In this document: positions 1 to 61,044 of the stretch, piece after piece
Layout of the letters: every line of letters starts with the position of its first letter
How positions within the stretch are numbered: the stretch's first letter is position 1
NCBI GenBank assembly: GCA_001824295.1
Contig: MHWY01000005.1
Coordinates: 304 to 61,347 of the forward strand
Length of the DNA stretch: 61,044 bases
Direction: 5' to 3'
From: Candidatus Zambryskibacteria bacterium RIFOXYD1_FULL_40_13
GTDB taxonomy: Bacteria > Patescibacteriota > Minisyncoccia > Phycocordibacterales > DATDWN01
The notes under the pieces: generated by a model
The model's input: only the letters and a program-made list of their open reading frames with translations
Told to the model about the DNA's origin: nothing
Database searches by the model: none
Position numbers and translations under genes: made by a program

Positions 1-823
1 GCTCAAAAGGAAACCTTTTTACAAAGTCCGCAATATCTTTTTGGTCTATTCCAATCTCAAAAGCTTTCTTTTTATTCCACAGTTTTCTTTCCTTCTGTTT
101 CTGAAGCTGGATAAAAAATATTTCCTGGAAGGCAAATCTTTTTCTAGCGGATTCCGCATCGGCTTCCTTCTTTGGGGTGTGAATCCAGATGAAGGCGGTT
201 TTTATACCAGGTAGATTATATTTTTTTAGAATTTCTTCTGGGATGGGGTCGGCAATTGTATCTAGAATACCTCGAGACATGATTTTCTGTACTGCATGAT
301 AAATCCAATAAGAGGTTACACCCCTGCTTTCCGGATAGACAGGGTACATTACATGCGTATCTTCTTCTGATTCTGTATCGTGGACAAAAAGTGAGTCTCC
401 AACAGCTGTGGGTATTTTATCAACCACTTCTATCTTCGGGTTACTCATGTAGAGCTCGCCCCGTCTCTCGGCTACCTTTCCTTCCACTCGAACAAGCTGT
501 CCCTCGTGAACCATCTTGGCAATGTATGGCTGGTTAAACCAAACGATTTTTATTTTATTAGTATCGTCGGTTACCACCGCCTCTGACATGGGGATTTTTT
601 TGACGAAGGCCTTGCTTGTCTTGAGGCCAGATATTCTCCCGAAAACAGTAGAGTCGTCACCTTTTACGAGCGACTCAATAGTTTTCATCTGGCTTGTGTC
701 TCCATATCGGACAGGGAAGTAGTACAGCAAATCTTCCACCGTTTTAAGCCCAAGCTTATCTAGAGCCTTCTTGTGGTTTGGGAGTATTCTAACTATTTCG
801 GACAGCGGGGAAAGTAGGTTCAT
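1..823 (-). CDS. recG: ATP-dependent DNA helicase RecG, N-terminal portion (gene runs off the window start)
   Basis: Minus-strand frame is open from ATG (821-823) to position 1. My translation MNLLSPLSEIVRILPNHKKALDKLGLKTVEDLLYYFPVRYGD...KIVWFNQPYIAKMVHEGQLVRVEGKV...KRFPFE fits the RecG N-terminus and wedge domain. Confidence 0.75.
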   Translation of the reverse strand, partial: MNLLSPLSEIVRILPNHKKALDKLGLKTVEDLLYYFPVRYGDTSQMKTIESLVKGDDSTVFGRISGLKTSKAFVKKIPMSEAVVTDDTNKIKIVWFNQPYIAKMVHEGQLVRVEGKVAERRGELYMSNPKIEVVDKIPTAVGDSLFVHDTESEEDTHVMYPVYPESRGVTSYWIYHAVQKIMSRGILDTIADPIPEEILKKYNLPGIKTAFIWIHTPKKEADAESARKRFAFQEIFFIQLQKQKERKLWNKKKAFEIGIDQKDIADFVKRFPFE

Positions 824-827
824 GACT

Positions 828-1349
828 CTATTGTAACATCAGTTTCTTGTATACTTCGTATTCTGCCATTGCTCCGTTTATTCCTCTGTGAACCTCGGGT
901 TCTGGGGGGATTTCAAGATATTCACAAATCGACTTCAGACTCCAGCTCTTTATTTTATCGTGAGGTATCTTGGCCCATGCTAGGGAAAATATATCTACTT
1001 TGTGTCTGTCAAAATTATTTTCTAGGCTACACTTTTTCAGTGCCTTTGATATGAAGTCATAGTCTAGGGTCATGTTGTGAGCACAAAACATTGTTTGGTT
1101 TGTTTTCTCTTTAAACATTTCCATGGCGTTCTCTAGAGGGATTGAGTTTCTCCAGCTTTCTTCTGTGTAACCATTTCTCGCATAGGCAAGCGGGTGACAT
1201 ATCTCTGGGTGGAGGGGCTTCACCCTTACATCAAGCGTGTCTAGGATTTCAAAACTTTGGTCGTCAAAAACAACCAGGCCAATTTCTATTATTTCGTTTA
1301 TCTCTGCATCAAGCCCCGTTGTTTCTACATCTACAATAGATATCTTCAT
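828..1349 (-). CDS. DEDD-family 3'-5' exonuclease (DnaQ / Pol III epsilon-like)
   Basis: 173 aa with exonuclease motifs VDVETTGLD, HNMTLDYDF and HRGINGAMAEYEV (DEDDh pattern). Confidence 0.75.
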   Translation of the reverse strand: MKISIVDVETTGLDAEINEIIEIGLVVFDDQSFEILDTLDVRVKPLHPEICHPLAYARNGYTEESWRNSIPLENAMEMFKEKTNQTMFCAHNMTLDYDFISKALKKCSLENNFDRHKVDIFSLAWAKIPHDKIKSWSLKSICEYLEIPPEPEVHRGINGAMAEYEVYKKLMLQ

Positions 1350-1404
1350 TTGGATATTATATCACCAAACTAAAACTAGACATTTTGTCTCCGATTCTGG
1401 TTTT

Positions 1405-1426
1405 CAATCTGGCGGACAGAGTGGGA
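1405..1426. repeat. 22-bp exact copy of the tRNA-Ser 3' end plus 5 nt of flank (att-like direct repeat; partner at 2867-2888)
   Basis: caatctggcggacagagtggga occurs at both 1405-1426 and 2867-2888. Confidence 0.8.
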
Positions 1427-1667
1427 GTTTCTTTTTTAATTTCAATTCGTCGTCACTCATTGAAATTCAAAACGGGAATTTGCGACATTCGCTGGTGCGA
1501 ACGTAAACCGCAAATTCCTTCGAATCCCACACGTAAACCTGCGGTTTACTTCTGCGGTGACGATTGGCACAACTTTGAACCCAAGCGGCTCAATTTCAAC
1601 TGGGCTGATAAGGTTATACGAGAATTAAGGCAAATCTACTATGAGAAACCCGAGTTTTTTGATGTTC

Positions 1668-1841
1668 CTACTTTTGCCCAGAAACAGTATTAAGTATCTG
1701 TTCGACTTCTTTGTCAGCAATCTTTGAGCCTGCAAGACGAGTGGATGCACCAGTAGAGGCAATAAGCGTGGCACGTTGAAGCTCCTCCAGACGGTCTGGT
1801 AAAATATCAAGATTGCTTTTTGTGCGTTTAGATTTCGTCAT
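1668..1841 (-). pseudogene. Short ORF resembling only the N-terminal segment of Fic-family proteins (probable gene fragment)
   Basis: 57-aa ORF MTKSKRTKSNLDILPDRLEELQRATLIASTGASTRLAGSKIADKEVEQILNTVSGQK. It resembles the region upstream of Fic cores, but no Fic core follows. Confidence 0.2.
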
Positions 1842-1853
1842 ACCTAATCGAGC

Positions 1854-2285
1854 CTACGGTTCTACCCTCCTCATTAACAAGTCATATCCGCCCCCAGGCC
1901 ATTTCCAAGTACCATTAATAATTTTACCATCTTCGCTGAATTGGCCTCTGAATGCCATGCCTGAGTCTTTGCTGTTCAACCAAAATTGAATGGTGCGATC
2001 GTCCACTTCCCAAATGTACTTGTAGTGGTAGCCACTACTGCTCTCAAACCAGTGTCCGACAATCTCTGAGCCGGGCTCAGTTTCTTCCCAACCCATCTCA
2101 TGACCAATGATCATCATTCCTCTAATGCCTTTTTCTTCTTCATGGTGGTAGGCCAGAAAATGTCCTCCCGGTAACCATTCGAAAACATCTTTTCCGCTCC
2201 ATTTCGCTTTCGTCTCAAGATCACAATGCTCAAGATTCCAAATCCCCACTAATTTATTGAGTTGTGCAAGTTCTTGGTTTGGCAT
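1854..2285 (-). CDS. Hypothetical protein, DUF1579-like
   Basis: 143-aa ORF with an LNKLVGIWNLE...GGHFL...GYHYKYIWEVDDRT pattern. The family assignment is from memory only. Confidence 0.45.
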   Translation of the reverse strand: MPNQELAQLNKLVGIWNLEHCDLETKAKWSGKDVFEWLPGGHFLAYHHEEEKGIRGMMIIGHEMGWEETEPGSEIVGHWFESSSGYHYKYIWEVDDRTIQFWLNSKDSGMAFRGQFSEDGKIINGTWKWPGGGYDLLMRRVEP

Positions 2286-2428
2286 GTTTATAATTTACCT
2301 AGTTCGAATCCTTTCAGGGTTCTTACATTTTAGCACTTTTGCGTTTTAAAATGTAGCGCAAAATAAGGGAATTTTGACGCTCCTTTTCAAAAAATTTTGG
2401 GCGGTAAATTCTTTCTAATCCAAAAACT

Positions 2429-2457
2429 AAAACCGGCTTTTTGTAAAAGTCGGTTTT
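2429..2457. terminator. Hairpin terminator (A-tract / T-tract flanked)
   Basis: AAAACCGGCTTTT-tgt-AAAAGTCGGTTTT, 12/13 paired, lying just downstream of the minus-strand ORF 2465-2668. Confidence 0.55.
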
Positions 2458-2464
2458 AGCGTCG

Positions 2465-2668
2465 CTAACCTAGGAGTCCTGCCAAATGCAGAAGATAGAG
2501 AAAGAAACCAGTGGAGACAAGGACTATTGCCCAGCCAAGGGCTAATCCAACCGGAGAGCCCCATTCATCCCATCTGTGCCTTCGTGGTTTAGACCAGTCG
2601 TAAGGTTCTTCCAACATTTGCTTCTGCAAGGCTTCTTCATGAGCCTTGTTGAATTCTTTTTGATCCAT
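2465..2668 (-). CDS. Small membrane protein (hypothetical)
   Basis: 67 aa with a C-terminal hydrophobic helix GLALGWAIVLVSTGFFLYLLHLAGLL. Confidence 0.4.
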   Translation of the reverse strand: MDQKEFNKAHEEALQKQMLEEPYDWSKPRRHRWDEWGSPVGLALGWAIVLVSTGFFLYLLHLAGLLG

Positions 2669-2871
2669 AGTTGTGAAAGAGACATTTGAATTGCGCCATC
2701 CAATCGACCATTTATTTTTGGATAGTTTGGGGCTCTTGATTTTTTGATTGGGACTCCTTTGTGCGTCTCAAGAGCAAGACAGGAGTACAAATTCCAATAT
2801 TTAAACTATAGCTTATTTTTTCTTTGACGGCAAATTCTTGATATTTACTCATAAGTTCAAAGATGCCAATC

Positions 2872-2961
2872 TGGCGGACAGAGTGGGATTCGAACCCACG
2901 GTACCCGTTAGGGTACGGCGGTTTAGTAAACCGCTACCTTAAGCCACTCGGTCATCTGTCC
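2872..2961 (-). tRNA. tRNA-Ser, anticodon apparently ACU (A34), CCA encoded
   Basis: Hand-folded class II cloverleaf: GGACAGA TG ACCGAGTGGCTTAAGGT A GCGGT TTACTAA ACCGC CGTACCCTAACGGGTACC GTGGG TTCGAAT CCCAC TCTGTCC G CCA. Confidence 0.8.
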
Positions 2962-3012
2962 AAAATGTACTAATTACTATACATTATTTGTATTATTTTG
3001 TATAATGGAGCC

Positions 3013-4071
3013 ATGCTGGAGTTGTCTAAATACAACAGGATAAGATTTCATAAGGAAGGAGTTCAGACTAAGTTTATTTTAAAAGCAAGGAAAACTTTAA
3101 ATTTAACTGAGCTGGAGTTATCAAGGAAATTAAAATTGTGTCGACGGACGATTACTGATTGGACAAAAGAAAGAGTTACTATATCTCAAATTGGTGCAAA
3201 TAAAATATCTAGCTTGGCAAAGATATCAATTCCCAAAGGTTACGACATTATTGACTGGAAGGAACACTGGCGAAAGGCGGGGAGGGTGGGGGCTATGACT
3301 AGATTTGTAAGATGTGGAAGGGTTTGTATAGATGAAAAATACCGAAAAATGAAGTGGAATGAATGGTGGAGGAATGTCGGGCAGTACAAAAAGCCACCTC
3401 CAGGTTTTCAGTCTTTGGTAAAGATAAAGATACCACGAAAGAGTAAGTTGCTCGCTGAGTTTATTGGCATTTTGCTTGGAGATGGAAATATATCCCCATA
3501 TTATATTAGTATCACCTTGTCTTCAAAGGAAAAAGAATACATTAAATATATTTGTAAAATTATTGAGAAACTTTTTAGAGTTGTACCAAAGATATTTAAA
3601 CATAAAGAAAAAAAAGCTGTAACTATTGTTGTTAATCGAAAACAACTCGTCGACTTTTGTCAGGAAGTTGGGTTTAAAAAGGGAAACAAGGTGTCCAACC
3701 AGGTTGATATTCCCCAATGGATTAAAAAAAGTAAAATGTATAGTTATGAATGTATCAGGGGCTTGATTGATACTGATGGATGTTTTTTCTTCCATAACTA
3801 TATTGTTAATGGAAAAAAATATTTTTATTTCAAAATAGCTTTTACAAGTGCGTCTATTCCTTTAAGGTTGTCAGTAAAAAAAATTTTGATAAATTCAGGT
3901 TTTGGTGTAAGAATGAGTAAGGCGGGGAAGGGAAAAGGTGGAGATGTTCGTATTGATGGTGGTTTTTATGTGAAAAAATATATAAAAGAAATAGGCTCAC
4001 ACAACAAAAAACACCTAGATAAAATCGAAAAATGGAGGGTTGCTCCGAATGGTAAGGTAGCGGTTTGCTAA
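3013..4071 (+). CDS. LAGLIDADG-family homing endonuclease (free-standing, two-motif)
   Basis: Motifs FIGILLGDGNI and IRGLIDTDGCFFF. ATG at 3013 lies 6 nt after TATAAT (3001-3006); the ORF track begins at TTG 2998. The last 38 nt overlap tRNA-Ser(GCU). Confidence 0.85.
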   Translation: MLELSKYNRIRFHKEGVQTKFILKARKTLNLTELELSRKLKLCRRTITDWTKERVTISQIGANKISSLAKISIPKGYDIIDWKEHWRKAGRVGAMTRFVRCGRVCIDEKYRKMKWNEWWRNVGQYKKPPPGFQSLVKIKIPRKSKLLAEFIGILLGDGNISPYYISITLSSKEKEYIKYICKIIEKLFRVVPKIFKHKEKKAVTIVVNRKQLVDFCQEVGFKKGNKVSNQVDIPQWIKKSKMYSYECIRGLIDTDGCFFFHNYIVNGKKYFYFKIAFTSASIPLRLSVKKILINSGFGVRMSKAGKGKGGDVRIDGGFYVKKYIKEIGSHNKKHLDKIEKWRVAPNGKVAVC

Positions 4072-4120
4072 ACCGTGAGGGTCTTAAAACCCTCTATGGG
4101 TTCGACTCCCATACCCTCCG
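4034..4120 (+). tRNA. tRNA-Ser(GCU)
   Basis: GGAGGGT TG CTCCGAATGGTAAGGT A GCGGT TTGCTAA ACCGT GAGGGTCTTAAAACCCTCTA TGGGT TCGACTC CCATA CCCTCC G. Long variable arm; CCA not encoded. Confidence 0.85.
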
Positions 4121-4158
4121 CAACAAAGACTCAAGAAAGGAGGGTTTTAATTGTGTAT

Positions 4159-4815
4159 TTAATGTGCAAGAGTGAAGGCCACAACTTCGCGAGCGCCAGA
4201 TGAAAGTAGGGTAGAGCGAGCTTCGGACAGAGTGCTTCCTGTGGTTACAACATCATCAATCAAAATTATATATTTACCCTCAACTCCTGGATTAGCCCCA
4301 AACGAGCCAACGAGATTTGTTATTCTCTCTTGTTTTGTCTCACTTCTACTTTGTTTGGGAGTATCTTTTACTTTTTCTAACCATTGTGGGGCGTAGAGTA
4401 ATTTCCTTTCCAAGTCATTTTGAATAATTGATTTTGCGATAAGCTCACTCTGGTTGTAACCTCGTTCTATCCGCCTCTCACTTGTGATAGGTATAGGTAT
4501 CAAAACAAAATTGGCGTCACTATCAAATATTATTGTGTCGGACATATAGACGAGGATTTCCTCAAAGAGTATTTTTCCAAGATATTCAAGGGGCCGAGTG
4601 TTTTCCTTGTACTTCAATTCCCAAACAATCGCTCTGACGCGGTTGTCCTTGTATTGAAAGAGGGGGTGAATCCAGTCAGTCTCAGGGCTTTCACTCGCTC
4701 TCGGCAGGTCATTTATCCTTTCAGGAGTCAATTTTTTTACAATGGTAAAATCTGTTCTGGGTGGCAGAATAAAATCAAAAATTGATACAAAAAACTCTTT
4801 AATACTTTTAGACAT
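4159..4815 (-). CDS. comFC: ComF-family phosphoribosyltransferase-domain protein
   Basis: 218 aa with the PRTase motif YIILIDDVVTTGSTLSEA near the C-terminus. Confidence 0.7.
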   Translation of the reverse strand: MSKSIKEFFVSIFDFILPPRTDFTIVKKLTPERINDLPRASESPETDWIHPLFQYKDNRVRAIVWELKYKENTRPLEYLGKILFEEILVYMSDTIIFDSDANFVLIPIPITSERRIERGYNQSELIAKSIIQNDLERKLLYAPQWLEKVKDTPKQSRSETKQERITNLVGSFGANPGVEGKYIILIDDVVTTGSTLSEARSTLLSSGAREVVAFTLAH

Positions 4816-4857
4816 GCGTACTTTTTATGTTATACTAATTATATACTCATTATTTTT

Positions 4858-5988
4858 ATGGCAAACTTTCTTTCAAACCTTGTTGGAGACTTATTTAGTA
4901 AGAAAAACGGAAGTGTACTAGGGATAGACATAGGTTCTTCCTCTATAAAAATAGTCCAGCTAAGCCGTAAAAACGGCCACGCAGTCCTTGATACATACGG
5001 TGAGCTGGCCCTCGGTCCTTACGCTGGCAAAAGTGTGGGTGAAGCCACAAACCTTCCTCCAGAGAAAATTGTAGAAGCAATAGCAGACATGCTGAAGGAA
5101 AAAGAGGTTAACATTACTACTCGCGCCTGCGGAGTAGCCATTCCTTTCTCATCAAGCTTGATGACACCAATAGAGATGCCAATGGTTTCGCCAAAACAGC
5201 TTGAAACCATGATTCCAGTGGAGGCTAGGAAATATATTCCAGTTCCTATTTCAGAGGTTGCTCTGGATTGGTACATCATTCCCAAAGACAAGAATCCTGA
5301 CTCAGAGCAGTTTGTTGACCAGACTGAAAAAGAAAAGTTGCAGAAGATTGAAGTGCTTATTGTGGCTATTCACAACGATACGCTTATTCGTTACAAAGAC
5401 ATCGTTACAAAGAACGCACTAGAAGCTAGTTTCTTTGAGATTGAAATCTTCAGTACCATGCGTTCGGTATTGGAACAAGAACTTACGCCAGCTCTTATTG
5501 TTGACATGGGAGCAACAAGTACAAAGCTATACATTGTGGAGAGGGGAATATTGCGTTCATCACACATGGTTAACCGGGGCTCACAGAGTATAACCGACGA
5601 GCTTTCAAAGTCTTTGGGCATTTCGCTGACAGACGCCGAGAATATAAAACGCGACAAGGGACTTTTGGGAGAAGTGAAGGGGGTAAAAATTAAAGATGTG
5701 GTTACTCTAACCCTTAATTATATTTTTTCCGAATCAAACAGAGTTGTTTTGGCTTATCAGAAGAAATATAACAAGAATGTAAGCAAGGTGATTTTGGTTG
5801 GTGGTGGTAGTGCCTTGAAGGGGGTAGTAGATGTGGCAAAAAATAATTTTCAAACAGAGGTTGTGGCTGGAGACCCATTTTCAAAAGTAGTTGCTCCTGC
5901 ATTTCTTGAGAAAGTATTACATGAAACTGGTCCGGAATTTGCTGTTGCTATCGGTGTTGCACTCCGCCGTCTCCAAGAGCTGGATTAG
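4858..5988 (+). CDS. pilM: Type IV pilus assembly protein PilM (actin-like ATPase fold)
   Basis: 376 aa with N-terminal LGIDIGSSSIKIVQL. It is the first gene of the pilus cluster. Confidence 0.8.
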   Translation: MANFLSNLVGDLFSKKNGSVLGIDIGSSSIKIVQLSRKNGHAVLDTYGELALGPYAGKSVGEATNLPPEKIVEAIADMLKEKEVNITTRACGVAIPFSSSLMTPIEMPMVSPKQLETMIPVEARKYIPVPISEVALDWYIIPKDKNPDSEQFVDQTEKEKLQKIEVLIVAIHNDTLIRYKDIVTKNALEASFFEIEIFSTMRSVLEQELTPALIVDMGATSTKLYIVERGILRSSHMVNRGSQSITDELSKSLGISLTDAENIKRDKGLLGEVKGVKIKDVVTLTLNYIFSESNRVVLAYQKKYNKNVSKVILVGGGSALKGVVDVAKNNFQTEVVAGDPFSKVVAPAFLEKVLHETGPEFAVAIGVALRRLQELD

Positions 5989-6074
5989 TTTTGTTTCTCA
6001 GTTTGATATTTTTGGTTTTTATACACAGTTTGCATAGTTTTTTATTTCTACATGTATTATAATTAACACGATAT

Positions 6075-6665
6075 ATGGAACCAAGATTTCAAACTTCTTT
6101 TATTCCCAAAAAACCCATAGGTTCTCCAGACGGTTCTGGGGTTAAGATAGTACACAGTACTAATATTTTTTCTGTTATAGCCACAGTTATATTTATTATT
6201 ACCGTTCTTATGGCTGGAGGTTTGTTTTTTTACAAAAACATTTTGGCAAATCAGATAAAAGAGAGTGAAAAGAAGCTTGCGGAGGCTCAGGATGCCTATG
6301 CCTTAAGTAGCATAAAGGAGCTACTTGATGTCAGTGCCAGAATTACTTCTGCAAACAGCCTGCTCAACAAGCATGTTGCTGTGTCTAAGGTTCTTGTCTT
6401 AATAGGAGATTTAACAGTTCGAAAACTAAGATTTACAGACTTGACATACACTATTAAGAACAATATTCCAACAGTTGCTATCTCTGGTGAGGTGCAGACC
6501 TACAACGCCCTTGCAGAACAGCAAGATAAATTTTTGAAAAACGAGTTTATAAAGAATCCAACATTTTCCAATTTTAATCTGGGGGACAACGGTTATATCA
6601 TAGTTGATTTTTCTACAAACATTGATCCAAATTTTGTGTCGTATAAAAGTACTATAGAAAACTAA
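6075..6665 (+). CDS. PilN-like pilus assembly membrane protein
   Basis: 196 aa with a single N-terminal TM helix (IFSVIATVIFIITVLMAGGLFFY). The call rests on its position between pilM and pilO. Confidence 0.45.
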   Translation: MEPRFQTSFIPKKPIGSPDGSGVKIVHSTNIFSVIATVIFIITVLMAGGLFFYKNILANQIKESEKKLAEAQDAYALSSIKELLDVSARITSANSLLNKHVAVSKVLVLIGDLTVRKLRFTDLTYTIKNNIPTVAISGEVQTYNALAEQQDKFLKNEFIKNPTFSNFNLGDNGYIIVDFSTNIDPNFVSYKSTIEN

Positions 6666-6669
6666 TCAT

Positions 6670-7227
6670 ATGAAACTCATAACGCCATTAATAATAATAG
6701 GAATATGCGTAGCAGCGTATTTCACATATATCAGTAAGACTGTAGACGACATTTCTATATTGAGTTCAACGAAGTCTAGTTATGAGGCTGTGTTGAAAAA
6801 GGCAGACGAAGTCGCTGTTAAACGAGACCAACTCTTCAAGGATTATGACGGAATATCCAAGGCAAATATTGAAAAACTTAACAAAGTTATTCCAGAGATG
6901 TTTAACTCAGTTCTTTTTGCAAATGATATAAATGCCATGGCATCAAGAAATAACTTGGTGGTTAAAGATTTTAAAATAGACCCAAAGAGAACAGAGGAGA
7001 GAGATGTCATGCTTACTCAAAAAAAAGAAGCCCCATACAAAACAGCCATAGTCACATTCAGATTAATCGGACAATATGACAAGTTTATAAAATTCCTTAC
7101 AGATGTTGAGTCAAGTTTGCGACTTATAGATGTGACCAAGTTATCAATCAAAACAGTCGGTGGACAGAGAGCAACGGATGATTCTCTAGAATACTCGTTA
7201 GAAATGAACACTTATTCTCTAAAATAA
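6670..7227 (+). CDS. pilO: PilO-like pilus assembly protein
   Basis: 185 aa with an N-terminal TM helix and coiled coil, in the pilMNO position. Confidence 0.55.
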   Translation: MKLITPLIIIGICVAAYFTYISKTVDDISILSSTKSSYEAVLKKADEVAVKRDQLFKDYDGISKANIEKLNKVIPEMFNSVLFANDINAMASRNNLVVKDFKIDPKRTEERDVMLTQKKEAPYKTAIVTFRLIGQYDKFIKFLTDVESSLRLIDVTKLSIKTVGGQRATDDSLEYSLEMNTYSLK

Positions 7228-7231
7228 CATC

Positions 7232-7597
7232 ATGGCATCACCCAAAATAAAAGGAACAGCGGTAACAATTATTGTCATATTGCTCGTGGGTTTTTTGGGA
7301 TACAAGATTCTCAATAAAGAGCCGGCTGTGATTGACCCAACCCAAGCAACAGCAGACGATAATGCTGGTGTTATCGGCCAGGAGATTTTGAATTCTGTTG
7401 AAAGATTAGAGGTGATTGTTATAGACCAGAAATTCCTTCAGGGTAACCTGTTTGCAAGTCTTAGAGATTTTTCTCAACCTATTTTTGGAGAACCATATGG
7501 TAGAATAAATCCATTCGCACCAATAGGTTCTGATAGCTTCTTGCCTGTGAATGTGCCAAACACAGCACAGTCAACCACCACGGGAGGTGTGCGATAA
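7232..7597 (+). CDS. Hypothetical membrane-anchored protein in the pilus cluster
   Basis: 121 aa with an N-terminal TM helix. It is co-oriented and tightly spaced with pilO and pilB. Confidence 0.35.
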   Translation: MASPKIKGTAVTIIVILLVGFLGYKILNKEPAVIDPTQATADDNAGVIGQEILNSVERLEVIVIDQKFLQGNLFASLRDFSQPIFGEPYGRINPFAPIGSDSFLPVNVPNTAQSTTTGGVR

Positions 7598-7646
7598 TAA
7601 ACAGTCTTAGATTTAAGATTGTTTGGAGCGAAAATAATTTTATCTC

Positions 7647-9371
7647 ATGGATATACTTAAAATACTTGTAAAAAAAGGCATTTTGCTACAAAAGGACACT
7701 GAGGAGATTTTGAAAGAATCAGAAGAGTCCGGACTTTCCATAGATGATGTACTGATTAAACGAAATATCTCTGCCGAAGACATTCTTTCTGCTAAGGGTG
7801 ATTACTATGATATTCCGGTGAAAACAATCACTGAGCAAAGTGTTCCACCAAGTCTCCTGGCCTATGTTCCAGAGGATTCTGCAACCCACTACCGCTTTAT
7901 TCCTATTGGTGTGACAGATGGTGTGCTAGAAATCGGCATGGTAAACCCAGACGATATAGAAGCGAGAGATGCTATAAACTTTATTGCTTCAAAGGTGGGG
8001 ATGCCGTTTAAGATTTTTCTTATTACACAGGCAGATTTTGCCAAGGTTTTCTCGTTGTACAAAGGTTTTACAAATGAAGTTTCAAAGTCCCTGTCTGAGC
8101 TTGAGATGGAGCTGAAGGCTGATGTAAAAAATCAAGAAGCGGTAAAAAATGAAACAAAAAATTTTCCGGATAAAAGTACCAGAATGGCAGAAGATGCCCC
8201 GATTACAAAGATTGTGGCTACTATATTGCGTTATGCTACGGACGGAAATGCTTCAGATATTCACATTGAACCATGGCGAGATAGTGTGAAGGTTCGTTTT
8301 CGTGTGGATGGTGTTATGAATACCAGCCTAGTTCTTCCGGCCAAAGTTCACTCAGCCCTCATTGCTCACATAAAGATTCTGACAAACGGAATGCGACTTG
8401 ATGAGAAACGCAAACCACAAGACGGTAGGTTTACTGCCCATGTTGAACAGAGACAGATTGATTTTCGTGTTTCTACATTTCCAACATACTTTGGAGAGAA
8501 GGTTGTGATGAGACTTTTGGACCAAGCTAAGGGCGTAAAGAAGCTGGACGATATTGTCTTGGGCAAAAGAAACTCTGACCTAGTTCACGAAGCGATTAAC
8601 AAATCCTATGGACTCATACTTATCTCTGGTCCAACCGGTTCCGGTAAAACAACGACGCTTTACTCCATGCTAAACGAAATTGACCGAGAGCATCAGAACG
8701 TTCTCTCCCTTGAAGACCCGATAGAATATAACATTGAAGGAATGTCTCAGTCACAGGTTCAGGCGGATATAGGATATACATTCGCCACAGGTCTCCGAAC
8801 AACATTAAGACAAGACCCAGACGTAATCATGGTTGGTGAGATTCGAGACAAGGAAACAGCACAACTTGCAATACAAGCAGCTCTTACCGGCCACTTGGTG
8901 TTTTCTACTATCCACACCAACAACGCCGCAGGAGTTATTCCAAGACTTATAGACATGGGAGTTGATCCATATCTTATTGCCCCAACACTCATCCTTGCCA
9001 TGGCTCAGAGACTAACACTTGGACTTTGTCCTGGTGCAGGAGAGCCTGTTCCAATAGAGGGAAGTCTCAAGATGATGATAGACAAGCAATTTAGTGACTT
9101 GCCACAGAAGTACAAAGACGAAATAGATTTTACAGATAAAGTATACAAAGCGAAGGCAACGCCCGACTGTCCAAACGGTACTCGTGGTCGTCTATCGGCT
9201 ATTGAGCTCTACAGTATGACGGATGAGCTAGAAAAAGTTATCCTAACAAACCCTACAGAAGCAGAAATTATGAAAGTTGTTAGGGCACAAGGAATGCTTA
9301 CTATGCGTGAGGATGCAATACTAAAAACGATGCACCAGATGATTCCATTTAGTGAAGTTAGTATGTTATAA
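7647..9371 (+). CDS. pilB: Type IV pilus assembly ATPase PilB (GspE family)
   Basis: 574 aa with Walker A GPTGSGKTTT, Asp/His boxes, and a C-terminal cysteine-poor GspE domain. Confidence 0.9.
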   Translation: MDILKILVKKGILLQKDTEEILKESEESGLSIDDVLIKRNISAEDILSAKGDYYDIPVKTITEQSVPPSLLAYVPEDSATHYRFIPIGVTDGVLEIGMVNPDDIEARDAINFIASKVGMPFKIFLITQADFAKVFSLYKGFTNEVSKSLSELEMELKADVKNQEAVKNETKNFPDKSTRMAEDAPITKIVATILRYATDGNASDIHIEPWRDSVKVRFRVDGVMNTSLVLPAKVHSALIAHIKILTNGMRLDEKRKPQDGRFTAHVEQRQIDFRVSTFPTYFGEKVVMRLLDQAKGVKKLDDIVLGKRNSDLVHEAINKSYGLILISGPTGSGKTTTLYSMLNEIDREHQNVLSLEDPIEYNIEGMSQSQVQADIGYTFATGLRTTLRQDPDVIMVGEIRDKETAQLAIQAALTGHLVFSTIHTNNAAGVIPRLIDMGVDPYLIAPTLILAMAQRLTLGLCPGAGEPVPIEGSLKMMIDKQFSDLPQKYKDEIDFTDKVYKAKATPDCPNGTRGRLSAIELYSMTDELEKVILTNPTEAEIMKVVRAQGMLTMREDAILKTMHQMIPFSEVSML

Positions 9372-9387
9372 TATCTCAATAAATACT

Positions 9388-9777
9388 ATGGAAAACAAAT
9401 CTCTTAAAATATTGCTAGTAGATGATGACCGTTTTCTCCTAGACATGTACTCTTTGAAGTTCAAAAAGTCTAATATTGAGACAGACCCAGTGGGAGACAG
9501 CACGACGGCTCTAGAAAAACTAAGAACAGGAAATAAATACGATATTCTTATTTTAGACATCATCATGCCAACCATGGATGGTTTAGAACTTTTGGATGTA
9601 ATTAGAAAAGAAAAGCTTGTTCCAGAGGCAACCATAATTATGCTCACAAACCAGGCGGATGATTCAGACAAAGCCAGGGCTTTGGGAGTTGACGGCTATA
9701 TTATTAAGGCAACCACCATTCCTTCAGAGGTTGTGGAGAGAGTAGTTGCTATTCATAACGATAAAAACACAAAATAA
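9388..9777 (+). CDS. Response regulator, receiver domain only
   Basis: MENKSLKILLVDDD...ILDIIMPTMDG...GYIIK, with no output domain. The stop overlaps the pilT ATG (TAATG). Confidence 0.8.
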   Translation: MENKSLKILLVDDDRFLLDMYSLKFKKSNIETDPVGDSTTALEKLRTGNKYDILILDIIMPTMDGLELLDVIRKEKLVPEATIIMLTNQADDSDKARALGVDGYIIKATTIPSEVVERVVAIHNDKNTK

Positions 9778-10844
9778 TGGCTTCTGATTACAAAAAGGAA
9801 TTTGAAAATATAATAGCCACAGTCATAAAGGAGGATGCATCTGATCTGCATTTAGCAGAAGGTCGCCAGCCAATCATTCGAAGTAGTGGTTTTCTTATAC
9901 CGTTGACAAACTATCCCATCCTGACAAAACAGGACATGAAAAGCATCTTAGACCAACTTATTGATGTTTCAAAAAAAGAGATATTTTTGGACAAAAAGGC
10001 GGTGGACTTTGCTTACTATGACTCAGCAGGTGCAAGATTTAGAGGTAATGCTTTCTATCAGTTGGGCAAGATAAGTGTTGCTTTACGCTTAATTCCAAAG
10101 AAGATCAAGACATTTGAGGAGTTACGCCTACCGTCTATTCTTGAAACTTTTGTCGGCAAACAGCAGGGGTTCTTTCTGGTTGTCGGTCCAACAGGCCAAG
10201 GTAAAAGCACTACTCTCGCCACACTCATAGAACGGATTAACCAGGAGCGCTTGGAGCACATTATTACCATTGAAGACCCCGTTGAATATGTTTTTGAGTC
10301 AAAGAAATCAATCATTGACCAGCGAGAAGTTTTACAAGACACGCCAGACTTTCACACGGCTCTTCAGGGCATGTTTCGTCAGGATGTAGACGTACTTATG
10401 ATAGGTGAGATGCGGACACCAGACGATATTTCAACAGCTGTAACGGCAGCCGAGACTGGACACTTGGTTTTCTCAACCATGCACACCAACAATGCACCAC
10501 AAACCATTGAGCGTATAATTGATTCATTTGATACAAGACAGCAGACCCAAATCAGAACCCAGTTGGCTTCTAGTCTTTTGGGGATTTTCTCTCAGAGACT
10601 TATCCCGAGAGTTTCAGGCGGTCTTATTCCAGCTGTGGAGCTTCTAATAAACAACAGCGCGGTTGCCAACCTTATTCGTGAGAATCGCGTTCATGAGATT
10701 AACTCTGTTATAGAAACCAGTTCTGACCAAGGAATGATAGATATGAATAGATATTTGAGTGATTTGGTGGGCGCTGGAGAGATAACAATAGAAAACGCCT
10801 ATCTATACTCACCAAATTCAAAAAGTCTAGATAGAATGTTATAA
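9777..10844 (+). CDS. pilT: Twitching-motility ATPase PilT
   Basis: 355 aa with Walker A GPTGQGKSTT and the PilT-type motifs TIEDPVEY and GHLVFSTMHTN. Confidence 0.9.
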   Translation: MASDYKKEFENIIATVIKEDASDLHLAEGRQPIIRSSGFLIPLTNYPILTKQDMKSILDQLIDVSKKEIFLDKKAVDFAYYDSAGARFRGNAFYQLGKISVALRLIPKKIKTFEELRLPSILETFVGKQQGFFLVVGPTGQGKSTTLATLIERINQERLEHIITIEDPVEYVFESKKSIIDQREVLQDTPDFHTALQGMFRQDVDVLMIGEMRTPDDISTAVTAAETGHLVFSTMHTNNAPQTIERIIDSFDTRQQTQIRTQLASSLLGIFSQRLIPRVSGGLIPAVELLINNSAVANLIRENRVHEINSVIETSSDQGMIDMNRYLSDLVGAGEITIENAYLYSPNSKSLDRML

Positions 10845-10851
10845 AATCACT

Positions 10852-12057
10852 ATGATTTTCAAATATAAAGCACTTACAGATAAAGGCGAAAAGACGGAGG
10901 GGGTCATTGAGTCCTTCAATGTGGATATCGCCATAAATCAACTTCAAAAAAGAGGTCTGATTATTTCTGAAATACACGATACAGAGGAGAAAAAATTCCA
11001 ATTTCCTCTCATGTCTTTTTTAAACCATGTATCAAACAAAGATATCGTTATTTTGTCCCGTCAGATGTCAACTTTGTTTCAAGCCCAGATTTCTGCTCTT
11101 AGGGTTTTCCGATTACTTGGCTCACAGACCGAGAATCCTGCCCTGAAGAAATGCCTAACTTCTATTGCTGATGACCTCCAGGGTGGTAGTGCTATCTCTG
11201 TGGCTTTGTCAAAATACCCCGATATTTTCTCTACATTTTATGTAAACATGATTCGTTCTGGAGAAGAGTCCGGTAAATTAGACGAAGTCTTCAGTTACTT
11301 GGCTGACTATCTTGATAGAACTTATGAGGTAACAACAAAAGCAAAGAACGCCTTAATATATCCAGCCTTTGTTATCTCTACATTTATTGGTGTTATGGTT
11401 TTGATGCTTACTGTTATTATTCCTAAAATCGCCCTGATGATTACTGATTCTGGTCAGGCCATTCCTTTCTATACGAAAATAGTGCTTATGATCAGTAGTA
11501 TTTTCGTAAATTACAGCATATTCCTTGCTTTGGGAATAGTAATCTTAGTTTTTGTTCTATGGAGGTTTTACCACACAAAAGAGGGGGCGATTTTCTTTGA
11601 TGATATGCGTCTTAATCTGCCATATTTAGGGAACCTTTACAGAAAACTTTACCTTTCTCGTATCGCAGACAACCTAAACACCATGATTATGAGTGGAATT
11701 CCTATACTGAAGGCTCTGGAAGTGACATCTTCTGTGGTTGATAACCGTATTTACAAGGCTATTCTTGACGATACTCTAAACAAGGTTCGAGAAGGGGTCT
11801 CTTTGTCTAACGCATTTGGTCAGTACAAGGAAATTCCAAATATCATGACCCAGATGGTTCAGGTGGGGGAAGAAACAGGAGAACTCGGCAGTATTTTGAA
11901 ATCTTTGGCAAAATTCTACCAACGAGAAGTGAACACAGCGGTAGATACCCTGGTTAGTCTCATAGAGCCAATCATGATTGTTGGTTTGGGCCTCGGTGTG
12001 GGGGTACTTTTGGCTTCGGTGCTTATGCCGATTTACAATATTGCTTCAGGTGTCTAG
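10852..12057 (+). CDS. pilC: Type IV pilus platform protein PilC (GspF family)
   Basis: 401 aa with duplicated GspF domains and three hydrophobic segments. Confidence 0.9.
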   Translation: MIFKYKALTDKGEKTEGVIESFNVDIAINQLQKRGLIISEIHDTEEKKFQFPLMSFLNHVSNKDIVILSRQMSTLFQAQISALRVFRLLGSQTENPALKKCLTSIADDLQGGSAISVALSKYPDIFSTFYVNMIRSGEESGKLDEVFSYLADYLDRTYEVTTKAKNALIYPAFVISTFIGVMVLMLTVIIPKIALMITDSGQAIPFYTKIVLMISSIFVNYSIFLALGIVILVFVLWRFYHTKEGAIFFDDMRLNLPYLGNLYRKLYLSRIADNLNTMIMSGIPILKALEVTSSVVDNRIYKAILDDTLNKVREGVSLSNAFGQYKEIPNIMTQMVQVGEETGELGSILKSLAKFYQREVNTAVDTLVSLIEPIMIVGLGLGVGVLLASVLMPIYNIASGV

Positions 12058-12217
12058 GGTTTTTAACAGCCCTGTTTATCCACAGGGGTTCTTCCAATAT
12101 CCTAGATAGAGCCGTATAATATAGATACTCGTTTATTAAAACGGTAATCTCTGACAATAGAGAGGTCGACCAACAATTATATTATAAAGTTTCATTTAAT
12201 AAATCATTAAATAAAAT

Positions 12218-12712
12218 ATGAAAAAAGGATTAAATCGAGGTTTTACACTTATTGAGTTGTTAGTTGTTATCGCAATCATTGGTATTCTTTCATCTGTCGT
12301 TTTGGCAAGTCTTAACACAGCTAGAACAAAAGGTGCTGACGCAGCTATAAAGGCTGACCTTAACAACATAAGAGCCCAGGCAGAGCTATATTATGACAAT
12401 ACAAGTTCTTCTTATGGCTCTCTACCGCTTACTCAGGGAGCTTGCCCAACTGCATATGCCGCTGGCGCAACCAACTTATTTGCTGGTGATCAAAACATTG
12501 TACAAGCCATTAATCATGCAGATGCACAAGGAGGAGATTCATCATGTGTAACTATTGGCACCCCCGCAACAGCTTATGCTGTGGCCGTACAGCTAAAGAC
12601 GGGAGGTCAGGTATGGTGTGTTGACAGTTTTGGTCAATCAAAACAGGTTACAGCAGCATCAGCTGCCCTAGCTATTACAGCAGCTACAGCTACTTGCGTT
12701 GCTGGATCATAA
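12218..12712 (+). CDS. Major type IV pilin (prepilin with G|F cleavage motif)
   Basis: MKKGLNRGFTLIELLVVIAIIGIL..., 164 aa, followed by a strong terminator. Confidence 0.85.
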   Translation: MKKGLNRGFTLIELLVVIAIIGILSSVVLASLNTARTKGADAAIKADLNNIRAQAELYYDNTSSSYGSLPLTQGACPTAYAAGATNLFAGDQNIVQAINHADAQGGDSSCVTIGTPATAYAVAVQLKTGGQVWCVDSFGQSKQVTAASAALAITAATATCVAGS

Positions 12713-12734
12713 ATCTACAGTTAGTTAAACAAAC

Positions 12735-12761
12735 AAAAAGACCGGCTTGCCGGTTTTTTTG
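12735..12761 (+). terminator. Rho-independent terminator after the pilin gene
   Basis: aaaaagACCGGcttgCCGGTttttttt. Confidence 0.7.
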
Positions 12762-12889
12762 TTTTCGTTTATACATTTTCAGTGTATAATAAATAAGTCG
12801 AAAGTAAAAAGTTTATAAAGTTCATAAAGAAAAAATAGAATACTTTATAAATTTTTAGCTTTTATTGGCTTTATAACTTTATAGACTTT

Positions 12890-13741
12890 ATGGACTTTCT
12901 AACTTATGTATATATTTTTATATTAGGTACTCTTATTGGTAGTTTTATAAATGTTGTAGCAATGCGGTTTAATACTGGGCTTTCTATTTATAACAGTCGG
13001 TCAAAATGCTTTAGTTGTAGCAGAGAACTAGCGTGGTACGAGCTAATTCCCATTTTTAGCTACTTTTTTCTTCTTGGAAAATGTAGAAGTTGTAAGAGCG
13101 GTATATCGCTACAATATCCCTTTGTAGAGCTTCTGACTGGTCTTGTTTTTGTGGCTATTGCTCTAAGACAAGTGGGGTTGTGGTCAACATACAGTGCTTT
13201 TGACAACGGACTCCTTTTGTCTATCTTATTCTTCGTATTTTACGCCGTGGTTTTCAGTTTGCTAATAGTTATTATGCTTTACGACATTCGTCACAAAATA
13301 ATTCCAAATGCTTTGGTCTATACCCTCATCGTCTTAAGTGTTGTTAAGCTTCTATCTTTCTTGTACCTCAAGGGCTTCACCTTATCAGTTGCGGACTGGT
13401 TTGATCTTGGCACCCCGTTTCTTCTTTTCATTCCTTTTGCCTTGTTGTGGTTCATGTCAGGGGGAAAGTGGATAGGGTTTGGTGATGCAAAACTAGTTTT
13501 CGGAATCGGTGCTTTGACCGGTTTTGTCTTCGGAGTTGGGTCAATAGTCTTGGCTTTCTGGATTGGGGCCGTATGGAGCATCGGACTTATGATTTATAGT
13601 AAATATAACAAGGGGCACAAAGTAACGCTTAGAACCGAGATTCCATTTGCTCCGTTTCTAATATTGTCTACTATTATTGTTTTTGTTACGCGTATTGACG
13701 TGGTTGGATTGCAAAACTTAATAGAACTTTTTTATCAATAG
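12890..13741 (+). CDS. pilD: Prepilin peptidase PilD (A24 family)
   Basis: 283 aa, polytopic, with N-terminal Cys motifs CFSC...CRSC and the GFGDAKL active-site motif. Confidence 0.85.
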
Positions 13742-14362
13742 ATGTTTATTAAACGCTCACATAAAAAGGGATTTACTCTGGTGGAAGCTCTTGTTTCTGT
13801 CAGTATTGTGACCCTAATAATGTCCTCAGTTCTGTTTAATTACGTTGCTTTTAACGACGACCTGGCTCTAGGTTCTGCTGGTCAGGAATTAGCTATTTCG
13901 GTCAGGCAAGCTCAGACATACGGCTTAACTGTGAGAGAGGTGACAAAAGACATCACTGCTGGTGGAAGATTTAGTTCGGCTTATGGCATTCATTTTAATG
14001 TTGGAGCTTCAGAGTATTATATTTTTGCCGACCTAGATGGAGACGGTGCTTATGATGAGGGTGGTGGTTGTGGTAGTGGTCTGGGCGGTGGGACTGAGTG
14101 TGTAGAAAAAATTACACTAAGAAACAGCATAACTATTTACGGTGTTTGTGACGCAACCTGTCCAACATCTGGAAGTGCAATGATGAGTGTCACCTTTTTA
14201 AGGCCAAATCCTGATGCAAGGGTTTTCATAGCTGATAGCGTTGGTCTGCCATCACCCGGTGCGTCACTTACGGGAAAAGTGGTTTTAACCTCACAGAGAG
14301 GGAAAAGACTCATCATAACCATTGAAAACACGGGGCAAGTATTGGTGGAACAAATAAGTTAA
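13742..14362 (+). CDS. Minor pilin / pseudopilin (prepilin-type N-terminus)
   Basis: KKGFTLVEALVSVSIVTLI N-terminus. Confidence 0.7.
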   Translation: MFIKRSHKKGFTLVEALVSVSIVTLIMSSVLFNYVAFNDDLALGSAGQELAISVRQAQTYGLTVREVTKDITAGGRFSSAYGIHFNVGASEYYIFADLDGDGAYDEGGGCGSGLGGGTECVEKITLRNSITIYGVCDATCPTSGSAMMSVTFLRPNPDARVFIADSVGLPSPGASLTGKVVLTSQRGKRLIITIENTGQVLVEQIS

Positions 14363-14369
14363 TTTCAAA

Positions 14370-15029
14370 ATGAAGAAAATAAAGACAAAAAATAAAAATA
14401 ATGGATTTACACTAGTAGAACTTATGGTTTCTATCACTATTTTTACTGTTATTATGGTTATAAGTATGGGCTCTATTCTTACAATATTTGATGCCAACAA
14501 GAAATCTCAGTCCCTTCGAACTGTTATGGATAACCTAAATTATTCCCTTGAAGCCATGACAAGAACAATCAGATTCGGAACGGATTATCATTGTAACACC
14601 AACACTGGTGTAATAACTGAGCCTAGAGATTGTAATGGTTCTGATACTTTGGTGGTGGGTGAGGACACGACTATACGTTTTGTTGCCTCCTCAATGGCGG
14701 TTAAGGCACCGGACACTAGTGGTGGACCCATTGTTCAGAGAACTGTAGAGTACAAACTAGACATATCACCGCTAGACGGAAAGGGAAGGATTGTTAGGTC
14801 AATTGATGGTGGTCCAGAAAACCCCGTTACATCTTCTGATGTTAATATTACAGACTTGAGATTTAGAGTTATTGGTTCAACCTTGTATTCCGAAGAACCA
14901 TCTGATCCAGATACATCCCAACCTATGGTTATAATTACAGTTGGTGGTTTTGCCGGAGTGAAAGCTACAACAAAATCAACATTTGTATTGCAGACCACGG
15001 TTTCTCAGAGAATGTTTGATTCACAATAA
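14370..15029 (+). CDS. Minor pilin / pseudopilin (prepilin-type N-terminus)
   Basis: NNGFTLVELMVSITIFTVI N-terminus. Confidence 0.7.
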   Translation: MKKIKTKNKNNGFTLVELMVSITIFTVIMVISMGSILTIFDANKKSQSLRTVMDNLNYSLEAMTRTIRFGTDYHCNTNTGVITEPRDCNGSDTLVVGEDTTIRFVASSMAVKAPDTSGGPIVQRTVEYKLDISPLDGKGRIVRSIDGGPENPVTSSDVNITDLRFRVIGSTLYSEEPSDPDTSQPMVIITVGGFAGVKATTKSTFVLQTTVSQRMFDSQ

Positions 15030-15031
15030 AT

Positions 15032-15619
15032 ATGAAAAAAGGACAAAGACAAAACAAAATGCAAAAAATAAAACAGGCTGGGTTTACCTTAGTTGAGACA
15101 TTGGTGGCTATTAGTATATTAACTCTCTCTATCGTGGCCACATTTACTGCAGTCCAGAACGGGATACAAAATTCAACTATTGCAAAAGACCAAACAACCG
15201 CTTTTTACCTAGCACAAGAAGCCATGGAGTTTATAAAAAACAAGAGGGATGAGAACGCTCTTAAGTCTATAAGTGGGGAGACAAATAATTGGCTGACAAA
15301 ACTTTCCTTTGAGCCGAACGACCCTTGTTACTTCGGTAGGGCGTGTAGGGTTGATTTGACAGCTAACAACAATGATGAAATTGTTTATTGTGGCAGTAAT
15401 AACTTTAGTGATTGTCCAGTTTTAAACCAAAACACAGTTACTAGTTTGTTTGGATATTCCTCAGATGCTGATTGGGAGCCAAGCATATTTAAGAGAGGGA
15501 TAAAATTCAGAGAGATTTCTTCTGGAACAGAAGTTGAGGTCACTATAGAAATGAGTTGGACAAGCCGGTGGGGTACAAAGTCATTCCAGGTAACTGAGAT
15601 ATTGCTTAATCGTCAATAA
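15032..15619 (+). CDS. Minor pilin / pseudopilin (prepilin-type N-terminus)
   Basis: QAGFTLVETLVAISILTLS N-terminus. Confidence 0.7.
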   Translation: MKKGQRQNKMQKIKQAGFTLVETLVAISILTLSIVATFTAVQNGIQNSTIAKDQTTAFYLAQEAMEFIKNKRDENALKSISGETNNWLTKLSFEPNDPCYFGRACRVDLTANNNDEIVYCGSNNFSDCPVLNQNTVTSLFGYSSDADWEPSIFKRGIKFREISSGTEVEVTIEMSWTSRWGTKSFQVTEILLNRQ

Positions 15620-15651
15620 TAAATGCCAGTATAAAGTATAATGTATAAAGT

Positions 15652-18230
<2,579 letters not shown>

Positions 18231-18249
18231 TTATGTTATTATCAAAATC

Positions 18250-18531
18250 ATGACACTAACTAAAAAAGATATTCAAAATCTGGGGAGTCTCGCTCGTATT
18301 GGTATCTCCGAGGAGGAGGCAGAAAAGCTTACTCCGGAGATTGACTCAATATTGGGTTATGTTGGACAAATAAAAGATGCAGTTGGAGATGTAGAAAAAA
18401 GAGTTTCAGCTCACCGCAATGTTATGCGTGAAGATATTCCAACAAATGAACCAAGGCAATATACAGAAGATGTTATGAGCAATGCACCCTCTAGAGAAGG
18501 AGATTATCTAAAAGTAAAAAAGATTTTATGA
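18250..18531 (+). CDS. gatC: Glu/Asp-tRNA amidotransferase subunit C
   Basis: 93 aa, LARIGISEEEAEKL...ILGYVGQI pattern, overlapping the gatA start. Confidence 0.85.
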   Translation: MTLTKKDIQNLGSLARIGISEEEAEKLTPEIDSILGYVGQIKDAVGDVEKRVSAHRNVMREDIPTNEPRQYTEDVMSNAPSREGDYLKVKKIL

Positions 18532-19946
18532 TTGATATTCGAAACTTAACAATAAAAAAAGCGCGAAAACATCTTGATGATAAGGATTTTTCTGCAAGGC
18601 AACTTGCCGAGGCTTATCTCGAAGAGATTTCAAAGGTAAATACCGATCTAAATGCTTACCTTGAGGTTTATAAAGATGTTTTGGAGCAGGCTGATGTTGC
18701 AGATAAAAAAATAGCGAAAGGAGAAATATCCCCACTAACAGGCATACCGCTTGCAATAAAAGATAATATTTTGATAAGTGGTAAACATGCGAGCGCTGGC
18801 TCAAAAATTCTAAAGGGCTACATTGCCACATACGATGCCACAGTTATTAAAAAACTAAAAGACGAAGGGGTTGTATTCATTGGACGCACAAATATGGATG
18901 AGTTTGCCATGGGTAGTTCTACAGAAAACTCGGCTTTCGGTCCTACAAAGAACCCACTTGATAAAACAAGAGTGACGGGGGGTTCCTCTGGCGGTTCTGT
19001 TGCAACGGTAAAAATGAATGGGGCATTGTTTGCTCTTGGTTCAGATACTGGTGGTTCGGTTAGACAGCCAGCATCGTTTTGTGGTGTTGTGGGTTTGAAG
19101 CCCACATATGGAAGTGTATCCCGATATGGCCTCATGGCTATGGGCTCATCCTTGGATGTGATAGGGCCAATCACAAAGACCGTCACTGATGCTGAGATTG
19201 TTTTTAATTCTATAAAAGGTAAAGACGAGTTTGATAGTACTTCACAAAATGAAGAAGGAATAAATAACAAAAAAACTCCAAAAGTAATCGGTGTTCCATA
19301 TCACATATTGGAAGGCGGTGGTATGTCAAAGGAAGCTCTCAATAGTTTTAAGGAATCAATACAGAAACTTGAGGGCCTTGGCTATGAGATTAGAGATATA
19401 AAATTACCGAATATTGGATATTCTCTGGCTGTTTATTATGTCATCATGCCAGCAGAGGTCTCTTCAAATCTTGCGAGGTTTGATGGGGTGAAGTACGGAC
19501 TACATATTGACGGCAAAGATTTGCTTGACGATTATTTGAAAACTCGTGGAGAAGGTTTTGGTAAGGAGGTTCGCAGAAGAATACTTATCGGCACTTATGT
19601 TTTATCTGCTGGATATCATGACGCATATTACAATAAGGCCATAACACTTAGGCAGAAAATAACAGACGAGTTTATAAAAATGTTTGAAGAGGTTGATGTT
19701 ATTGTTACACCCACAACACCGGGGCCAGCATTCAAAATAGGGGAGATAGTGAATGACCCTCTGGCGATGTACCTTGAGGATATATTTACAGTGCCGGCAA
19801 ATATTTCTGGTATTCCAGCTATGTCTGTGCCCGCTGGTACGGTAGAGGTAGATGGGGTTTCTTTGCCCCTTGGGTTGCAGATAATGGCACCACACAACTG
19901 TGAGAATTTGCTATTTGAAGTTGGCAAGAAATTTCTGGGTGAGTAG
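18528..19946 (+). CDS. gatA: Glu/Asp-tRNA amidotransferase subunit A
   Basis: 472 aa with the amidase signature GGSSGGS...GSDTGGSVRQPA. Confidence 0.93.
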   Translation: MIDIRNLTIKKARKHLDDKDFSARQLAEAYLEEISKVNTDLNAYLEVYKDVLEQADVADKKIAKGEISPLTGIPLAIKDNILISGKHASAGSKILKGYIATYDATVIKKLKDEGVVFIGRTNMDEFAMGSSTENSAFGPTKNPLDKTRVTGGSSGGSVATVKMNGALFALGSDTGGSVRQPASFCGVVGLKPTYGSVSRYGLMAMGSSLDVIGPITKTVTDAEIVFNSIKGKDEFDSTSQNEEGINNKKTPKVIGVPYHILEGGGMSKEALNSFKESIQKLEGLGYEIRDIKLPNIGYSLAVYYVIMPAEVSSNLARFDGVKYGLHIDGKDLLDDYLKTRGEGFGKEVRRRILIGTYVLSAGYHDAYYNKAITLRQKITDEFIKMFEEVDVIVTPTTPGPAFKIGEIVNDPLAMYLEDIFTVPANISGIPAMSVPAGTVEVDGVSLPLGLQIMAPHNCENLLFEVGKKFLGE

Positions 19947-19996
19947 AAGCGTATAATTATCTAGATACAAAGCACTAGCTACTGTATACTAATGAT

Positions 19997-20686
19997 ATGG
20001 CAGACGAAAAAAAACCAGAGGCAAAACCAGCACCAGAACCTACTTCATGGCTGGCACATGAGGATCCCTTTATTGAGCTTGTTTGGACTCTGCTTGCTAT
20101 TTTTGTCATCATGTATTTGCTAAGCTGGTTTACTTCGGCAATCCGTTCTGGGGCCCCTTCTATTATGGGGTTTAATAATATTGATTATAAAAGTTTATTG
20201 GCCACTCTTAAGTGGATATTTACGATATTTCAGATAGTATCAGTTTTAGTTTCTGCTTTACTTATTGGGTGGGCGGTTTATCTCTATAGAAAAATATCCG
20301 AACTTCGAGTAGAAGAAGCAAAAAAATACTCTCCTCCTGAGGTTGTGTCACCAGATGAAAATGCAGAGTTGCATAATCCACAGTGGGATAGGGTATTGAA
20401 TCACATAGAATCACAAAACGAGGGTGATTGGCGACTGGCCATACTTGAGGGAGACATTATGCTGGAAACATTACTTAGTAACATGGGGCTTCCTGGGGAG
20501 ACCGTGGCAGATAAACTCAAAGCGGTTGAAAAAAGTGACTTTAATACTATTGATAACGCATGGGAAGCACACAAGATTAGAAACCAGATTGCTCACGAAG
20601 GTGGAACCTTTGTTATAAGTCAGCACGAAGCCAAGAGGGTGGTATCTCTCTATCGGTCTGTTTTTGAAGAATTTAAGATTATATAA
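19997..20686 (+). CDS. Hypothetical membrane protein
   Basis: 229 aa with two or three N-terminal TM helices and a soluble C-terminal domain. TATACT lies 6 nt upstream of the ATG. Confidence 0.5.
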   Translation: MADEKKPEAKPAPEPTSWLAHEDPFIELVWTLLAIFVIMYLLSWFTSAIRSGAPSIMGFNNIDYKSLLATLKWIFTIFQIVSVLVSALLIGWAVYLYRKISELRVEEAKKYSPPEVVSPDENAELHNPQWDRVLNHIESQNEGDWRLAILEGDIMLETLLSNMGLPGETVADKLKAVEKSDFNTIDNAWEAHKIRNQIAHEGGTFVISQHEAKRVVSLYRSVFEEFKII

Positions 20687-20715
20687 TTGATTGAATGGTT
20701 TGTTTGTGATACAAT
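20687..20715 (+). promoter_or_regulatory. Putative sigma-70 promoter of the tRNA cluster
   Basis: TTGATT, 17 nt spacer, TACAAT (preceded by TGA), about 28 nt upstream of the first tRNA. Confidence 0.5.
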
Positions 20716-20742
20716 CAAACCGCTGTCAAATATTGGCTCAAT

Positions 20743-20813
20743 AGCGGGGTAGAGAAGCAGTATCTCGGTAGGCTCATAACCTGCAGACCCACGTGCAAAT
20801 CGTGGCCCCGCAA
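20743..20813 (+). tRNA. tRNA(CAU), initiator-like (acceptor AGCGGGG/CCCCGCA with a 1:72 A-A mismatch)
   Basis: AGCGGGG TA GAGA AGCAGTA TCTC G GTAGG CTCATAA CCTGC AGAC CCACG TGCAAAT CGTGG CCCCGCA A. The T-loop is TGC (not TTC) and the D-loop lacks GG. Confidence 0.65.
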
Positions 20814-20848
20814 CAAGAAGAAAAGCTCTCGAAAGAGAGTTTTTCTGT

Positions 20849-21039
20849 TGCGGGGCCAGGATTTGGGAAGGGGTCGGGAAACGGTAGTGAGGAGTGATGT
20901 TATCATTCCGCAAGACCTTGAACGTTTTGTAATCAAAATGTGAAAGGTGTACAGAACCTGTAAGGTTTCCCGTGCACGAAGGCAGTGAGCGAAGTGAGCG
21001 TTGGAAAACCGTCAGTTTCCAAGGAATCCAGGCCCAGCA
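20849..21039 (+). ncRNA. Conserved structured element, copy X1 (unknown class; paralog at 34741-34869)
   Basis: 20/20 and 55/60 identity to X2 in two core blocks (20865-20884, 20966-21025). Closing helix TGCGGGGCCAGGAT/ATCCAGGCCCAGCA is 12/14 paired. An ~80-nt hairpin-rich insert replaces the X2 tetraloop. Confidence 0.4.
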
Positions 21040-21081
21040 GTAGTTTGAGTTTTTGGGTTTTTCTGTTATATTTCCTATATT

Positions 21082-21155
21082 GTCGGCGTAGCTCAGGTAG
21101 TTAGAGCGTGGGACTCATAAGCCCAAGGTCCCCCGTGCAATTCGGGGCGCCGACA
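21082..21155 (+). tRNA. tRNA(CAU), elongator Met or Ile2-type
   Basis: GTCGGCG TA GCTC AGGTAGTTA GAGC G TGGGA CTCATAA GCCCA AGGTC CCCCG TGCAATT CGGGG CGCCGAC A. Confidence 0.8.
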
Positions 21156-21266
21156 CAAAATTAATATTGACTCTTTGAAATTATACGATTTTATGTATAA
21201 TAGGTTGGGTACATCAAAACTATTCCTTAAGAGGAAGAAGGATGTGTTTGAAAGGTACAAAAAGAT

Positions 21267-21550
21267 GCGGTCGTAGCTCAATTTGGTTAGAGCGCGTCCC
21301 TGTAGAATACTGCAGCTTTCTGTCGAAATGGCAGATTGAAACTCTTTGGGATATCGGTGAAGGCTAAATCCTAAGTGCAAACGAAGGACATGCGAATACC
21401 GAGGGAACTCATCTTTTGATGAGAGCACCGTAGAGACTAGATACCAGAGCACCTAACGGGAAACCTATGGTGAAGATATAGTCCACGCCTTTATGAAAAT
21501 ATTGGATAAGTGCACGGACGAGGTTGTGGGTTCAAGTCCCATCGATCGCG
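21267..21550 (+). tRNA. tRNA-Asp(GUC) interrupted by a group I intron in the anticodon loop
   Basis: Exons: GCGGTCG TA GCTC AATTTGGTTA GAGC G CGTCC CTGT | CAC GGACG AGGTT GTGGG TTCAAGT CCCAT CGATCGC G. The spliced loop is CTGTCAC and the discriminator is G. Confidence 0.75.
21304..21512 (+). ncRNA. Group I self-splicing intron (IC3-like, about 209 nt, no ORF)
   Basis: P1 hairpin CTGT|AG-AATA-CTGCAG has a U.G pair at the 5' splice site. R element CCGTAGAGACTAGA and S element GAAGATATAGTCC are present (P7 GACTA/TAGTC). AATCCTAAGTGC and ACCTAACGGGAAACCTATGG resemble the Azoarcus tRNA intron. The intron ends in G. Confidence 0.85.
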
Positions 21551-21555
21551 CATCG

Positions 21556-21587
21556 AAAAATAGAGCCAATAATACGGCTCTATTTTT
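21556..21587 (+). terminator. Rho-independent terminator after the tRNA cluster
   Basis: AAAAATAGAGCC-aataatac-GGCTCTATTTTT. Confidence 0.75.
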
Positions 21588-21625
21588 GTATACTGATTGG
21601 ACGAAATAACTGGTATACTATTTGT

Positions 21626-22849
21626 ATGGAAGAAACTAAACCAGAAAATATAATTCCATTTATACAGCCTGAACTACCAAAACAATCTAATAAAAAGTTT
21701 ATTGTTCTTATTGGCCTAGTATCCCTTTTAGTAATTTGTGTTGGCGCATATATGTATTCTAAAAATAAAGAAGTTAAATCAGAAAATACCTTAGAAACAA
21801 CACAAACCTTGCCTTCAGAAGGTTTTGATTCTTACTCAAATAAAGCTTTTGGTAGTTTGTATCCCAAAGATTGGGTTGTCACTGAGGAAATTTGGAATTC
21901 GTATGGTTGTAATGCTCAGGCTGACTTTGTTCAAAATCCTGTCTTGCAATGGAGCCTCTTAAATGATGATGGTGGTACAGACAATCTACACAATTTAAAG
22001 AATCCTGGTTCAGTAATTTCTGTAAGGGGTGGTGTAGGCGGAAATACGCAATCTTTTAACCAGTATAAAAAAACACTCAGTGATATTTATAAAGGTGATA
22101 GAAGTATTCAGCTTTCATTTTTCCAAGACAAAGTGGAAGTAACTAATAAAAAGCTTGATACTGATGGCCAGACACCTTCTCTCACATATTATTTTAATTT
22201 TCCAGTTTACAAGAAAAATGGAGTGTCAAAGTCTATAGTTCTTAATGGTAAATTTCCTCAAGTAATCTCAATTACCTATATTGCACCTGAGAAAGATTTT
22301 TCTGAAGAATTATTTGATACAATTGTCTCCTCATTAACAAACAGATTAAAAGAAGCTACATGCACTAATGCTATTGATATGCAGAAATATAATGATTTAC
22401 GAACAACCTTGAGTAATATTAATTTAGTTTATGGACAAAAGATTGATCTAAATTCTGGTAACTATAGTTTTTTTCCACAAGAAAATATTAAAGATGTTAA
22501 AATTGGGACAGGAGAAGTTGCTAAATATGGCGATAAGGCAGTTGTAAATATTTCCAGTGTTTTAATGCGTGGAAATATTTACAATGATCCTTGGGTGCCA
22601 GCAGGGAAACATATTGTTGGCGGAGGAGATGCATATTTCAATCATAAAATAAATTTGAACACTACGATAGATTCATATGAGTCTTACGCGTTGGGAGTGA
22701 TAGGAATGCGAGTAGGTGGTATAAGAAAAATCACTTTTATAACCTCAGGCGGATTTTGGTTTTTAGGCGCTGGACCAGATGCTATTTCAATAAAAGATAA
22801 AGAGTCAGTAACGTATACAGTAGAACTTGTATCTTTATTGCCAAATTAG
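21626..22849 (+). CDS. Membrane-anchored protein with a C-terminal FKBP-like (PPIase-like) domain
   Basis: Start taken at MEETKPEN; the upstream part of the track ORF overlaps the tRNA. One TM helix. C-terminus GTGEVAKYGDKAVVN...GVIGMRVGGIRKITF...YTVELVSL resembles the FKBP fold. Confidence 0.55.
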   Translation: MEETKPENIIPFIQPELPKQSNKKFIVLIGLVSLLVICVGAYMYSKNKEVKSENTLETTQTLPSEGFDSYSNKAFGSLYPKDWVVTEEIWNSYGCNAQADFVQNPVLQWSLLNDDGGTDNLHNLKNPGSVISVRGGVGGNTQSFNQYKKTLSDIYKGDRSIQLSFFQDKVEVTNKKLDTDGQTPSLTYYFNFPVYKKNGVSKSIVLNGKFPQVISITYIAPEKDFSEELFDTIVSSLTNRLKEATCTNAIDMQKYNDLRTTLSNINLVYGQKIDLNSGNYSFFPQENIKDVKIGTGEVAKYGDKAVVNISSVLMRGNIYNDPWVPAGKHIVGGGDAYFNHKINLNTTIDSYESYALGVIGMRVGGIRKITFITSGGFWFLGAGPDAISIKDKESVTYTVELVSLLPN

Positions 22850-22910
22850 ATAGAAACACCAATCCTGCTTGCGTATTACAGTTCTAACATCGTCCACTAG
22901 TCCGCGCAGA

Positions 22911-22934
22911 AAAATCCGCCGTGAGGCGGATTTT
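22911..22934. terminator. Bidirectional terminator between convergent genes
   Basis: AAAATCCGCC-gtga-GGCGGATTTT. Confidence 0.75.
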
Positions 22935-22945
22935 GCATTTCTAAA

Positions 22946-23305
22946 TTATTTTTCTTGATTCTCTAATTTCACTGCAGCTTCTGGGGTAGAGACAGTTTTT
23001 CCCATAAGGAATAATTTAACGATTCCCATGGCTATAATCCAATATACCAGCATGGCCAGAAGGGTAGTCCACTCAAAAATATTTCCCTCTATGTAACTGA
23101 CGCGAAAAACGCTTATAAACGGAGATGCAAGAAAATTCGTTGCTCCATAAATAAAACTAGTAAAGCCAGCACCAGCGTTTGCACCTAGTAACTTGAGAAC
23201 GAATCGAAATAACAGCAATACCTCTATCAAACCGACAATATACCAAACGATTTGAGTACCACGATATAGTGGCTTTGTTGTTGACGAGTTGTGTGATGAA
23301 TCCAT
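22946..23305 (-). CDS. YggT-family membrane protein
   Basis: 119 aa with LLFRFVLKLLGANAGAGF...PFISVF, a typical YGGT repeat pattern. Confidence 0.65.
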   Translation of the reverse strand: MDSSHNSSTTKPLYRGTQIVWYIVGLIEVLLLFRFVLKLLGANAGAGFTSFIYGATNFLASPFISVFRVSYIEGNIFEWTTLLAMLVYWIIAMGIVKLFLMGKTVSTPEAAVKLENQEK

Positions 23306-23424
23306 ATATTTTTGTCTATTTATGTAGATTAATTAAGCTTTTAATAAAAAATCTTATATTATCTAAGCCGTTTTACGAATATAAATATTACAGCCGGGTT
23401 CGAACTGTGGTATAATTTTGGTAT

Positions 23425-24651
23425 ATGGACAAGAAGAAACTATTTTTATGGTCACTATATGATTTTGCTAACTCTATCGTCTATATCAATTTCATCTTAT
23501 ATTTTGCCCAGTGGATAGTTATTGATGCCGGCCTGTCTGATTTTTCATACAATATAATATTTGCCATAACATCAATACTGCTTTTGTTTACGGCTCCTAT
23601 ATTGGCATCTCGCACAGATTTACGTGGTGGTGCAAAATGGTGGTTAAATGCGTCTACATTTGGTACGTTTCTCTTTTACATGTTGTCTACTGTTTTTGCT
23701 TGGATGAATATAAATGTATATCTAGTTGCGTTTATGTTTCTAATAGGCCAATATTTTTATCAACTATCTTTCGTGTTTTATAATCCAATGCTGGATGATA
23801 TTGCAGATGAATCGCATAAATCAAGGGTTTCTGGTATCGGAAATTTTGCTAGTGCTATGGGCTTTGTGGTTGGAATTTTGATCACGTTACCATTTGCCAG
23901 TTCTCGAATACTGCCACTATTTGTATCCGTGCCAGTATTTTTTATTCTTGCTTTACCCATGATGGTTTTTTATAGAGAATCAAAACATTTTGATATGGGG
24001 GGATATGTAGAAAAATCCAAAGGTAGAATCGACACCTCATTAAGAAAAATGGTCACCTTTTTTGCTGTGTCAACGGCAACCCCAATGCTAGTTGCCTTTT
24101 TCTTTTTTAACGACGCACTACTAACTGTTAGTAATAATTATTCAATTTTTCTAGAACGGGTCTTTCAAATTCCAGACCAAACAAAATCTATTTTACTTCT
24201 TGCAATATTAGTAGCATCTGCAATCGGTAGTGTTGTTGCTGGGTGGCTAGGAGATAAAATAGGAGCACTAAAAACCCTGAAGCTGATCATGGTTGGGTGG
24301 GTGCTAATCCTTCCTTTGATAGCAATAGCACCAAACTTCCTCATGGTAGCTGTGTTGACTCCAATAATGGGGTTGTTTATAGGTTCGGCTTGGACTGTTA
24401 CCAGGGCGTACTTAATTGAGGTGTTGCCAGAAAACAACAAGAGATATGGTTTTTCTTTTTATACAATTGCAGAGCGCTTTGCTACTTTAGTTGGACCTCT
24501 TACATGGGGAGGAATAATATGGGCAATGGGAATTCAGGGCTTAAGCTATCGTATTGCGGTGGGAGCAATGACTTCTTTTATTATTATAGGATTGATCATT
24601 CTTCATTATTGGAAAAGGCCCGTGGAGAAGAGTTTTGGCATCATCAGCTAG
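23425..24651 (+). CDS. MFS transporter (UMF1/Atg22-like)
   Basis: 408 aa with about 12 TM helices and N-terminal LWSLYDFANS. TGGTATAAT lies 8 nt upstream of the ATG. Confidence 0.75.
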   Translation: MDKKKLFLWSLYDFANSIVYINFILYFAQWIVIDAGLSDFSYNIIFAITSILLLFTAPILASRTDLRGGAKWWLNASTFGTFLFYMLSTVFAWMNINVYLVAFMFLIGQYFYQLSFVFYNPMLDDIADESHKSRVSGIGNFASAMGFVVGILITLPFASSRILPLFVSVPVFFILALPMMVFYRESKHFDMGGYVEKSKGRIDTSLRKMVTFFAVSTATPMLVAFFFFNDALLTVSNNYSIFLERVFQIPDQTKSILLLAILVASAIGSVVAGWLGDKIGALKTLKLIMVGWVLILPLIAIAPNFLMVAVLTPIMGLFIGSAWTVTRAYLIEVLPENNKRYGFSFYTIAERFATLVGPLTWGGIIWAMGIQGLSYRIAVGAMTSFIIIGLIILHYWKRPVEKSFGIIS

Positions 24652-24689
24652 TCCGCATAAGACTTTCATTATTATTTTAATCCATAAAT

Positions 24690-24980
24690 ATGATTTTTGA
24701 ATGGGCTGTTCGTAAAAAACTATTTAGAAACATAAACCATGTTCTTTGGTTTATGATGAGTGTTTATATATTAGCCCTTATTGTTGCTTATTATTTTTAT
24801 CCTAATTCTAAGATAGTTATTCTTTTACCAATTGCTATTCACCTCACTGCCTTTTTTCAAGCAATATATTCATACATTAAGAAAATTTCTAGCGAGTCAA
24901 TCAGTAGAGATTGTATTTGGTGGAATCTGTTTATGTTGTTCATTTACTCCCTTCTCCTTTTTGTAATTAAATTGTCTTAA
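24690..24980 (+). CDS. Small membrane protein (hypothetical)
   Basis: 96 aa with three hydrophobic segments. Confidence 0.4.
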   Translation: MIFEWAVRKKLFRNINHVLWFMMSVYILALIVAYYFYPNSKIVILLPIAIHLTAFFQAIYSYIKKISSESISRDCIWWNLFMLFIYSLLLFVIKLS

Positions 24981-25014
24981 TTTTAGTATGTAAAAATGCT
25001 CAATATAATTTTTT

Positions 25015-25545
25015 ATGGATATAAAAATAGTTAAACCAACGATAGAGGATGTCCGGGGAACTATTGAGGTTCAATATAAAACCTGGCTTGCAACTTATCC
25101 CAACAAAAAGGCTGGAATAACTATTGATGATATTGAATATAGATACAAGGATGCCTTTTCTCCCGAAAGGTTAAAAAAAAGAGAGGAGATGATAGTAAGT
25201 CAGGAACCAAATGAAAAATATATTGTTGCAAAGGATGGCGATAGGGTAGTTGGCATGTGTTACGCAGTAATACACGAAGACAAGAATCAGCTTGAAGCAA
25301 TTTATATCTTACCTGAGTATCACGGGAGGGGAATAGGCACGAAATTATGGAACGCAGTTTTGCCATTTTTTGATAAAACAAAAGACATCTATGTTGAAGT
25401 TGCAGATTACAACGAGAAGGCCATTGGTTTCTATAAGAAGCTTGGGTTTATTGATACTGGGAGGAGATTTAGCGATGAGAGGTTTAAAATGAAAAGTGGG
25501 GCTATGTTACCTGAAATGGAGATGAAAATTAGTGTCACGCAATAG
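25015..25545 (+). CDS. GNAT-family N-acetyltransferase
   Basis: 176 aa with the acetyl-CoA motif HGRGIGTKLW...FYKKLGF. Confidence 0.8.
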   Translation: MDIKIVKPTIEDVRGTIEVQYKTWLATYPNKKAGITIDDIEYRYKDAFSPERLKKREEMIVSQEPNEKYIVAKDGDRVVGMCYAVIHEDKNQLEAIYILPEYHGRGIGTKLWNAVLPFFDKTKDIYVEVADYNEKAIGFYKKLGFIDTGRRFSDERFKMKSGAMLPEMEMKISVTQ

Positions 25546-25597
25546 TGTCTTATATTGTGGAGCAGAATGTTGGGATTGGTTATGATACTATTTAAGT

Positions 25598-26206
25598 ATG
25601 CAATATCAATCTACAAAACATGTTGCGGTGATTGTGGCCGGATTAGGAGGGTTGGAAAACTTCCCAACCCTAACCTCTAGTTGGGCAAAGTACGGCATAG
25701 AGACTGTTCACTTTAAACCCATGTGGAAAAGCGCTGAGTCGTTTGAGAATAAGTTGGGGAGGTTTCTTGGGTTTATCGATCTTCTGGTCTCTCAGGGTAA
25801 AACAGTCTCTCTGGTTGGGACTAGCGCTGGTGGTAGCATGGTCGTAAATGCTTTTATTGAAAGGCGAAAGATTATCAATACGGTTGTTGTTGTTTGTGGG
25901 TGGATTACTGTTGGTAAAAACAGTGCCATATTTGATAAGTTGAGGTTAAAGGCGCCCTCTTTCGTTGAATCAGTAAGTATGTGTGACGACAGAATAGAGT
26001 TGCTAACTCTAGAAGACCGGTCCAAAATAATGACGATTAGTTCGGTTATGGATGAGCTCGTGCCGTCGGAGGTTTCGCGTTTAGAGGGGGCAAAAAATAT
26101 CAAGACACTTATTCCTATACATGTTGTGGCTATACTGTTTAATCTGGCACTTGCATATCGTAAGATTATAGATTTTATTTTAGATAATTCTAACACCACA
26201 CGATAA
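25598..26206 (+). CDS. Alpha/beta-hydrolase-like protein (hypothetical)
   Basis: 202 aa with the nucleophile-elbow-like motif LVGTSAGGS. Confidence 0.4.
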   Translation: MQYQSTKHVAVIVAGLGGLENFPTLTSSWAKYGIETVHFKPMWKSAESFENKLGRFLGFIDLLVSQGKTVSLVGTSAGGSMVVNAFIERRKIINTVVVVCGWITVGKNSAIFDKLRLKAPSFVESVSMCDDRIELLTLEDRSKIMTISSVMDELVPSEVSRLEGAKNIKTLIPIHVVAILFNLALAYRKIIDFILDNSNTTR

Positions 26207-26238
26207 GTCACCTAGTATTATAGTATAATCAACTTATT

Positions 26239-27111
26239 ATGCCCTGGTACATTCTTCCATTAATTTCTGCACTTATTATCTCTGTTTCAACCATTCTTGA
26301 AAAGAAGGTTTTGGTTGAAGAGCACGCAACTGAATTCTCTACGGTTTTTGCCATTTTCAATGCTATTTTATGTATACCCTTTGCTTTTCTTGCCGATTTC
26401 TCTCTCTTGTCTTGGGAGCTGGTCTTTATAATTTTCCTGGGGTCTGTTGTGGCCACAACATCTTTCTTGCTTACTGCAAAAAGTACGAGACACATGGATG
26501 TGTCGTCTACTAGCTCTTGGATGATTCTTGCACCTGCTGTTACTGCTGTGTTTGCCTTTTTCATTCTTGGGGAAAAGCTTGGCTCGCAACAAGTGTTCGG
26601 AATCGGACTTATGCTTATTGGAATGTATGTCTTACAATCACACCAGAATTCATCAGTATGGGATCCGTTGAAGGAGATATATCGTTCAAAATATATTCAC
26701 TTCATAATCATTTCTTTGTTTTTGTATGCTTTGGGTGCAATGATAGACAGGGTTTCTTTGAGTCACCTCAGTGTTGATTTTTTTGCCTATGTTTCACTCG
26801 TTCACTTCTTTATAGCTTTCAACTTTTTTGTTATATCTTATTTCTTGTACGATGGAACGATGGGGATTAAGCACGGTATAAAAAAATATGGGTGGCTTAT
26901 TTTACTTATCTCCGTTTTAACTGTTGCTCAAAGGACGACAATGGCTTTGGCTATTTCCACCACAATGCTTGGTCTTATCCTTCCTATTAAGAGACTGTCT
27001 TCATTGTTTACCACAATAATCGGTGGGGAACTGTTTCATGAGAAAAATCTCGGCAGAAAGATTTTTGCTTGCGTTGTGATGCTTATAGGTCTTGTCTTTA
27101 TGGTAGTCTAG
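26239..27111 (+). CDS. EamA/DMT-family transporter
   Basis: 290 aa with about 10 TM helices and a two-EamA-repeat architecture. Confidence 0.75.
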   Translation: MPWYILPLISALIISVSTILEKKVLVEEHATEFSTVFAIFNAILCIPFAFLADFSLLSWELVFIIFLGSVVATTSFLLTAKSTRHMDVSSTSSWMILAPAVTAVFAFFILGEKLGSQQVFGIGLMLIGMYVLQSHQNSSVWDPLKEIYRSKYIHFIIISLFLYALGAMIDRVSLSHLSVDFFAYVSLVHFFIAFNFFVISYFLYDGTMGIKHGIKKYGWLILLISVLTVAQRTTMALAISTTMLGLILPIKRLSSLFTTIIGGELFHEKNLGRKIFACVVMLIGLVFMVV

Positions 27112-27583
27112 GTAGACTATTTATTTGAACCCCTCCGTTTTTCATGTATCCGCGCATCATTCCTTGTATAGGGCCTCTTCGTGAGAGTTTGTCGTTGACC
27201 CCAACAGTATCAATAATCCAACCGGCGATTATTATTGCAAGAATAAAAACAATAATAATATGCAAGTAGTTCCTTTTATAGGAAAACTCGTATTTGTGTA
27301 TGAGCCAGATTCCCAGGGCCAAAAACAGGATTGCAAATAGTGAGGTCCACCAAGGGAAGTTTGATATAAGTTCGTTGAGCTTGTACTCTCCCATTGGGCC
27401 GTGTGCGCGGACGGAAAACCTTATGAGACTAAACAAGAAGGTCGACATAACAATAGAGCCAACAAGCCCAAGGAAGGTCAAGATAGACCCGAGTATAAAA
27501 TACAGCTTCGGCTTCATTTTTATCTTATCTTCATGGATTTTACTCATTACGGAGTCCTTTATGTTTTCTAGTTCGTGAGACAT
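27098..27583 (-). CDS. Membrane protein downstream of the ECF sigma gene (possible anti-sigma factor)
   Basis: 161 aa with three or four TM helices. It overlaps the sigma gene stop by 16 nt, suggesting translational coupling. Confidence 0.4.
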   Translation of the reverse strand: MSHELENIKDSVMSKIHEDKIKMKPKLYFILGSILTFLGLVGSIVMSTFLFSLIRFSVRAHGPMGEYKLNELISNFPWWTSLFAILFLALGIWLIHKYEFSYKRNYLHIIIVFILAIIIAGWIIDTVGVNDKLSRRGPIQGMMRGYMKNGGVQINSLPRLP

Positions 27584-28110
27584 ATTTTTTTCATTATTAT
27601 TTTTGCCCTACTAATACGCGTTGCCACCGTTCCAATTGGTATTTGTAATATATCACTGATTTCTTCATATGATTTTTCTTCTACATAAAAAAGGTTCAAT
27701 GGTTCTGAATATATAATAGGAATTTGATTTAGACAGCTCCTAACTTTGTCTATTGTCTCTTTCTGTTCAAACTCCTTTTCTATGTTTTCATCACTTTTAT
27801 AGTCGATGTTGTCTAGAAGGGGAGTCTCCTTGTTGTATTTCTTTACAACATTCATCGCCTGGTTGTGTACTATGCGATATATCCAGCTAGAAAACTTCTT
27901 TGTCGTGCTGAAACTGTTTAAATTGATATAAGCTTTGATGAATGATTCTTGTACTATATCCACAGCTTTGTGCTCGTCTGTCACTAAGTGTTTTGCATAT
28001 CGTAAAAGTTTATCCTCATATCTTTCAATCACTATAGCAAAAACTTCTTTGTCATTGAGTCGAACTTCTTCAATCAAATCTTCGTCAGTAAGTTTTTTAG
28101 TATCCGTCAT
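27568..28110 (-). CDS. ECF-type RNA polymerase sigma factor
   Basis: Sigma-70 region 2 (FAIVIERYEDKLLRYAKH...ESFIKAY) and region 4 (YEEISDILQIPIGTVATRISRAK). Start taken at MTDTKKL. Confidence 0.8.
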   Translation of the reverse strand: MTDTKKLTDEDLIEEVRLNDKEVFAIVIERYEDKLLRYAKHLVTDEHKAVDIVQESFIKAYINLNSFSTTKKFSSWIYRIVHNQAMNVVKKYNKETPLLDNIDYKSDENIEKEFEQKETIDKVRSCLNQIPIIYSEPLNLFYVEEKSYEEISDILQIPIGTVATRISRAKIIMKKICLTN

Positions 28111-28186
28111 TGTTTTGTTGTTTGTCAGTATATAATACACCAAAACCCCGACATAATCGGGGTTCTAATGCATTTGTGATAATAAA

Positions 28187-28567
28187 CTATCTGTTCAATG
28201 TTCGGCCATAACCCATGCCACCAGAAGTTCTTCCTTGGCCATTTTTCAACCCCAAGCCCAACTCCTGTCTAATCTTTTGAGCTTCTTCGGTTTTACCTTG
28301 CAAAGCTAACTCATGTGCTTCGGCAAACTTGGCAAAATTATCTTTGTTTATAACCTGGGTTACTCTTCCTTTACCTTGCATAAGACTTGCCCAAGCTGTG
28401 TAGTCTTTTGTTTCGAACGCTTTAGTCATTGCGTCGTGTCGCTCAACACTGTAGTTTGGCCCCTTTACGGCAGGGTCGCCCTTATAAGCTTCTGCGGTGT
28501 TTGTAAATACCCCCATAAATCCTAGAACTAGTGCTAATGATCCAAAGCCAATTAGTAATTTTTTCAT
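28187..28567 (-). CDS. Secreted small protein (hypothetical)
   Basis: 126 aa with signal peptide MKKLLIGFGSLALVLGFMGVFTNTAEA. Confidence 0.5.
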   Translation of the reverse strand: MKKLLIGFGSLALVLGFMGVFTNTAEAYKGDPAVKGPNYSVERHDAMTKAFETKDYTAWASLMQGKGRVTQVINKDNFAKFAEAHELALQGKTEEAQKIRQELGLGLKNGQGRTSGGMGYGRTLNR

Positions 28568-28672
28568 ATTTTTTATTTATTAACTATTAATATAACCCCT
28601 ACACTATTAATACAACCGGGACGGCAGTTTTCTTTCATGGCTCAATAATGGATAAATTAGTATAATGTGAGA

Positions 28673-29296
28673 ATGACAAAAACTCCTTACACAAAGGAAG
28701 AGATAAAACTTTTTCGGAAACTCAACACACCCCAAAAAATACAAGAATATTTGAGTTCACTCCCTTTTAATTTCAGTGAAGATGGTTTTTTTTCTTCACC
28801 CAGAATGGTTATCAAAAACAACTCAGCAGACTGCTTGGAGGGAGCTATCTTTGCCGCTGCGGTTTTAGAGTTTCATGGACAGAAGCCCTTAGTTCTAGAT
28901 TTACGCTCAATGAGAAAGCCTTTTGATTATGATCATGTCGTTGCAGTCTTTAAGAAGTTTAATTCTTACGGCGCAATATCTAAAACAAACCACGCGGTTC
29001 TAAGATACAGAGAACCGGTGTACAAAACCACGAGAGAATTAGTCATGTCATATTTTCATGAGTATTTTTTACAAAACGGGACGAAAACACTAAGAGAATA
29101 TTCCGAACCATTTGATTTGTCGTCTGTGAAGCACTTTGATTGGCGGACAACCAGTGAGGATTTGTGGGAAATTCACGAAGTTTTGGACAAACTAAAACAC
29201 TTTAAAATCCTATCCAAAAAGCAGGCACAAAACCTTAGGAAAGCAGATAGTGTTGAGATAGAGGCTGGTAAAATTGTGGTGGAGACACAAAATTGA
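28673..29296 (+). CDS. Hypothetical protein, possible Cys-His-Asp (transglutaminase/peptidase-like) fold
   Basis: ATG lies 6 nt after TATAAT (28661-28666). Contains NSADCLEGAIFAA and YDHVVAV. The family is not recognised with certainty. Confidence 0.45.
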   Translation: MTKTPYTKEEIKLFRKLNTPQKIQEYLSSLPFNFSEDGFFSSPRMVIKNNSADCLEGAIFAAAVLEFHGQKPLVLDLRSMRKPFDYDHVVAVFKKFNSYGAISKTNHAVLRYREPVYKTTRELVMSYFHEYFLQNGTKTLREYSEPFDLSSVKHFDWRTTSEDLWEIHEVLDKLKHFKILSKKQAQNLRKADSVEIEAGKIVVETQN

Positions 29297-29394
29297 TCCC
29301 ATTAGAAGTTTATGAAAATCTATAGTAAGATATGTTTTATTGATATTTGTTTAGTATTAAATTTGTAAAAGAACGTTACTTTACTTCTAACGGG

Positions 29395-30555
29395 ATGAAT
29401 ATACTCTATAAAACACGAAATAGTATAATACACTTTTTTTATGTATGGGCGCTAAAACCAGTGCTTTTTCTCTTTGACCCAGAAGACATACACAATCTCT
29501 TTACAAAAACAGGCCATTTTCTTGGAAGATTCGGCATAACAAGGTGGAAGACAAGAATGCTTTTTGGGTACAAAAACTCGCGCCTGACGCAGGAAGTCTT
29601 GGGAATAAAGTTTGAAAACCCAATCGGTCTTTCTGCCGGCTTTGATAAGGATATAATGCTGACGGAAATTATTTCTGATGTTGGTTTTGGTTTTGAGGAA
29701 GTTGGTTCTGTCACTTCTCGTCCATACGCGGGTAATCCTAGACCAAGACTGTGGAGGTTAACAAAGTCTAGAAGTCTTGGTGTTTGGTTTGGGCTAAAGA
29801 ATCAAGGGGTAGAGGTATTGTCAAAGAAACTTGCGGGCAAGGTTCACAGGTTGCCTATTGGTGTTAATGTGGCTTTTACCAACTGCAAAGAAAATCTGGA
29901 GATTTCCTCTGCTATACCTGACTATGTTGCTGGGGCAAAAGTAATGGAGAAATATGCAGACTATCTGACAATAAACCTAAGTTGTCCAAACACATCTGGT
30001 GGCATGCCGTTCCTCCTCCCTGACAACTACGAGAAGCTCATGGTTGAGATAGATAAAATTTCTACGAGCAAACCTATTTTTGTAAAAATAAATCCAGATA
30101 TGACTCATGCTGAGATAGATAAATTCCTTGAGATAAGTTTGCGACACAGAGTGCGTGGAATCATTTGTTCAAATCTTACAAAGAACTACAGTGATGCAGA
30201 CAAGAGAGACGCCCTCCCACCACACGGGGGATTGTCTGGGAAACTGGTTTATCCAAAAGCTCTCGACCTGCTTTCCTATATGTATAAAAAAGCCCGCCTG
30301 CCATCGCCTGCAGGCTCAGCCAATGGCGGGCAGGTTGGAAACAAATTTGTCTTTGTCTTTGTTGGTGGGGTTTTCTCCGCGGATGATGCTTACAGGGCAA
30401 TTCGCCAAGGGGCGACTCTGATTCAGCTTATTACAGGGATGATTTTTGAAGGCCCACAGGTTATAAGTGAAATCAATCGTGGACTAGTGGAGAGAATGAA
30501 CCGCGATGGTTTCAAAAATATAAGTGATGTAGTGGGGTTCGACAATAAGAGATGA
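29395..30555 (+). CDS. pyrD: Dihydroorotate dehydrogenase (class 2-like)
   Basis: GLSAGFDKD, FEEVGSVT, INLSCPNT and GGLSG motifs. Start taken at MNILYK; the track ORF begins at an upstream TTG. Confidence 0.85.
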   Translation: MNILYKTRNSIIHFFYVWALKPVLFLFDPEDIHNLFTKTGHFLGRFGITRWKTRMLFGYKNSRLTQEVLGIKFENPIGLSAGFDKDIMLTEIISDVGFGFEEVGSVTSRPYAGNPRPRLWRLTKSRSLGVWFGLKNQGVEVLSKKLAGKVHRLPIGVNVAFTNCKENLEISSAIPDYVAGAKVMEKYADYLTINLSCPNTSGGMPFLLPDNYEKLMVEIDKISTSKPIFVKINPDMTHAEIDKFLEISLRHRVRGIICSNLTKNYSDADKRDALPPHGGLSGKLVYPKALDLLSYMYKKARLPSPAGSANGGQVGNKFVFVFVGGVFSADDAYRAIRQGATLIQLITGMIFEGPQVISEINRGLVERMNRDGFKNISDVVGFDNKR

Positions 30556-30577
30556 TAATGTAATATGTCAGGAAAAG

Positions 30578-30652
30578 GCCGGGATAATTCAGTGGTGGAA
30601 TGCCGTCTTGGTAAGACGGATGTCGAGAGTCCGATTCTCTCTCCCGGCTCCA
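30578..30652 (+). tRNA. tRNA-Thr(GGU), CCA encoded
   Basis: GCCGGGA TA ATTC AGTGGTG GAAT G CCGTC TTGGTAA GACGG ATGTC GAGAG TCCGATT CTCTC TCCCGGC T CCA. Confidence 0.85.
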
Positions 30653-30656
30653 AAAA

Positions 30657-30732
30657 GCCATCTTAGCTCAGTTGGTAGAGCAACATATTCGTAATATGTG
30701 GGTCCCCAGTTCGATTCTGGGAGATGGCTCCA
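30657..30732 (+). tRNA. tRNA-Thr(CGU), CCA encoded
   Basis: GCCATCT TA GCTC AGTTGGTA GAGC A ACATA TTCGTAA TATGT GGGTC CCCAG TTCGATT CTGGG AGATGGC T CCA. Confidence 0.9.
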
Positions 30733-30737
30733 AAAAT

Positions 30738-31622
30738 ATGGATAAGGAAGAATTAAAAAAGGAATTAGAAAAACTGGAGACTGAGATGGTATCGGCCGAT
30801 TTTTGGTCAAACAAGGACAAGGCGCAAACGACAATCAAACGAATTCAAGAGTTAAAAGCGGAGATAGAGGGGGTTGGTAAATATGATTCAGGGGATGCTG
30901 TCATGACCATCTTTTCTGGTGCTGGAGGAGATGATGCGGAGGATTTTTCTAGTATTCTCCTAAATATGTATCTTAAGTACTGTGATAAAAACAATTTTCA
31001 GGTTGCTGTTTTACACCAGAACGAAAACGACCACGGCGGGTATAGAAACATCACCATAGAAATATCTGGGAAAGGTGCGTATGGAATACTAAAGAACGAG
31101 TCTGGGGTGCATCGCCTAGTTCGAATCTCTCCATTTAACGCCAAGTCGCTTCGCCACACATCTTTTTCAATGGTGGAAGTTATTCCAAAATTTGAAAAGT
31201 CTACAAAACTCTCTGACCTAGATATTCCAGATACCGACATAAAGGTTGAGCTCTCGCGTTCTTCTGGTCCAGGGGGTCAAAATGTGAACAAAAGGGAAAC
31301 AGCAGTACGTGTGGTACATATTCCGACAAATCTCTCGGCTCAGAGTGACAACGAGCGCTCACAGGCCCAGAACAAGGAGAAAGCCATGCAGATTTTGTAT
31401 GGAAAGATATATAAAGCTCTGGAGGAAGAGAGAATCTCTAAAGAAAAAGGTATGTATATCTCAAAAACCACCCAAATAGAGTGGGGGAATCAGATTCGTT
31501 CGTATGTCATGCACCCATACAAGATGGTAAAAGACCACAGAACAGGAGTTGAAACTAGTAATATCGAGCGGGTATTAGATGGGGATATTGGAGAGTTTCT
31601 TGTTGCAGAAAAGGAGCTATAA
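30738..31622 (+). CDS. prfB: Peptide chain release factor 2 (short form, no frameshift site)
   Basis: SPF motif (RISPFNAK) and GGQ motif (SGPGGQNVNK). Start taken at MDKEEL, 6 nt after the tRNA-Thr CCA; the track ORF start overlaps the tRNA. Confidence 0.88.
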   Translation: MDKEELKKELEKLETEMVSADFWSNKDKAQTTIKRIQELKAEIEGVGKYDSGDAVMTIFSGAGGDDAEDFSSILLNMYLKYCDKNNFQVAVLHQNENDHGGYRNITIEISGKGAYGILKNESGVHRLVRISPFNAKSLRHTSFSMVEVIPKFEKSTKLSDLDIPDTDIKVELSRSSGPGGQNVNKRETAVRVVHIPTNLSAQSDNERSQAQNKEKAMQILYGKIYKALEEERISKEKGMYISKTTQIEWGNQIRSYVMHPYKMVKDHRTGVETSNIERVLDGDIGEFLVAEKEL

Positions 31623-31666
31623 ATATTTTGCCCTTGGGGGTCTAATGAGCTATAATGGAGGGATGA

Positions 31667-31983
31667 CCCGGTAGTGAAATTTTAGTTCGATTATGTTCTA
31701 TACATACGTATTAAAGAATAAAGATGATAAACTGTATATTGGATATACAAAAGATCTAAAACAAAGATTTGCAGAACATAATCAAGGGTTAAATCTTTCG
31801 ACTAAAGCCAGTCGCCCGTGGAAGATTATTTATTATGAGTGCTGTCTAGATATTAATGATGCAAAGCGAAGAGAGGGGTATTTTAAAACCAGTCAAGGCC
31901 GCAGGTTACTACGACGGAGACTGAAGGAGTATTTTTATAAAATAAGGTCGAAAGATTTAACAAACTAAAATTCTACTACCGGG
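31667..31983 (+). mobile_element. 317-bp element: GIY-YIG ORF between 19-bp terminal inverted repeats, flanked by an ATGA duplication
   Basis: Left TIR CCCGGTAGTGAAATTTTAG (31667-31685). Right TIR CTAAAATTCTACTACCGGG (31965-31983). ATGA at 31663-31666 and 31984-31987. The same terminus family recurs at 32.7, 45.4 and 54.2 kb. Confidence 0.6.
31693..31968 (+). CDS. GIY-YIG (URI-domain) nuclease family protein, 91 aa
   Basis: FYTYVL...LYIGYT...RFAEHN...REGYFK, the classic short GIY-YIG pattern. Confidence 0.85.
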   Translation: MFYTYVLKNKDDKLYIGYTKDLKQRFAEHNQGLNLSTKASRPWKIIYYECCLDINDAKRREGYFKTSQGRRLLRRRLKEYFYKIRSKDLTN

Positions 31984-32664
31984 ATGATTCATTTTGACAA
32001 AGTATCAAAGATATACCTCGATAATTCAATTGCTCTAGAGGATATCTCGTTCTCTATTGAACCAAAGGAGTTCGTCTCTATTGTGGGGCATTCTGGCGCG
32101 GGAAAGACGACACTACTAAAGATGTTTCTTGGAGAAGAGCTCCCTACAAAAGGCAAGATTTATTACGAGTCCATAGACATAAGCACACTGAAAAAAAGTC
32201 AAATCAACGACTTCCGTCGCAAAATTGGTGTAGTTTTCCAAGACTTTAGACTTATACCCGACAAAAACGTATACGAAAATATAGCCTTCGCCATGGAGGC
32301 TTCTGGCAGAACTGACGAGGAAATAGAGGCGGATGTACCGCACGTCTTGGGGCTGGTAGACCTTGAGAGGAAGATGTGGAATTTCCCACATGAACTTTCT
32401 GGTGGAGAGAAACAGAGAGTGTCTATCGCCAGAGCTATAGTCAACCAACCGGATGTGGTTATTGCCGATGAACCGACTGGAAACCTAGACCCCCTAAACA
32501 CCTACGACATTGTTCAGATTCTAAAGAAGATAAATGACCTTGGTACTACAGTTGTCTTAACCACTCACAACAAGGGCGTGATTGATTCCCTGAAAAAAAG
32601 AGTTTTGACTATGGAGAACGGAAAAATAATTCGCGATGATAAAGAGGGAAAATACGTCATTTAG
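31984..32664 (+). CDS. ftsE: Cell-division ABC ATPase FtsE
   Basis: MIHFDKVSKIY..., Walker A GHSGAGKTT, signature LSGGEKQR, Walker B VVIADEP. Confidence 0.9.
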   Translation: MIHFDKVSKIYLDNSIALEDISFSIEPKEFVSIVGHSGAGKTTLLKMFLGEELPTKGKIYYESIDISTLKKSQINDFRRKIGVVFQDFRLIPDKNVYENIAFAMEASGRTDEEIEADVPHVLGLVDLERKMWNFPHELSGGEKQRVSIARAIVNQPDVVIADEPTGNLDPLNTYDIVQILKKINDLGTTVVLTTHNKGVIDSLKKRVLTMENGKIIRDDKEGKYVI

Positions 32665-32699
32665 TAAATTAACGAGCAAAGCGACTATAATTTACTTAA

Positions 32700-32864
32700 C
32701 CCAGTGAAATGATTTTAAATTAAAGACATGAAAAGAAATACAAACAAACCGTTTGCAATAAACCAAAAAGTACATTACAGTGTTTATTATCAGAATTTAA
32801 AATCAAGATTTGAATTATCAAATCTTATTTCACAGGGTAGTGATTTTCAAAAACTCACTACCGC
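32700..32864. repeat. Degenerate palindromic elements of the GTAGTGAA family in the ftsE-ftsX spacer
   Basis: CCCAGTGAAATGATTTTAAATT (32700-32721) pairs with AATTTAAAATCA...ATTTCACAGGG (32794-32837). A mini hairpin GGGTAGTGA-N12-TCACTACCG lies at 32835-32864. Confidence 0.55.
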
Positions 32865-32882
32865 TCGTTAAGAAAATCAACT

Positions 32883-33821
32883 ATGCTCTGGATAAAAATA
32901 AAAAGAATAGTTCACGCGGGTTTCTATAGTTTCTGGCGAAACGGGTTTGTTTCGCTTTCTTCCATCCTAGTAATGGTTGTTACTCTTTTTGTCATTGGTT
33001 CTACGATTTTTTCTGGTGCAATACTTGGTTCAACCCTAAATCAAATCAAAGACAAGGTTGATATAAATGTTTATTTTGTAACTACTGCTCCAGAAGAAGA
33101 GATACTTTCAATAAAGACGAGTCTAGAACAGCTTCCAGAGATTGCTCCTCCTGTAGTGTATGTTACAAGGGAAGAGGTGTTGGCAGATTTTAAGAATAGA
33201 CACCAGAATGACGAGTTCACACTTCAGGCTCTAGACGAGCTCGGAGAGAACCCACTTGGGGCAACGCTTAACATAAAAGCCAAAGACCCTTCACAGTACG
33301 AAAGCATAGTCAGCTTCTTTGGCCTGAAGGGTTCAGAGTGTAGTTCCTTGGAGAGTAAGTTTTCTATTATAGATAAGGTTAACTATTGTCAGAACAAAGA
33401 TGCTATTGATCGCTTGACCAATATAATAAACTCAGCAAACAGACTTGGATTTATTCTTACAATCTTCCTTATCGTCATCTCTATACTGATTACATTCAAC
33501 ACACTTAGACTGGTTATATATATGTCTAGGGATGAAATATCTGTTATGAGACTTGTGGGAGCTTCTACAAACTATATCCGCGGTCCATTCTTTGTGGCTG
33601 GAGCAATATATGGCTTCATCTCGGCTATTATTACGCTTATACTCTTTTATCCTATTACTATCTGGCTTGGAAATACGACGGAGAACTTCTTTGTTGGTCT
33701 AAACATTTTCCACTACTACACATCGAACTTCGGTGAAATATTCCTTATTATTGTTTGTTCTGGAGTGGCCATTGGTTCGATTTCATCTTTTCTGGCAACT
33801 AGAAAATATCTGAAAGTTTAG
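32883..33821 (+). CDS. ftsX: Cell-division permease-like protein FtsX
   Basis: 312 aa with an N-terminal TM helix, a periplasmic domain and three C-terminal TM helices. It is adjacent to ftsE. Confidence 0.85.
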   Translation: MLWIKIKRIVHAGFYSFWRNGFVSLSSILVMVVTLFVIGSTIFSGAILGSTLNQIKDKVDINVYFVTTAPEEEILSIKTSLEQLPEIAPPVVYVTREEVLADFKNRHQNDEFTLQALDELGENPLGATLNIKAKDPSQYESIVSFFGLKGSECSSLESKFSIIDKVNYCQNKDAIDRLTNIINSANRLGFILTIFLIVISILITFNTLRLVIYMSRDEISVMRLVGASTNYIRGPFFVAGAIYGFISAIITLILFYPITIWLGNTTENFFVGLNIFHYYTSNFGEIFLIIVCSGVAIGSISSFLATRKYLKV

Positions 33822-33869
33822 TTTGACCACTTTCGTTTTTGGGTGTACAAATCTAAAGGGAGAGAAGAC

Positions 33870-34115
33870 ATGTACACCAAAAAAACCGTTGTCGTAATCG
33901 ACATCAAGGCCACCACCCCGGAAACACTCTACTGTTTCAGGGAATTTCTGAGGACTGAAATGATCGCCCCGATTCTTTCTAGTGATGGATTGGACGAAAA
34001 ACGTGTGGCTTACTTCGCCGGATGCTTCACACCAGAAGCGTCAAGGCGAGTTGAGACGTGGCTACACGAACACGGAATCGATTGTTGCGAGGTGGTGATC
34101 GAGACTACGGAGTGA
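33870..34115 (+). CDS. Small hypothetical protein in a GC-enriched islet
   Basis: 81 aa from ATG 33870, preceded by AAGGGAGAG (Shine-Dalgarno-like) and followed by a GC-rich terminator. Confidence 0.5.
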   Translation: MYTKKTVVVIDIKATTPETLYCFREFLRTEMIAPILSSDGLDEKRVAYFAGCFTPEASRRVETWLHEHGIDCCEVVIETTE

Positions 34116-34121
34116 CACCAG

Positions 34122-34150
34122 GAGCGGACGCGAGTCCGCTCTTCGCTTTC
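34122..34150 (+). terminator. Rho-independent terminator
   Basis: GAGCGGAC-gcga-GTCCGCTC followed by a T-rich tail. Confidence 0.65.
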
Positions 34151-34187
34151 TTGTAAAATCACTATTTTTCGGGTATTGTTTTAACAT

Positions 34188-34248
34188 TGCGAGATCACCC
34201 GTCTCGACTTGGCAAGCTCGCGAGCCGAGGTGGATCTAATGGTAGGAT
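34188..34248 (+). pseudogene. 5' portion (acceptor strand to D-arm) of a split tRNA-Gln-like gene, carrying a 37-nt insert
   Basis: TGCGAGA TC a[CCCGTCTCGACTTGGCAAGCTCGCGAGCCGAGGTGGA]TCTAATGGTAGGAT. TGCGAGA is the exact complement of TCTCGCA at 34703-34709. Confidence 0.5.
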
Positions 34249-34250
34249 AT

Positions 34251-34502
34251 ATGAGTTGTCACGTTTATGTATTAAAAAGCAATAGACATGATAAATCTTA
34301 TGTTGGGTCAACAAATGATCTTGAAAGAAGATTATCAGAACACAATAACGGCAAATCAGCTTATACTTCAAAATATAAACCATGGAGTATAATTTATACT
34401 GAAGAGTTTAGTGTACTAAAGGAAGCTCGGGAAAGAGAGAGGTATTTAAAGGGTCGTAGCGGGAGAAGGTTTTTGAAAAAGATTTTTGATAATAAAAAAT
34501 GA
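34251..34502 (+). CDS. GIY-YIG (URI-domain) nuclease family protein, 83 aa
   Basis: HVYVL...SYVGST...RLSEHN...RERYLK. It is a paralog of the ORF at 31693-31968. The start choice (34251) is uncertain. Confidence 0.8.
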   Translation: MSCHVYVLKSNRHDKSYVGSTNDLERRLSEHNNGKSAYTSKYKPWSIIYTEEFSVLKEARERERYLKGRSGRRFLKKIFDNKK

Positions 34503-34516
34503 CTTCTGCACAAAGC

Positions 34517-34587
34517 TGGGAGATCGTCTAATGGTAGGACGCATCCCTCTGAAGGATGCTATCTTGGTTCGAGTCCAAGTCTCCCAG
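34517..34587 (+). tRNA. tRNA-Gln(CUG)
   Basis: TGGGAGA TC GTCT AATGGTA GGAC G CATCC CTCTGAA GGATG CTAT CTTGG TTCGAGT CCAAG TCTCCCA G. U1-A72 is typical of tRNA-Gln. Confidence 0.85.
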
Positions 34588-34609
34588 CTTTGTGCAGAAG
34601 TCTGAATAA

Positions 34610-34710
34610 TCGTCTAATGGCCCGTCTCGACTTGGCAAGCTCGCGAGCCGAGGCGGATAGGACACATCCCTCTGGAGGATGTTATCTTGGTTCGAGTCCA
34701 AGTCTCGCAG
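34610..34710 (+). pseudogene. tRNA-Gln-like body (positions 8-73) lacking its 5' acceptor strand, with a 37-nt insert in the D-loop
   Basis: TC GTCT AATGG[CCCGTCTCGACTTGGCAAGCTCGCGAGCCGAGGCGGA]TA GGAC A CATCC CTCTGGA GGATG TTAT CTTGG TTCGAGT CCAAG TCTCGCA G. Confidence 0.5.
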
Positions 34711-34740
34711 CTAGGAGTTTTTTGTTAAAAAAACGACGCC

Positions 34741-34869
34741 GCAAGAGACTTGGACTCGAACCAGGGAAGGGGTCGGGAAACGGGAGTTTCCCGTGTAGGA
34801 AGGCAGTGAGCGAAGCGAACGTTGGAAAACCGTCGGTTTCCAAGGAGTGAGAGATCCAAGTCTCCCAGC
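34741..34869 (+). ncRNA. Conserved structured element, copy X2 (unknown class; paralog at 20849-21039)
   Basis: Core blocks at 34764-34783 and 34787-34846 match X1. Hairpins CGGGAAAC-GGGA-GTTTCCCG and TTGGAAAACC-GTC-GGTTTCCAA. Closing helix GAGACTTGGA/TCCAAGTCTC. Confidence 0.4.
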
Positions 34870-34926
34870 CCTGCTCAGAATTAACCTTCTAAACCCTCGT
34901 GAGCTGAAGTTTGGTATAATGTAAAC

Positions 34927-35229
34927 ATGTTTAAAAGATATATCTCATATTTAAGAAATAACCCAGAAAAGTATTGGTTTAGGGCCAAGTGGTACGGGTG
35001 GGGATGGACCCCAGCTAGGTGGCAGGGCTGGCTTGTGACTCTCATTTATATTATCGGGATACTTTCCTTTGCTTTGACGCTTGATGAAAATACGCAGGAC
35101 AAGGAGGCAGTCTTCCGCCTTATTTTGCCTGTCGTGTTACTCACTGGTATTTTTTTGTGGATTGCTTACAAGACGGGCGAGAAGCCACACTGGCATTGGG
35201 GCCCACCAGATGACAAGGATTTGATATAA
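34927..35229 (+). CDS. Small membrane protein (hypothetical)
   Basis: 100 aa with two TM helices. TATAAT (34915-34920) lies 6 nt upstream of the ATG. Confidence 0.5.
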   Translation: MFKRYISYLRNNPEKYWFRAKWYGWGWTPARWQGWLVTLIYIIGILSFALTLDENTQDKEAVFRLILPVVLLTGIFLWIAYKTGEKPHWHWGPPDDKDLI

Positions 35230-35236
35230 TAGAAGT

Positions 35237-35536
35237 ATGACTAAAAACCCATATATTAATGCTCTCGTCGCAGGTGCTTATATCGTTTTCGTCGTATTGC
35301 TTGTTACTTATGGCCCAACATTCGTTAGAGATGAGCCAGATACCATCTTCGCTCCAATGGCCATGCTTAGCTTGCTTGTTCTCTCGGTTGCTTTCATGGG
35401 CTACACCTTTATCTTCCAGCCAACACTTATGTACATAGATGGACAGAAACGCGAGGCCATAACACTTTTCACCAAAACACTCCTTGTATTCGCTGTTATA
35501 ACTGCTGTTATTGTCCTTGTTGCCTTTTCAGTTTAA
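35237..35536 (+). CDS. Small membrane protein (hypothetical)
   Basis: 99 aa with three hydrophobic helices. Confidence 0.5.
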   Translation: MTKNPYINALVAGAYIVFVVLLVTYGPTFVRDEPDTIFAPMAMLSLLVLSVAFMGYTFIFQPTLMYIDGQKREAITLFTKTLLVFAVITAVIVLVAFSV

Positions 35537-35588
35537 ATAGAGAATCTTTTTCAAACCCAGTAACTTGTAGATTTGATATAATTGATAC

Positions 35589-36104
35589 ATGGAAGATATT
35601 CCAACACAGATTCAGTTTCCACATCTCGCTTCTGAGATTAGTGCAATGAGAGAAGCTGACCAGAATATGAGGAAGAGAAATCTAGATGATGATTCTTGGG
35701 AGGAGGGATTGGATGAAAACAATACAAAAAGAATGAAAGAGATTGTTCACGAGATTGGTTGGCCTTCAGTTTCAAAGGTGGGGGCGGATGCTTCTCGTGC
35801 CTCGTGGTTACTGGTTCAGCATGCTGACCACGATGTTGCCTTCCAGTCCCACTGTCTGGCTCTTATGCAAGAATTGCCTAGTGGTGAGGTGCAGTCTCGT
35901 AATATTGCCTTCCTAACTGATAGGGTTAGGGTAAATAGTGGGCAACCCCAATTGTATGGTACACAGTTTAAACAAGTTGATGGAAAACATGTTCCAAAAG
36001 ACATTGAAGATCCTGAGCATGTTGATGAAAGACGAAAATCAATGGGTTTAGACACCCTGGCAGATAACATTGCACTAATGGAGTTAAGTTATCCTTTAAA
36101 ATAG
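35589..36104 (+). CDS. Conserved hypothetical protein
   Basis: 171 aa with GWPSVSKVG...SWLLVQHADHD...QLYGTQF...IEDPEHVDERRKSMGL. TATAAT lies 6 nt upstream of the ATG. Confidence 0.5.
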   Translation: MEDIPTQIQFPHLASEISAMREADQNMRKRNLDDDSWEEGLDENNTKRMKEIVHEIGWPSVSKVGADASRASWLLVQHADHDVAFQSHCLALMQELPSGEVQSRNIAFLTDRVRVNSGQPQLYGTQFKQVDGKHVPKDIEDPEHVDERRKSMGLDTLADNIALMELSYPLK

Positions 36105-36190
36105 ATTTAACTCATCAAAGGCACGATTTTGGTGGTAATATGTAGTGGAGGGGGTTCTGGTAACAAATTTTGGAAATAATTTTATGAAAA

Positions 36191-36688
36191 ATGTCGCAAG
36201 AAGAAATTTTTGATCAAGTCTACGAGAAATACAAGAACATATTCCCTGAAATGCTCCATAGTTCGGGTGGATTGCCAGATACAAAGGGAGTAGCGACGAG
36301 TGATGTAGATATCTCTTTATTTCATCCGAATCATGCTTCACTTGCAAAGTATTTTCCAAAAGATACAAAAATAGACAACAGTTCAATCGATAGAACCATT
36401 TATAAGTTAGAAGGATACGAACGCGAAGTAAACATTTACTGCACAGATGGCGACTGGTGGAGGAATGCTTTTTTACATAGACAGACTGAACTAGCTCTAA
36501 ATGAGCGATATCCTGATCTATCAAACAAAGCCCGGATTCTTAAAAAAGATCTTGGTGTTTCAACAGAAATGGCGTGGGCGAAGGTTTTAGATCTTGACGA
36601 CACTTATTTAGAAACACTGTTAGACGTTGAAAAAGTATTAGATATCGCCAATCGTGTAGCAAAGCCCACCTTTTCGCCAAAGGCATGA
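36191..36688 (+). CDS. Hypothetical protein, possible nucleotidyltransferase fold
   Basis: 165 aa with a G-S...D-x-D-like motif (SSGGLPDTKGVATSDVDISLF). The gene is flanked by ~40-bp direct repeats. Confidence 0.4.
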   Translation: MSQEEIFDQVYEKYKNIFPEMLHSSGGLPDTKGVATSDVDISLFHPNHASLAKYFPKDTKIDNSSIDRTIYKLEGYEREVNIYCTDGDWWRNAFLHRQTELALNERYPDLSNKARILKKDLGVSTEMAWAKVLDLDDTYLETLLDVEKVLDIANRVAKPTFSPKA

Positions 36689-36772
36689 TTTTGGTGGTAA
36701 TATGTAGTGGTAGGGGGTGGGGAGCCCAGTTTTAGCCCTAATTCTAAATTAACGAACCTGTGAAATAAACAC

Positions 36773-37948
36773 ATGGCAAATCAAAATCTTACAAATGCAA
36801 AAAAGGCGAAAAATGATGAGTTTTACACTCAATTTCCAGATATTCAAAAAGAAGTCGAGTCTTATCTTGAATATGATCCAAATGCTTTTAAAGGTAAGGT
36901 GGTTTACAGCAACTGCGATGACCCGTTTGAAAGCAATTTTTTTCGCTACTTCGTCCTAAATTTTAAACGACTAGGGTTAAAAAGGCTTATTGCAACTAGT
37001 TATAAGCCGTCACCAGTCGCGAATACTCAACTAGCATTGTTTGGTGATGATGTTACCCTTAGACCAGTCAAAGGGCGACCCAAAATCGTCGCTAATAAAT
37101 TTATTATCAACGAAGTTGGTGATGTGGATGGCGACGGCTCTTTTACGCTAGAGGATATTGCGAAGCAGCTTAGAACCAACAAAAACAACGAATGGACTCC
37201 ACTTGAGGGCGATGGTGATTTTAGAAGTGATGAATGTGTCGAGTTACTCAAACAGTCTGACATCATAGTCACCAATCCTCCATTTAGTTTATTTCGTGAA
37301 TATATTATGCAACTTTTTGAGTATAGTAAACAATTTCTCATTATTGGTAACATGGGTTCGGTTCTGTATAAAGAAATTTTTCCGTTCGTTCGAGATAATA
37401 AAATATGGCTGGGGAATGGTTTCCATGCAGGCAACGCATATTTTGCAACACCGAATACTCGTGATTATGCAACTGGAGTTTATGATCAAAAAACTGGCCT
37501 TGTAAAATTTCGCAACTGTATTTGGGTTACTAATATTGACCACGGTAAACGTCACCAGCCGATTGCTCTAATGACTATGGCGGAAAATTTGAAATTTAAT
37601 AGAAAAATGCAGGGTAAAATTGTCTATGACCACTACGACAACTATGATGCAATTGAGATTCCATTCACTAACGCTATTCCTAGTAACTATGATGGAATAA
37701 TGGGTGTACCAGTAAGTTTTCTTGATAAGTATTCACCTGAGCAGTTCGAAATTATGGGAATGTGCGAGAATGAGGATTTATATAAGTTAAAAACCAAATT
37801 TTATACATCGGCGGAATGTAAGCAGGCATACTTAGATAAGTTTGGAAAAAAAGGGGTTTATGATTTAAACGCCAGCGGTGTACTTATTCGTAACGGTTTA
37901 AGAGAGAAGGTTTACCAGAGAATATTAATTAAGCACAAAAAGAAATAA
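36773..37948 (+). CDS. N6-adenine DNA methyltransferase, M.EcoRI family
   Basis: [23 protein letters not shown] and [12 protein letters not shown] (NPPF catalytic motif). The protein looks collinear with M.EcoRI as I recall that sequence. Confidence 0.8.
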
Positions 37949-37949
37949 C

Positions 37950-39113
37950 ATGAAAACAACCTTAAAAAACGATATCACTATTAAAGAAGTTTGCGACGGC
38001 TTCGTTTACAACGAACTCGAAGGAAAAGGTTTGTTTGGTCTCTCTGGAAAACTAACTATTCAGCCAGAGTATCAGCGTAATTACATTTACGCTGACGGCA
38101 AACGTGATGTTGCTGTAATTGATTCAATTTTGAAGGGTTACCCAATAGGTTTAATTTATTTCAACCAAGTTGGCACTGATAAATTTGAAGTGCTCGACGG
38201 ACAGCAACGCATTACTAGTATTGGTCGGTTTGTGGCAGGCAAGTTTGCTGTCAAAGATAAAAACGGTCACGAACAATACTACAGCGGTATGGCTACCAAC
38301 CAACGAGAGCAGATCATGAACACTAAATTGTTGGTGTATTTGTGTAAAGGTGATGAGCCTGAGATTAAGGATTGGTTTAAGACTATCAACATCGCTGGAG
38401 TACCATTAACCGAACAAGAGATTCTTAATGCAGTATATTCTGGGCCTTTCGTCACTCGTGCTCGCGAAGAGTTTAGTAATAGTCAGAATGCTAATGTCCA
38501 GAAATGGAGCTCATACATCGCAGGTGACATCAAACGCCAAGCATATTTGGAACGGGCATTAGATTGGGTTTCTGGCGATGCAATCGACAATTATATGAGC
38601 ATGCATCGCAATGATAAAAATATTACCGAATTAAAAAAACATTTTAATATGGTAATTGATTGGGTTTCAACTACCTTCACTGACGTTGAAAGCGAAATGA
38701 AGGGTCTTGAGTGGAATAGGCTTTACGAAACTTACCATAAGAAAAAATATAAACCCGCTACAGTGTCCGCTTCAGTTCGGAAACTCTATGCCGATGGTTT
38801 TGTTAAGAATCGTCGAGGAATATTTGAATATGTTCTAGGTGGAGAAGTTGAAACAAAACTACTTGAAATACGAGTATTTGAGGACTCAGCTAAACGTTCT
38901 GTTTACGAAGCTCAAACTGCTAGCGCAAAGAAAAAAGGAGTTTCAAACTGTTCGCACTGTGCAGTGGGTCATGATGCAACCAAAGACAAGGTTTGGAGTA
39001 TTGCAGATATGGACGCCGACCATGTATCAGCTTGGAGCAAAGGGGGCAAAACAATGCTTAATAATTGCGAGATGTTGTGTAAGACACACAACCGGGCAAA
39101 AGGAAATCGGTAA
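37950..39113 (+). CDS. DUF262 (ParB-like/GmrS-type) domain fused to a C-terminal HNH nuclease
   Basis: [10 protein letters not shown] and [12 protein letters not shown] (DUF262). C-terminal [12 protein letters not shown]...[16 protein letters not shown] (HNH). Its start is 1 nt after the methyltransferase stop. Confidence 0.75.
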
Positions 39114-39123
39114 TATCTATAAA

Positions 39124-39408
39124 CTATTTTATAACTTTTAGATTAGCCCAAGTTCGTCCACTTGACTCTGTTACCAATATCTCTGCGTTTTTATTTGTAG
39201 TAGTAACTGCATTTTTTGACAAAGATAAAATTGTTGCCCTATCAAAATTACCAGAAATATTATATTCCCCATTTGGAAGTTTATATTTGATACCTTGATC
39301 TGAAATAATAAACTTTCTAAAGCCAGCGGATTCCATTGCTGCATGAAGAGGTTCGTAATCTCCTAAAACAGAATTTTGCAATTCAATTCTAACGGTATAT
39401 GATTTCAT
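39124..39408 (-). CDS. Small protein, GhoS/Cas2-like ferredoxin-fold pattern (hypothetical)
   Basis: 94 aa: YTVRIELQNSVLGDYEPLHAAMESAGFRKFIISDQGIKYKLPNGEY. The family assignment is tentative. Confidence 0.35.
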   Translation of the reverse strand: MKSYTVRIELQNSVLGDYEPLHAAMESAGFRKFIISDQGIKYKLPNGEYNISGNFDRATILSLSKNAVTTTNKNAEILVTESSGRTWANLKVIK

Positions 39409-39410
39409 AT

Positions 39411-39770
39411 TTATTTTAAATAAGAATTTTTTGCTCTTAATAATAAAATTTCACTTTGAATACCATTTATTGTGCCCTGTAAACCATTCATTTTATTGTT
39501 TGTATTTTCTTGTATATTGAAAAGTCTTTCAGAAAAATCATTGGCGACAGAATTATCACTTTTACTTGATAGTATGACTTCAACACTAACAGTTACTACG
39601 ATAAATGCAAGCGCAAAAAGTACCGCATATATTATGTTTTGATTTCTTGATTCTTGTTTTTCTGTCTGACCTTCAATTTTTACAAGGCGCTCAGATAGTT
39701 CTTTTAAAGTTTCTGCTTGAGCTTGTACCGTTCCTAGAATTTCAGTTTTTGTAGGATTTTTATCGGCCAT
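39411..39770 (-). CDS. Small single-pass membrane protein with flanking coiled-coil segments
   Basis: 119 aa with a central TM helix IIYAVLFALAFIVVTVSVEVIL. Confidence 0.45.
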   Translation of the reverse strand: MADKNPTKTEILGTVQAQAETLKELSERLVKIEGQTEKQESRNQNIIYAVLFALAFIVVTVSVEVILSSKSDNSVANDFSERLFNIQENTNNKMNGLQGTINGIQSEILLLRAKNSYLK

Positions 39771-39775
39771 ACTGT

Positions 39776-40033
39776 TTATTCTTTATAAAAACCAACTATG
39801 TGAAATACAGTGCTGTCAGTATTTTCCTCTGGAACTTCAGAATTTTGGATTGCTATATCTCGATTCTTATAAAGGTGAAAATCTATACCACCAAAAACAA
39901 CCCCTTTGGAAAAAGTGGTTCCAGAATTAAAGTTTACACCATTTATTTCAATAGGCACCTTGGGAGATAAAGACCCGTCAGGCTTCTCATCAAAAACGTC
40001 ATTAAATTTTACCCTTCTGTAGTTTTCATCCAT
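39776..40033 (-). CDS. Small hypothetical protein
   Basis: 85 aa, first gene of a tightly spaced three-gene minus-strand operon (2-5 nt gaps). Confidence 0.4.
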   Translation of the reverse strand: MDENYRRVKFNDVFDEKPDGSLSPKVPIEINGVNFNSGTTFSKGVVFGGIDFHLYKNRDIAIQNSEVPEENTDSTVFHIVGFYKE

Positions 40034-40184
40034 ATCTATAATTGTGGACTTATTTTACACTAATTTTAAGGTAAGGGCAATTTATATTAAAATACAAGAT
40101 CCCTTGCTTGATTGAAGTCGGTGTCGGGTACTGTTTAAGGAAAAGGGGGGCAAATGCGTCGATCCTACATGCTATAATACCCAC

Positions 40185-40301
40185 ATGGAAAAGGAACCAG
40201 TATTATTCTACGGAGGGAAGTATGGCTGTTTCTCAAACCTGTCTTCTTTTGCGGTAGAGATTGATGGGAAGGTGTTGGGGGCGAATTATGGGTGTTGTTA
40301 A
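40185..40301 (+). pseudogene. Truncated NADAR/YbiA-like (DUF1768) gene fragment
   Basis: 38-aa ORF MEKEPVLFYGGKYGCFSNLSSFAVEIDGKVLGANYGCC. The FYGG..GCFSN..F pattern is typical of NADAR N-termini, and a stop follows. Confidence 0.4.
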
Positions 40302-40316
40302 CCCTGTTGACTTTTG

Positions 40317-40334
40317 GGTTAACAATTGTTAACC
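40317..40334. promoter_or_regulatory. Perfect 18-bp palindrome (probable operator) overlapping the TA-module promoter
   Basis: GGTTAACAATTGTTAACC. Two further GTTAAC sites lie at ~40297 and ~40351. TTGACT is at 40307-40312. Confidence 0.5.
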
Positions 40335-40366
40335 TTAATGAAGCCACAGGGTTAACAAAGAAAACT

Positions 40367-40648
40367 ATGGAAAATAAAGGCAAAAAAGCAATATATATAT
40401 CTGTTCAAGAACTAGCAAAAATGCTAGGTATTAGTCGCATAGCTGTATTTAATAAAATCAAAAAAGGGCAAATTCCAGCAGAGAAAATTGGCCGTTCCTA
40501 TGCTATTTCAATGGAACATGTTACAGAAATAGTCGGCGGTTTAGATTCTGGTATTTTAACAGAAGAAAAAAAATCGGAAATTAAAAAGGCTGTTGAGAAA
40601 GTCGTGCAAGAGTACGGGGATACACTAAAGCTTCTAGGTAAAGAATAA
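40367..40648 (+). CDS. Helix-turn-helix (excisionase/MerR-like) DNA-binding protein, putative antitoxin
   Basis: ISVQELAKMLGISRIAVFNKIKKGQIPAEKIGRSYAI. It lies 2 nt upstream of the Doc-like gene. Confidence 0.65.
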   Translation: MENKGKKAIYISVQELAKMLGISRIAVFNKIKKGQIPAEKIGRSYAISMEHVTEIVGGLDSGILTEEKKSEIKKAVEKVVQEYGDTLKLLGKE

Positions 40649-40650
40649 AC

Positions 40651-41076
40651 ATGAAATTAAGAAGACTTAACATCACCGATATTGAATACGTCGCGTATCG
40701 TCTTGCAGAAGAGACTATGAAATGGGATGAACCGATTCCTGATTTTAGTACAAGATATACAAATTCACTAGAGAGGTGTATAGAACAACCATTTCAAGTG
40801 TTTGGTGGTAGACAACTGTATCCTGGATTGATTAAAAAAACATCAATTCTTTTCTATTTGATGATAAAAAATCATCCATTTCAGAATGGCAATAAGAGGA
40901 TAGCAATGACGACATTGTTTTATTTTTTGCATCAAAATAATAAATGGCTAAAGGTGGATAACCAAGAATTATATAATTTTGCTCGTTGGGTCGCGGAGAG
41001 TAATGCTAAATTGAAGGAAGATACAGTTAGAGCGATAGAGACATTTCTGAAGAATTATATAATCGATTTAAATTAA
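40651..41076 (+). CDS. doc: Fic/Doc-family toxin (death-on-curing type)
   Basis: 141 aa with the Fic motif HPFQNGNKRIA. Confidence 0.8.
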   Translation: MKLRRLNITDIEYVAYRLAEETMKWDEPIPDFSTRYTNSLERCIEQPFQVFGGRQLYPGLIKKTSILFYLMIKNHPFQNGNKRIAMTTLFYFLHQNNKWLKVDNQELYNFARWVAESNAKLKEDTVRAIETFLKNYIIDLN

Positions 41077-41130
41077 TACGAAAGAAAAAAGGGGGTCGGG
41101 CGTTTCTGCTTCACATGCTATAATACCCAC

Positions 41131-41559
41131 ATGGAAAAATTGACACCTGAAAAGAAAATAGAACTTGTGAACGAGGCAAAACTTGCGTTGAAAAATTGTT
41201 ATCCAAAGGATTCAAAACGAGTTTATTCAGCAGCAGTATTGGCAGGAGACGGAAATATATATTCGGCATCTAATTATGGTTCCGATACAGCTTCTCTAAC
41301 TCTACACGCTGAACAGTCAGCCCTGGCACATGCTGGGGCACACGGACAGGGGATAATTCATGCAATAGCTGTGGCGAGTAATGAAGATTTAGAGAAGGGT
41401 GAGTTTACTCCACCATGTCATATGTGCAAACAGTTGCTCTGGGAAACCCGTCTTCGTTCTGGCGTTCCACTTCTTATTATTCTCTCAAACAGTTTTAGTC
41501 AGACGAAGGAGGTATATATAGATGAGCTAATGCCATTGCCGTGGCCATCAAAAATATGA
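41131..41559 (+). CDS. cdd: Cytidine/deoxycytidylate deaminase-family protein
   Basis: HAEQSAL...PCHMCKQLL zinc-binding motifs, 142 aa. Confidence 0.7.
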   Translation: MEKLTPEKKIELVNEAKLALKNCYPKDSKRVYSAAVLAGDGNIYSASNYGSDTASLTLHAEQSALAHAGAHGQGIIHAIAVASNEDLEKGEFTPPCHMCKQLLWETRLRSGVPLLIILSNSFSQTKEVYIDELMPLPWPSKI

Positions 41560-42212
41560 AAACAGTTTTTATCACTGGTGCTAGTCGTGGAATTGGAAAA
41601 GCACTTGCTAATAAATTTATGAGCGAGGGGTATTTTGTTATTGGCACTGCACTGGATGGCAAAGTTGATTTCAATCACAAAAATTTAAAAATAGTTTCAT
41701 TGGATTTGTACGATGATAAAAGCATAGAAAGATGTGTTGAGGAATTAAAAAAACAAGACAGAAGAATAGATATTTTTATAAATAATGCTGGAGTTCTACT
41801 TGATGAGGGGGAAGAAAATATTGTTATAGATAAGTTAAGAAAAACATTGCAGGTTAATTTGATAGGTGGAATTGATTTAACTCAAAGAGCACTTCCGTTA
41901 ATAAATGACGGAGGACACATCATAAACATTTCCTCTTCTGCAGGTTCTTTGGAAAAACTTTACCACGGTGATTATCCTGCATATAAAATATCTAAGGTTG
42001 GGCTAAATATGTTTACATCATGGCTGGCGTATAAGTTAAAGGGTAAGCAAACGGTTTCCTCGATTCATCCTGGTAGTGTAAGGACAGATATGGGTAGTGG
42101 TGAAGGAGATATAGATCCTGACGAAGCGGCAAAGTATATTTATGATACAGCTGTAAAAACAAACCTGGAAACCGGGCAATTTTGGTTCAAGGATAAGAAG
42201 TTTCCTTGGTAA
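41541..42212 (+). CDS. Short-chain dehydrogenase/reductase (SDR)
   Basis: TGASRGIGKA, NNAG and YKISK motifs. Confidence 0.8.
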   Translation: MAIKNMKTVFITGASRGIGKALANKFMSEGYFVIGTALDGKVDFNHKNLKIVSLDLYDDKSIERCVEELKKQDRRIDIFINNAGVLLDEGEENIVIDKLRKTLQVNLIGGIDLTQRALPLINDGGHIINISSSAGSLEKLYHGDYPAYKISKVGLNMFTSWLAYKLKGKQTVSSIHPGSVRTDMGSGEGDIDPDEAAKYIYDTAVKTNLETGQFWFKDKKFPW

Positions 42213-42216
42213 TTAT

Positions 42217-42615
42217 ATGAAAGCAGTACTTGCTATAAAATTCAAAGAGGATTACTCAGACAAGGAAAAGATTAAGAAAATCTCGGGTGTGTTGGAAAGT
42301 GTCGGTATCTCGAGTGAGATAATGGTTAAGGATTATGAAAAGTGGGGAGCTGTCAGGTTTACTCCACAGGAATTGATGAAAAAGACGTTTGAGATTATTG
42401 ATGCGTCGGATATGTTGATTACTGAGTTTTCTGAAAAAGGTGTGGGTCTGGGTATTGAAGCGGGTTACGCATTTGCAAAAGGTAAACCCATATATGTCAT
42501 TGCAAAAGAGGGGTCTGATATTTCTACGACTCTTGCTGGAATAGCAAGAGTAGTTATTTTCTACCAGAATATTGAGGAAGTGGGGGAGAAGATAGAAGCT
42601 GTATTGGAAAAATAA
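42217..42615 (+). CDS. Nucleoside 2-deoxyribosyltransferase-like protein
   Basis: 132 aa with the GLGIEAGYAFAKGKPIYVI pattern. Confidence 0.5.
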   Translation: MKAVLAIKFKEDYSDKEKIKKISGVLESVGISSEIMVKDYEKWGAVRFTPQELMKKTFEIIDASDMLITEFSEKGVGLGIEAGYAFAKGKPIYVIAKEGSDISTTLAGIARVVIFYQNIEEVGEKIEAVLEK

Positions 42616-42653
42616 GTATCAAAAAAAACAAAAATTTTTGCTTTTTTTGATAC
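42616..42653. terminator. Long A/T-rich palindrome, bidirectional terminator candidate
   Basis: GTATCAAAAAAAACAAAAA/TTTTTGCTTTTTTTGATAC, 18/19 paired, between convergent genes. Confidence 0.55.
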
Positions 42654-42675
42654 TCATTTTAAATTGGTGGTTTTT

Positions 42676-42951
42676 CTACAGTGCTTTCTTGGATTCTACA
42701 GCTTCGGCTTCTTCACCAGCTTTTTCAGTCGCGGTAGCCTCGGCTGTTTGTTTTTCTATTCGCGCTGTTTCTTCTAGGTCAGATAGTCTAGCTAGCTCAG
42801 CATCCTTTTCCTTTTGCTGGGTCATTGCTAAGTCTACCACTTCTGCCTGATGGTTTTCTTCTAATTCTGCTCTTTCTTGTGCTTGGTCGTCTTGTAACAT
42901 ATATTTTTTTAGATTAATTATAATGCTTGATAATCTCAATTTACTCATCAT
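42676..42951 (-). CDS. Acidic coiled-coil protein (hypothetical)
   Basis: 91-aa ORF rich in E/A/K. Its coding status is uncertain. Confidence 0.3.
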   Translation of the reverse strand: MMSKLRLSSIIINLKKYMLQDDQAQERAELEENHQAEVVDLAMTQQKEKDAELARLSDLEETARIEKQTAEATATEKAGEEAEAVESKKAL

Positions 42952-43085
42952 TTTTTTATGTAATGTTTTTAAGAGTTCATAAATATTGCCGTTTAGCTAA
43001 ACGATTTATTACAAATTTGACTTATTGGTATTAGTGTGATAATAATAGATTTAGGAAAACCGCAACTCGAGATTGGAGGCATCTC

Positions 43086-43547
43086 ATGGCAGAATGCATT
43101 CGTGTGTTGGTTGGAAGTACGCGAAAGGAATCTCAGTGCGTTAGTCACTTTCGTCTCTATGCGACAAGCAACGCTCGCCGTGAGACGATGATTTTCGACG
43201 GGATGGACGGGGTCGTCATCGACAAGTTCCGGGCGACCGCAGTGAAGGGGTGCTGGGCCGACGTTGAGGGACGACCGCTTGCGATTCGGTGGTTGGTTGG
43301 CTCCAAGGGGCTCTCATTTCTCAGGATTCTCCTCCCCCGACGGATGAAGATTGTTTCCGTCACCACGCCGGTTGGGAGATGGAACAAGGCGGAGATCCTT
43401 TTCACTGAGCTCCGTGTCATCTCGGCGTGGCAGTTCTCAGTTGTCACTTCGCCTGGCGTGGAGGACAAAGCACAGAAAGCCGTGCTCTTCGCCCTCCGGA
43501 GGCACCTCGGGATGAACCTGAGGAGAATCGAGTGGGTGCTCGAGTAG
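43086..43547 (+). CDS. Hypothetical protein in a GC-rich islet
   Basis: 153 aa. GGAGG (43075-43079) lies 6 nt upstream of the ATG. Third-position G/C is high in this frame. A terminator follows. Confidence 0.5.
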   Translation: MAECIRVLVGSTRKESQCVSHFRLYATSNARRETMIFDGMDGVVIDKFRATAVKGCWADVEGRPLAIRWLVGSKGLSFLRILLPRRMKIVSVTTPVGRWNKAEILFTELRVISAWQFSVVTSPGVEDKAQKAVLFALRRHLGMNLRRIEWVLE

Positions 43548-43612
43548 AAGGGTACTCACGACGAGGGTCACACGCGACCCCCATGTACCCAGTGTTCAAC
43601 CAGCCGTCCAGG

Positions 43613-43645
43613 AAGCCGTCGCGCTCCCGGACGGCTTTCTTTTTG
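43613..43645 (+). terminator. Rho-independent terminator
   Basis: AAGCCGTC-gcgctcccg-GACGGCTT followed by TCTTTTT. Confidence 0.7.
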
Positions 43646-43660
43646 CTATAATATATAGAT

Positions 43661-44281
43661 ATGAAATTAATAAAAAAGGTGCCAACTATTGACGTTAAGA
43701 GAACATTTGTTATTTCTGACCACATTACCCAGAGAAAAAATTTAGGTAATAATCACAAATTTCTAAAGGACCTTTCTGAAGAAGAATTTACTAAAAAAAT
43801 ACATTCCGCAAAAAAGGCAATTTTGAGATTAAAAGAAAAAAGTTTGGATAAATTAATAAGCCCCAAATGGCCCAAAAGAGTTAAATCATATAATAACAGC
43901 CAGTGGTTTTTAGCAGAGGCAAGTCCAAAGGAGCTAGGTGTTTGGAATAGGGCGGGCGGGTTGCCCTTTGACTGGACGAATGATTCCTTATTTCAGACCA
44001 CAAAGAAGGTAAAAAATGCTTTAGATAAGAAATCAAAAATATTAAAACGCAGGGCAAGACACAGTATCCCAAATATTTTAAAAATTGAATCTCATTTAAA
44101 ACAAAAGGAAAAATATTTGTATCCAATAGTCTTTAAAACAGATACCGGAACACAAGGAAGAAAACGTCTGAAGAAAAAAATGAAAGGAGATATTGATGAT
44201 GGTTGCATGAGATCAATTGCTCTGGCAATAAGCGGGAGAAACCCCATAACTGTTTACTTTGGAATTCCTTTGAAAAAATAG
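43661..44281 (+). CDS. Basic hypothetical protein
   Basis: 206 aa, lysine-rich. No family recognised. Confidence 0.45.
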   Translation: MKLIKKVPTIDVKRTFVISDHITQRKNLGNNHKFLKDLSEEEFTKKIHSAKKAILRLKEKSLDKLISPKWPKRVKSYNNSQWFLAEASPKELGVWNRAGGLPFDWTNDSLFQTTKKVKNALDKKSKILKRRARHSIPNILKIESHLKQKEKYLYPIVFKTDTGTQGRKRLKKKMKGDIDDGCMRSIALAISGRNPITVYFGIPLKK

Positions 44282-44365
44282 TGTGGGTAATCTAGTAGTG
44301 AGGATATAAAATATATTCTAAAAAAATGTTAATATAATGTTATTAATTAATATCTTTTCAAAAAT

Positions 44366-44824
44366 ATGCAGGAACGTTTTAAAATAATCCCAGAAGTTTT
44401 TCTTTTATTCATTAGGGATGGAAAAATCTTGTTGTCTCGACGTTTTAACACGGGCTATGAAGACGGTAACTACGGGCTTCCAGCGGGCCATGGTGAGTTT
44501 GGTGAGACAATGCGAGAGGGGTGTGCACGGGAGACGCTTGAGGAAATCGGTGTGACGATTCAGCCTGAAGACCTAGAGTTTGCTCTGACACAGCACAGGT
44601 GGTGTCCAAATTCCGACAGTCCACATTCGAGAGTTGGATTTTACTTTGTTCCTAAGAAATACGAGGGTGAACCACATAATATGGAGCTAGATAGGTGTGA
44701 TGATTTGAGTTTTTTTCCGCTTGATAATTTACCACCAAATGTTGTTGACCACGTATATTCAGCCATCGAAGCGTATAAGGCAGGTAGGAAGTATGATGAG
44801 TTTGATTGGGATAAACGCAAATAG
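44366..44824 (+). CDS. NUDIX hydrolase
   Basis: Nudix box GHGEFGETMREGCARETLEEIGV. Confidence 0.8.
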   Translation: MQERFKIIPEVFLLFIRDGKILLSRRFNTGYEDGNYGLPAGHGEFGETMREGCARETLEEIGVTIQPEDLEFALTQHRWCPNSDSPHSRVGFYFVPKKYEGEPHNMELDRCDDLSFFPLDNLPPNVVDHVYSAIEAYKAGRKYDEFDWDKRK

Positions 44825-44934
44825 AATATAGGAAACAAGGGAAATGGCGGGAGTATTAATCTTCTAGAAATTTGGTGTATAATTAACTTAGCTGGAATTC
44901 TTTCTGACAAATTAATAAATTAACTTATTACACT

Positions 44935-45285
44935 ATGGTTTGTGAAAAATGTGGAAATCCAATAAAAGATGAAGACAGGTTTTGCACTTATTGTGGTGAG
45001 CCTGTATCTAAGGTAAATCAGGAGACTCAGCAGAGAAACCTAAATCTTGATGAAAAATGGTGGACCAGGTTTTCCAAAGTGCTAAACATTACTCTGTATA
45101 TTCCACTGCTCATAATAATTTATATTGTTTGGAGTTTGAACAGCACTACTCTCGTCGGTTCACTTTTTGGCGAATACGAGTACAAAAACACATACGGAAA
45201 GGCTTTCTGGTACTCGTTTATTGTTGTTTTAATTTACGTGGCGATAATGAGAATAGCTAGAAAACTGCTTAATAATAATTTTTAA
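44935..45285 (+). CDS. Zinc-ribbon membrane protein (hypothetical)
   Basis: CEKCGNPI...FCTYCG followed by two TM helices. Confidence 0.5.
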   Translation: MVCEKCGNPIKDEDRFCTYCGEPVSKVNQETQQRNLNLDEKWWTRFSKVLNITLYIPLLIIIYIVWSLNSTTLVGSLFGEYEYKNTYGKAFWYSFIVVLIYVAIMRIARKLLNNNF

Positions 45286-45368
45286 ACTTTTTGTCGCAAT
45301 AATTTGTGTGAATAATGTTGTATTGTCTTTCTTTTTGCCCCGAAATGAGGTAGAGTGGTCTCTTGATG

Positions 45369-45433
45369 CCCAGTAGTAGAAGTTGGCATTGTGCCAAAGG
45401 CACACAAAAACAGATGCCAACTTCACTACTGGG
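45369..45433. repeat. Palindromic MITE-like element M1 (GTAGTGAA family, inverted orientation)
   Basis: CCCAGTAGTAGAAGTTGGCAT ... ATGCCAACTTCACTACTGGG. Confidence 0.7.
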
Positions 45434-45460
45434 CTATCCGGTAGTGAAAATGACATTGAT

Positions 45461-45530
45461 CCAGTAGTGAATTTTGACATCGTGCTACGCACCGTCCGCA
45501 AGTGCGGACAATGTCAAAGTCTACTACTGG
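45461..45530. repeat. Palindromic MITE-like element M3
   Basis: CCAGTAGTGAATTTTGACAT ... ATGTCAAAGTCTACTACTGG, with an internal hairpin GTCCGC-aagt-GCGGAC. Confidence 0.7.
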
Positions 45531-45610
45531 ATTGAATACGTAATAAATAACAAACATGATAAGGTCGAAATTAGAAATAGATAATATTAAAATAACATTC
45601 TGCTCATAGA

Positions 45611-45679
45611 CCCAGTAGTGAATTTTGGCATAGGGCTTTGCCCAGCACATTATGTGCAATGCCAAAATCTACTACTGGG
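45611..45679. repeat. Palindromic MITE-like element M4
   Basis: CCCAGTAGTGAATTTTGGCAT ... ATGCCAAAATCTACTACTGGG. Confidence 0.7.
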
Positions 45680-45705
45680 AGAGCTATGTCATTTTTCACT
45701 ACTGG

Positions 45706-47157
45706 ATGGCAAAAGATGAAACAATAATAAATTTTGATAATGTCTTCTTTAGTTTTGGAATAAAGAAACCGATTTTGAATGAAGCAAGCTTTACTGTAAG
45801 GCGAGGGGTAAAGGTGACTATCATGGGACAAAACGGTGCTGGCAAGAGCACTCTTTTTGGCCTTATCTCGGGAGACCACAAACCCGAAGAAGGCAAGATA
45901 CATATTGGACAGGGATTGAGTATCGCTATGTCTCGTCAGGTAATACCGCGCTCTCAGATGGATATGACAATACGAGAGTTTTTTCAGAATTGTTTCCAAA
46001 AAAAGGTTTATGATATTGATCCCAGGATAGATACTGTTTTGGAGGCGGTAAACTTTGATGCACCAAAGGATAGAATAATAAAAACTTTTTCTGGTGGACA
46101 GCAGGCAAGACTCCTTCTGGCTTCTGCACTTATACAAGACCCGGACATATTGCTTTTGGACGAGCCAACAAACAACTTGGATAAAGAGGGTATAGCGCAC
46201 TTAACAAAATTTCTTGTTGATTACAAGAAAACGTGTCTCGTCATTTCCCATGATTCCGATTTTCTAAACGCTTTTACACACGGGGTTTTGTATTTGGATA
46301 TTTTCACAAAGAAGATAGAGCAGTATGTGGGGGACTATTTTGACGTGGTGGCAGAAATCTCTGCTAGGATAGAAAAGGAGAATAGAAAAAATGCTCAACT
46401 AGCCAAGGAGATTCAGCTTAATAAAGACAAAGCAAACTTTTTTGCAAACAAGGGTGGTCAGATGCGACTTGTTGCTCGTAGGATGCGAGACAAGGCAGAA
46501 GAGCTAGAGGAGGAGAAGGTTGACGTGAGACGGGAGGATAAAACCATAAGGCCCTTCGTCATACCCGTACAGCCAGATATAAATGGAGACATCATAAAGA
46601 TTACTTCCTTCTCCATGTTCAAAAACCACAAGGCAGTAGCTAGGAAGGCGAATGTGGTGTTGAGGAAGAAAGAGCACTTGCTTTTGACTGGTCCAAACGG
46701 TATCGGCAAAAGTACTCTTCTTGAGGCGTTGGCTAGTGGTACTGCCAAGGGGACCGAGATTGCTCCTGGGATTAAGGTTGGATACTACAGACAAGATTTT
46801 TCTACACTAAACTTTGAGGACACGGTTCATGATTCTCTCATGAGTGTTATGGAAGAGCAGGTTGAGGAGAGTTTGCGTTCGACAGCATCTGGGTTTTTGC
46901 TCAATGGGGATTTGATGAATACTAAGATTGGCAGTCTATCGGAGGGGCAGAAGGGGCTTGTGGCCTTCGCTAGACTGGTGTTGCAGAAGCCGGGGCTTCT
47001 TATACTAGATGAACCAACCAACCATATTAACTTCAGACACATTCCTTTTATTGCAAAGGCCTTGGATGGCTATGAGGGAGCAATGATACTTGTTTCCCAT
47101 GTGCCAGAATTTGTAAAACAAATTCGCATTGACGAAATCTTTCCGCTTGATAAGTAG
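45706..47157 (+). CDS. ABC-F family ATPase (two ABC domains, no TM domain)
   Basis: Two Walker A motifs (GQNGAGKST, GPNGIGKST) and two signatures (FSGGQQAR, LSEGQKG). Start taken at MAKDETIINF, immediately after the M2 right arm. Confidence 0.85.
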   Translation: MAKDETIINFDNVFFSFGIKKPILNEASFTVRRGVKVTIMGQNGAGKSTLFGLISGDHKPEEGKIHIGQGLSIAMSRQVIPRSQMDMTIREFFQNCFQKKVYDIDPRIDTVLEAVNFDAPKDRIIKTFSGGQQARLLLASALIQDPDILLLDEPTNNLDKEGIAHLTKFLVDYKKTCLVISHDSDFLNAFTHGVLYLDIFTKKIEQYVGDYFDVVAEISARIEKENRKNAQLAKEIQLNKDKANFFANKGGQMRLVARRMRDKAEELEEEKVDVRREDKTIRPFVIPVQPDINGDIIKITSFSMFKNHKAVARKANVVLRKKEHLLLTGPNGIGKSTLLEALASGTAKGTEIAPGIKVGYYRQDFSTLNFEDTVHDSLMSVMEEQVEESLRSTASGFLLNGDLMNTKIGSLSEGQKGLVAFARLVLQKPGLLILDEPTNHINFRHIPFIAKALDGYEGAMILVSHVPEFVKQIRIDEIFPLDK

Positions 47158-47179
47158 GTTGGTGTTTTCATAGCTACTC

Positions 47180-47575
47180 ATGAAAAGAATATTCAAGCTT
47201 TATTTCAGGAGAGTAAAAAGAAGAAGAACAAGAAAAACTCCAGGTAGAGCGGAGTTTCTTTTGCTCAAGGAAACAGCAAGAAAACTTGTGAAGGAAAGAC
47301 TTGAGTACTGGAATATGCACTATAAGTTCCGGTATGTGAGGGTTAGTATCAGAAACCAGAGAAGTCGGTGGGGAAGTTGTTCAAAGAGTGGCAACCTAAA
47401 TTTCAATTTCAGAATAGCAACTCTCCCTCCGAATCTTGTAGACTATATTATTGTTCACGAGTTGTGTCATTTGGGCGAGTTTAACCACTCTGAAAAGTTT
47501 TGGAACTTGGTTGCACAAAAAATTCCAGACTATGCTGAACTGAGGGCTGAATTAAAAAAGATTAGAATATCTTAA
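47180..47575 (+). CDS. YgjP/DUF45-type zinc metallopeptidase-like protein (short)
   Basis: HELCHLGEFNHSEKFW motif. At 131 aa it is shorter than I remember for this family. Confidence 0.55.
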   Translation: MKRIFKLYFRRVKRRRTRKTPGRAEFLLLKETARKLVKERLEYWNMHYKFRYVRVSIRNQRSRWGSCSKSGNLNFNFRIATLPPNLVDYIIVHELCHLGEFNHSEKFWNLVAQKIPDYAELRAELKKIRIS

Positions 47576-47625
47576 GTCCCGCCCGAGATATCTTTTATCT
47601 CTTTTTGGTGTATACTATGCTTTAT

Positions 47626-47736
47626 ATGGCAAAAAGAGCAGCAACAAATACAAAAAACAAAACTTCGCGTTCAAAAAAAACAAAGAAGAGACTAGAAATC
47701 AAGCGACTGATGCTTCTTGCAAAACGCAAGAAATAA
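47626..47736 (+). CDS. Possible very basic 36-aa peptide
   Basis: MAKRAATNTKNKTSRSKKTKKRLEIKRLMLLAKRKK, preceded by a TGTATACT -10-like box. Too short for the ORF track. Confidence 0.2.
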   Translation: MAKRAATNTKNKTSRSKKTKKRLEIKRLMLLAKRKK

Positions 47737-47910
47737 TCTTTGTTGACAAAATATGTTTTATAGTATATTATTGGTGAGTAACTAAATCTCACTAGTTTTT
47801 CTTTTGGGACTTGGGGTCCCGATACCAAATTAGTCTTGTATCTGTGACACTACTTGTTACACCTAATCTACCAGGCGATAGCCGTAGGTATTTCTAATTC
47901 AAAATAATTT

Positions 47911-49197
47911 ATGTATGCAAGCACACATTCTTTGTCGCGTTCACCTAGGCGTCCAGCTAGTTCTGGTACGAGGACTTTTGCGCGTAAATCCTTTCCTGGC
48001 AGTAGACCAGGAGGGTCAGGCAGGTCGCGTTTCGGTGGCTCCTCTCGTGGTACTGGTGGGGGATTTAGTCGTGGTGGGAGACGTGGCAAGAGCGAGAGAA
48101 TAGATATTTCCCGTTTTGTGAATAAGGTGACCATAACAGAAGATGCTATGCATTTTACACCCGACAACACCTTCCAGACTTTTCTTATTGATGAGAGTAT
48201 AAAAAACACTATTACAGCCAAAGGATATATTTTGCCGACACCTATACAGGATAAAGCTATACCACAAATTCTTTCTGGCAAAGATGTTGTCGGTATTGCC
48301 AATACTGGTACAGGCAAGACAGCGGCTTTTCTCATACCACTTATACACAAGATTATACTGAACCGAAAGGAGCAGGTGATGATAATAGTACCGACACGCG
48401 AGTTGGCTATTCAGATAGATACCGAGCTAAGACAGTTTGTACAAGGCATGAGAATGTTTTCTGTCTGTTGCGTTGGTGGTGCCCCTATCAGCAAACAAAT
48501 AAGAGATTTGCGATATGAGTATAATTTTATTATTGGAACCCCTGGGAGAATAAAGGACTTGCTTGACCGCAAGATGATTCGTCTAAATGAGTTTGGGACG
48601 ATTGTTCTTGATGAGGCAGACAGGATGCTTGATATGGGTTTTGTAAATGATATGCGGGCTATAATGTCTGGCATGCCAAAGAACAGGCAAACACTTTTCT
48701 TCTCTGCTACTCTTTCTCAGGAAATTGAAAAACTTATCGGGGAGTTTCTACATGAGCCAGTAAGAATTTCTGTCAAAACACAAGACACATCAAAAAATGT
48801 GGACCAAGATATTGTCCGCGTGCAAAACGGAAAGGAAAAGATAGATATTCTACATGACCTATTAAACCAAAAGGAACTAACAAAGGTCTTGATTTTCGGT
48901 CGGACTAAACACGGGGTTGAGAAACTATCTCAAGTGCTAACAAAAAGGGGTTTCAGAGCCGAGTCTATTCACGGAGACAAGAATCAGGGTGGAAGACAGC
49001 AAGCTCTCAGACTGTTCAAGGATAACAAAATTCAGATACTTGTGGCTACAGATGTGGCTGCTAGGGGACTTGATATCGCTGATGTAAGCCATGTTATTAA
49101 CTATGATATTCCTGCTACACATGACGACTATGTGCACCGTATTGGCCGTACTGGTCGTGCGGGCAAGCTCGGCAAGGCACTAACCTTTGTGGATTAA
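47911..49197 (+). CDS. DEAD-box RNA helicase with an N-terminal Arg/Gly/Ser-rich extension
   Basis: Q motif, GTGKTA, DEAD (VLDEAD), SAT and HRIGRTGR motifs. About 65 N-terminal residues are RG/S-rich. Confidence 0.9.
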   Translation: MYASTHSLSRSPRRPASSGTRTFARKSFPGSRPGGSGRSRFGGSSRGTGGGFSRGGRRGKSERIDISRFVNKVTITEDAMHFTPDNTFQTFLIDESIKNTITAKGYILPTPIQDKAIPQILSGKDVVGIANTGTGKTAAFLIPLIHKIILNRKEQVMIIVPTRELAIQIDTELRQFVQGMRMFSVCCVGGAPISKQIRDLRYEYNFIIGTPGRIKDLLDRKMIRLNEFGTIVLDEADRMLDMGFVNDMRAIMSGMPKNRQTLFFSATLSQEIEKLIGEFLHEPVRISVKTQDTSKNVDQDIVRVQNGKEKIDILHDLLNQKELTKVLIFGRTKHGVEKLSQVLTKRGFRAESIHGDKNQGGRQQALRLFKDNKIQILVATDVAARGLDIADVSHVINYDIPATHDDYVHRIGRTGRAGKLGKALTFVD

Positions 49198-49231
49198 GTG
49201 CTAGTTTTCAAAAGTGATATAATTGGTGTTA

Positions 49232-49777
49232 ATGAAGGCCTTTTTCCTTAAAAACTTTTTGAAAAACTGGAAAGAGGTTGGGTCAATTACTCCCAGCTCT
49301 CGTTTTTTGACTTCGAAAATGCTGAAGCACATCAATTTTCTAGAAGTCTCAATGATAGTCGAGCTTGGTCCTGGGACCGGGGTATTCACAAGGGAAATGC
49401 TAAGTAGAATGAAACCAGAGGCAGAACTAATCGCTCTAGAAACTAACAGTAATTTCTTTGATCTTCTAAGGGAAATCAAAGACTCACGCCTCACACTCTC
49501 TGAAGTATCCGCAGGAGACTTGTCTTCTGTCTTGGGTGGTAAAAAAGTAGACGCTATTGTTTCTGGTATACCATTTTCTGCTATAAAAAAAGAGGTTAGA
49601 GAAAAAATGCTTTATGAGATAAAAGATAATATAAAGGAAGGGGGGATATTTATACAGTTTCAATACTCCCTAGACTTACACAAACTTCTGAATAAAATAT
49701 TTGAAAATAATGTAAAACTTGATTTTGTCCCTCTGAATGTTCCTCCGGCGTTTGTCTATACATGTAAAGTAAAATAA
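49232..49777 (+). CDS. Class I SAM-dependent methyltransferase
   Basis: GSITPSSRFL...VELGPGTGVFT motif. ATG lies 8 nt after TATAAT (49218-49223). Confidence 0.65.
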   Translation: MKAFFLKNFLKNWKEVGSITPSSRFLTSKMLKHINFLEVSMIVELGPGTGVFTREMLSRMKPEAELIALETNSNFFDLLREIKDSRLTLSEVSAGDLSSVLGGKKVDAIVSGIPFSAIKKEVREKMLYEIKDNIKEGGIFIQFQYSLDLHKLLNKIFENNVKLDFVPLNVPPAFVYTCKVK

Positions 49778-49787
49778 AAATATATGA

Positions 49788-49826
49788 GAAAACCGGCCTC
49801 CGCTCGAAGCGAAGACCGGCCTTTTG
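49788..49826. terminator. GC-rich bidirectional terminator between convergent genes
   Basis: gaaaaCCGGCCTCCGCT-cga-AGCGAAGACCGGcctttt, 10/12 paired. Confidence 0.55.
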
Positions 49827-49852
49827 TTGTGCGAGGGAACGAACTGTCTACT

Positions 49853-50644
49853 CTACCGGATGGGAAGCCTCGTGCGCTTCACCTTCCTGGCGCAGGTCTG
49901 GAGTGACGCGAACACGATGTTCGCATTCTCCTCATCCGACACCTGGGTCAGGATGCAGGTCCAGCCACCGACGGGCAGTCCTGCAGAGACCTCAGCCAGG
50001 GGCGACTGGACGCGGATCTTGAGCCCCTTCGCGAGTGTCACGGTCTTCTCGCCCAACCCATACTGGGTCGAGAACCAGTTTTCCGCCGACCCAGACACCA
50101 TGTGTTGGACCTTGACTGTGCGACCCTCGCTGTACGGCCCCATCCAGATGTTCATGCTGGACCGGAATGCCCCGCCCTCTTCCGGGATGTCAATCAGCGT
50201 CTTGCCCACGACTTTCGCCTGGACAGGCGAGTATTCAAGGACCACGTCCTCGGTCTGGTACGACACCCCGTCGTAGTTGAACTTCAGCCGGGTGATCATC
50301 GTTCCGCGTGCCCAGACCGACAGGTAGTACTCGCCGGCGCGGAGGGGTGTCGAGGTGGACGTCCCATCGGAGAGGTACACTGTTTCGTACCAGTACCATC
50401 CCTGACCGTTCTCGTACGTGCATCCCTGGCCGACGTCTGAACCGTTATACCAACAGCTCCCGACCCACTGCATGTCCCCCCACTCGTTGATACGGGAGAG
50501 CTCCGTGCTGACGCCGTCCTTGACGGACGACATTGGCACCATGCCCCCGTTGAGAACGGAGAAGCTGATGTCAGCGGACGCCGGCGACGTCGACACGATG
50601 AGTACGAGCACGAGCAGGATGGCTGTCAGGCGGAGCGTTTTCAT
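49853..50644 (-). CDS. Secreted hypothetical protein encoded in a GC-rich islet
   Basis: 263 aa with signal peptide MKTLRLTAILLVLVLIVSTSPASA. AGAGG lies 6 nt upstream of the ATG. Other ORFs here are frame shadows of high GC. Confidence 0.6.
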   Translation of the reverse strand: MKTLRLTAILLVLVLIVSTSPASADISFSVLNGGMVPMSSVKDGVSTELSRINEWGDMQWVGSCWYNGSDVGQGCTYENGQGWYWYETVYLSDGTSTSTPLRAGEYYLSVWARGTMITRLKFNYDGVSYQTEDVVLEYSPVQAKVVGKTLIDIPEEGGAFRSSMNIWMGPYSEGRTVKVQHMVSGSAENWFSTQYGLGEKTVTLAKGLKIRVQSPLAEVSAGLPVGGWTCILTQVSDEENANIVFASLQTCARKVKRTRLPIR

Positions 50645-50814
50645 GTTGACCTCTGTGTCAGTGTGCTTGCGGAATACCCCTTATTTCAGGCTGAAATTTG
50701 GTAATATTCGCAATTCGTTGTATATATTAGCACATTACAGTGTAAAAGTCAAGTGAGGTATGGCCATAATTTGTTCACCTTTGTTTTTGGTGATAATAAG
50801 TATAAAATGAAGAT

Positions 50815-51708
50815 ATGAAAAAAATACTTATATTGCTAGTTATTTTGGTTATTATTTTTATGGGCTTTCTTCTTTTTATGGGCAAATCTGAGAAAATTAG
50901 TGGTGAAGACTATTTAAACACAACATATAAAGTTGAGGGGGTTGAAGTTAAACTTACAAATGGAAAATCAGAGGTGGAGGTAGTCCCTGGCTCGGCTTCT
51001 AAGGTGGTTACACAATATTTCGGCAATGCAGTGAAAAGTGATTTGGATGATGATGGCCGAGAGGACATTGCTTTCATTCTGACACAGCAAACTGGAGGCA
51101 GTGGCACATTTTATTATGTGGTAGCTTCTCTCAACAAGGAGAGTGGGTATGTTGGTTCAGATGCTGTCTTGCTTGGAGACCGCATAGCACCCCAGACAAC
51201 CCACATGGGTAATGGAAATGTCATTGTGGTTAATTATGTAGACAGAAAACCGGGTGAAAGTTTTGAAGTGCGACCTTCGGAAGGAAAAAGTTTGTGGCTT
51301 TTGCTTGATCCCAAGACTATGCAGTTCGGTCAAGTTGCACAGGATTTTGAAGGAGAGGCCAATCCAGATATCATGACCCTTGATATGAATGTTTGGAGAT
51401 GGATAAGCACAAAATACAGTGATGGAAGAGAGGTTAAACCAAATGGCACAAAACCTTTTTCTCTTACTATGGAAAAAGATAAAACTTTCTCAGTCTCTAC
51501 GGACTGTAACGGGGTTGGTGGTGAGTATATTGTAAAAGACAAACAAATATCGTTTACAAAAATGGTTTCAACTCTGATGTACTGCGAGAATTCTCAAGAG
51601 TCAGAGTTTACACAAATGCTTGGCGAGGCTCAAAGCTATCAGTTTACCAGCAAGGGGGAGCTCATTTTTAGCTTAAAGTCTGGTGGCGGGTCAATGATTT
51701 TCAGGTAA
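50815..51708 (+). CDS. Membrane-anchored protein with a C-terminal META (HslJ-like) domain
   Basis: N-terminal TM helix. C-terminus WRWIST...FSLTMEKDKTFSVSTDCNGVGGEY...ISFTKMVSTLMYC fits the META pattern. Confidence 0.6.
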   Translation: MKKILILLVILVIIFMGFLLFMGKSEKISGEDYLNTTYKVEGVEVKLTNGKSEVEVVPGSASKVVTQYFGNAVKSDLDDDGREDIAFILTQQTGGSGTFYYVVASLNKESGYVGSDAVLLGDRIAPQTTHMGNGNVIVVNYVDRKPGESFEVRPSEGKSLWLLLDPKTMQFGQVAQDFEGEANPDIMTLDMNVWRWISTKYSDGREVKPNGTKPFSLTMEKDKTFSVSTDCNGVGGEYIVKDKQISFTKMVSTLMYCENSQESEFTQMLGEAQSYQFTSKGELIFSLKSGGGSMIFR

Positions 51709-51764
51709 CATTTTTTGAATTAGTTTTTTTGCACGACATCATCTAAAGATGTTATTATGTATAG

Positions 51765-54101
51765 ATGATTAACACAAAAAATTTTGAAAAGTATTGTCGG
51801 GCAGCAAACTATCTTTCTGCCGCACAGATATTTTTAAAAGACAATTTTTTACTAGAGCGCCCACTATCTTTTGATGATATAAAGCCGAGACTTTTGGGTC
51901 ACTGGGGAACCTGCCCTGGGGTAAATCTCCTTTATGCCCACCTAAATGCTCTGACAAAGGAACATAATCTAGATACACTTTTCATTCTTGGTCCTGGGCA
52001 CGGTTTTGCTGGTCTTCAAGCAAACTTGTTTATTGAAGGAACTCTTTCAAAGTATTATCCAGACCTACCACAGAATAAAGGGGGTCTTGAAAAGATGGTC
52101 AAATCTTTTAGTTGGCCGTATGGTTTCCCAAGTCACACCAACCCAGGGACACCTGGTGCAATCTTGGAGGGTGGGGAGCTCGGATATTCGCTGGCTACCG
52201 CGTACGGCGCGGTTTTAGATAATCCAGATTTAATCGCGGTTGCAATGATTGGGGATGGTGAAGCAGAAACAGGGCCAACAGCCACAGCCTGGCACTTAAA
52301 TAAATTTATAAATCCGAAAACAAACGGAACAGTTTTACCTGTGCTTCATAGGAATGGTTACAAAATATCTGGGCCAACTATCTTTGGAAGAATGTCTGTT
52401 GAGGAACTTACATCACTTTTCACTGGCTATGGTTATCATCCGTATTTTGTAGATGGTGGAGAGGGGGTTCATGAAAGACTTTCTCTAACCCTTGAGGACT
52501 GCTACAAGGAAATAAAAGAGATAAAGGAGGCGTCCCCTGTGTCGCCAAGGTTTCCGATGATTGTTCTCACGACCCTGAAAGGTGAGGGTGGAATAAAAGA
52601 ACTTCATGGAAAAAAGATAGAAGGAAATTTTGCAGCCCACCAGGTTGTGGCAACCTTGGCAAAGTCAGACGAGGGCGAGCTTCGAATGGTTGAAGAGTGG
52701 CTTCGCTCGTATAACTTTAATGAATTATTTAATGCAGAAACCGGTTTTATAGACGAGATAAAGGAACTTATTCCAGAAGAGTCAAAAAGAATTGGAAACA
52801 ATAAACATTGTTTCGGCGGAGATAGGGTTTACAAAGACCTATCTCTTCCTTCAGTTACAGAAAATGCTGGAGAAGTTTCCGAGAGGGGTGTGTCTATGGT
52901 AAGCAATATGATTCAGGCTGGGGAATATCTGAAGAGGGTTATAGAGGCCAACGAGGCCGACAAAAATTTCAGAGTATTTTCACCAGACGAGACATATTCC
53001 AACAAACTACAGGCTATTTTCAAAGCAACCACTCGTTCCTTTGTTTGGCCACACATGGACCACGACGAAGACCTAGCAAGAGATGGAAGAGTAATAGAGA
53101 TGCTGTCGGAGCATTCACTTCAGGGGCTTATGCAGGGATATGTTTTGACAGGGAGACACGCAGTCTTTCCTTCGTACGAAGCTTTTATTCAAATAGTGGG
53201 TAGTATGACCGACCAATATGCTAAGTTTTTGCGTATTGCTCGCGAATTGTCGTGGAGAGGAGATATTTCTTCTCTGAATTATATTCTCACAAGTCCTGGT
53301 TGGGCACAGGAGCACAACGGCTTTTCTCACCAGAATCCTGGGTTTATAGATACAGTTCTCCAGCGACATGGCCCATATGTTAGTGTGTATTTTCCACCAG
53401 ACAGGAACTCAACCCTAGTTTGTTTAAAGAAAATGTTGGAAACAAAAAAGGAGATAAATGTTCTTGTCTCTGGAAAGGCGGATTCGCCAGAGTGGCTCAC
53501 TGTAGCAGAAGCGGAAAAAGCTCTATCGCAAGGTGTGATGACCTGGGATTTTGCTAGTGATGAAAATCCAGACATTGTTTTTGCTTCTGTTGGAGACTAT
53601 CTAACCAAAGAAAGTCTAGCTGCGATTACAACTATCAAGGAAGATGCGCCGGAAGTTAGGATAAGGTTCGTCAATATTCTTGAATTAACCGCAATGGGTA
53701 TCGGTTCAACAGAGAAACAAATGTCAGAGGGAAGCTTTGAAGGTTATTTTACAAAGGACAAGCCTGTTATACTAAATTTCCACGGTTATCCTGAGACCAT
53801 GAAGCAAGTTTTGTTTGACCACAAGGATGCAAGTGATCGATTCTCGATTCATGGATATATAGAGAATGGTTCAACTACGACTCCATTTGATATGCAGGTT
53901 AGAAACAAGACCAGTAGATTGCATATCGCTAGAGAAGCGATAGAGACACTCGGTAAAAATGGAGTTATCTCGGGGGATAAGGCAAATATTATCAGTCAAA
54001 AATATAGTAAACTTTTGGATGAACATCTAGCATTTATAAAAGAGACAGGTGATGATCCAGAGTATATAGCAAAATGGCAATGGTCCGGTAGTAGAAAATA
54101 A
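51765..54101 (+). CDS. xfp: Xylulose-5-P/fructose-6-P phosphoketolase
   Basis: 778 aa with LLGHWGTCPG, EGGELGY and GDGEAETGP (ThDP-binding) motifs. Confidence 0.93.
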   Translation: MINTKNFEKYCRAANYLSAAQIFLKDNFLLERPLSFDDIKPRLLGHWGTCPGVNLLYAHLNALTKEHNLDTLFILGPGHGFAGLQANLFIEGTLSKYYPDLPQNKGGLEKMVKSFSWPYGFPSHTNPGTPGAILEGGELGYSLATAYGAVLDNPDLIAVAMIGDGEAETGPTATAWHLNKFINPKTNGTVLPVLHRNGYKISGPTIFGRMSVEELTSLFTGYGYHPYFVDGGEGVHERLSLTLEDCYKEIKEIKEASPVSPRFPMIVLTTLKGEGGIKELHGKKIEGNFAAHQVVATLAKSDEGELRMVEEWLRSYNFNELFNAETGFIDEIKELIPEESKRIGNNKHCFGGDRVYKDLSLPSVTENAGEVSERGVSMVSNMIQAGEYLKRVIEANEADKNFRVFSPDETYSNKLQAIFKATTRSFVWPHMDHDEDLARDGRVIEMLSEHSLQGLMQGYVLTGRHAVFPSYEAFIQIVGSMTDQYAKFLRIARELSWRGDISSLNYILTSPGWAQEHNGFSHQNPGFIDTVLQRHGPYVSVYFPPDRNSTLVCLKKMLETKKEINVLVSGKADSPEWLTVAEAEKALSQGVMTWDFASDENPDIVFASVGDYLTKESLAAITTIKEDAPEVRIRFVNILELTAMGIGSTEKQMSEGSFEGYFTKDKPVILNFHGYPETMKQVLFDHKDASDRFSIHGYIENGSTTTPFDMQVRNKTSRLHIAREAIETLGKNGVISGDKANIISQKYSKLLDEHLAFIKETGDDPEYIAKWQWSGSRK

Positions 54102-54173
54102 CATTGAATAGATTCACTAAGTAAATAAATTGAAAATTGTCGAAATTATAAATAATAATTTAAAAAATTTCAC

Positions 54174-54207
54174 CGCTCGGTAGAGCGATGTTATTTTTCA
54201 CTACGGG
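54174..54207. repeat. Mini hairpin / solitary arm of the GTAGTGAA family abutting the ackA ATG
   Basis: ctCGGTAGAGcgATGTTATTTTTCACTACGGG, immediately followed by ATG at 54208. Confidence 0.45.
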
Positions 54208-55356
54208 ATGGAAAAAAATATCTTAGCAATTAACATTGGAAGCTCCTCAAAGAAGTACCACTTTTTTTCTGATGAAAGTCTTCTTTCTAGTGCACATTTT
54301 GAGCGTGACAATGAAAGACATATTGTAACTTATAGAGGGGGCGAGGAGCAGGAGATTAATTCGGAGACATATGAGAATAGTCTGGAATCATTTTATGAAA
54401 CCCTAAAGACAGGTGGACAGGTCAGTGACGAGAAGCCAGTTTCGGCTATTGGCCTCCGACTAGTTGCTCCGGGAGAATATTTTGCAAAAGACAATCTTGT
54501 AAATGAGGAATTTATTAAGAATCTTGAAACTATTGCAAAAAGTGATCCAACCCATATCGTCCCAGTACAGACAGAGCTTGGTTTTGTCAGTAAGCTTTTT
54601 CCAGGTATTAATATAGTTGCAGTTTCAGATAGTCGTTTTCACTCAACCATGTCACAGGTTGCAAGACAGTATGCTATCCCAGAGAAACTAGCTAAAGAGA
54701 AAGATATATATCGCTTTGGTTTCCATGGGATTTCTGTGGCAAGTATTGTTCATGACCTCCTTAGCCGACCATCTAGTATAGAGAAGAAAGTCGTTGTTTG
54801 CCACTTGGGTAGTGGGGCAAGCATAACAGCAGTATTGGATGGAAAAAGTGTGGATACTTCAATGGGTTACTCTCCCCTTGAAGGATTAATAATGAGTTCC
54901 CGGGTTGGAAATATTGATGCAGGTGCGGTATTGCGACTACTAGATGAAACAAGTCCAGACGAACTGCATAAATTGTTTTATTTCCAGAGTGGATTATTGG
55001 CTTTGAGTGGCCTGTCCGACGATATGAGAGTACTTCTCAGTGCCGAGAAGGAGGGGCACTCTGGAGCACATCTAGCTATTGAGTCTTTCGTTTATGCTGT
55101 TAGAAAATATATTGGTGCATATGCAACGGTGCTTCACGGTCTCGATGCTATTGTTTTTTCAGGAACAATGGGTGAGAGGGCCTTTCTTGTGCGAGAGAGG
55201 ATATGTAGTAACTTGGAATATTTGAATATTCACATTGATTTGGAAAAGAACAAAGTCGCTGTGGGTGGAACAAATATTGCAAGCTCTGGAATACCAATAT
55301 ATATAGTTAATGTGGATGAGGCAGGGGAGATTATGCGAAGGACTGCATTATTATAG
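54208..55356 (+). CDS. ackA: Acetate kinase
   Basis: ILAINIGSSSKKY N-terminus, FGFHGIS and HLGSGASI motifs. Confidence 0.9.
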   Translation: MEKNILAINIGSSSKKYHFFSDESLLSSAHFERDNERHIVTYRGGEEQEINSETYENSLESFYETLKTGGQVSDEKPVSAIGLRLVAPGEYFAKDNLVNEEFIKNLETIAKSDPTHIVPVQTELGFVSKLFPGINIVAVSDSRFHSTMSQVARQYAIPEKLAKEKDIYRFGFHGISVASIVHDLLSRPSSIEKKVVVCHLGSGASITAVLDGKSVDTSMGYSPLEGLIMSSRVGNIDAGAVLRLLDETSPDELHKLFYFQSGLLALSGLSDDMRVLLSAEKEGHSGAHLAIESFVYAVRKYIGAYATVLHGLDAIVFSGTMGERAFLVRERICSNLEYLNIHIDLEKNKVAVGGTNIASSGIPIYIVNVDEAGEIMRRTALL

Positions 55357-55468
55357 ATTTCATTTTTGGTGGTATAATATATTTATTAATAGCTAAAATA
55401 TTTTTTATGTCAAAAGGGGAAACATATAAAAAAGAGAAAAAGAAACCAAAGAAGGTAAAGTAATCGGG

Positions 55469-55903
55469 ATGAAAAAACCACTATCTGTTGATGAGCTAAA
55501 GAGTGCTCGAAAACCATTACGAAATGTAAATATAGAACACAGAGAGCGACTGACTTCTCTAGAGCTTTTTGCTGTTTGGATAACAAATAAAGTTGGTTCC
55601 ATGGGATTTTTTGTTGTCATTTTACTTTGGACAGTCATTTGGCTTGGTTGGAATACACTTGGCCCATTAGAGTATCGTTTTGATCCCTATCCGGCTTTTG
55701 TATTGTGGCTCTTTATATCAAACACGATTCAGATTTTTCTCATGCCCCTTCTTCTTATTGGACAGAACCTTTTGGGGAAACATGCTGAGGCAAGAGCGGA
55801 GGCAGAGTATGAAATAGACACAAAAGCAGAAAAGGAGATAGAAACCATCCTTATTCATCTTGAGAATCAGAATGAAATACTAGAAAGACTGGAAAAGAAA
55901 TAA
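55469..55903 (+). CDS. DUF1003-family membrane protein
   Basis: FDPYPAFVLWLFISNTIQIFLMPLLLIGQN pattern with two TM helices. Confidence 0.65.
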   Translation: MKKPLSVDELKSARKPLRNVNIEHRERLTSLELFAVWITNKVGSMGFFVVILLWTVIWLGWNTLGPLEYRFDPYPAFVLWLFISNTIQIFLMPLLLIGQNLLGKHAEARAEAEYEIDTKAEKEIETILIHLENQNEILERLEKK

Positions 55904-55931
55904 AATGGTGAAAATGAAACCCCGCGCGGTT

Positions 55932-56360
55932 TTATTTTTTTATCTGTTCCTCAATACTCTCTAATTTCTCCTCCACTTTGTTTAGTGTTTTTTGAAGTTT
56001 TTCTATCTGGTTTTCCTCAGAGAGGATTTCTTCCTCTGTTTTTTCTACAATTTTTTTCTCACCCTTAAGACCTGAGATGATAAGACGGTTACCAACAAAT
56101 ACAGAAACAAACACCCCAGTAATAAGTAAAAGAACCGAGCCGATAATGAGAGACAAAGGACCATCTAGTAGACCTGCATAAGAAAAGGGCTCTACCCCAA
56201 GTAATAATGCGGTTATAAAATCGGTAGTGTGCCATACTCCTCTCCAGAACAAGACAACGCCAATTCCTCCCAAAAAGGCATAAAAGAATGGTGTATGACT
56301 CAGTCTTCCTCTGGTCCTGTCTTCAACTTTATCGAAATATTGTGAGATTTTTTTGAACAT
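55932..56360 (-). CDS. Membrane protein with a C-terminal coiled coil (hypothetical)
   Basis: 142 aa with three TM helices and an EEILSEENQIEKLQKTLNKVEEKLESIEEQIKK tail. Confidence 0.45.
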   Translation of the reverse strand: MFKKISQYFDKVEDRTRGRLSHTPFFYAFLGGIGVVLFWRGVWHTTDFITALLLGVEPFSYAGLLDGPLSLIIGSVLLLITGVFVSVFVGNRLIISGLKGEKKIVEKTEEEILSEENQIEKLQKTLNKVEEKLESIEEQIKK

Positions 56361-56418
56361 ATTTTGTAGATTTAGCCTGTATTTGGTTTAATCATACACT
56401 AATAGTATAATTGTTTCT

Positions 56419-57174
56419 ATGGTAAACAATAATAAAAAGGTAATCGCCTGTGATCTTGATGGGACTTTGGCCGAAAGCAAATCTACACTTTCCCATGACA
56501 TGGCCTCAGTTTTATGCAGTGTGTTGCGTCGTCATTTTCTAGTTATTGTCTCTGGTGGGACATTTTCTCAATTTCAAAAGCAGTTCTTGTCTCAGTTTTC
56601 CTGCGAACCAGAGTTATTAAGCAATCTATACTTGTTTCCAACAAACGGCAGTACTTGTTATGTATATGATGAAGAAAAAAAAGACTGGAAACAGCTATAT
56701 GATGAGTCTCTTTCTAGAAAAGAACGTGAAAAGATTGTAACGGCCTTTAGGGAGGTTATTTCTGAATCTGGTATGGATTTCAGTGGCGCATATGGCGAGA
56801 TTATTGAGGATAGAGGGAGCCAGATTACCTTTTCTGGAAGAGGCCAGGAAGCACCTGTCGATGTTAAAAGGGTTTGGGATCCTGACCAGGCAAAACGTCA
56901 AATACTAGTGAGTCTTCTCAGGAGTAAAATACCAGAATTTGAGATGCGAATGGGCGGAATGACCTCAATAGATGTTACTCGTAAGGGAATAGATAAGGCC
57001 TATGCAGTGAAAAAGATTGAGGAAATAATGAAAGTATCAGAAAACGACATAATTTTTGTTGGCGATGCTCTTTATAAGGGTGGAAACGATGCCTCAGTCA
57101 AAAAAACAGACGTGGATTTTATCCAAGAGGATGGTCCAGGCGATACCATAGAACTTTTACGTGAATACGCATAG
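56419..57174 (+). CDS. HAD-IIB family hydrolase (phosphomannomutase/sugar phosphatase-like)
   Basis: IACDLDGTL motif I and GDALYKGGND motif IV. TATAAT lies 7 nt upstream of the ATG. Confidence 0.7.
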   Translation: MVNNNKKVIACDLDGTLAESKSTLSHDMASVLCSVLRRHFLVIVSGGTFSQFQKQFLSQFSCEPELLSNLYLFPTNGSTCYVYDEEKKDWKQLYDESLSRKEREKIVTAFREVISESGMDFSGAYGEIIEDRGSQITFSGRGQEAPVDVKRVWDPDQAKRQILVSLLRSKIPEFEMRMGGMTSIDVTRKGIDKAYAVKKIEEIMKVSENDIIFVGDALYKGGNDASVKKTDVDFIQEDGPGDTIELLREYA

Positions 57175-57217
57175 CTTTTCTTTGCTTGCATCTGAATTAA
57201 TGTGTTATAATTTCGAT

Positions 57218-57559
57218 ATGAAGTCTGTTACCACCAAAAGACCATGGGGGTCATTTACACGTTTTACAAACAATGAACCATCTACAGTAAAACTATTATA
57301 TGTAAACAAAGGAGAGGAGTTAAGTTTGCAGTATCATGCCCACAGAGAAGAACACTGGGAGATAATTGAAGGAAATCCAGAAATAACCGTAGGGGACAAG
57401 GTCCTATATCCGAAGCCCGGTGAAGAGTTTGTCATTATGCCGATGACCAAACACCGCATTTCTGCTCCAAATGATAACGTAATCATTTTAGAAATATCTA
57501 TGGGTGAGTTTGATGAAAGTGATATTGTTAGACTTGAGGATGATTATAACAGGACTTAA
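57218..57559 (+). CDS. Cupin-domain protein, mannose-6-phosphate isomerase type II C-terminal-like
   Basis: RPWGSF...LSLQYHAHREEHWEIIEG. TATAAT (57206-57211) lies 6 nt upstream of the ATG. Confidence 0.65.
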   Translation: MKSVTTKRPWGSFTRFTNNEPSTVKLLYVNKGEELSLQYHAHREEHWEIIEGNPEITVGDKVLYPKPGEEFVIMPMTKHRISAPNDNVIILEISMGEFDESDIVRLEDDYNRT

Positions 57560-59439
57560 TGAGAAAAAGCACATTAAAAAAACCTACAAAAATTAAGAAA
57601 ACAGAAGGCCTTCCGCTCGCTGTTTTTTCTGTGACGGGTGGTGTTTGTGCACTTGAGAGAGTAGACAAGAAAACAACAAGCTCACTTTCTCTCTCTTGGA
57701 GTACTGATGGCCTGACTTTTGTTTCTGACAATAGAAGAGTTGAAATAAAATTATCAGCAACGAAAAAAGAAAAAATCAAAGACTGTAATCATTTTTCTGT
57801 TTCGGGTACTCGGAGTGGTTTTATGATGACATATGTAAGGGATGGCAAAAAGAAGGAAGACAGTGTAATCGTTGTCGCTAAATCAAAAGATTTATACGAA
57901 TGGACTGTGAAGTCAGAAATACCTAAAGTCGACACAAATCATTCTGTTATTCTGTATAGCAAGCAGTTGGACTTGTTTTCATTGTATCGTGATGGTCTAT
58001 TTATAAAAAACCAACTAACCAGAACTCTCTCACACTGGAAAGAGAAACCAACTCTAATCTTCACCTCAAGACATGGGATGTTTGATAGTGAAGTCATATC
58101 TATTATCGGAGGGGTAGAAACAAAGGAAGGGTCACTTCTCATCTATGATGCCTCAGTAAAAAAAGACAAGGAGCATTTATTGCAGATCGGAGGAGTGCTG
58201 TTCGATGTGAATAATCCGAAGCGAATAGTATGGCGATCTGAAGCTCCGCTATGGCAAGGGGTAGTTGAGACAAAAAACAAGACCGATGCAGTTACACCTG
58301 TTGGATTTGTGCACTCGGGCCAGAACTTTATTGTCTACTGGCGGACAAAAGAAGGTGGAATGGTTATATCAACCTTTCCAACTTTATACAAGAATACAGA
58401 AATATATCAGCACAAAATACTTAATAGGTCAGAGAAGAATCCTATAATAATTTCTAGACCAGGGCATGATTGGGAGGTTTTGGGGACGTTTAATCCCGCG
58501 GTTTTTCAGGATGAAAATCATGTTTTGCACATGTTTTACCGGGCCATAGGCAAGGATGGAATCTCTAGAGTTGGCTATGCCCAGAGTGATGATGGCATAT
58601 CTATCACAAAAAGATTACCCTATCCTGTTTTTGAACCATCTTCGGGGGAGGGAATGCCAAGTGCAAAGATATTTAACGGTCCAACTGGATATTATCCTTC
58701 CTATTATACTTCTGGTGGTGGATGGGGTGGTTCTGAAGATCCAAGAGTTGTCAAAATAGATAATCGCATTTACATGATGTATGTGGCGTTTGAGGGTTGG
58801 AGTTCTATCCGCATTGCCCTGACTTCTATTTCTGTTAGCGACTTTAAGAAGGGACACTGGAACTGGAGAAAACCCGCACTTATTTCTTCCCCAGATGAAA
58901 TAAACAAAAATTGGCTTTTGTTTCCAGAAAAAATAAATGGTAGATATGCAATTCTACATACCATCACTCCAGATATTGGAATAGAGTACATAGATGATTT
59001 GGATAATATAAAAATTATCTCGAGTGAAAGACCTCAAGGACCGCAACCAGGTCGTGCGGATTTCTGGGATAACAAAATAAGGGGTGCTGGTCCTCCTCCG
59101 ATAAAGACTAGTAAGGGATGGTTGCTACTCTACCACGCACAAAACAAGAGAGAACCACATAAATATAAACTTGGGGCCATGCTCTTGGATTTGAATAATC
59201 CCACAAAAATATTATATAGGTCAAAACACGCAATACTTTCCCCAGAAATGCACTACGAAAACGACGGAAAGCCAGGAGTAATATATGCCTCCGGTGCAGT
59301 AATAAGGGGAGACGATTTGTATGTTTATTATGGTGGGGGAGATAAAGTCGTGTGTGTGGCCACCACACCACTGAAAGAATTCTTAAATTATTTGATAACT
59401 GGTAATCCCGATTCATACGAACTCAAAAGAGTGGTTTAG
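57559..59439 (+). CDS. Two-domain GH130-like glycoside phosphorylase/hydrolase
   Basis: C-terminal half has FNPA, GSEDPRVVKIDNRIYMMY and YYGGGDKVVCVAT (GH130 pattern). The N-terminal half is a divergent propeller-like repeat. Confidence 0.7.
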   Translation: MRKSTLKKPTKIKKTEGLPLAVFSVTGGVCALERVDKKTTSSLSLSWSTDGLTFVSDNRRVEIKLSATKKEKIKDCNHFSVSGTRSGFMMTYVRDGKKKEDSVIVVAKSKDLYEWTVKSEIPKVDTNHSVILYSKQLDLFSLYRDGLFIKNQLTRTLSHWKEKPTLIFTSRHGMFDSEVISIIGGVETKEGSLLIYDASVKKDKEHLLQIGGVLFDVNNPKRIVWRSEAPLWQGVVETKNKTDAVTPVGFVHSGQNFIVYWRTKEGGMVISTFPTLYKNTEIYQHKILNRSEKNPIIISRPGHDWEVLGTFNPAVFQDENHVLHMFYRAIGKDGISRVGYAQSDDGISITKRLPYPVFEPSSGEGMPSAKIFNGPTGYYPSYYTSGGGWGGSEDPRVVKIDNRIYMMYVAFEGWSSIRIALTSISVSDFKKGHWNWRKPALISSPDEINKNWLLFPEKINGRYAILHTITPDIGIEYIDDLDNIKIISSERPQGPQPGRADFWDNKIRGAGPPPIKTSKGWLLLYHAQNKREPHKYKLGAMLLDLNNPTKILYRSKHAILSPEMHYENDGKPGVIYASGAVIRGDDLYVYYGGGDKVVCVATTPLKEFLNYLITGNPDSYELKRVV

Positions 59440-59487
59440 TGTTTACTTTATTGACTTTACGAACTTTATAAACTTTACAACTATTAT

Positions 59488-61044
59488 ATGTATGTAGTTA
59501 AACGCTCAGAGCGAAATCCAATACTCGGTCCACATAGAGAGCATTCATTTGAGAGTTTTGCTGCCTTTAATGGTAATCCAATACAGGTTGGTTCGTCTGT
59601 CTACATGTTGTATCGGGCACAGTCATTTCCAGAAACAATAGACGGTAATCAGTTTTCTCTTGCTACTGTTTGTAGGACAGTAAGTGCTGATGGAGTAAAT
59701 TTCACCGGCAGAGAGGTTTTTATTTTTCCAGAAAATGTTTGGGAGAGATTTGGTTGTGAGGACCCAAGGGTAACAAAGGTTGATGGTAAATATTACATTT
59801 TCTATACTGCTTTGTCGGTATATCCTTTTGGTCCGCAAGGGATTAAGGTTGGTTTGGCTATAAGTAGAGACCTAGAGACCGTGGACGAAAAGCATTTAGT
59901 AACACCGTTTAACGCCAAGGCCATGACTCTTTTTCCAGAAAAAGTGAATGGAAAATATGTGGCACTACTTACAGCCAACACAGATGTTCCACCATCACAC
60001 ATAGGTATTGCAGAATTTGATAAAATTGAGGACGTCTGGTCTGAAGCTTATTGGAAAAAATGGTATGCAGAATTGGATAAACATACACTAGAAATACCAA
60101 ATTTCCCTGGCGATCACTTAGAAATAGGGGGATGCCCCATAAAGACAGAAGACGGGTGGCTTATCGTTTATTCCAGGGTTATAAATTATAGTTCTCACGA
60201 CAAAAAAATATTTGCCATTGAAACAGCTTTGCTTGATTTGGATAATCCCAGAACCGTTATTGGTAAAACAAGGGGTCCCTTGCTTACTCCCGAAGAACAA
60301 TACGAACAGTATGGTACCGTTCCCAACACCATATTTCCAAGTGGAGCTTTAATCATGGGGGATAAACTTAACATATACTATGGTGCGACAGACACTACCG
60401 TTGCTCTGGCATCTGTGGATTTAAAAAGTCTCATTGAATCAATGAAGTTTCCTTACAAAGAGATTGGTTTTCAGAGACTAACCCAGGGTGCTCTCATAAC
60501 TCCACGCAAGGATAAGTCATGGGAATCAAAAGCCATTTTCAATCCTGGGGCAATAAATATTGATGGGCAGATAAATATTTTATACAGAGCTATGTCACAG
60601 GATAACACTTCTGTTCTTGGTCTTGCTCAAAGTGACAATGGCACAGACGTTACTTTCCGTTCGGATGAACCAGTGTACACACCACGAGAATCTTTTGAGA
60701 GTAAGGGTGTGCCCAACGGGAACTCTGGCTGTGAAGACCCGCGTCTAACCCAGATAGGTGATATTATTTACATGTATTATGTGGCTTACAACGGGATTAC
60801 TCCTCCAGCAGTAGCCATGACTTCTATTCTCAAGGAAGATTTCAAAAAGAAAAATTGGGCGTGGTCAAAACCTGTTTTGGTTACTGCAGATGGGGTGGAC
60901 GACAAGGACGCCTGTCTTCATCCAGAAACGATTAAAGGAAAATATTTTCTGTATCACAGAGTAAATAACTACATCTGTGGAGATTTCGGTTCTACCCCGG
61001 CTTTCCCCGAAAGAAATAACTTCAAAAATATTCCGATTCTAATG
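59488..61044 (+). CDS. Tandem GH130-like glycoside phosphorylase/hydrolase (partial, runs off window end)
   Basis: Frame is open from ATG 59488 to the window end (519 codons). Contains NPILGP, CEDPRVTKVDGKYYIFY and IYYGATDT, then a second repeat with FNPGA and CEDPRLTQIGDIIYMYY. Confidence 0.7.
   Translation, partial: MYVVKRSERNPILGPHREHSFESFAAFNGNPIQVGSSVYMLYRAQSFPETIDGNQFSLATVCRTVSADGVNFTGREVFIFPENVWERFGCEDPRVTKVDGKYYIFYTALSVYPFGPQGIKVGLAISRDLETVDEKHLVTPFNAKAMTLFPEKVNGKYVALLTANTDVPPSHIGIAEFDKIEDVWSEAYWKKWYAELDKHTLEIPNFPGDHLEIGGCPIKTEDGWLIVYSRVINYSSHDKKIFAIETALLDLDNPRTVIGKTRGPLLTPEEQYEQYGTVPNTIFPSGALIMGDKLNIYYGATDTTVALASVDLKSLIESMKFPYKEIGFQRLTQGALITPRKDKSWESKAIFNPGAINIDGQINILYRAMSQDNTSVLGLAQSDNGTDVTFRSDEPVYTPRESFESKGVPNGNSGCEDPRLTQIGDIIYMYYVAYNGITPPAVAMTSILKEDFKKKNWAWSKPVLVTADGVDDKDACLHPETIKGKYFLYHRVNNYICGDFGSTPAFPERNNFKNIPILM

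Follow-up and report, generated by a model that had tools for sequence, protein, structure and literature searches.

A structured repeat element behind tRNA-Met and its relatives at gene ends in Patescibacteria

Why is a tRNA-Met(CAT) gene followed by an antisense copy and then by a second direct copy of its own 3' end, with a structured segment between them? This question is raised by the segment X1 (20797–21042) of the window, that is, the whole stretch of 61,044 nucleotides that was analysed. In the initial annotation, X1 was read either as an undescribed noncoding RNA linked to the tRNA or as a miniature mobile element targeting tRNAs.

X1 and X2 in the window

The tRNA-Met(CAT) gene, which is complete without splicing according to ARAGORN and Rfam, is the host gene, and X1 copies its 3' end (Table 1). 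Within X1, the repeated gene end occurs first as DR-A, also termed 'I'. The matches noted initially were all reproduced with their coordinates. DR-A (20797–20815) agrees with the reverse complement of 20846–20864 at 18 of 19 positions, 20865–20884 is identical to 34764–34783 in X2 (20/20), and 20966–21025 agrees with 34787–34846 at 55 of 60 positions. The mimic at 21026–21039 pairs with 20849–20862 at 12 of 14 positions, and 18 of 20 positions pair, as read from the sequence, when this helix, P1, is extended and G-U pairs are allowed. As had been described, the closing helix differs in sequence between X1 and X2 and its pairing is preserved in both. The proposed alternative pairing of the antisense arm, A', agrees with the predicted duplex energies, which are −38.4 kcal/mol with the tRNA end and −25.7 kcal/mol with the mimic in X1, and −37.5 and −23.1 kcal/mol, respectively, in X2.

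Table 1. Positions of the features of X1 and X2 in the window
Feature	Position	Strand	Basis or remark
tRNA-Met(CAT)	20743–20814	+	ARAGORN and Rfam tRNA, 48.8 bits
'I' or DR-A, AAATCGTGGCCCCGCAACA	20797–20815	+	tRNA T-loop end, T-stem 3' strand, acceptor 3' strand and discriminator
Spacer with terminator-type hairpin, AGAAAAGCTCTC-GAAA-GAGAGTTTTTCT	20819–20846	+	read from sequence
Left copy of the 11-bp direct repeat GTTTTTCTGTT	20839–20849	+	boundary of extra DNA against the empty site
A', antisense copy of the tRNA 3' end; P1 5' strand	20846–20864	+	18/19 complementarity
Core 5' part: purine-rich joiner GGGAAGGGGUC and P-a 5' strand (20875–20882)	20865–20884	+	
Insert of 81 nt at the P-a tip, X1-specific	20885–20965	+	three small hairpins inside
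Core 3' part	20966–21025	+	P-a 3' strand, joiner UGCACGAAGGCA, P-c, P-b and GGA
X1 P-a 3' strand	20965–20972	+	
X1 hairpin P-c, with tandem G.A	20985–20999	+	
X1 hairpin P-b	21001–21022	+	
DR-B or 'mimic', second, diverged copy of the tRNA 3' end; P1 3' strand	21026–21042	+	
Tail: degenerate trailer and right copy of GTTTTTCTGTT (21057–21067)	21043–21067	+	alignment with L031
X2 DR-A, 3' end of a degenerate tRNA-Gln copy	34688–34712	+	weak Rfam tRNA match
X2 A', antisense of the tRNA-Gln T-arm and acceptor 3' strand	34744–34763	+	
X2 canonical 84-nt core: P-a with GGGA loop, P-c, P-b	34764–34847	+	
X2 DR-B, tRNA-Gln 3' end mimic	34850–34868	+	15-nt direct repeat; closing helix

The weak Rfam tRNA match at X2 spans 34653–34709 (24.9 bits) and is accompanied by a 19-nt inverted match, and TCCAAGTCTCCCAGC in the X2 mimic is identical to the intact tRNA-Gln at 34517–34588. 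The insert that had been recognised in the first hairpin of X1 measures 81 nt and lies at the tip of P-a, where a GNRA-type tetraloop is found elsewhere in the family. Covariance-model matches score 105.7 bits on the X2 core and 63.5 bits (E = 2e-13) on X1, the X1 alignment beginning at 20941 only.

A core 20-mer and a core 17-mer each occur exactly twice in the window, while shuffles give expectations of 0.00 and 0.08, respectively. The matches between X1 and X2 are not due to chance. The two segments are copies of one repeat family. No 19-nt inverted repeat with one mismatch or fewer occurred in 5 × 12 kb of shuffled sequence. The folding z score of X1 is −4.4. Scans for promoters and terminators around X1 and X2 gave the background level only.

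Core fold and distribution of the family

A pattern scan of genomes and metagenomes, together with a six-frame peptide search in which five frames were concatenated as the query, yielded 17 family copies with DNA sequence, which score 53–107 bits with the covariance model. All named hosts of these copies belong to Patescibacteria (CPR), comprising the Kaiserbacteria carrier genome and relatives among Kaiserbacteria, Paceibacterota, and Parcubacteria. The genome of the window itself is listed in 56 blocks of the sequence collection, with an example contig from JGI 3300025121. The family is a previously undescribed, protein-less element of Patescibacteria.

What is conserved is a core of about 86 nt, in which three hairpins in the order P-a, P-c, and P-b lie around a purine-rich junction; in the window, this core folds on the + strand. 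The fourth helix, P1, differs in sequence in every copy. In the core alignment, 90.6% of the cells are paired, compared with 25–59% when the partners are slid. Sixteen alignment cells are changed on both sides, and the covariation score was reached by none of 500 shuffles, pairs in P-a, P-b, and P-c all covarying across the family. G-U pairs are numerous and restricted to one strand. The P-a loop is GGGA or GGAA in most copies. Variation is also seen in P-c, where Watson-Crick pairs replace the tandem G.A in L042 and the hairpin is shortened in L040.

The absence of a known Rfam family, suggested initially, was borne out, none of the 17 copies having an Rfam match. The Rfam scan of the window at the gathering threshold gave seven tRNAs and nothing else, and a scan over X1 and X2 with E values up to 10 gave no family for the core; the matches were tRNA, a neighbouring group I intron, and spurious microRNA hairpins, which fall on the palindrome formed by the tRNA end and its antisense. 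The group I intron model RF00028 never matches the core and hits the neighbouring tRNA-Asp intron (37 bits) and an intron in L025 (75 bits). Known self-cleaving ribozymes (hammerhead, twister, twister-sister, pistol, hatchet, hairpin, and HDV-like) gave no match with E values up to 10. No family match was obtained in viral contigs with four further patterns or in phage and plasmid collections by blastn. Matches to the core 17-mer alone (7 in viral contigs, 5/6 in genomes, and 2/11 in metagenomes) were judged to be chance, because the other core blocks are absent there.

Targets, empty site and gene-end alleles

The usual order is the end of a host gene, a spacer, the antisense of that end (A'), the core, and the gene end once more. 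In X1, X2, L014–L021, L024, and L039–L042, the gene end is directly repeated on either side, with the antisense before the core, and the flanking repeats vary in length from 13 to 55 bp. Element sizes are 100–280 bp, rising to about 600 bp where cargo is present. Genes for tRNA-Met, Gln, Arg, Glu, and Phe are targeted at the 3' end, as is a SET-domain gene, while a MurD-like gene and an RNase HI gene are targeted at the 5' end. The tRNAs beside copies are intact by ARAGORN, and the RNase HI and MurD-like ORFs are also intact. In the tRNA copies, the identity block starts at the boundary between T-loop and T-stem and ends at the tRNA 3' end, and A' follows the T-loop of its own tRNA lineage, TGCAAAT in the window and TTCGATT in L016. 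In L017 and L021, the adjoining gene lies on the opposite strand, and A' there has the sense of the mRNA. L041 retains the tail of an older copy, and L025 holds a truncated element of a differently cored type, 'Y'. A 'Y' element also lies in L030, at 3660–3830 on the + strand (minus-strand positions of about 2843–3013).

Two orthologous copies, L037 and L038, lie in frame within a methyltransferase ORF and add 33–35 residues in a loop. Their order is I, a 3-nt loop, A', and the core, all inside the inserted 99–105 nt; the flanking repeat is GGG at most, and the gene-end duplication is absent. Splicing of these copies as introns was considered and is unsupported, the frame being kept in both orthologues and the arms differing by 6 nt. 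L018 is permuted, being opened in P-a, with GUCU in place of P1. The standard (A'-core-I), methyltransferase, and L018 arrangements are circular permutations of one another. The insert in P-a is even longer in L014 than in X1. The constant position, coherent genes, and shared strand of a riboswitch or cis-regulatory leader are not seen among the copies: they follow tRNAs, adjoin unrelated protein genes of either strand at the 3' or 5' end, or sit within an ORF. The same distribution makes the initial term 'tRNA-targeting' too narrow. The mobile part of that reading is supported by the core in 17 unrelated contexts and by a syntenic relative with an empty site.

In this relative (L031/L032), the order ligA-gatC-gatA-229 aa-tRNAMet-tRNAMet-tRNAAsp is kept, the two tRNAs being 65 nt apart and the element absent; this is the one empty site found, and it comes from a relative with only about 60% protein identity. 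The window tRNA-Met(CAT) is orthologous by alignment to tRNA-Met1 of L031, and the DR-A stretch is nearly identical in the two tRNAs. The extra DNA of X1 is flanked by the 11-bp direct repeat GTTTTTCTGTT at 20839–20849 and 21057–21067, past which the window is again collinear with the empty site, there with the promoter of the next tRNA-Met (21082–21156). A far more distant relative, L016 (35% and 56% protein identity), carries the element at the same tRNA. A search for further empty sites gave no usable pair: the intergenic region of L020 has different content from L018, and the nearest RNase HI homologue for L021 is 69% identical.

As read from the sequences, the two gene-end copies are separated by synonymous changes, 7 in L018 and 4 in L014, with no non-synonymous change in either. 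L021 and L017 each have two different N-termini as their copies, both complete. Judging from these comparisons, the duplicated gene ends are shown to come from diverged (foreign) alleles. Simple target-site duplication was rejected, because the differences in L018 and L014 are synonymous only. In L042, about 400 nt of cargo, including an ORF of about 100 codons without a Pfam match, separate the gene end from A'. The spacer terminator of X1 is homologous to the terminator AAAAAACTCTC-ATAC-GAGAGTTTTTT of L030, and it follows the first gene-end copy in the window and the second in L030; the crossover point appears to vary between copies. A snap-back palindrome centred on the terminator was considered as the origin of A'. 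It suits X1 but was rejected for the protein-gene copies, which have arms of 10–11 nt and non-palindromic spacers. When the ORFs of ten loci were compared with one another by BLAST in search of a partner protein common to the copies, only the synteny of orthologous loci emerged, and no recombinase or reverse transcriptase was present near copies in the gene maps of the loci.

Movement, rival readings and known systems

X1 is probably, if by no means certainly, a miniature non-autonomous integrative element that moves via a circular or terminally redundant intermediate and recombines in the gene end that it carries. Each element of the family consists of the conserved core and one variable arm, whose tip carries the host gene end ('I' and the rest) with or without spacer or cargo and whose stem is the carried gene-end copy paired with A'. 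A transient circle or terminally redundant molecule, composed of gene-end copy, spacer or cargo, A', and core, may be inserted in the chromosome by Campbell-type integration, with one crossover falling within the homologous gene end. The product would be host gene body, gene end, spacer, A', core, second gene end, and downstream DNA. We propose that insertion is tolerated because the host gene always keeps a complete end. In X1, the crossover may have fallen on the right border of the homology, within the T-run of the terminator marked by the 11-bp repeat, so that the tRNA and its terminator would be native, and A', core, mimic, and tail would be incoming. The core is most likely transcribed, and may serve as the cis element or cofactor recognised by a recombinase or reverse transcriptase whose gene lies elsewhere, or be catalytic itself.

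Some observations count against this integrative scheme. The homology blocks of 8–32 bp are short for RecA-type recombination, and the tRNA copies all break at the boundary between T-loop and T-stem, which looks site-specific rather than homology-driven. A second, homology-independent route of insertion is needed for the methyltransferase copies, since these have no gene-end duplication. Spacers cannot be aligned between copies, while cores are 85–95% identical; this pattern suits long residence under selection equally with recent movement.

Temperate phages, genomic islands, and ICEs that integrate at tRNA or protein gene ends by tyrosine integrases resemble the X family. As in these, gene-end direct repeats stand at both junctions and a replacement end keeps the gene whole. 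The tRNA identity block corresponds to the classic 'T-loop' site class, cargo is possible (L042), and insertion is repeated at one tRNA (L041, X2). Unlike these elements, the X family is very small, has an antisense attachment copy and a folded core beside the attachment site, does not have a fixed crossover, and sits inside an ORF without duplication. No integrase or recombinase gene lies within the copies, and no neighbouring protein is common to them. Folded single-stranded attachment sites are known from integron attC and the forked hairpin of CTX phage, whose recombinases, IntI and XerCD, recognise fixed sequences. In the X family, likewise, two inverted attachment copies with a distance of about 90 nt are able to pair into a stem that equals the double-stranded chromosomal site, and only one strand folds correctly. 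The conserved stem and free middle of those sites are, however, reversed to a variable stem and a conserved middle here, and the GNRA-type loops point to RNA rather than DNA.

The core with its target-matched helix may be a programmable targeting RNA, which would guide or assist an enzyme encoded in trans and so far not linked to RNA guidance, or be a ribozyme itself, and in which A'/I would pick the insertion site and exchange of the helix would re-target the element; X and 'Y' elements at the same tRNA-Met would then represent two families within a wider class of RNA-guided, gene-end-restoring CPR elements. We regard this possibility as doubtful. A precedent is the bridge RNA of IS110, a structured noncoding RNA with a reprogrammable, target-complementary segment (PMC11208160, PMC11208158). 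X copies similarly differ in the target-matching segment next to a conserved scaffold, but this segment pairs with its own complement within the RNA, and IS110 insertion does not duplicate 14–55 bp of target. The two internal loops with split guides of the IS110 type are absent from the consensus, which has three hairpins and one continuous target-matching helix, and no DEDD or serine recombinase was found in the gene maps around 10 copies or, by inspection, among the window ORFs.

If this description of the family holds, CPR bacteria carry very small mobile elements that join two normally separate features, phage-type restoration of gene ends and a conserved folded RNA with one variable, target-matching helix. 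A helix that copies the end of the neighbouring gene hints at a mode of insertion targeting not previously known, and raises the question of what reads it; possibly this is a new route of RNA-guided recombination or retro-insertion, which would be of practical interest. On a more modest reading, the family accounts for CPR annotations with oddly duplicated tRNA ends, with pseudo-tRNAs, or with small ORFs that are spurious; it shows that structured repeats are inserted in frame into CPR proteins, and the covariance model can be used to mask or trace these repeats.

Among the rivals of the integrative reading, a SINE-like retro-element would be a terminally redundant RNA (I...A'-core-I), the 3' end of which anneals to the target gene end, is copied by a reverse transcriptase in trans, and yields a cDNA end annealing to the other strand, without a DNA circle. 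The RNA-like character of the core (strand-specific G-U pairs, GNRA loops, and covariation) agrees with this, as do copies downstream of tRNA promoters, which read-through would co-transcribe, and the carried gene-end allele would be explained as 3' transduction. CPR genomes are, moreover, rich in reverse transcriptases. None lies near any copy in the gene maps of the loci, however, where retrons and DGRs would have one adjacent, and the mismatches between the two repeats are not adenine-specific as in DGRs. A strong terminator stands between the tRNA and A' in most tRNA copies, opposite-strand copies would require their own promoter, and the permuted L018 and methyltransferase forms are less natural for a linear RNA, so that we consider this reading unlikely. 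Group IIC introns home just after intrinsic terminators, and in X1 and several tRNA copies the incoming DNA likewise begins right behind a terminator hairpin and T-run. Unlike such introns, the X core of 86 nt is far too small for a group II ribozyme and has no domain V or VI, and copies also lie at gene 5' ends or inside ORFs without a terminator.

Could the core belong to a new class of small ribozymes, self-cleaving or self-ligating, that would circularise element transcripts as in retrozymes and viroid-like RNAs? This idea concerns the core only and would be compatible with either mobile-element model. The size, the multi-helix junction with highly conserved joining strands, the acceptance of large inserts in the arms (81 nt in X1 and more in L014), and the natural circular permutation of L018 are consistent with it; hammerhead and twister ribozymes also occur circularly permuted. 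It seems quite unlikely, judging from the lack of an Rfam ribozyme match with E values up to 10, a cleavage-site signature that cannot be named, and joiners that are almost purely purine, without the usual pseudoknot partners.

A host-serving cis-regulatory or processing RNA is very unlikely. Its antisense arm would switch between the upstream transcript end and the mimic to control the 3'-end maturation or stability of the tRNA or mRNA, with the core as sensor or protein platform. The two mutually exclusive helices, with the predicted energies given above for X1 and X2, the match of A' to the lineage-specific T-loop of its own tRNA, and a core strongly conserved across hosts with proteins 35–56% identical suggest such a switch. 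A' of L017 and L021, however, has the mRNA sense and cannot pair with the mRNA, and the tRNA-linked maturation role proposed initially is not supported as one that holds generally. The copies within an ORF, L037 and L038, have both arm strands inside the insertion. The L031 site is empty despite the same two tRNAs, the targets have no functional theme, and the duplicated gene ends are foreign alleles.

An inert relic, either a decaying local tRNA duplication or what is left of a larger prophage-like insert deleted between attachment sites, is hardly tenable and already contradicted by the family data: the mimic is indeed a degenerate, diverged second tRNA end, as the decay envisaged initially would have it, and such remnants occur in the data set (L041, L025), but X1 is not mere decay because the mimic accompanies a conserved, covarying core, the same 86-nt core with compensatory changes recurs in 17 contexts, it always abuts A' and a second gene end as random deletions would not produce, and phage, plasmid, and viral collections gave no match.

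Miniature inverted-repeat elements (MITEs) and Rickettsia palindromic elements (RPE) should also be compared with the X family. The original RPE report reportedly dates from 2000. Insertions of RPE lie in frame within protein genes and also within RNA genes (reviewed in PMC10969869). Unlike MITEs and RPE, X elements have an A'/I inverted repeat that differs in each copy and matches the local gene, gene-end duplications that are long (14–55 bp) and derive from diverged alleles rather than short target-site duplications, and a conserved part that is a non-palindromic junction of three hairpins. Terminal inverted repeats common to the family were not seen, the core ends GGGAAGGGG... and ...TTTCCAAGGA not being inverted, and there is no short target-site duplication of fixed length (flanking repeats of 13–55 bp; an 11-bp perfect repeat in X1; GGG at most in the methyltransferase copies). 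Like MITEs and RPE, X elements are short, protein-less, highly structured, and multi-copy in reduced, host-dependent genomes, and they lie in intergenic regions, beside RNA genes, and in frame in ORFs with read-through (L037, L038).

The two copies in the window and their relatives

Direct reading of X1, the element behind tRNA-Met(CAT), and of X2, the second copy in the window, with all figures recomputed, confirmed what the initial annotation had described. The tRNA end at 20797-20815 matches the reverse complement of 20846-20864 at 18 of 19 positions, the 20-nt block GGGAAGGGGTCGGGAAACGG stands without differences at 20865-20884 and 34764-34783, and a 60-nt block is shared with 55 matches (20966-21025 and 34787-34846). 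The segment 21026-21039 pairs with 20849-20862 at 12 of 14 positions, and the insert in X1, located where X2 has a GGGA loop and earlier put at about 80 nt, is 81 nt long. These repeats are beyond chance.

Features of the window and of other loci holding related elements
Feature	Position	Basis or remark
tRNA-Ser, unusual anticodon ACT	2872-2961	ARAGORN; Rfam tRNA 54.7 bits
tRNA-Met(CAT)	20743-20814	ARAGORN and Rfam
X1	20797-21042	
Insert of X1 (tip of hairpin P-a)	20885-20965	
Second tRNA-Met	21082-21156	ARAGORN and Rfam
tRNA-Asp, third tRNA of the cluster	21268-21550	Synteny with L031; no ARAGORN call
Group I intron	21294-21505	RF00028, 37 bits (gathering score 50)
GIY-YIG gene	31693-31968	Pfam PF01541, E = 7e-17
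GIY-YIG gene	34239-34502	Pfam PF01541, E = 5e-18
tRNA-Gln with inverted repeat	34501-34604	
tRNA-Gln	34517-34588	ARAGORN and Rfam
Degenerate second tRNA-Gln copy	34600-34712	Rfam tRNA 24.9 bits over 34653-34709
X2	near 34688-34868	
L020, GIY-YIG homologue	985-1227	
L020, GC-rich hairpin-forming sequence	12397-12533	
L040, X copy adjoining defence operon	3353-4878	Precomputed Pfam
L025, Y	3610-3910 (+)	Element reads minus strand
L027, Y	3686-3986 (+)	Element reads minus strand
L029/L030, Y	3543-3983 (+)	Element reads minus strand

By itself the insert forms three small hairpins, and nothing related to it occurs elsewhere in the window or among the other element copies. A nested insertion into a permissive tip of hairpin P-a could account for it. 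The third tRNA of the X1 cluster has its anticodon loop interrupted by the group I intron. The first gene-end copy of X2 is the 3' end of the degenerate tRNA-Gln copy, which has no matching 5' acceptor strand and holds a 35-nt hairpin-forming insert in its D-loop. A perfect inverted repeat of 16 bp (GACTTCTGCACAAAGC / GCTTTGTGCAGAAGTC) surrounds the intact tRNA-Gln and extends its acceptor stem. Directly upstream is one of two paralogous small GIY-YIG nuclease genes, that at 34239-34502; tRNA, repeat, and gene look like another inserted unit. No consistent linkage between GIY-YIG genes and X copies is found among the loci.

Rfam 15, consulted on whether the element is a known family, assigned none to X1 or X2, whether at the gathering score or with E relaxed to 10. 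Matches around them are limited to tRNAs, the group I intron of the next tRNA, and microRNA hairpins; these last fall on the palindrome that the tRNA end makes with its antisense copy and were dismissed as meaningless. Homologs exist elsewhere; a covariance model built from eight copies revealed none in the window beyond those already known. One pattern scan of species-representative genomes located a Candidatus Kaiserbacteria copy, the third overall, and one metagenome scan gave nine further loci, one of them the Kaiserbacteria locus again. Since gene calling sometimes mistakes the element for a small ORF, the protein collection was searched with five reading frames of the core, concatenated. 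This query retrieved 12 spurious proteins, of which six were traceable to DNA, and all six loci hold the core (80-106 bits). In a spurious ORF of 130 aa (P0241), the core appears in two different antisense frames, some 60 residues from each other, which places two X copies in tandem within about 400 nt in some metagenome. Altogether 17 distinct copies were examined, and every host with a name is a patescibacterium. The element was not found in the viral, phage, and plasmid collections.

Fold of the core and architecture of the variable arm

An alignment of 16 copies supports a fold of the conserved 86-nt core into three hairpins. P-a is CGGGAAAC-loop-GUUUCCCG, with loops mostly GGGA or GGAA; it is longer in L014, and in X1 it bears the insert. 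P-b reads UUGGAAA(A)CC-loop-GGUUUCCAA, its first two pairs showing double changes from UA to CG. P-c (GUGAGC-GAA-GCGAAC, with tandem G.A pairs) was recognised from its variants: Watson-Crick pairs replace the G.A pairs in L042 (GGUCGC-UUUA-GCGAUC), the hairpin is shortened in L040 (GGC-GAA-GCC), and the loop is CUUG in L041 and larger in L017. The joiners GGGAAGGGGUC, UGGAGGAAGGCA, and GGAG are almost invariant. Paired cells amount to 90.6%, against 25-59% with slid partners, 16 changes are double-sided, and the observed covariation score is reached by none of 500 shuffles. About 15 cells are G-U or U-G, where the opposite strand would have A-C mismatches; the folded strand is therefore the window + strand. 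The GNRA-type loops favor the core acting as RNA, not single-stranded DNA.

The order of the parts should be noted. On the core sense strand, nearly every copy reads host gene, first gene-end copy (segment I and the remainder), spacer, A', core, second gene-end copy, and downstream DNA, where A' is the antisense of 10-20 nt of I. The junction closed by A' and the second gene-end copy has -19 to -27 kcal/mol in most copies. The suggestion that the antisense arm could pair alternatively with the tRNA end or its mimic agrees with both computed duplexes, with the first and second gene-end copies, respectively: -38 and -26 kcal/mol in X1, and -37.5 and -23 kcal/mol in X2. In a read-through transcript, A' would thus be predicted to pair better with the first copy. 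In the tRNA-associated copies, I begins at the T-loop/T-stem boundary, where the break always lies; A' terminates in GAAUCGAAC, the complement of the T-loop, and a conserved GAGUGAGAUA directly after the core extends the helix via tandem G.A pairs.

Three arrangements are found: the standard one (A' - core - I), that of the methyltransferase copies (I - short loop - A' - core), and that of L018, in which the gene-end copy sits in an opened P-a and GUCU takes the place of the closing helix P1. They would result from one circle (I - rest - A' - core) opened at different points. These permuted arrangements are the main, though indirect, argument that the intermediate may be circular or terminally redundant.

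Target sites, mobility, and the proposed crossover point

Targets of the element copies
Target	Copies
tRNA-Met	X1, L016
tRNA-Gln	X2, L042
tRNA-Arg	L015, L039
tRNA-Glu	L019, L041; degenerate tRNA-Glu in L040
tRNA-Phe	L020
Protein-gene 3' end, same strand	L014
SET-domain gene 3' end, same strand	L018
MurD-like ligase gene 5' end, opposite strand	L017
RNase HI gene 5' end, opposite strand	L021

Targeting of tRNAs alone, as first supposed, does not hold, with copies also at protein-gene 3' ends, at 5' ends, and within ORFs. In L021, a 61-aa 'protein' annotated by NCBI is the displaced old N-terminus fused to core antisense. In the orthologous SAM-methyltransferase genes of L037 and L038, the element adds 33 and 35 residues, with the frame kept in both; aligned with homologues that lack the interruption, these fall exactly between ...SFG and GMGP.... 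Both strands of their arm (GCACGCCGGC-UCU-GCCGGCGUGC), which differs by 6 nt between the two orthologues, lie within the insertion and have no match in the rest of the locus; these copies would have inserted without homology. The tRNA-Glu in L040 is degenerate beyond ARAGORN detection, and the adjoining operon is of the CBASS type (Cap15-like effector and CD-NTase). The L020 region behind an orthologue of the L018 SET-domain gene holds a different sequence, which qualifies neither as an X copy nor as an empty site.

The other initial reading of X1, a mobile element, is upheld by an empty site, by the many contexts, and by carried foreign gene-end alleles. In a Zambryskibacteria-type relative (L031) sharing the order ligA, gatC, gatA, 229-aa gene, tRNA-Met, tRNA-Met, tRNA-Asp, the two tRNA-Met genes are 65 nt apart and the element is absent. 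Collinearity extends up to the terminator T-run and resumes at TTATATTTCC; GTTTTTCTGTT brackets the extra DNA of X1. In a far more distant relative (L016), with neighbor proteins 56% and 35% identical, the element lies behind the orthologous tRNA-Met. L042 carries about 400 nt between gene end and A', including a ~100-codon ORF of no assigned family, and in L041 an older copy's tail lies behind the current copy. The L018 gene-end copies both encode GCKCGALKHRS* with seven synonymous differences, the differing stretch being flanked by perfectly identical 17-nt and 8-nt blocks; those of L014 have four synonymous and zero non-synonymous differences (both counted by reading the sequences). L021 and L017 each have two different complete N-termini. 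The copies are thus no fresh duplicates; one of them came from a diverged allele and so travelled with the element.

Y, an element with a different core (~105 nt), lies behind the orthologous tRNA-Met in L025, L027, and L029/L030, where that tRNA is split by a group I intron. Its order (gene end, hairpin, antisense copy, Y core, second gene end) is the architecture of X; the antisense copy is split by a 23-nt hairpin, and GGGGUCG plus a hairpin is the only module common to both. An extra tandem Y copy in L029 lies across a run of N and could reflect misassembly. The L030 terminator, AAAAAACTCTC-ATAC-GAGAGTTTTTT-CTGTTATAT, follows the second gene-end copy, whereas its window homologue follows the first, the T-run alone being repeated. 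Resident and incoming DNA thus meet at varying points of the shared segment, the outcome expected if a chromosomal gene end recombined with a carried homologous copy in one crossover.

Nature of the element

The evidence best supports a miniature non-autonomous integrative element. Entry would occur by recombination within the carried gene-end copy, so that the target is never inactivated. In X1, the native part would be the tRNA with its terminator and the first T-run, and the incoming part A', the core with its private insert, the mimic, and an 18-nt degenerate trailer. By the gene maps of the loci and the window ORFs, no copy has an enzyme encoded within it or close by. The core probably serves as a transcribed cis element, or as a cofactor for a trans-supplied factor; a ribozyme is possible. 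An RNA-mediated, SINE-like insertion route is one rival to this account. Two others, a host regulatory RNA, as in the initial alternative of a tRNA-linked ncRNA, and inert decay, conflict with the opposite-strand copies, the in-ORF copies, and the family data.

The element behaves like phages and islands integrating at gene ends, but is without an integrase and smaller by one to two orders of magnitude. In size, copy behavior, and its in-frame insertion into ORFs, it is similar to MITEs and Rickettsia palindromic elements (PMC10969869); their shared terminal repeats and short target duplications, however, are absent. Like X elements, IS110 bridge RNAs (PMC11208160, PMC11208158) combine a structured RNA with a segment matching the target, but both defining features tested are missing in X elements. 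The chance that X elements are a new RNA-guided system is small, though not negligible. Sharing traits with these systems yet departing from each, they are filed as a variant among small non-autonomous integrative repeats.

Follow-up and report, generated by a model that had tools for sequence, protein, structure and literature searches.

The locus described here raises the question of what separates the two halves of a tRNA-Asp(GUC) gene, and whether such a gene can still give rise to a tRNA. The gene occupies positions 21267-21550 (plus strand) of the window, by which we mean the whole 61,044-nucleotide stretch of DNA that was analysed, and is split by a 209-nt insert at 21304-21512, between U35 and C36 of the anticodon loop. 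Group I introns of bacterial tRNA genes are classically known from four settings, namely tRNA-Leu(UAA), tRNA-fMet, tRNA-Ile(CAU) and tRNA-Arg(CCU). As developed below, the region is very probably a Patescibacteria (CPR) tRNA-Asp(GUC) gene that is interrupted at U35/C36 by a group I ribozyme, which is small and IC3-like and contains no ORF.

Exons and splice boundaries of the split tRNA-Asp gene

The two exons of the gene are the following.

21267-21303, plus strand: tRNA-Asp 5' exon, with the acceptor strand, the D arm, the 5' strand of the anticodon stem (CGTCC) and the loop bases C32 U33 G34 U35 (ARAGORN -i, the spliced product and the sequence)
21513-21550, plus strand: tRNA-Asp 3' exon, with C36 A37 C38, the 3' strand of the anticodon stem (GGACG), the variable loop, the T arm, the acceptor strand and the discriminator G21550 (ARAGORN -i and the sequence)

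Divided into its arms, the 5' exon reads GCGGTCG-TA-GCTC-AATTTGGTTA-GAGC-G-CGTCC-CTGT and the 3' exon CAC-GGACG-AGGTT-GTGGG-TTCAAGT-CCCAT-CGATCGC-G. Joined, they form a canonical cloverleaf of 75 nt whose anticodon loop is CUGUCAC (GUC, Asp) and whose discriminator is G; CCA is not encoded in the gene, the discriminator being followed directly by CAT. As judged from its sequence, the spliced tRNA has G73, G34 U35 C36, C38 and G10, the established tRNA-Asp identity set. The splice boundaries are unique: because the junction bases differ (T/G and A/C), the cut cannot slide, and only one position restores CUGUCAC. When introns are allowed, ARAGORN places a tRNA-Asp(gtc) gene at 21267-21551 and gives it an intron of 209 nt with identical boundaries, and it calls the sequence spliced in silico a standard 76-nt tRNA-Asp. 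An earlier note on this DNA had placed the insert at 21304-21512, after CGTCC-CTGT and before CAC-GGACG, and had proposed that splicing would restore the loop CTGTCAC (GUC) in a tRNA with discriminator G73; the placement agrees with the sequence to the base, and ARAGORN's call of the spliced product bears out the proposal. The gene is not reported in the window by ARAGORN in its default mode (no intron option) and is missed by the Rfam tRNA model, and a search of the 61-kb window finds no second tRNA-Asp.

Architecture of the insert

The insert can be resolved into the helices and conserved elements of a group I intron, listed here in order.

21304-21512, plus strand: group I intron, 209 nt, without an ORF, omega-G being G21512 (RF00028, nhmmer profile, covariation)
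21300-21315, plus strand: P1 hairpin CUGUAG / AAUA / CUGCAG, strands 21300-21305 and 21310-21315 (splice-site U·G invariant in 30 of 30 homologues; the adjacent pair covaries among AU, CG and GC)
21319-21335, plus strand: P2 hairpin UCUGUC / GAAAU / GGCAGA, with a GAAA-type L2 (all five scored pairs covary; MFE fold)
21344-21349, plus strand: 5' strand of P3, CUUUGG, paired with 21444-21449 (compensatory change in five of six pairs, 90.6% of cells paired)
21354-21402, plus strand: P4-P5-P5a domain (RNAalifold, covariation, MFE fold)
21354-21359 and 21397-21402, plus strand: P4, UCGGUG / UACCGA
21363-21364 and 21392-21393, plus strand: P5, GC / GC
21369-21372 and 21385-21388, plus strand: P5a, UCCU / AGGA
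21403-21429, plus strand: P6/P6a, with P6 formed by GG (21403-21404) and CC (21428-21429) (RNAalifold, covariation, MFE fold)
21408-21413 and 21418-21423, plus strand: P6a, CUCAUC / UUUU / GAUGAG
21430-21441, plus strand: R element, GTAGAGACTAGA = GUAGAGACUAGAUACC, containing the 5' strand of P7 (GACUA, 21435-21439)
21444-21449, plus strand: 3' strand of P3, CCAGAG, which follows the R element, P3 and P7 thus interleaving as a pseudoknot
21450-21472, plus strand: P8 hairpin CACC ... GG-GAAA-CC ... GGUG (three of four pairs covary)
21473-21484, plus strand: S element, AAGATATAGTCC = AAGAUAUAGUCC, containing the 3' strand of P7 (UAGUC, 21479-21483)
21488-21505, plus strand: P9 hairpin CCUUUAU / GAAA / AUAUUGG, with a GAAA tetraloop (all six scored pairs covary in the family)

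In P1, the last four bases of the exon pair with the internal guide GCAG, and U21303·G21312 supplies the wobble pair of the 5' splice site. The registers of P2 and P6a were taken straight from the sequence of the window, and the MFE fold agrees with them. All helices of the window intron are intact except for two U·U mismatches, both of which lie in P9 and are common to three homologues (L100, L107 and L144). The last base of the intron is omega-G, G21512, immediately 5' of the 3' splice site. For P10, no convincing pairing of the 3' exon with the guide sequence could be drawn, the C+1 of the 3' exon facing U21311. The catalytic core P3-P8, the P3/P7 pseudoknot and the guanosine-binding helix P7 are all placed. 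As a group I intron the insert is complete: it has P1 with its U·G, P2 through P9, a GAAA loop in both L2 and L9, and G as its last base. The P1 that had been proposed earlier (CTGT|AG-AATA-CTGCAG, with U.G at the 5' splice site) is present at 21300-21315, and the R and S elements, P7 (GACTA/TAGTC) and terminal G that had been proposed with it are likewise all present.

Covariance model, profile and compensatory change

The Rfam group I model RF00028 matches the window once, at 21294-21505, over its full length (model positions 1-253), with 37.0 bits and E-values of 7.6e-6 for the whole window and 5.3e-8 for the local region. This score lies below the gathering cutoff of 50 bits, the match emerging only with E-value thresholds, and an Rfam scan of the window at gathering thresholds reports no intron. 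Of the check with this model that the earlier note had proposed, the full-length alignment at E 7.6e-6 supports the intron and the score falls short of the curated cutoff. We regard the sub-threshold score as a limit of that cutoff that does not contradict the fold. The preprint of Williams (2020) states that none of the 12 Rfam seeds used was bacterial, and gives a working cutoff of 18-20 bits (bioRxiv 10.1101/2020.01.27.920355). An nhmmer profile, for which 29 tRNA-Asp introns were used and the window intron was excluded, has its sole match in the 61 kb at 21298-21517, with E 1.2e-55 and 183 bits. Matches of this strength lie far outside what chance would give.

The structural alignment comprised 30 Asp introns, and from it RNAalifold recovers P1, P2, P4, P5, P6/P6a, P7, P8 and P9, as well as the initial pairs of the anticodon stem; P3 was added to this structure as a pseudoknot before pairs were counted. 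Across the 30 homologues, 94.0% of cells in P1-P9, including the P3/P7 pseudoknot, form standard pairs, as against 36-43% in controls with the 3' strands displaced by one to three columns, and 30 of the 49 pairs show changes on both sides. Such compensatory pairs occur in each of the variable helices (P2, P3, P4, P6a, P8 and P9), and none of 500 shuffles matched any observed pairing measure. Because the family evolves by compensatory change, it is under selection for the fold. The invariance of P7 among surveyed introns is an ascertainment effect, fixed by the search pattern, and does not count as independent evidence; similarly, omega-G is found in all homologues by design of the parser. The splice sites proposed earlier also held in the covariance fold, with U·G at the 5' site, omega-G at the 3' end and the anticodon loop CUGUCAC restored. 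Taken with RF00028, ARAGORN and the profile, covariation fully supports the earlier note's structural reading of a group I intron at 35/36 in the anticodon loop of tRNA-Asp(GUC).

Related introns in tRNA-Asp, tRNA-Tyr and tRNA-Asn

A survey of public genomes, with one genome per species, used the pattern CTGT..GTAGAGACTA..AKATAGTCC and gave at least 119 matches; the parser kept those with CUGU, an intron ending in G and anticodon-stem strands that complement each other, and ARAGORN was run on the spliced products as a check. At least 29 other distinct tRNA-Asp(GUC) genes carry an intron at the identical site. The same site is occupied in at least 14 tRNA-Tyr(GUA) and at least 13 tRNA-Asn(GUU) genes, the latter count rising to at least 36 with a relaxed stem rule and the inclusion of mislabelled cases that were inspected. 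Since ARAGORN -i shifts the position of the intron, the host labels that it assigns to the survey loci are unreliable: it gave Thr, Ser, His or Asp for several hosts that are Asn or Tyr, and the tRNA-His hosts that it suggested proved to be tRNA-Asn.

The Asp introns fall into two subfamilies. The larger one (25 of 30), to which the window intron belongs, has a P1 of the form AG..UGCAG, GGGAUAUCGGUGAAGGCUA, and the S element AAGAUAUAGUCC, while the smaller one (L087, L115, L152, L164 and L177) has P1 C..GGCAG, J3/4-P4 CUAAUUCGGGG and the S element AUAAGAUAGUCC. The window intron is 83-85% identical to L100 and L123. For 45 of the 56 introns (Asp, Tyr and Asn) placed in a distance tree, the nearest neighbour sits in the same host tRNA; among the few exceptions is L088_Tyr, which falls among the Asp introns. 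Two MAGs carry Asp and Asn introns at the same loop position (L115/L195 in CAYSAY01 and L170/L168 in JAGWIS01; 70-76% identical), and recent jumps within these genomes were rejected, as the paired introns are not mutual closest relatives. Because the distance tree lacks bootstrap support, the fit of the introns to old, mostly host-tRNA-specific lineages with rare switches is only suggestive. Additionally, because a search of a phage collection gave only two short core-motif matches, no phage connection emerges.

Several further observations were made among the surveyed loci. Three intron-bearing tRNA-Asp genes (L005 at 5617-5895, L111 and L137) have a short D loop and an aberrant T loop (GTGGG-GTCAGCA-CCCAT, no TTC motif), and ARAGORN does not call them even with introns allowed. 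Near gatA in CPR relatives, ARAGORN -i, with its unreliable labels, lists candidate intron-containing tRNAs in L005 (4460-4739, minus strand, Leu-CAA, 205 nt), L006 (8189-8510, minus strand, Met, 250 nt), L011 (8822-9075, Thr-GGU, 178 nt), L013 (9393-9684, Ser-UGA, 220 nt) and L016 (8976-9309, Leu-CAG, 262 nt); the window's own tRNA-Thr(GGU), at 30578, is without an intron. Finally, L087, L115, L164 and others bear TPA_asm labels such as 'uncultured Gammaproteobacteria' or 'uncultured Candidatus Saccharibacteria' that look generic or doubtful, and carry CPR-type introns in tRNA-Asp, tRNA-Asn or tRNA-Tyr; host taxonomy taken from such titles is untrustworthy unless checked.

Genomic context and orthology with intron-less genes

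The genes for LigA, GatC and GatA neighbour the tRNA-Asp gene, and the closest relatives of GatA (60-68% identity) are found in Patescibacteria (CPR) MAGs of Paceibacteria, Nomurabacteria and related groups. The order GatCA - ORF - tRNA-Met - tRNA-Met - tRNA-Asp is common to the window and these relatives, which marks the window gene as an ordinary chromosomal tRNA-Asp gene. The syntenic tRNA-Asp has no intron in five relatives (L001, L008, L009, L012 and L023), while in L005 this site is occupied by a homologous intron of 206 nt. The comparison of tRNA-Asp genes in related genomes that had been suggested at the outset thus shows that, in an orthologous and otherwise ordinary gene, some lineages have the intron and others do not. 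A search of a metagenome collection with the spliced 28-mer, that is, the 28-nt anticodon arm, gave matches in 34 metagenome contigs, all intron-less tRNA-Asp genes. None has the identical tRNA or identical flanks, the closest agreeing with the window exons at 72 of 75 positions; because the tRNA differs elsewhere and the flanks differ, these genes belong to relatives and do not represent a second copy.

Downstream of the gene lies one further structured element.

21556-21587, plus strand: 12-bp hairpin AAAAAUAGAGCC/GGCUCUAUUUUU, six bases past the discriminator (-16 kcal/mol, z -4.2)

This hairpin is likely a terminator or 3'-processing signal; a simple terminator scan did not call it. A promoter scan called none directly upstream of tRNA-Asp, where a perfect TATAAT (21196-21201) has no -35 element at the usual distance. 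Two tRNA(CAU) genes (20743-20814 and 21082-21156), each of which may encode an initiator, elongator or Ile2 tRNA, lie directly upstream of tRNA-Asp, are preceded by promoter-like sites (20687-20715 and 21045-21072), and are kept as a pair in relatives.

The window has other tRNA features as well. A tRNA-Gln(CUG) gene (34517-34588, in the region 34493-34891) sits within a perfect 23-nt inverted repeat (34501-34523 / 34580-34602). The 3' two-thirds of this tRNA recur as a direct copy at 34658-34712, which is 93% identical and scores 24.9 bits with the Rfam tRNA model, below the cutoff, and further pieces comprise a 3'-end fragment at 34855-34880 and an inverted T-arm copy at 34745-34763; these copies could be integration-site scars or tRNA pseudogenes. 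A tRNA-Ser gene on the minus strand (2872-2961), with CCA encoded, has the anticodon loop UUACUAA and hence the anticodon ACU with A34, and shares its codon box with tRNA-Ser(GCU) at 4034-4121. Among bacterial tRNAs, A34 is unusual except in tRNA-Arg(ACG).

Comparison with known tRNA introns

The intron type is already known, albeit from one preprint, and the window case is good annotation rather than a discovery. That preprint describes a scan of 80,413 bacterial genomes with RF00028 and ARAGORN that raised the number of bacterial tRNA intron settings from 4 to 21, and reports interrupted tRNA genes as frequent in metagenomic assemblies from unnamed phyla; its seed alignment, gpI.sto, includes Wba81.Asp.4Ug (tRNA-Asp, after CUGU), Mba143.Tyr.4Ug and Pam37.Asn.4Ug, all at the same loop position (Williams 2020, bioRxiv 10.1101/2020.01.27.920355). 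The earlier note's implication that tRNA-Asp was a new setting is therefore not supported, in view of Asp.4Ug in this seed and of the further tRNA-Asp cases of our survey. In our literature search we found no later paper on 4Ug introns and no splicing experiment.

Wba81.Asp.4Ug resembles the window intron in its host (tRNA-Asp GUC), its insertion (CUGU/...g/CAC), U-1, omega-G, its length of ~200 nt and its want of an ORF; however, the two are only 61% identical, and the published seed resembles the smaller Asp subfamily. The Tyr.4Ug and Asn.4Ug introns of CPR bacteria share the insertion after CUGU, the guide GCAG and the same core, and differ in host tRNA; Mba143.Tyr.4Ug is the published seed most similar to the window intron (72%). 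By alignment, the compact P1, P2, P3-P9 with P5a and the core motifs of the window intron match those of the Azoarcus tRNA-Ile(CAU) IC3 intron (Aol6.Ile2.5Ug), which suggests an IC3-like architecture. The Azoarcus intron is the structural model system and is known to self-splice. It has ~205 nt, the same P1-P9 architecture and GAAA loops in L2 and L9; the R element (GUAGAGACUAGA) is identical, and P8 (CACCUAA..GAAAC.CUAUGGUG) and S are near-identical. In contrast, it is inserted after position 36 and not 35, in another tRNA of another phylum, is 62% identical, and is G+C-rich whereas the window intron is A+U-rich. The cyanobacterial and plastid tRNA-Leu(UAA) intron (Leu.3Ug) likewise sits in the anticodon loop, falls into the same broad subgroup of group I introns and has U-1 and omega-G, but it is inserted between 34 and 35, is 60% identical and has a longer P9 region.

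Proposed splicing pathway and competing explanations

The data show the structure of the gene, a ribozyme fold that is complete and conserved, the homology of the intron to many others in tRNA-Asp, and the orthology of the gene to the intron-less tRNA-Asp of relatives; a splicing pathway can be proposed. The precursor would fold such that exon CUGU pairs with the intron guide GCAG in P1, and an exogenous guanosine docked in the P7 pocket would attack after U35, which lies in the U·G wobble. The terminal G21512 would then take the place of that guanosine in the P7 pocket, and the freed 3'-OH of U35 could attack the bond before C36, joining the exons, restoring CUGUCAC and releasing the intron. 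End-processing and CCA addition would complete the tRNA. We infer that splicing proper takes place, with or without the help of proteins.

Two competing explanations accept the intron and question its activity or its autonomy. The gene might be a dead copy whose intron no longer splices, an intron-less tRNA-Asp elsewhere in the genome doing the work; only 61 kb of the genome are in view, and tRNA-Asp genes that lack the intron but match the 28-nt anticodon arm exactly do occur in metagenomes. However, those genes differ in tRNA (72/75 at best) and in flanks and so come from other organisms, while the window gene holds the conserved syntenic tRNA-Asp position and retains canonical exons and all ribozyme helices, in a family whose compensatory changes signal selection for the fold. 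We judge a dead copy quite improbable. Marginally less improbable, though still unlikely, is that the intron is functional but non-autonomous, depending in vivo on a protein or on the folded body of the tRNA for efficient splicing and perhaps splicing poorly in a simple test with GTP and Mg2+. The want of a clear P10, the two U·U mismatches in P9 and the A+U-richness relative to Azoarcus would fit such dependence; against it stand the complete IC3 core and both tetraloops, which are kept, and the behaviour of the IC3 introns in tRNA genes of Azoarcus and cyanobacteria, which are its nearest characterised relatives and are reported to self-splice in vitro (Reinhold-Hurek & Shub 1992; Xu et al. 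1990).

A third explanation denies the intron altogether, invoking either chimeric assembly of the contig or an insertion of another kind whose likeness to the group I consensus is due to chance. The Rfam score below the gathering threshold could be cited in its favour, but at least 29 independent assemblies, including that of the syntenic relative L005, have homologous introns at exactly this site; together with a profile E of 1e-55 and covariation in every variable helix, they effectively refute it, and we assign it a negligible likelihood. A tRNA-Asp(GUC) gene interrupted by a group I ribozyme thus remains the reading that we prefer, and this gene is presumably the only tRNA-Asp gene of the cell, as judged from the 61 kb that are visible of a roughly 1-Mb-class genome.

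Implications for CPR genomes

The window case leaves existing knowledge of group I introns unchanged. It does supply a well-documented example, with coordinates, helix map, covariation and syntenic presence and absence, of the expansion, little known so far, that group I introns have undergone in CPR tRNA genes, and its 209-nt, A+U-rich, IC3-like predicted ribozyme is a small candidate for splicing tests. On a wider and more tentative reading, which we hold to be plausible if somewhat short of probable, a single ORF-less intron family may occupy U35/N36 across Patescibacteria in three CUGU-loop tRNAs (Asp, Asn and Tyr, not His), the four-base guide GCAG fitting all three, with occasional switches of host tRNA such as that suggested by the Tyr intron nested among Asp introns; the window gene would be the sole tRNA-Asp gene, and splicing by the ribozyme would be essential for translation in a minimal-genome bacterium.

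The case also bears on how such genomes are annotated. Because default ARAGORN, the Rfam tRNA model and RF00028 at its cutoff all miss the gene, a default annotation would list this genome as lacking tRNA-Asp, and the tRNAscan-SE 2.0 paper describes introns of this kind as a cause of 'missing' tRNAs in annotation. In CPR genomes, 'missing tRNAs' can be mistaken for reduced decoding capacity.

Follow-up and report, generated by a model that had tools for sequence, protein, structure and literature searches.

A start-codon-targeting element family in Patescibacteria that encodes a small predicted GIY-YIG nuclease, with a 317-bp copy at ftsE

The gene ftsE of Candidatus Zambryskibacteria bacterium RIFOXYD1_FULL_40_13 is preceded by a short open reading frame (ORF) for a predicted GIY-YIG nuclease, which is bounded by inverted repeats and by two copies of the tetranucleotide ATGA, the second of which is the start of ftsE. 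We examined this arrangement in a stretch of 61,044 nucleotides (assembly GCA_001824295.1, contig MHWY01000005.1, positions 304 to 61,347 of the forward strand), referred to below as the window, and all positions are those of the window. The features of the locus are as follows.

31651-31656, plus strand: the -10 hexamer TATAAT of the host ftsE promoter, 6 nt before the original start codon, which is leaderless geometry.
31663-31666, plus strand: left copy of the target duplication, ATGA, the original ftsE start codon plus A, which now opens the mini-ORF ATG ACC CGG TAG (31663-31674).
31667-31687, plus strand: left terminal inverted repeat, CCCGGTAGTGAAATTTTAGTT; the family consensus is YCCNGTAGT[GA/AG]AATTTY.
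31689-31783, plus strand: internal 11-nt inverted repeat (31689-31699 / 31773-31783) that, if it pairs, would sequester the GIY-YIG start codon.
31693-31968, plus strand: predicted GIY-YIG nuclease ORF of 91 aa, of the UPF0213/Slx1-like branch, starting 26 nt inside the left end and with its stop codon 15 nt before the ftsE ATG.
31788-31961, plus strand: internal 15-nt perfect inverted repeat, GTTAAATCTTTCGAC / GTCGAAAGATTTAAC (31788-31802 / 31947-31961), conserved in the ATGA sub-family.
31963-31983, plus strand: right terminal inverted repeat, AACTAAAATTCTACTACCGGG.
31984-31987, plus strand: right copy of the target duplication, ATGA, the start codon ftsE uses now.
31984-32664, plus strand: ftsE, the host gene whose start codon was targeted (Pfam ABC_tran; orthologues in 80 genomes).

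The exact direct repeat is in fact 7 nt, GGGATGA, at 31660-66 and 31981-87. The left arm is CCCGGTAGTGAAATTTTAG(TT) and the right arm is (AA)CTAAAATTCTACTACCGGG, and they extend to 21 nt at 90% complementarity. The first-pass annotation of this locus, made from the sequence alone, had described arms of 19 nt pairing at 18 positions (17 Watson-Crick plus one G-T); a small correction is that over those 19 nt the arms form 17 Watson-Crick pairs, one G.T pair and one A.C mismatch. The 19-mer with up to three mismatches occurs twice in the window, against 0.01 expected by chance. Removing 31667-31987 leaves TATAATggagggATGATTCAT. Promoter-like leaderless spacing (TAnnnT, then 5-8 nt, then ATG) was found at about 20-29 ORFs of the window, which is more than the roughly 12 genes originally counted.

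The 91-aa product matches the Pfam GIY-YIG model (PF01541) with 61.9 bits against a cut-off of 22.6 (E=7e-17). Its profile hits the UPF0213 proteins 1ywl and 1zg2 at 1e-7 to 1e-8, and then SLX1. An AF2 model (pLDDT 92.8) has the beta-beta-alpha-beta-alpha fold, with elements E2-8, E14-19, H22-31, E44-51 and H54-64, and the best Foldseek hits are 1zg2, 7cq3 (Slx1, rmsd 1.6 A over 55 columns) and 1ywl. The residues Y5, Y15, G17, R25, E28, H29, N30 and E61, which include the catalytic residues, are invariant in 14 and in 39 aligned sequences, and the ORF is under purifying selection (dN/dS about 0.13), although this selection could partly reflect the need to keep ribosomes delivered to the host ATG. 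No NCBIfam model scored above its cut-off. Rfam at gathering thresholds gave only tRNAs in the window; the element RNA is predicted to fold strongly (z = -5.6), but the sequence is protein-coding under purifying selection.

ORF-less copies with the same termini are also present in the window, as the first-pass annotation had proposed for 45.4 kb and, as degenerate copies, for 32.7 and 54.2 kb.

45369-45433, no strand assigned: ORF-less family member of 65 bp, with arms CCCAGTAGTAGAAGTTGGCAT / ATGCCAACTTCACTACTGGG and an ATG (45366-45368) directly to its left.
45437-45706, no strand assigned: ORF-less member with T..A termini (TCCGGTAGTGAAAATGACAT ... ATGTCATTTTTCACTACTGGA), whose last A is the A of the ABC-F gene start codon (ATG 45706-45708), and which carries the two nested members that follow.
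45460-45531, no strand assigned: nested 72-bp member with a 4-bp duplication, TTGA (45456-59 / 45532-35).
45611-45679, no strand assigned: nested 69-bp member flanked by a 3-bp AGA repeat.
54084-54208, no strand assigned: 125-bp ORF-less member with T..A termini, whose left arm overlaps the end of xfp and whose last A (54208) is the A of the ackA start codon; TGG is duplicated (54081-83 / 54209-11).
32700-32863, no strand assigned: degenerate palindromic remnants in the ftsE-ftsX spacer, whose family membership is doubtful.

The last of these is too degenerate to score; one relative (L017, handles of this form denoting fetched sequences) lacks about 165 nt there, but no clean ends or duplication could be defined.

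Comparison with relatives shows that the element is an insertion. Close relatives have the empty site, a -10 box, six bases and then ATGATTCA, and in the empty-site relatives L031 and L033 the homologous promoter directly precedes ATGATTCAC. Of 80 FtsE orthologue loci, 76 show no family terminus upstream, only one (L043) carries an element at the site, and the closest relatives share the upstream promoter sequence. Occupied and empty ftsE sites are interspersed on an FtsE tree. A possible excision footprint in L071 (TAGAATGACCCGGTACCATGATC) is ambiguous and we did not rely on it. Within the source species, all contigs carrying the exact GIY-YIG or FtsE protein are identical across the locus, so there is no empty allele within the species. 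Since that species is fixed for the insertion, and copies within one genome are only 78-87% identical, there is no direct sign of recent movement.

Homologues 63-85% identical carry the same termini in front of dozens of unrelated genes, among them map, PBP, GT11, typA, topA, the fucose synthase gene, secA, infC, groES and dnaG. The elements are about 303-322 bp in length, each with two roughly 20-bp terminal inverted repeats and a single ORF for an 85-94 aa GIY-YIG protein, and the consensus YCCNGTAGT[GA/AG]AATTT is present on both ends of 66 elements. In about 54 of 57 metagenome loci, and in 14 of 14 others, the ORF points at the start codon of a co-oriented host gene and abuts it. Ten host genes were confirmed by Pfam, with the profile starting at residues 1-7: IF3, DHFR, L10, GroES, DnaG, GreA, SecA, RuvX, SHMT and a GATase. 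At most 17% of insertions would be expected to fall at start codons even if every intragenic ATG insertion were purged, although part of the start-codon bias of ORF-bearing copies could be survivorship, because only expressed copies stay intact and our searches were protein-based. Pile-ups of several family members at one start codon occur in the window at 45.4 kb and in L246, L247, L257, L270, L295, L300 and L311.

The flanking duplications are likewise not random. A direct duplication of exactly 4 bp was found in 44 of 65 sites and one of 3 bp in 12 of 65, whereas 0.7% and 1.8% of random controls, respectively, show such repeats; about 10-15% of copies lack a clean duplication. The 4-bp duplication always covers or completes the host ATG. 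As a refinement of the first-pass annotation, the duplication is not always ATGA: sub-families use TATG, ATGA, ATG or TGNN, and in the TGNN case the element's own terminal A rebuilds the ATG. The ORF-less copies, of 35-140 bp, are common and MITE-like, and their duplications include TGAA, TCAA, TTGA, TATA, TATG, CAAG and TTTA, among others. They also sit in motifs resembling the -35 box (TTGA) and the -10 box (TATA), and 11 of 28 abut an ORF start, compared with 4.9% of random positions. They are not deletion derivatives, since blastn found only the 16-22 nt termini in common with ORF-bearing elements.

We also looked for a larger autonomous partner. Sizes between termini fall only in the classes 35, 62-78, 104, 122-137 and 302-322 bp. 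The four candidates with paired termini 330-4000 bp apart (L111, L152, L176 and L197) have poor termini and ordinary genes inside and are chance matches. Among about 70 terminus pairs in the roughly 1-2 Mb of fetched loci, which are not whole genomes, neither an element longer than 322 bp nor a classical transposase was found between such termini, and no transposase Pfam family is recorded in the window at 25.7-57 kb. A protein-profile scan of IMG/VR viral contigs found no relative.

We conclude, from comparative evidence, that positions 31667-31983 are one copy of a mobile family with inverted-repeat ends and target duplications that is specific for start codons. The inference of the first-pass annotation, that this is a candidate autonomous member of an undescribed family of small mobile elements with MITE-like derivatives that lands on start codons while preserving them, is supported, and none of the tests it had named as potentially refuting it did so. 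We found no description of this family in the literature available to us, and our literature searches agree with its statement that stand-alone GIY-YIG proteins are not known transposases.

What moves the element, and how are both it and its host gene expressed? The explanation we favor, with moderate confidence overall, has two inferred steps. The first, which we consider somewhat more likely than not, is that the GIY-YIG protein is the element's own mobility enzyme, which would recognize the paired or folded termini, make staggered cuts at the element ends and at the target, and leave joining and gap filling to host ligase and polymerase. The register relative to the ATG is specific to each sub-family, which argues that target choice is encoded by the element. 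However, no GIY-YIG enzyme is known to carry out transposition, as these enzymes hydrolyse DNA and are not known to do strand transfer, and the 91-aa protein has no separate DNA-binding domain that would explain recognition of the termini or of the target. Inverted-repeat ends plus a short fixed duplication are, moreover, the classical signature of DDE transposases, so an unseen enzyme acting in trans cannot be excluded.

The second step, which we regard as about as likely as not, is that the element has no promoter or ribosome-binding site of its own and lives off the captured leaderless start. Transcription would start at the left ATG, where ribosomes would load and translate a mini-ORF (MTR* in this copy), or in some relatives read straight into the nuclease as an in-frame fusion; they would then re-initiate at the nuclease ATG, terminate shortly before the duplicated host ATG or on an ATGA overlap with it, and re-initiate on ftsE. 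The anatomy of the family is consistent with such a relay: the ORF starts 25-27 nt from the left end, mini-ORFs end 2-18 nt before the nuclease ATG or the reading frame is fused in frame to the nuclease (in 5 loci), and the nuclease stop lies 14-23 nt before the host ATG or overlaps it as ATGA. The relay would explain why even essential genes tolerate the insertion. The first-pass annotation had instead speculated that cleavage of the terminal-repeat stem in the RNA regenerates a 5' end near the ATG, but the anatomy fits translational relay at least as well.

If the GIY-YIG protein does move the element, it adds a sixth enzyme chemistry to DNA transposition, after DDE/DEDD, HUH, serine, tyrosine and Cas1, and sets a new lower size limit for an autonomous mobile element. 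More tentatively, a stand-alone 85-94 aa GIY-YIG nuclease would be a new class of transposase and its roughly 315-bp element the smallest autonomous transposon known, recognizing gene start points, perhaps by sequence plus a DNA structure such as the edges of the open-promoter bubble in leaderless genes, which fits the ORF-less copies that also land in -10 and -35 boxes. Under this possible reading, the element expresses itself and the host gene in turn from one captured leaderless start codon by termination-reinitiation, and a sister sub-family does the same at tRNA-Gln genes. Independently of the enzyme, the precise and repeated landing on start codons of essential genes (secA, infC, groES, dnaG, topA, ftsE) without killing them is a new solution to the “safe harbour” problem of transposons, and a natural experiment on leaderless initiation and translational re-initiation in Patescibacteria, ultra-small bacteria that cannot yet be manipulated genetically. 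There are practical consequences as well. Gene callers mis-place starts around these elements, as for the ABC-F gene, which is called from 45652 instead of 45706, and the “GIY-YIG nuclease family protein” annotations that are abundant in these genomes are probably mostly mobile elements. In addition, a tiny nuclease with a defined cut register at ATG could interest tool builders.

Of the alternatives, the one that survives best, although we consider it unlikely, is that these are ordinary non-autonomous cassettes (MITEs or mobile insertion cassettes) moved by a classical transposase encoded elsewhere, with the GIY-YIG gene as cargo, whether a selfish nuclease, a helper that makes breaks or a host-beneficial gene. 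Inverted-repeat ends with a 3-4 bp duplication would be typical of DDE transposition, for example in the IS5, IS701 and IS3 groups, and the sharing of only the termini between ORF-less and ORF-bearing copies is seen with many bacterial MITEs, while GIY-YIG enzymes are not known to be transposases. Against this, no larger element or transposase was found in the limited set of loci described above, and all 66 members of at least 300 bp carry the same cargo at a fixed distance of 25-27 nt from the end, with invariant catalytic residues and the low dN/dS. Also, a passenger would not explain why the insertion register covaries with the element's terminal base.

A free-standing GIY-YIG homing endonuclease gene, spreading between alleles by double-strand-break repair with the repeats being incidental, is very unlikely and already largely refuted as the sole mechanism, although it could still operate alongside transposition. 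Free-standing GIY-YIG homing genes appear to exist in phages, and the occupation of the same ftsE site in three lineages interspersed with empty ones is the patchy pattern that homing gives. However, homing needs flanking homology, and the family sits in front of dozens of non-homologous genes that share only 3-4 bp with each other; the conserved termini, the target duplications and the ORF-less derivatives are not features of homing genes, the protein lacks the DNA-binding domain that gives homing enzymes their long target sites, and no copy was found in the viral contigs scanned. Finally, that a resident gene happens to be flanked by REP-like hairpins serving as RNA-stability or terminator structures, as the GTAG in the termini and the strong predicted RNA fold might suggest, is refuted by the empty sites in close relatives and the flanking duplications of variable sequence, and the same unit is found at unrelated loci in many genomes.

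It is instructive to compare the family with known systems. With bacterial insertion sequences and their MITE derivatives, such as the IS5/IS701 groups with 4-bp duplications and the Correia/NEMIS elements of Neisseria, it shares terminal inverted repeats, a short target duplication of fixed length, many copies per genome, short ORF-less derivatives, nested or tandem insertions and a location next to genes with promoter-like hexamers inside the repeats, and, as for Correia elements, the transcript would form a long stem. It differs in that its only protein is a 91-aa GIY-YIG protein and not a DDE, DEDD, HUH, serine or tyrosine enzyme, that at about 315 bp it is apparently several-fold smaller than known insertion sequences, that insertion is at start codons with the codon rebuilt, and that ORF-less copies are not internal deletion products. 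REP/REPIN elements with their RAYT (HUH Y1) transposase are similar in having short palindromic units with a conserved GTAG scattered through a genome, a small nuclease gene flanked by inverted copies of the unit and a conserved imperfection in the stem, but here the protein fold is GIY-YIG and not HUH, target duplications are present whereas none are known for REP or IS200/IS605 elements, and the elements are not extragenic in the usual sense but sit on start codons and promoter boxes.

Free-standing GIY-YIG homing endonuclease genes (phage T4 seg genes, relatives of I-TevI) share the GIY-YIG catalytic core, a small selfish ORF wedged between genes, and co-orientation and close coupling with the downstream gene; the present element has no DNA-binding domain, has inverted-repeat ends and target duplications, and has dozens of unrelated target genes rather than one homologous site. 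The UPF0213/YhbQ proteins and the eukaryotic Slx1 nuclease domain are the closest relatives by sequence and fold, and Slx1 cuts branched and cruciform-like DNA, which suits a substrate made of paired inverted repeats, but UPF0213 proteins have no known association with mobile elements, Slx1 works with the partner Slx4, and the membership inferred here is of the fold and branch only. The IS200/IS605 family also comprises very small elements that insert next to a specific 4-5 nt target and use folded ends, although these use a HUH enzyme, produce no target duplication and have subterminal hairpins rather than terminal inverted repeats. Penelope-like retroelements are probably the only established mobile elements that use a GIY-YIG nuclease for integration, but they are eukaryotic retroelements with a reverse transcriptase, whereas the element described here has no reverse transcriptase and has DNA-transposon-type ends.

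From 31651 the window reads TATAAT, ggaggg, ATGA, then directly CCCGGTAGTGAAATTTTAGTT and, at the far end of the element, AACTAAAATTCTACTACCGGG followed by ATGA and TTCAT, and this segment is organized as follows:

31651-31656, TATAAT, the -10 box
31663-31666, ATGA, left flanking copy
31667-31687, left arm of the inverted repeat
31693-31968, ORF for a GIY-YIG domain protein (E=7e-17)
31963-31983, right arm of the inverted repeat
31984-31987, ATGA, right flanking copy

prfB lies upstream, and ftsE and ftsX lie downstream. A repeat search gave the two arms as 21 nt at 90% complementarity, and the 19-mer with up to 3 mismatches occurs twice, against 0.01 expected. Over the 19 nt that the first-pass annotation had described as 17 Watson-Crick pairs plus one G-T, the pairing is 17 Watson-Crick pairs, one G.T and one A.C. 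Leaderless-type spacing (-10 box, then 5-8 nt, then ATG) is common in the window, and overall the features noted in the first-pass annotation, an ORF bounded by inverted repeats and an ATGA duplication at the ftsE start codon, are confirmed. The longest prfB ORF (TTG 30672) overlaps tRNA-Thr (30657-30732; the region is 30578-30732), so the true prfB start is probably further downstream, and gene callers have placed it at two different ATGs, giving proteins of 294 aa and 308 aa.

Contigs that encode exactly the same proteins all come from one groundwater species and are identical at the locus, and we therefore fetched FtsE orthologs from 80 species-representative genomes. In 76 of the 80 the upstream 700 nt has no family terminus, and only the locus designated L043 carries an element at the site; the start otherwise reads -10 box, N6-7, ATGATTYAYTT. 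The closest orthologs (loci L031 and L033, 89-90% FtsE identity) share the upstream sequence of the window and run directly into a single ATGATTCAC. L043, a further lineage, has a 316-bp element at the same codon, while its nearest relatives (L040-42, L048) are empty. On an FtsE tree the occupied sites (the window, the relative L017, and L043) are interspersed with empty ones, which means either repeated insertion at one codon or precise excision, although a single-protein neighbor-joining tree cannot decide between them. About 20 nt upstream of ftsE in L071 (JAIFWQ010000078.1), the sequence TAGAATGACCCGGTACCATGATC resembles ATGA plus the first 7 nt of a left terminus, then CC plus ATGA, and may be an imprecise excision footprint or may be chance.

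Proteins 63-85% identical to that of the window are numerous, and we read the DNA around them in three sets: contigs encoding exact proteins, the 14 hits of a DNA pattern in species-representative genomes, and 80 metagenome loci found with a protein profile. The architecture is constant. The termini are YCCNGTAGT[GA/AG]AATTT..., the ORF starts 25-27 nt inside the left end, its stop lies 15-23 nt before the right end or sits in the flanking TGA, and the total length is 303-322 bp. All 66 distinct elements of this size encode the nuclease. In the fetched loci, sizes between paired termini fall only into 35, 62-78, 104, 122-137 and 302-322 bp, and the four longer pairs are chance matches with ordinary genes inside. 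Positions 10-11 of the termini (in the window, for example, 31676-31677 versus 31973-31974) are GA on one arm and AG on the other, which gives tandem G.T plus A.C if the arms pair; this holds in 53 of 66 ORF-bearing elements and in the short copies, and either arm can be on the 5′ side of the ORF. The feature is conserved across deep divergence and is unexplained. A 10-kb contig binned as Nitrospira sp. (L013 / L231, JBEBJM010000012.1) carries an element 87% identical in DNA to one from a Parcubacteria genome (L188), and is either a mis-binned Patescibacteria contig or a case of horizontal transfer.

Where do the elements land? In 14 of 14 elements from the first sets, and in about 54 of 57 true elements from the metagenome set (the two overlap in part), the ORF points toward a long ORF and abuts its start codon, although it should be noted that protein-based searches favor intact, expressed copies. 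Ten of the host genes were checked with Pfam and in each the family profile begins at residues 1-7: IF-3, DHFR, L10, GroES, DnaG, GreA, SecA, RuvX, SHMT and a glutamine amidotransferase. From their N-termini others look like map, topA, typA, alaS and a PBP, but these names are inferences, except for the PBP and ftsE, which have Pfam support. The flanking direct repeat is exactly 4 bp in 44 of 65 distinct sites and 3 bp in 12, whereas in random controls the figures are 0.7% and 1.8%; about 10-15% of copies lack a clean duplication.

There are three registers, and each goes with a sub-family: termini C..G with TATG; termini C..G with ATGA (the type in the window), or just ATG; and termini T..A with TGNN (TGAA, TGGA, TGAG, TGTG, TGTT), in which the base to the left of the duplication is A and the element's own last A rebuilds ATG on the right. 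One copy in front of map has GTGA on the left and (G)TGA on the right, so the flank follows the GTG start of the host. For comparison, ATG occurs 1,898 times on both strands of the window, there are about 65 gene starts, and 313 ATGs are intergenic, so that even if every intragenic insertion were lost, at most about 17% of ATG insertions would sit on a start codon. Several elements have the end of another family member as their left flank, and in the window four members are stacked in front of one ABC-F gene.

A search for ORF-less relatives returned, among much noise, about 30 short elements from many Patescibacteria assemblies, which share only the 16-22 nt termini with the ORF-bearing elements and have 4-bp duplications of varied sequence. 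Of these, 11 of 28 abut the start of an ORF of at least 100 aa, against 4.9% of random positions. Others (loci L135, L142 and L173) sit in TTGA(CA), inside TTGACA-like -35 boxes with a TTGA duplication, and have a properly spaced -10 box downstream. The 35-bp minimal palindromes sit immediately before TATAAT boxes (L112, L131, L139, L170, L184, L205), where the TTGnaa of the left arm lies 16-17 nt from the -10 box; copies placed directly before TATAAT, among which we also count L198, have the duplication TATA. In each case the promoter motif is regenerated next to the gene, and the termini themselves contain TTGACA-like and TAGAAT-like hexamers. Three of the ORF-less copies in the window are the following:

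54084-54208, ends with the A of the ackA ATG
45437-45706, ends with the A of the ABC-F ATG
45460-45531, has a TTGA duplication

The ABC-F ATPase gene is called from ATG 45652, which lies inside a repeat element, but the N-terminus MAKDETIINFDNV starting at 45706 is the likely true start (region 45652-45708), and elements of this family probably cause systematic errors in start-codon calls.

The catalytic residues of the protein are invariant, and pairwise dN/dS has a median of 0.13, or 0.19 where dS<1. Its nearest solved relatives are the UPF0213 proteins EF2693 and BH0048, then Slx1, and a confident predicted model (pLDDT 92.8) superposes best on the same proteins. The wider family is large, with 3,183 clusters at 50% identity at E<=1e-10, but no relative was found in viral contigs. 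Notably, at window 34190-34890 there is a second, different GIY-YIG ORF (34251-34502, 83 aa, 41% identical to the first) that lacks the CCNGTAGTGAA termini. It ends just before tRNA-Gln (34517-34588) and is preceded by a partial duplicate of the 5′ part of that tRNA, which carries a GC-rich hairpin insert, while a third, broken tRNA-Gln copy (about 34604-34712) and an inverted T-arm copy (34745-34763) follow. Homologs in three other contig sets (L321/L322, L324, L325) also sit next to tRNA-Gln, and this looks like a sister sub-family that targets tRNA-Gln. Downstream of this tRNA-Gln nest, at about 36770-41000, lies a defense-type gene cluster that includes an EcoRI-methylase-like gene, a GmrSD_N/HNH protein, HTH and Fic proteins and a cytidine deaminase, based on precomputed Pfam families on matching contigs. 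In addition, a GIY-YIG ORF 51% identical to that of the window (L014, JBBTVZ010000052.1, 1640-1920) is flanked by a different 11-nt inverted repeat (CCCCGTTAGAT / ATCTAACGGGG) and is not at a start codon, the L10 gene starting about 60 nt further on. More distant sub-families may have their own ends and targets.

Comparison of these loci shows a mobile family with inverted-repeat ends and target duplications, a strong bias for start codons, and no other gene. A major question arising from this is “What moves it?” We infer that the nuclease is the mobility enzyme because it is the only and invariable content of the large members, because it is under purifying selection with its catalytic site intact, because the insertion register is a heritable property of each sub-family and covaries with the terminal base pair, and because its nearest characterized relative by fold, Slx1, cuts branched DNA, which is the kind of substrate that paired termini would offer. 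However, the chemistry of joining is unknown, no GIY-YIG enzyme is known to transpose DNA, and the signature is the classical one of DDE enzymes, for which a partner could not be sought across whole genomes. Also, copies within a genome are only 78-87% identical, so nothing shows recent movement.

The expression logic is likewise inferred. The left copy of the start codon keeps the host promoter, and from it a mini-ORF runs into the terminus (MTR* here; MNPVVEF* and MPRSRISN* elsewhere) and stops 2-18 nt before the nuclease ATG, although in five loci it is instead fused in frame to the nuclease (MPRSETSKAIMFY...). The nuclease ORF ends 14-23 nt before the host ATG, or overlaps it as ATGA. This is the anatomy of termination-reinitiation, and it would explain why essential genes tolerate the insert. 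The predicted RNA is strongly folded (z = -5.6), with an outer stem made by the termini and a stem over the nuclease ATG, and therefore RNA processing, which the first-pass annotation had raised as a speculative route to a new 5′ end near the ATG, remains possible.

We found no description of this family in full-text literature searches; a GIY-YIG gene is listed among genes transferred from Patescibacteria (PMC12455944). On this basis we consider it to be categorically new, with the caveat that the role of the enzyme is inferred. By structure it is an insertion sequence with MITE-like relatives, but it does not encode a known transposase, which is the defining property of such elements. It resembles REP/RAYT in pairing a small nuclease with GTAG-containing palindromes, but the fold differs and duplications are present. 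Lastly, it is not a homing endonuclease gene, because its many targets share only 3-4 bp.

What the first reader, a model, noticed from the sequence alone, without database searches (positions are those of the whole stretch)
34188..34710. tRNA-Gln-like gene apparently split in its D-arm by a 415-bp cassette carrying a GIY-YIG ORF and an intact tRNA-Gln(CUG)
Seen: TGCGAGA-TC (34188-34196) is the exact 7/7 complement of the acceptor 3' strand TCTCGCA (34703-34709) that ends an otherwise complete tRNA body at 34610-34710. That body starts at position 8 (TC GTCT AATGG...), and what precedes it (TGAATAA) cannot pair. Joining 34196 to 34612 would give a full cloverleaf with anticodon loop CTCTGGA (CUG). 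ATC occurs at both junctions (34194-34196 and 34609-34611). The intervening DNA holds a second D-arm copy (TCTAATGGTAGGAT, 34235-34248), a GIY-YIG ORF (34251-34502) and an intact paralogous tRNA-Gln(CUG) (34517-34587). Inference: either a mobile GIY-YIG/tRNA cassette disrupted one tRNA-Gln gene while delivering a replacement, or this is a noncanonical intron or split arrangement that needs RNA-level joining. Neither has been described for bacteria as far as I know.
Basis: partly seen in the sequence, partly recalled or inferred. Interest (0 to 1): 0.8.

Follow-up and report, generated by a model that had tools for sequence, protein, structure and literature searches.

The report
GIY-YIG cassette splitting a tRNA-Gln gene
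A resident glutamine tRNA gene has been broken apart by a small selfish DNA cassette that carries a nuclease gene and a working replacement tRNA, and the same tRNA-linked nuclease-plus-hairpin arrangement recurs in many bacterial phyla without, as far as I could find, having been described.

Summary
The two halves at 34188-34196 and 34609-34710 belong to one tRNA-Gln(CUG) gene, here called B. But the 3' body carries a 37-nt GC-rich hairpin (E2) in its D-loop. A second copy of that hairpin (E1) follows the 5' stub. Only joining the halves and also removing E2 gives a tRNA, 70/72 identical to uninterrupted genes in related metagenomes. B lies at the conserved ftsX-linked tRNA-Gln position.

The locus is 100% identical in 8 assemblies. 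In 78 related loci from several phyla, 66 of 91 homologous 80-90 aa GIY-YIG ORFs abut a same-strand tRNA. For 55 of these 66, a hairpin-interrupted copy of that tRNA's 5' part lies upstream. I also found:
- mirror-image 3' versions;
- intact tRNAs nested inside split tRNAs without any ORF;
- one occupied/empty syntenic pair.

Best reading: a selfish, homing-type cassette invaded B and supplies the functional tRNA (A). RNA-level joining is not supported. Hairpin function and nuclease specificity remain unknown.

The closest analogues are mitochondrial mobile endonuclease ORFs that carry a duplicated gene end, and phage T4 SegB. I rate it a new variant of a known kind, with interest about 0.7.

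The parts
34151..34179 (+). Promoter-like TTGTAA-17 nt-TATTGT, 8 nt upstream of the 5' stub of tRNA-Gln B.
   Evidence: Read. It matches 8 of 12 consensus positions, below the scanner's threshold of 9. The flank TTTTCGGGTATTGTTTT..CAT is nearly identical upstream of the uninterrupted tRNA in L166. A terminator-like hairpin of the preceding ORF lies at 34120-34143.
34188..34196 (+). 5' stub of the resident tRNA-Gln(CUG) gene 'B': acceptor 5' strand TGCGAGA plus positions 8-9 (TC).
   Evidence: unique 9-mer; complement of 34703-34709. It lies at the syntenic position downstream of ftsX.
34198..34234 (+). Hairpin E1 (CCCGTCTCG...CGAGGTGGA), inserted at tRNA position about 10/11. G10 is replaced by A at 34197.
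   Evidence: two copies in the window, none in shuffles. Fold -13.4 kcal/mol. Relatives carry the same family at the same tRNA position: L009, L046, L060.
34235..34248 (+). D-arm copy TCTAATGGTAGGA(T), tRNA positions about 11-25, abutting the ORF start. GGTAGGA may act as a ribosome-binding site (inference).
   Evidence: repeat D5, 13/13 identical to 34527-34539. Fragments in other loci end at variable tRNA positions directly before the ATG.
34251..34502 (+). GIY-YIG nuclease ORF, 83 aa. It is a minimal prokaryotic Slx1-like (UPF0213) domain with no extra domain.
   Evidence: Pfam PF01541, E = 4e-18. PDB sequence matches 1ywl and 1zg2 (UPF0213), then SLX1. Y6, Y17, R27, H31 and E63 are invariant in 36 homologues.
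34501..34602 (+). Intact tRNA-Gln(CUG) 'A' (34517-34587) with a 16-nt leader and a trailer that pair, extending the acceptor stem to 23 bp.
   Evidence: ARAGORN. Rfam tRNA 61.1 bits. Perfect inverted repeat I1. Fold -59.5 kcal/mol, z = -9.9. Similar leader/trailer stems flank tRNA-Gln genes in L153, L110, L121, L175 and L141.
34603..34620 (+). TGAATA, then B positions 7-18 (ATCGTCTAATGG). TGAATAATC aligns with a tRNA 5' end (TGNNNNATC) but cannot pair with TCTCGCA.
   Evidence: repeat D4. ARAGORN finds no tRNA here, with or without E2.
34621..34657 (+). Hairpin E2 (CCCGTCTCG...CGAGGCGGA), inserted in the D-loop of B after the conserved GG.
   Evidence: Fold -18.2 kcal/mol, z = -2.4. This is the commonest insertion site in relatives.
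34658..34710 (+). Remainder of tRNA-Gln B: D-stem 3' strand, anticodon arm (CUG), T-arm, acceptor 3' strand TCTCGCA and discriminator G.
   Evidence: Partial Rfam tRNA match, 24.9 bits, below the gathering score. Stub plus 34612-34620 plus this segment gives an ARAGORN tRNA-Gln that is 70/72 identical to L212, L207 and L109.
34745..34763 (-). Inverted 19/19 copy of T-arm plus acceptor 3' strand (TGGTTCGAGTCCAAGTCTC). It forms a 19-bp hairpin with the end of B.
   Evidence: (I3, I4). Origin unexplained; probably a rearrangement scar.
34764..34854 (.). 91-nt G+C-rich spacer of unknown origin.
   Evidence: No Rfam match. No relic GIY-YIG reading frame and no homologue in any fetched locus. The fold is not better than shuffles.
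34855..34880 (+). Third copy of an A-type tRNA 3' end plus a trailer-like flank (TCCAAGTCTCCCAG CCCTGCTCAGAA).
   Evidence: repeat D2, 85% identical to 34574-34599. Interpreted as the remnant of an earlier tRNA copy (inference).

Best explanation
The locus is a resident tRNA-Gln(CUG) gene (B) that a selfish DNA cassette has invaded in its D-arm.

**What the cassette is.** It spans about 34197-34608. It consists of a GC-rich palindromic hairpin (E1), a short D-arm piece, an 83-aa minimal Slx1-like GIY-YIG nuclease gene, and a complete tRNA-Gln(CUG) gene (A) with its own pairing leader and trailer.

**What happens to each part.**
- The host's 5' stub keeps the native promoter and serves as the leader of the nuclease mRNA.
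- tRNA A supplies the function.
- The displaced 3' body of B is a pseudogene and carries a second, solo copy of the hairpin (E2).
- No RNA joining is needed or expected.

**How it spreads (inferred).** By analogy with free-standing homing endonucleases, the nuclease is inferred to cut cognate tRNA genes. Repair then copies the cassette. Because the cassette carries tRNA sequence at its borders, tRNA homology alone is enough and an intact tRNA is always restored. The hairpins are inferred to be cis elements of the same system. They interrupt the duplicated tRNA segment, which would destroy a target site and suppress deletion between the direct repeats. They can also insert alone.

**Status of each step.**
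- Shown: the anatomy, its recurrence, presence/absence polymorphism, and the identity of B and A.
- Inferred: nuclease activity and specificity, the repair pathway, and the role of the hairpins.
For: **Gene B is real and native.**
- Stub plus body minus E2 gives a tRNA-Gln(CUG) that is 70/72 identical to uninterrupted genes.
- At least 120 metagenomic loci hold that uninterrupted 5' half.
- ftsX-to-tRNA-Gln synteny appears in at least 16 loci.
- L166 shares the promoter-like flank.

**The architecture recurs widely.**
- Of 91 homologous ORFs in 78 loci from Patescibacteria, Ignavibacteria, Bacteroidota and others, 66 have a same-strand tRNA starting within 150 nt (Gln, Arg, Asn, Leu and others).
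- Of those 66, 55 have an upstream copy of that tRNA's 5' part scoring above all 330 shuffles.
- 44 of the 55 copies start at tRNA position 1, and aligned blocks are 97.7% identical.
- Inserts sit after tRNA index 8-11, 16-18 or 21-23.

**Hairpin termini are conserved across phyla.** The pattern is CCYGYC...GRCRGG.

**Close parallels to this window.**
- L061 and L046 have 5' fragment, ORF, intact tRNA, then a hairpin-bearing 3' body.
- L009 and L010 are syntenic relatives with the same design.

**ORF-less nested cassettes.** L110, L121, L141 and L155 hold an intact, stem-flanked tRNA-Gln inside the D-loop of a split tRNA-Gln. In L121 and L141 the nested tRNA is of a different sequence type.

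**Mirror-image 3' versions exist.** In L083 and L187 the hairpin sits in the T-loop.

**Gain or loss is visible.**
- L172 is occupied and L200 is empty, in 86%-identical syntenic flanks.
- Only 1 of 101 uninterrupted B-type loci has the ORF upstream.

**Lineages are isotype-specific.**

**The protein looks functional.** Catalytic residues are invariant.

**Precedents.**
- SegB, a GIY-YIG homing enzyme, recognises the conserved T-loop motif of tRNA genes (PMC2330249).
- Mitochondrial endonuclease ORFs carry a replacement gene end and displace the native end as a pseudogene (PMC3630166).

**Hairpins move on their own.** A 42-nt family-like palindrome forms an exact 14-codon in-frame insert in the dihydroorotate dehydrogenase gene. 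The closest homologues lack it.
Against: - No cleavage activity or target is known for this protein.
- At 83 aa it has no DNA-binding domain.
- The prokaryotic Slx1-like clade was described as vertically inherited repair enzymes, not selfish ones (PMC1564403).
- The intact tRNA next to the ORF keeps the same D-arm sequence as the fragments. A D-arm-specific nuclease would therefore also cut its own locus.
- All 8 assemblies of this species are identical, so no polymorphism is seen at this locus itself.
- The hairpin's role is guessed. The strand asymmetry that would point to an RNA role is weak and was measured on a set selected on the + strand.
- The order of events cannot be reconstructed.
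- 34713-34880 remains unexplained.
- Fragments that match the local tRNA in every isotype could mean target duplication at insertion rather than carried tRNA sequence.
Confidence: 0.6

Rival explanations
1. **Palindrome-with-cargo transposition.** The mobile unit is the GC-rich palindrome itself. Its loop can be empty (E1, E2, the insert in the dihydroorotate dehydrogenase gene), hold a tRNA (A, L110, L141) or hold the nuclease gene (second GIY-YIG at 31693-31968). The Slx1-like structure-specific nuclease acts as its 'transposase' on extruded hairpins, and tRNA genes are preferred targets because they form cruciform loops.
For: - Inverted repeats flank tRNA A, the nested tRNAs and the second GIY-YIG ORF.
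- A solo hairpin lies in a protein gene.
- Tandem hairpin arrays occur in L030, L062 and L024.
- Insert sites share structure (position 10/11, D-loop, anticodon loop, T-loop) but no sequence.
- In L017 and L023, 95% identical over 686 nt, the hairpin interior is swapped while the termini are kept.
- The nearest solved relatives are structure-specific SLX1 nucleases.
Against: - The leader/trailer stems of tRNA A do not share the CCYGYC...GRCRGG termini. They also flank tRNA-Gln genes that are not nested (L153), so they may be ordinary precursor-tRNA stems.
- Only three hairpins were found in 61 kb, and GC-rich hairpins are not generally enriched.
- No transposase-like chemistry is known for GIY-YIG enzymes.
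Confidence: 0.15
2. **Domesticated arrangement.** The small nuclease is a host gene embedded in tRNA operons. The tRNA fragment plus hairpin is its leader, providing the promoter, mRNA stability or autoregulation. The split B gene is a by-product of promoter capture.
For: - The ORF always sits behind a tRNA promoter.
- The ORF is tightly fused to the tRNA. In about half of the loci the first in-frame stop lies inside the tRNA, for example T8-A9-G10.
- Catalytic residues are conserved.
- The family was viewed as repair enzymes, and one fusion to a TrmH-like D-loop methyltransferase is reported (PMC1564403).
Against: - Occupancy is patchy: 1 of 101 B-type loci, and the L172/L200 pair.
- Tandem stacked units occur in L054, L083 and L085.
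- Nested foreign tRNAs occur without any ORF.
- Pseudogenised host tRNA halves are typical of selfish insertion, not of a regulated host operon.
Confidence: 0.12
3. **Local duplication and decay.** Tandem duplication of a tRNA-Gln gene, followed by random insertions and deletions, produced the fragments. The GIY-YIG gene merely landed between the copies.
For: - Several partial tRNA copies and an inverted copy in 700 nt suggest rearrangement.
- 34713-34880 looks like scar tissue.
Against: - The same ordered design, with the same hairpin family at the same tRNA positions, recurs in 55 of 66 loci across phyla and nine isotypes.
- Fragment B and tRNA A differ in acceptor stem and flanks.
- B is the syntenic gene.
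Confidence: 0.1
4. **RNA-level solution.** B is a functional split or intron-containing tRNA, whose halves are joined or trans-annealed after transcription and whose hairpin is removed as a novel bacterial intron.
For: - The 7/7 acceptor complementarity across 415 nt is real.
- Hairpins sit at loop or junction positions, as noncanonical archaeal introns do.
Against: - An intact tRNA with the same anticodon lies inside the 'intron'.
- The join keeps E2 and is not tRNA-like.
- In most relatives the 5' fragment has no 3' partner and ends at arbitrary positions.
- The hairpins are blunt stems with no bulge-helix-bulge geometry, and no group I or II intron match was found.
- Excision of A by RNase P and the 3'-end processing nucleases would sever the precursor (inference).
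Confidence: 0.03

Closest known systems
Mobile endonuclease ORFs ('mORFs') of fungal mitochondria that carry a duplicated gene end (Allomyces macrogynus atp6; Glomus sp. atp6, atp9, cox2, nad3; PMC3630166)
   Same: - A free-standing endonuclease ORF, GIY-YIG in atp9, inserts in a gene together with a foreign copy of the displaced gene part.
- The hybrid gene stays functional.
- The native part survives next to it as a pseudogene.
- Presence varies between close relatives.
   Different: - Those targets are protein-coding genes, and the 3' end is duplicated.
- The enzymes are large LAGLIDADG or HEase-type GIY-YIG proteins.
- They have no palindromic hairpin component.
- Here the target is a bacterial tRNA gene, usually its 5' part.
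- Here the nuclease is a minimal Slx1-like domain.
Phage T4 SegB, a free-standing GIY-YIG homing endonuclease in the tRNA gene cluster (PMC2330249)
   Same: - A GIY-YIG enzyme encoded among tRNA genes.
- Its 27-bp site contains the conserved T-loop motif of a tRNA gene.
- It drives inheritance of itself and the neighbouring tRNA genes.
   Different: - SegB is a multi-domain phage protein.
- It causes no partial tRNA duplication, has no hairpins and does not nest a tRNA in a tRNA.
- No phage homologue of the window protein was found.
Prokaryotic Slx1-like / UPF0213 standalone GIY-YIG proteins (PDB 1ywl, 1zg2; PMC1564403)
   Same: - Best sequence matches.
- Same minimal size.
- Same conserved Tyr, Tyr, Arg, His and Glu.
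- No C-terminal Asn stood out among the conserved columns.
   Different: - The family was described as vertically inherited and repair-related.
- A link to tRNA genes, fragments and hairpins is not mentioned in that analysis. It notes only one fusion to a TrmH-like (tRNA G18) methyltransferase.
Integrase-mediated islands and prophages that integrate into tRNA genes and restore them (established knowledge, not tested here)
   Same: The element carries a copy of part of the tRNA. Integration therefore leaves an intact gene plus a displaced partial copy.
   Different: - Those use tyrosine or serine recombinases and an identical core site, usually at the tRNA 3' end, and are kilobases long.
- Here there is no recombinase.
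- The unit is about 0.3-0.4 kb.
- It is mostly the 5' part that is duplicated.
Mobile GC-rich palindromes inside genes: yeast mitochondrial GC clusters, double-hairpin elements, Rickettsia palindromic elements (recalled from memory; a lead, not a test)
   Same: - Short GC-rich palindromes in an AT-rich genome.
- They insert into functional genes, including in frame in protein genes (dihydroorotate dehydrogenase insert).
   Different: - There is no sequence relationship.
- Those elements are not tied to a GIY-YIG gene or to tRNA loop positions.
Archaeal split, permuted and multi-intron tRNA genes (PMC3978253, title and abstract only; it appeared in the result list)
   Same: A tRNA gene is interrupted at noncanonical positions, including the D-arm.
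   Different: - Those depend on bulge-helix-bulge motifs and a splicing endonuclease, and they are the only copy of the tRNA.
- Here there is no such motif, the organism is bacterial, and an intact copy lies alongside.

Membership tests
GIY-YIG nuclease superfamily | GIY-YIG domain profile match above the curated threshold | tested here: met
   PF01541: 65.9 bits against a cut-off of 22.6, E = 4e-18, residues 3-72.
GIY-YIG nuclease superfamily | Conserved catalytic Tyr (GIY), Tyr (YIG), Arg, His/Tyr and Glu | tested here: met
   Y6, Y17, R27, H31 and E63 are invariant in 36 homologues.
GIY-YIG nuclease superfamily | Nuclease activity | not testable with these tools
   Needs biochemistry.
Prokaryotic Slx1-like / UPF0213 clade | Closest to UPF0213 and SLX1 rather than to the HEase or UvrC clades; minimal domain without auxiliary domains | tested here: met
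   PDB sequence search: 1ywl 3.6e-6, 1zg2 7.4e-5, SLX1 6seh 0.012, I-TevI 1mk0 0.28. The protein is 83 aa. The NCBIfam group I intron endonuclease model scores only 23.8 bits against a cut-off of 56.
Prokaryotic Slx1-like / UPF0213 clade | Absence of the C-terminal Asn typical of the UvrC/HEase lineage (PMC1564403) | tested here: inconclusive
   No Asn lies among the invariant or near-invariant C-terminal columns. No structural superposition was done.
Homing endonuclease gene (free-standing) | Presence/absence polymorphism at a fixed site in otherwise syntenic DNA | tested here: met
   L172 is occupied and L200 is empty. Only 1 of 101 B-type tRNA-Gln loci is occupied upstream. Not seen within this species, where 8 assemblies are identical.
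Homing endonuclease gene (free-standing) | Site-specific cleavage of the empty allele, and resistance of the occupied allele | not testable with these tools
   The intact tRNA beside the ORF keeps the same D-arm as the fragments (97.7% identity), so resistance is not evident from the sequence.
Homing endonuclease gene (free-standing) | Co-conversion or transfer of flanking donor sequence | tested here: inconclusive
   tRNA A, with its foreign-type leader and trailer, lies inside native gene B. The nested tRNAs of L121 and L141 differ from their host genes. No donor was identified.
tRNA intron (group I/II, or archaeal bulge-helix-bulge type) | Intron ribozyme fold, or a bulge-helix-bulge motif at the exon-intron junctions | tested here: not met
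   There is no Rfam intron match in the window region or in 20 relatives. The hairpins are blunt stems whose first and last bases pair with each other. ARAGORN's intron mode finds nothing.
Split tRNA gene (Nanoarchaeum type) | Halves are the only source of that tRNA and carry complementary joining sequences | tested here: not met
   An intact tRNA-Gln(CUG) lies between the halves. Most 5' fragments in relatives lack any 3' half.
Integrase-mediated tRNA-targeting island | Tyrosine or serine recombinase gene within the inserted DNA | tested here: not met
   The insert of about 412 nt holds only the 83-aa GIY-YIG ORF and a tRNA.

The most novel reading that the evidence does not exclude
The hairpin-interrupted tRNA fragment may be a working part of the system rather than a scar. 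As RNA or single-stranded DNA, its two tRNA-derived arms would pair with the cognate tRNA gene. The conserved hairpin would protrude as a three-way junction. The minimal Slx1-like, structure-specific GIY-YIG nuclease would recognise and cut that junction. This would be a nucleic-acid-guided homing system, and it would retarget simply by copying part of whatever tRNA gene it enters.

This reading would explain four things:
- why an 83-aa nuclease with no DNA-binding domain shows isotype-specific lineages;
- why the fragment always matches the neighbouring tRNA;
- why tRNA sequence flanks the hairpin on both sides;
- why the hairpin termini are conserved across phyla.
Probability: 0.08. Interest if true: 0.92.

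Novelty: new variant of a known kind. Interest (0 to 1): 0.7.

Why it matters
- **A function for a common 'hypothetical' family.** It would give the abundant small 'GIY-YIG nuclease family' (UPF0213) genes of Patescibacteria, Bacteroidota and Ignavibacteria a concrete biology. They would be tRNA-gene-resident selfish cassettes, in a clade so far regarded as repair enzymes.
- **A new way to invade an essential gene.** An element could enter an essential bacterial RNA gene harmlessly by bringing or rebuilding the tRNA, including tRNA genes nested inside tRNA genes.
- **Horizontal replacement of tRNA genes.** Cassettes of this kind could swap tRNA genes between lineages.
- **A testable protein and DNA-structure pair.** A conserved GC-rich palindrome can be tested directly against an 83-aa nuclease.
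- **Practical consequences.** These loci create tRNA pseudogene fragments and spurious ORFs, and contigs often break there in metagenome assemblies. tRNA finders miss the interrupted copies.

Tried and rejected
- **Rfam.** A search of the region at E up to 10, and of 20 related loci at E up to 0.1, found only tRNAs and chance microRNA-like hairpin hits. No family covers the hairpin.
- **Phages.** A protein search found no match, so a phage origin is not supported.
- **Defence and naming libraries.** PADLOC and NCBIfam gave only weak sub-threshold hits.
- **Relic ORF in 34590-34960.** A profile search of all six frames found nothing. The 91-nt spacer has no homologue in 215 loci.
- **GC-rich hairpin enrichment in the window.** The first script was faulty and found 0. 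The corrected scan gave 18 hairpins against 7-15 in shuffles, so there is no general enrichment.
- **RNA versus DNA role of the hairpin.** The + strand is somewhat more stable (28 versus 16 units; 53 versus 28 G-U pairs; p about 0.02). But the units were selected on the + strand, so I treat this as inconclusive.
- **Promoter scan.** It does not call the site upstream of 34188. By eye that site matches 8 of 12 positions.
- **Failed or wasted calls.** The first attempt to fetch related loci failed because the alignment was too diverse. One alignment used wrong coordinates and should be ignored; it was redone.
- **Literature.** Nine searches found no description of tRNA-linked UPF0213 cassettes. 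One candidate paper (PMC2447202) did not hold the relevant text.
- **Archaeal-type intron.** Considered and rejected: the host is bacterial (ftsEX, RF-1/RF-2 family genes) and there is no bulge-helix-bulge motif.
Full report
**1. What is in the sequence**

They also add several. In order on the + strand:
- a terminator-like hairpin of the upstream ORF (34120-34143);
- a promoter-like TTGTAA-17-TATTGT (34151-34179; 8 of 12 by eye, below the scanner's threshold);
- TGCGAGATC (34188-34196), followed by a single A;
- a 37-nt hairpin, E1 (34198-34234);
- the D-arm copy TCTAATGGTAGGAT (34235-34248);
- an 83-aa GIY-YIG ORF (34251-34502; Pfam E = 4e-18);
- an intact tRNA-Gln(CUG), 'A' (34517-34587), whose acceptor stem is extended to 23 perfect base pairs by its leader and trailer (-59.5 kcal/mol, z = -9.9);
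- TGAATA;
- ATCGTCTAATGG (34609-34620);
- a second copy of the hairpin, E2 (34621-34657; one mismatch to E1);
- the rest of a tRNA, from TAGGAC to TCTCGCA-G (34658-34710).

Downstream lie an inverted 19/19 copy of the T-arm and acceptor strand (34745-34763), a 91-nt spacer, and a third copy of a tRNA 3' end with a trailer-like flank (34855-34880).

**2. Checking the observation**

- The 9-mer TGCGAGATC occurs once in the 61-kb window on either strand.
ARAGORN does not recognise it as a tRNA, with or without its intron option.
- Removing E2 as well gives a canonical tRNA-Gln(CUG). It is 70/72 identical to uninterrupted genes in L212, L207 and L109.
- So the two halves do belong to one gene, 'B'. 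But the 3' body is not 'otherwise complete'.
- The region 34100-34950 is 100% identical in eight contigs from different assemblies and samples. This excludes an assembly artefact but gives no within-species variation.

**3. B is the resident gene and A looks imported**

- An exact-pattern scan for the uninterrupted 5' half of B found at least 120 metagenomic loci. Nearly all are complete tRNA-Gln genes.
- In at least 16 of them an ftsX homologue lies upstream on the same strand, as in the window (ftsE/ftsX at 31984-33821).
- L166 has almost the same promoter-like flank directly in front of an uninterrupted gene.
- tRNA A differs from B in the acceptor pair 3:70 and at a few other positions.
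- A also carries a pairing leader and trailer that resemble those of tRNA-Gln genes in other lineages (L153, L119, L110, L121).

**4. The architecture is general**

The closest protein relatives with synteny (L009, 76% identity; L010, 69%) show the same design: a tRNA-Gln 5' fragment carrying one or two hairpins, then the ORF, then an intact tRNA-Gln.

A scan of one genome per species returned 80 loci from Patescibacteria, Ignavibacteria, Bacteroidota, Margulisbacteria and others. Counts:

| Measure | Result |
|---|---|
| ORFs with a same-strand tRNA starting within 150 nt, usually within 10 | 66 of 91 (in 78 non-redundant loci) |
| tRNA isotypes involved | Gln 29, Arg 22, Asn 5, Leu 5, five others 1 each |
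| Loci with an upstream copy of that tRNA's 5' part scoring above all 330 shuffles | 55 of 66 |
| Copies that start at tRNA position 1 | 44 of 55 |
| Identity in aligned blocks | 1646/1685 (97.7%) |

- The copies are interrupted by inserts of 18-87 nt after tRNA index 8-11, 16-18 or 21-23. They end at variable positions directly before the ATG.
- The inserts are GC-rich hairpins with conserved termini: CCCGCCTCG...CGAGGCGGG, CCCGTCTCG...CGAGGCGGA, CCTGCCCGAC...GGCGGG, or the minimal CCTGCCTGCCGGCAGGCAGG. They are sometimes in tandem.
- No Rfam family matches them.
- In about half of the loci the first in-frame stop of the ORF lies inside the tRNA. In 15 loci it is T8-A9-G10.

**5. Variants that illuminate the window**

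- **3' bodies.** L061 and L046 also have hairpin-bearing 3' bodies downstream of the intact tRNA. So the window's '5' stub, ORF, intact tRNA, 3' body' is a recurrent form.
- **Mirror-image loci.** These place the ORF after the tRNA and duplicate the tRNA 3' end with a hairpin in the T-loop: L083 (three tandem units), L187, L016, L047, L090.
- **Nested tRNAs without any ORF.** Several metagenomic loci hold an intact, stem-flanked tRNA-Gln inserted in the D-loop of another tRNA-Gln gene: L110, L121, L141, L155, L119. In L121 and L141 the nested tRNA is of a different sequence type from the split host gene.
- **Occupied versus empty site.** L172 and L200 share 86%-identical upstream DNA and the downstream flank. 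About 300 nt (fragment, hairpin, ORF) is present only in L172.
- **Patchy occupancy.** Only 1 of 101 uninterrupted B-type loci has the ORF upstream. About a dozen have a different GIY-YIG subfamily downstream.
- **Isotype-specific lineages.** The most similar elements share the tRNA isotype.
- **Fast-changing hairpin interiors.** L017 and L023 are 95% identical over 686 nt, yet have different hairpin interiors with the same termini.

**6. The protein**

- It is a minimal GIY-YIG domain.
- Its best solved relatives by sequence are the UPF0213 proteins 1ywl and 1zg2, then SLX1. I-TevI is marginal.
- Tyr6, Tyr17, Arg27, His31 and Glu63 are invariant in 36 homologues.
- It scores below threshold for the group I intron endonuclease model and has no phage homologue.
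- The phylogenomic study of the superfamily treats this prokaryotic Slx1-like clade as vertically inherited and repair-related. It notes one fusion to a TrmH-like methyltransferase, which acts on G18 in the tRNA D-loop (PMC1564403).

**7. Most likely mechanism**

- *Shown.* A resident tRNA gene is split. An intact tRNA with the same anticodon and a nuclease gene lie in the gap. The design recurs across phyla. It is polymorphic between related genomes.
- *Inferred.* The nuclease initiates gene conversion at cognate tRNA genes. This is how SegB acts; its site includes the T-loop motif (PMC2330249). Because the cassette has tRNA sequence on both sides, repair needs only tRNA homology and always restores an intact tRNA. 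This parallels the mitochondrial endonuclease ORFs that bring a replacement gene end and leave the native end as a pseudogene (PMC3630166).
- *Why most loci lack a 3' body (inference).* Most loci would lose the 3' body by recombination between the long direct repeats. The window, L061 and L046 have kept it.
- *The hairpins (inference).* I regard them as cis elements that interrupt the duplicated segment, and so destroy the target and suppress deletion. They can also insert alone.
- *The ATC at both junctions.* It fits either a short staggered cut or a degenerate carried 5' end (TGAATAATC). I cannot decide between these.

**8. Weak points**

- No activity or target is known.
- The protein has no DNA-binding domain.
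- The intact tRNA keeps the presumed target.
- The hairpin's role is unproven. The strand-asymmetry test is biased.
- 34713-34880 is unexplained.
- The order of events cannot be reconstructed.

**9. Rivals**

- A palindrome-with-cargo transposon using the structure-specific nuclease (0.15).
- A domesticated nuclease in tRNA operons (0.12).
- Plain duplication and decay (0.10).
- RNA-level joining or a new intron (0.03).

The last is contradicted by the intact tRNA inside the gap, the E2-bearing join, the partnerless fragments in relatives, and the lack of any intron signature.

**10. Novelty**

Nine full-text searches found no description of tRNA-linked UPF0213 cassettes, hairpin-interrupted tRNA fragments, or tRNA genes nested in tRNA genes in bacteria. 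A study of rRNA insertions in candidate phyla radiation bacteria notes GIY-YIG ORFs in non-intron insertions at the tips or bases of rRNA stem-loops (PMC11270868), which may be related. The general strategy is known from mitochondria and phage T4, so I rate this a new variant of a known kind, with interest about 0.7.

Noticed in passing
window 30293-30334 (+), inside ORF 29347-30555: A 42-nt GC-rich palindrome (CCCGCCTGCC...GGCGGGCAGG) has the same kind of termini as the tRNA hairpins. It forms an exact 14-codon in-frame insert (ARLPSPAGSANGGQ) in a dihydroorotate dehydrogenase gene. Solved dihydroorotate dehydrogenases and the closest homologues (73-74% identical) lack it.
   Followed up: yes
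window 31667-31984 (ORF 31693-31968, +): A second, 91-aa GIY-YIG ORF lies between the release-factor gene and ftsE and is not followed by a tRNA. A 17-nt inverted repeat flanks it (CCCGGTAGTGAAATTTT / AAAATTCTACTACCGGG). A T-loop-like AGTTCGATT lies just before the ATG, so the ORF sits in the loop of a long minihelix-like stem.
   Followed up: partly
window 34501-34602; L153, L110, L121, L175, L141: tRNA-Gln genes of this clade often have a leader and trailer that pair and extend the acceptor stem. In the window this gives 23 perfect base pairs (z = -9.9). That is unusual for bacterial precursor tRNAs and suggests processing of a double-stranded stem.
   Followed up: partly
L016-L095 (for example L017, L023, L030, L052): In about half of the related loci the GIY-YIG ORF has no stop codon of its own. 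The first in-frame stop lies inside the downstream tRNA; in 15 loci it is T8-A9-G10. RNase P processing would therefore leave a non-stop mRNA.
   Followed up: no
L141 13494-13674; L110 about 1521-1760; L155 about 2398-2680; L121: Complete tRNA-Gln genes are nested inside the D-loop of another, split tRNA-Gln gene, with no ORF in the insert. In L141 and L121 the inner and outer tRNAs are of different sequence types (coordinates for L110 and L155 refer to my reoriented copies).
   Followed up: partly
L083 1379-2440; L187 (reoriented copy) 4385-4765: A mirror-image architecture: intact tRNA, then the ORF, then a copy of the tRNA 3' end with the hairpin in the T-loop. L083 has three tandem units, each including the terminator.
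   Followed up: partly
L017 versus L023, hairpins at about 1451-1480 and 1443-1480: Two loci that are 95% identical over 686 nt carry hairpins with identical termini (CCCGC...CGAGGCGAG) but unrelated interiors of 30 and 38 nt. This suggests rapid turnover or replacement of the hairpin core.
   Followed up: no
window 34713-34880: This stretch holds an inverted 19/19 copy of the T-arm and acceptor strand, a 91-nt G+C-rich spacer with two small hairpins and no homologue, and a third A-type tRNA 3' end with a trailer-like flank. It is probably the scar of an earlier event but is unexplained.
   Followed up: partly
L100, L199, L202, L212, L214, L124; L009 2430-2675: A different GIY-YIG subfamily (start M..Y.YILEC.D..LYVG.TNNL) lies 80-250 nt downstream of tRNA-Gln genes. 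It is preceded by GC-rich structured spacers. In L212 a tRNA 3'-end fragment follows it.
   Followed up: no
window 2872-2961 (-): ARAGORN calls a tRNA-Ser with anticodon ACT, unusual for bacteria, about 1 kb from a tRNA-Ser(GCT) at 4034-4121. I did not examine it.
   Followed up: no
L158 (tRNA-Gln at about 282-353 in my reoriented copy): This tRNA-Gln gene has a B-type 5' acceptor strand (TGCGAGA) but an A-type 3' strand (TCTCCCA), which gives a C:C mismatch at 3:70. It may be a conversion chimera.
   Followed up: no
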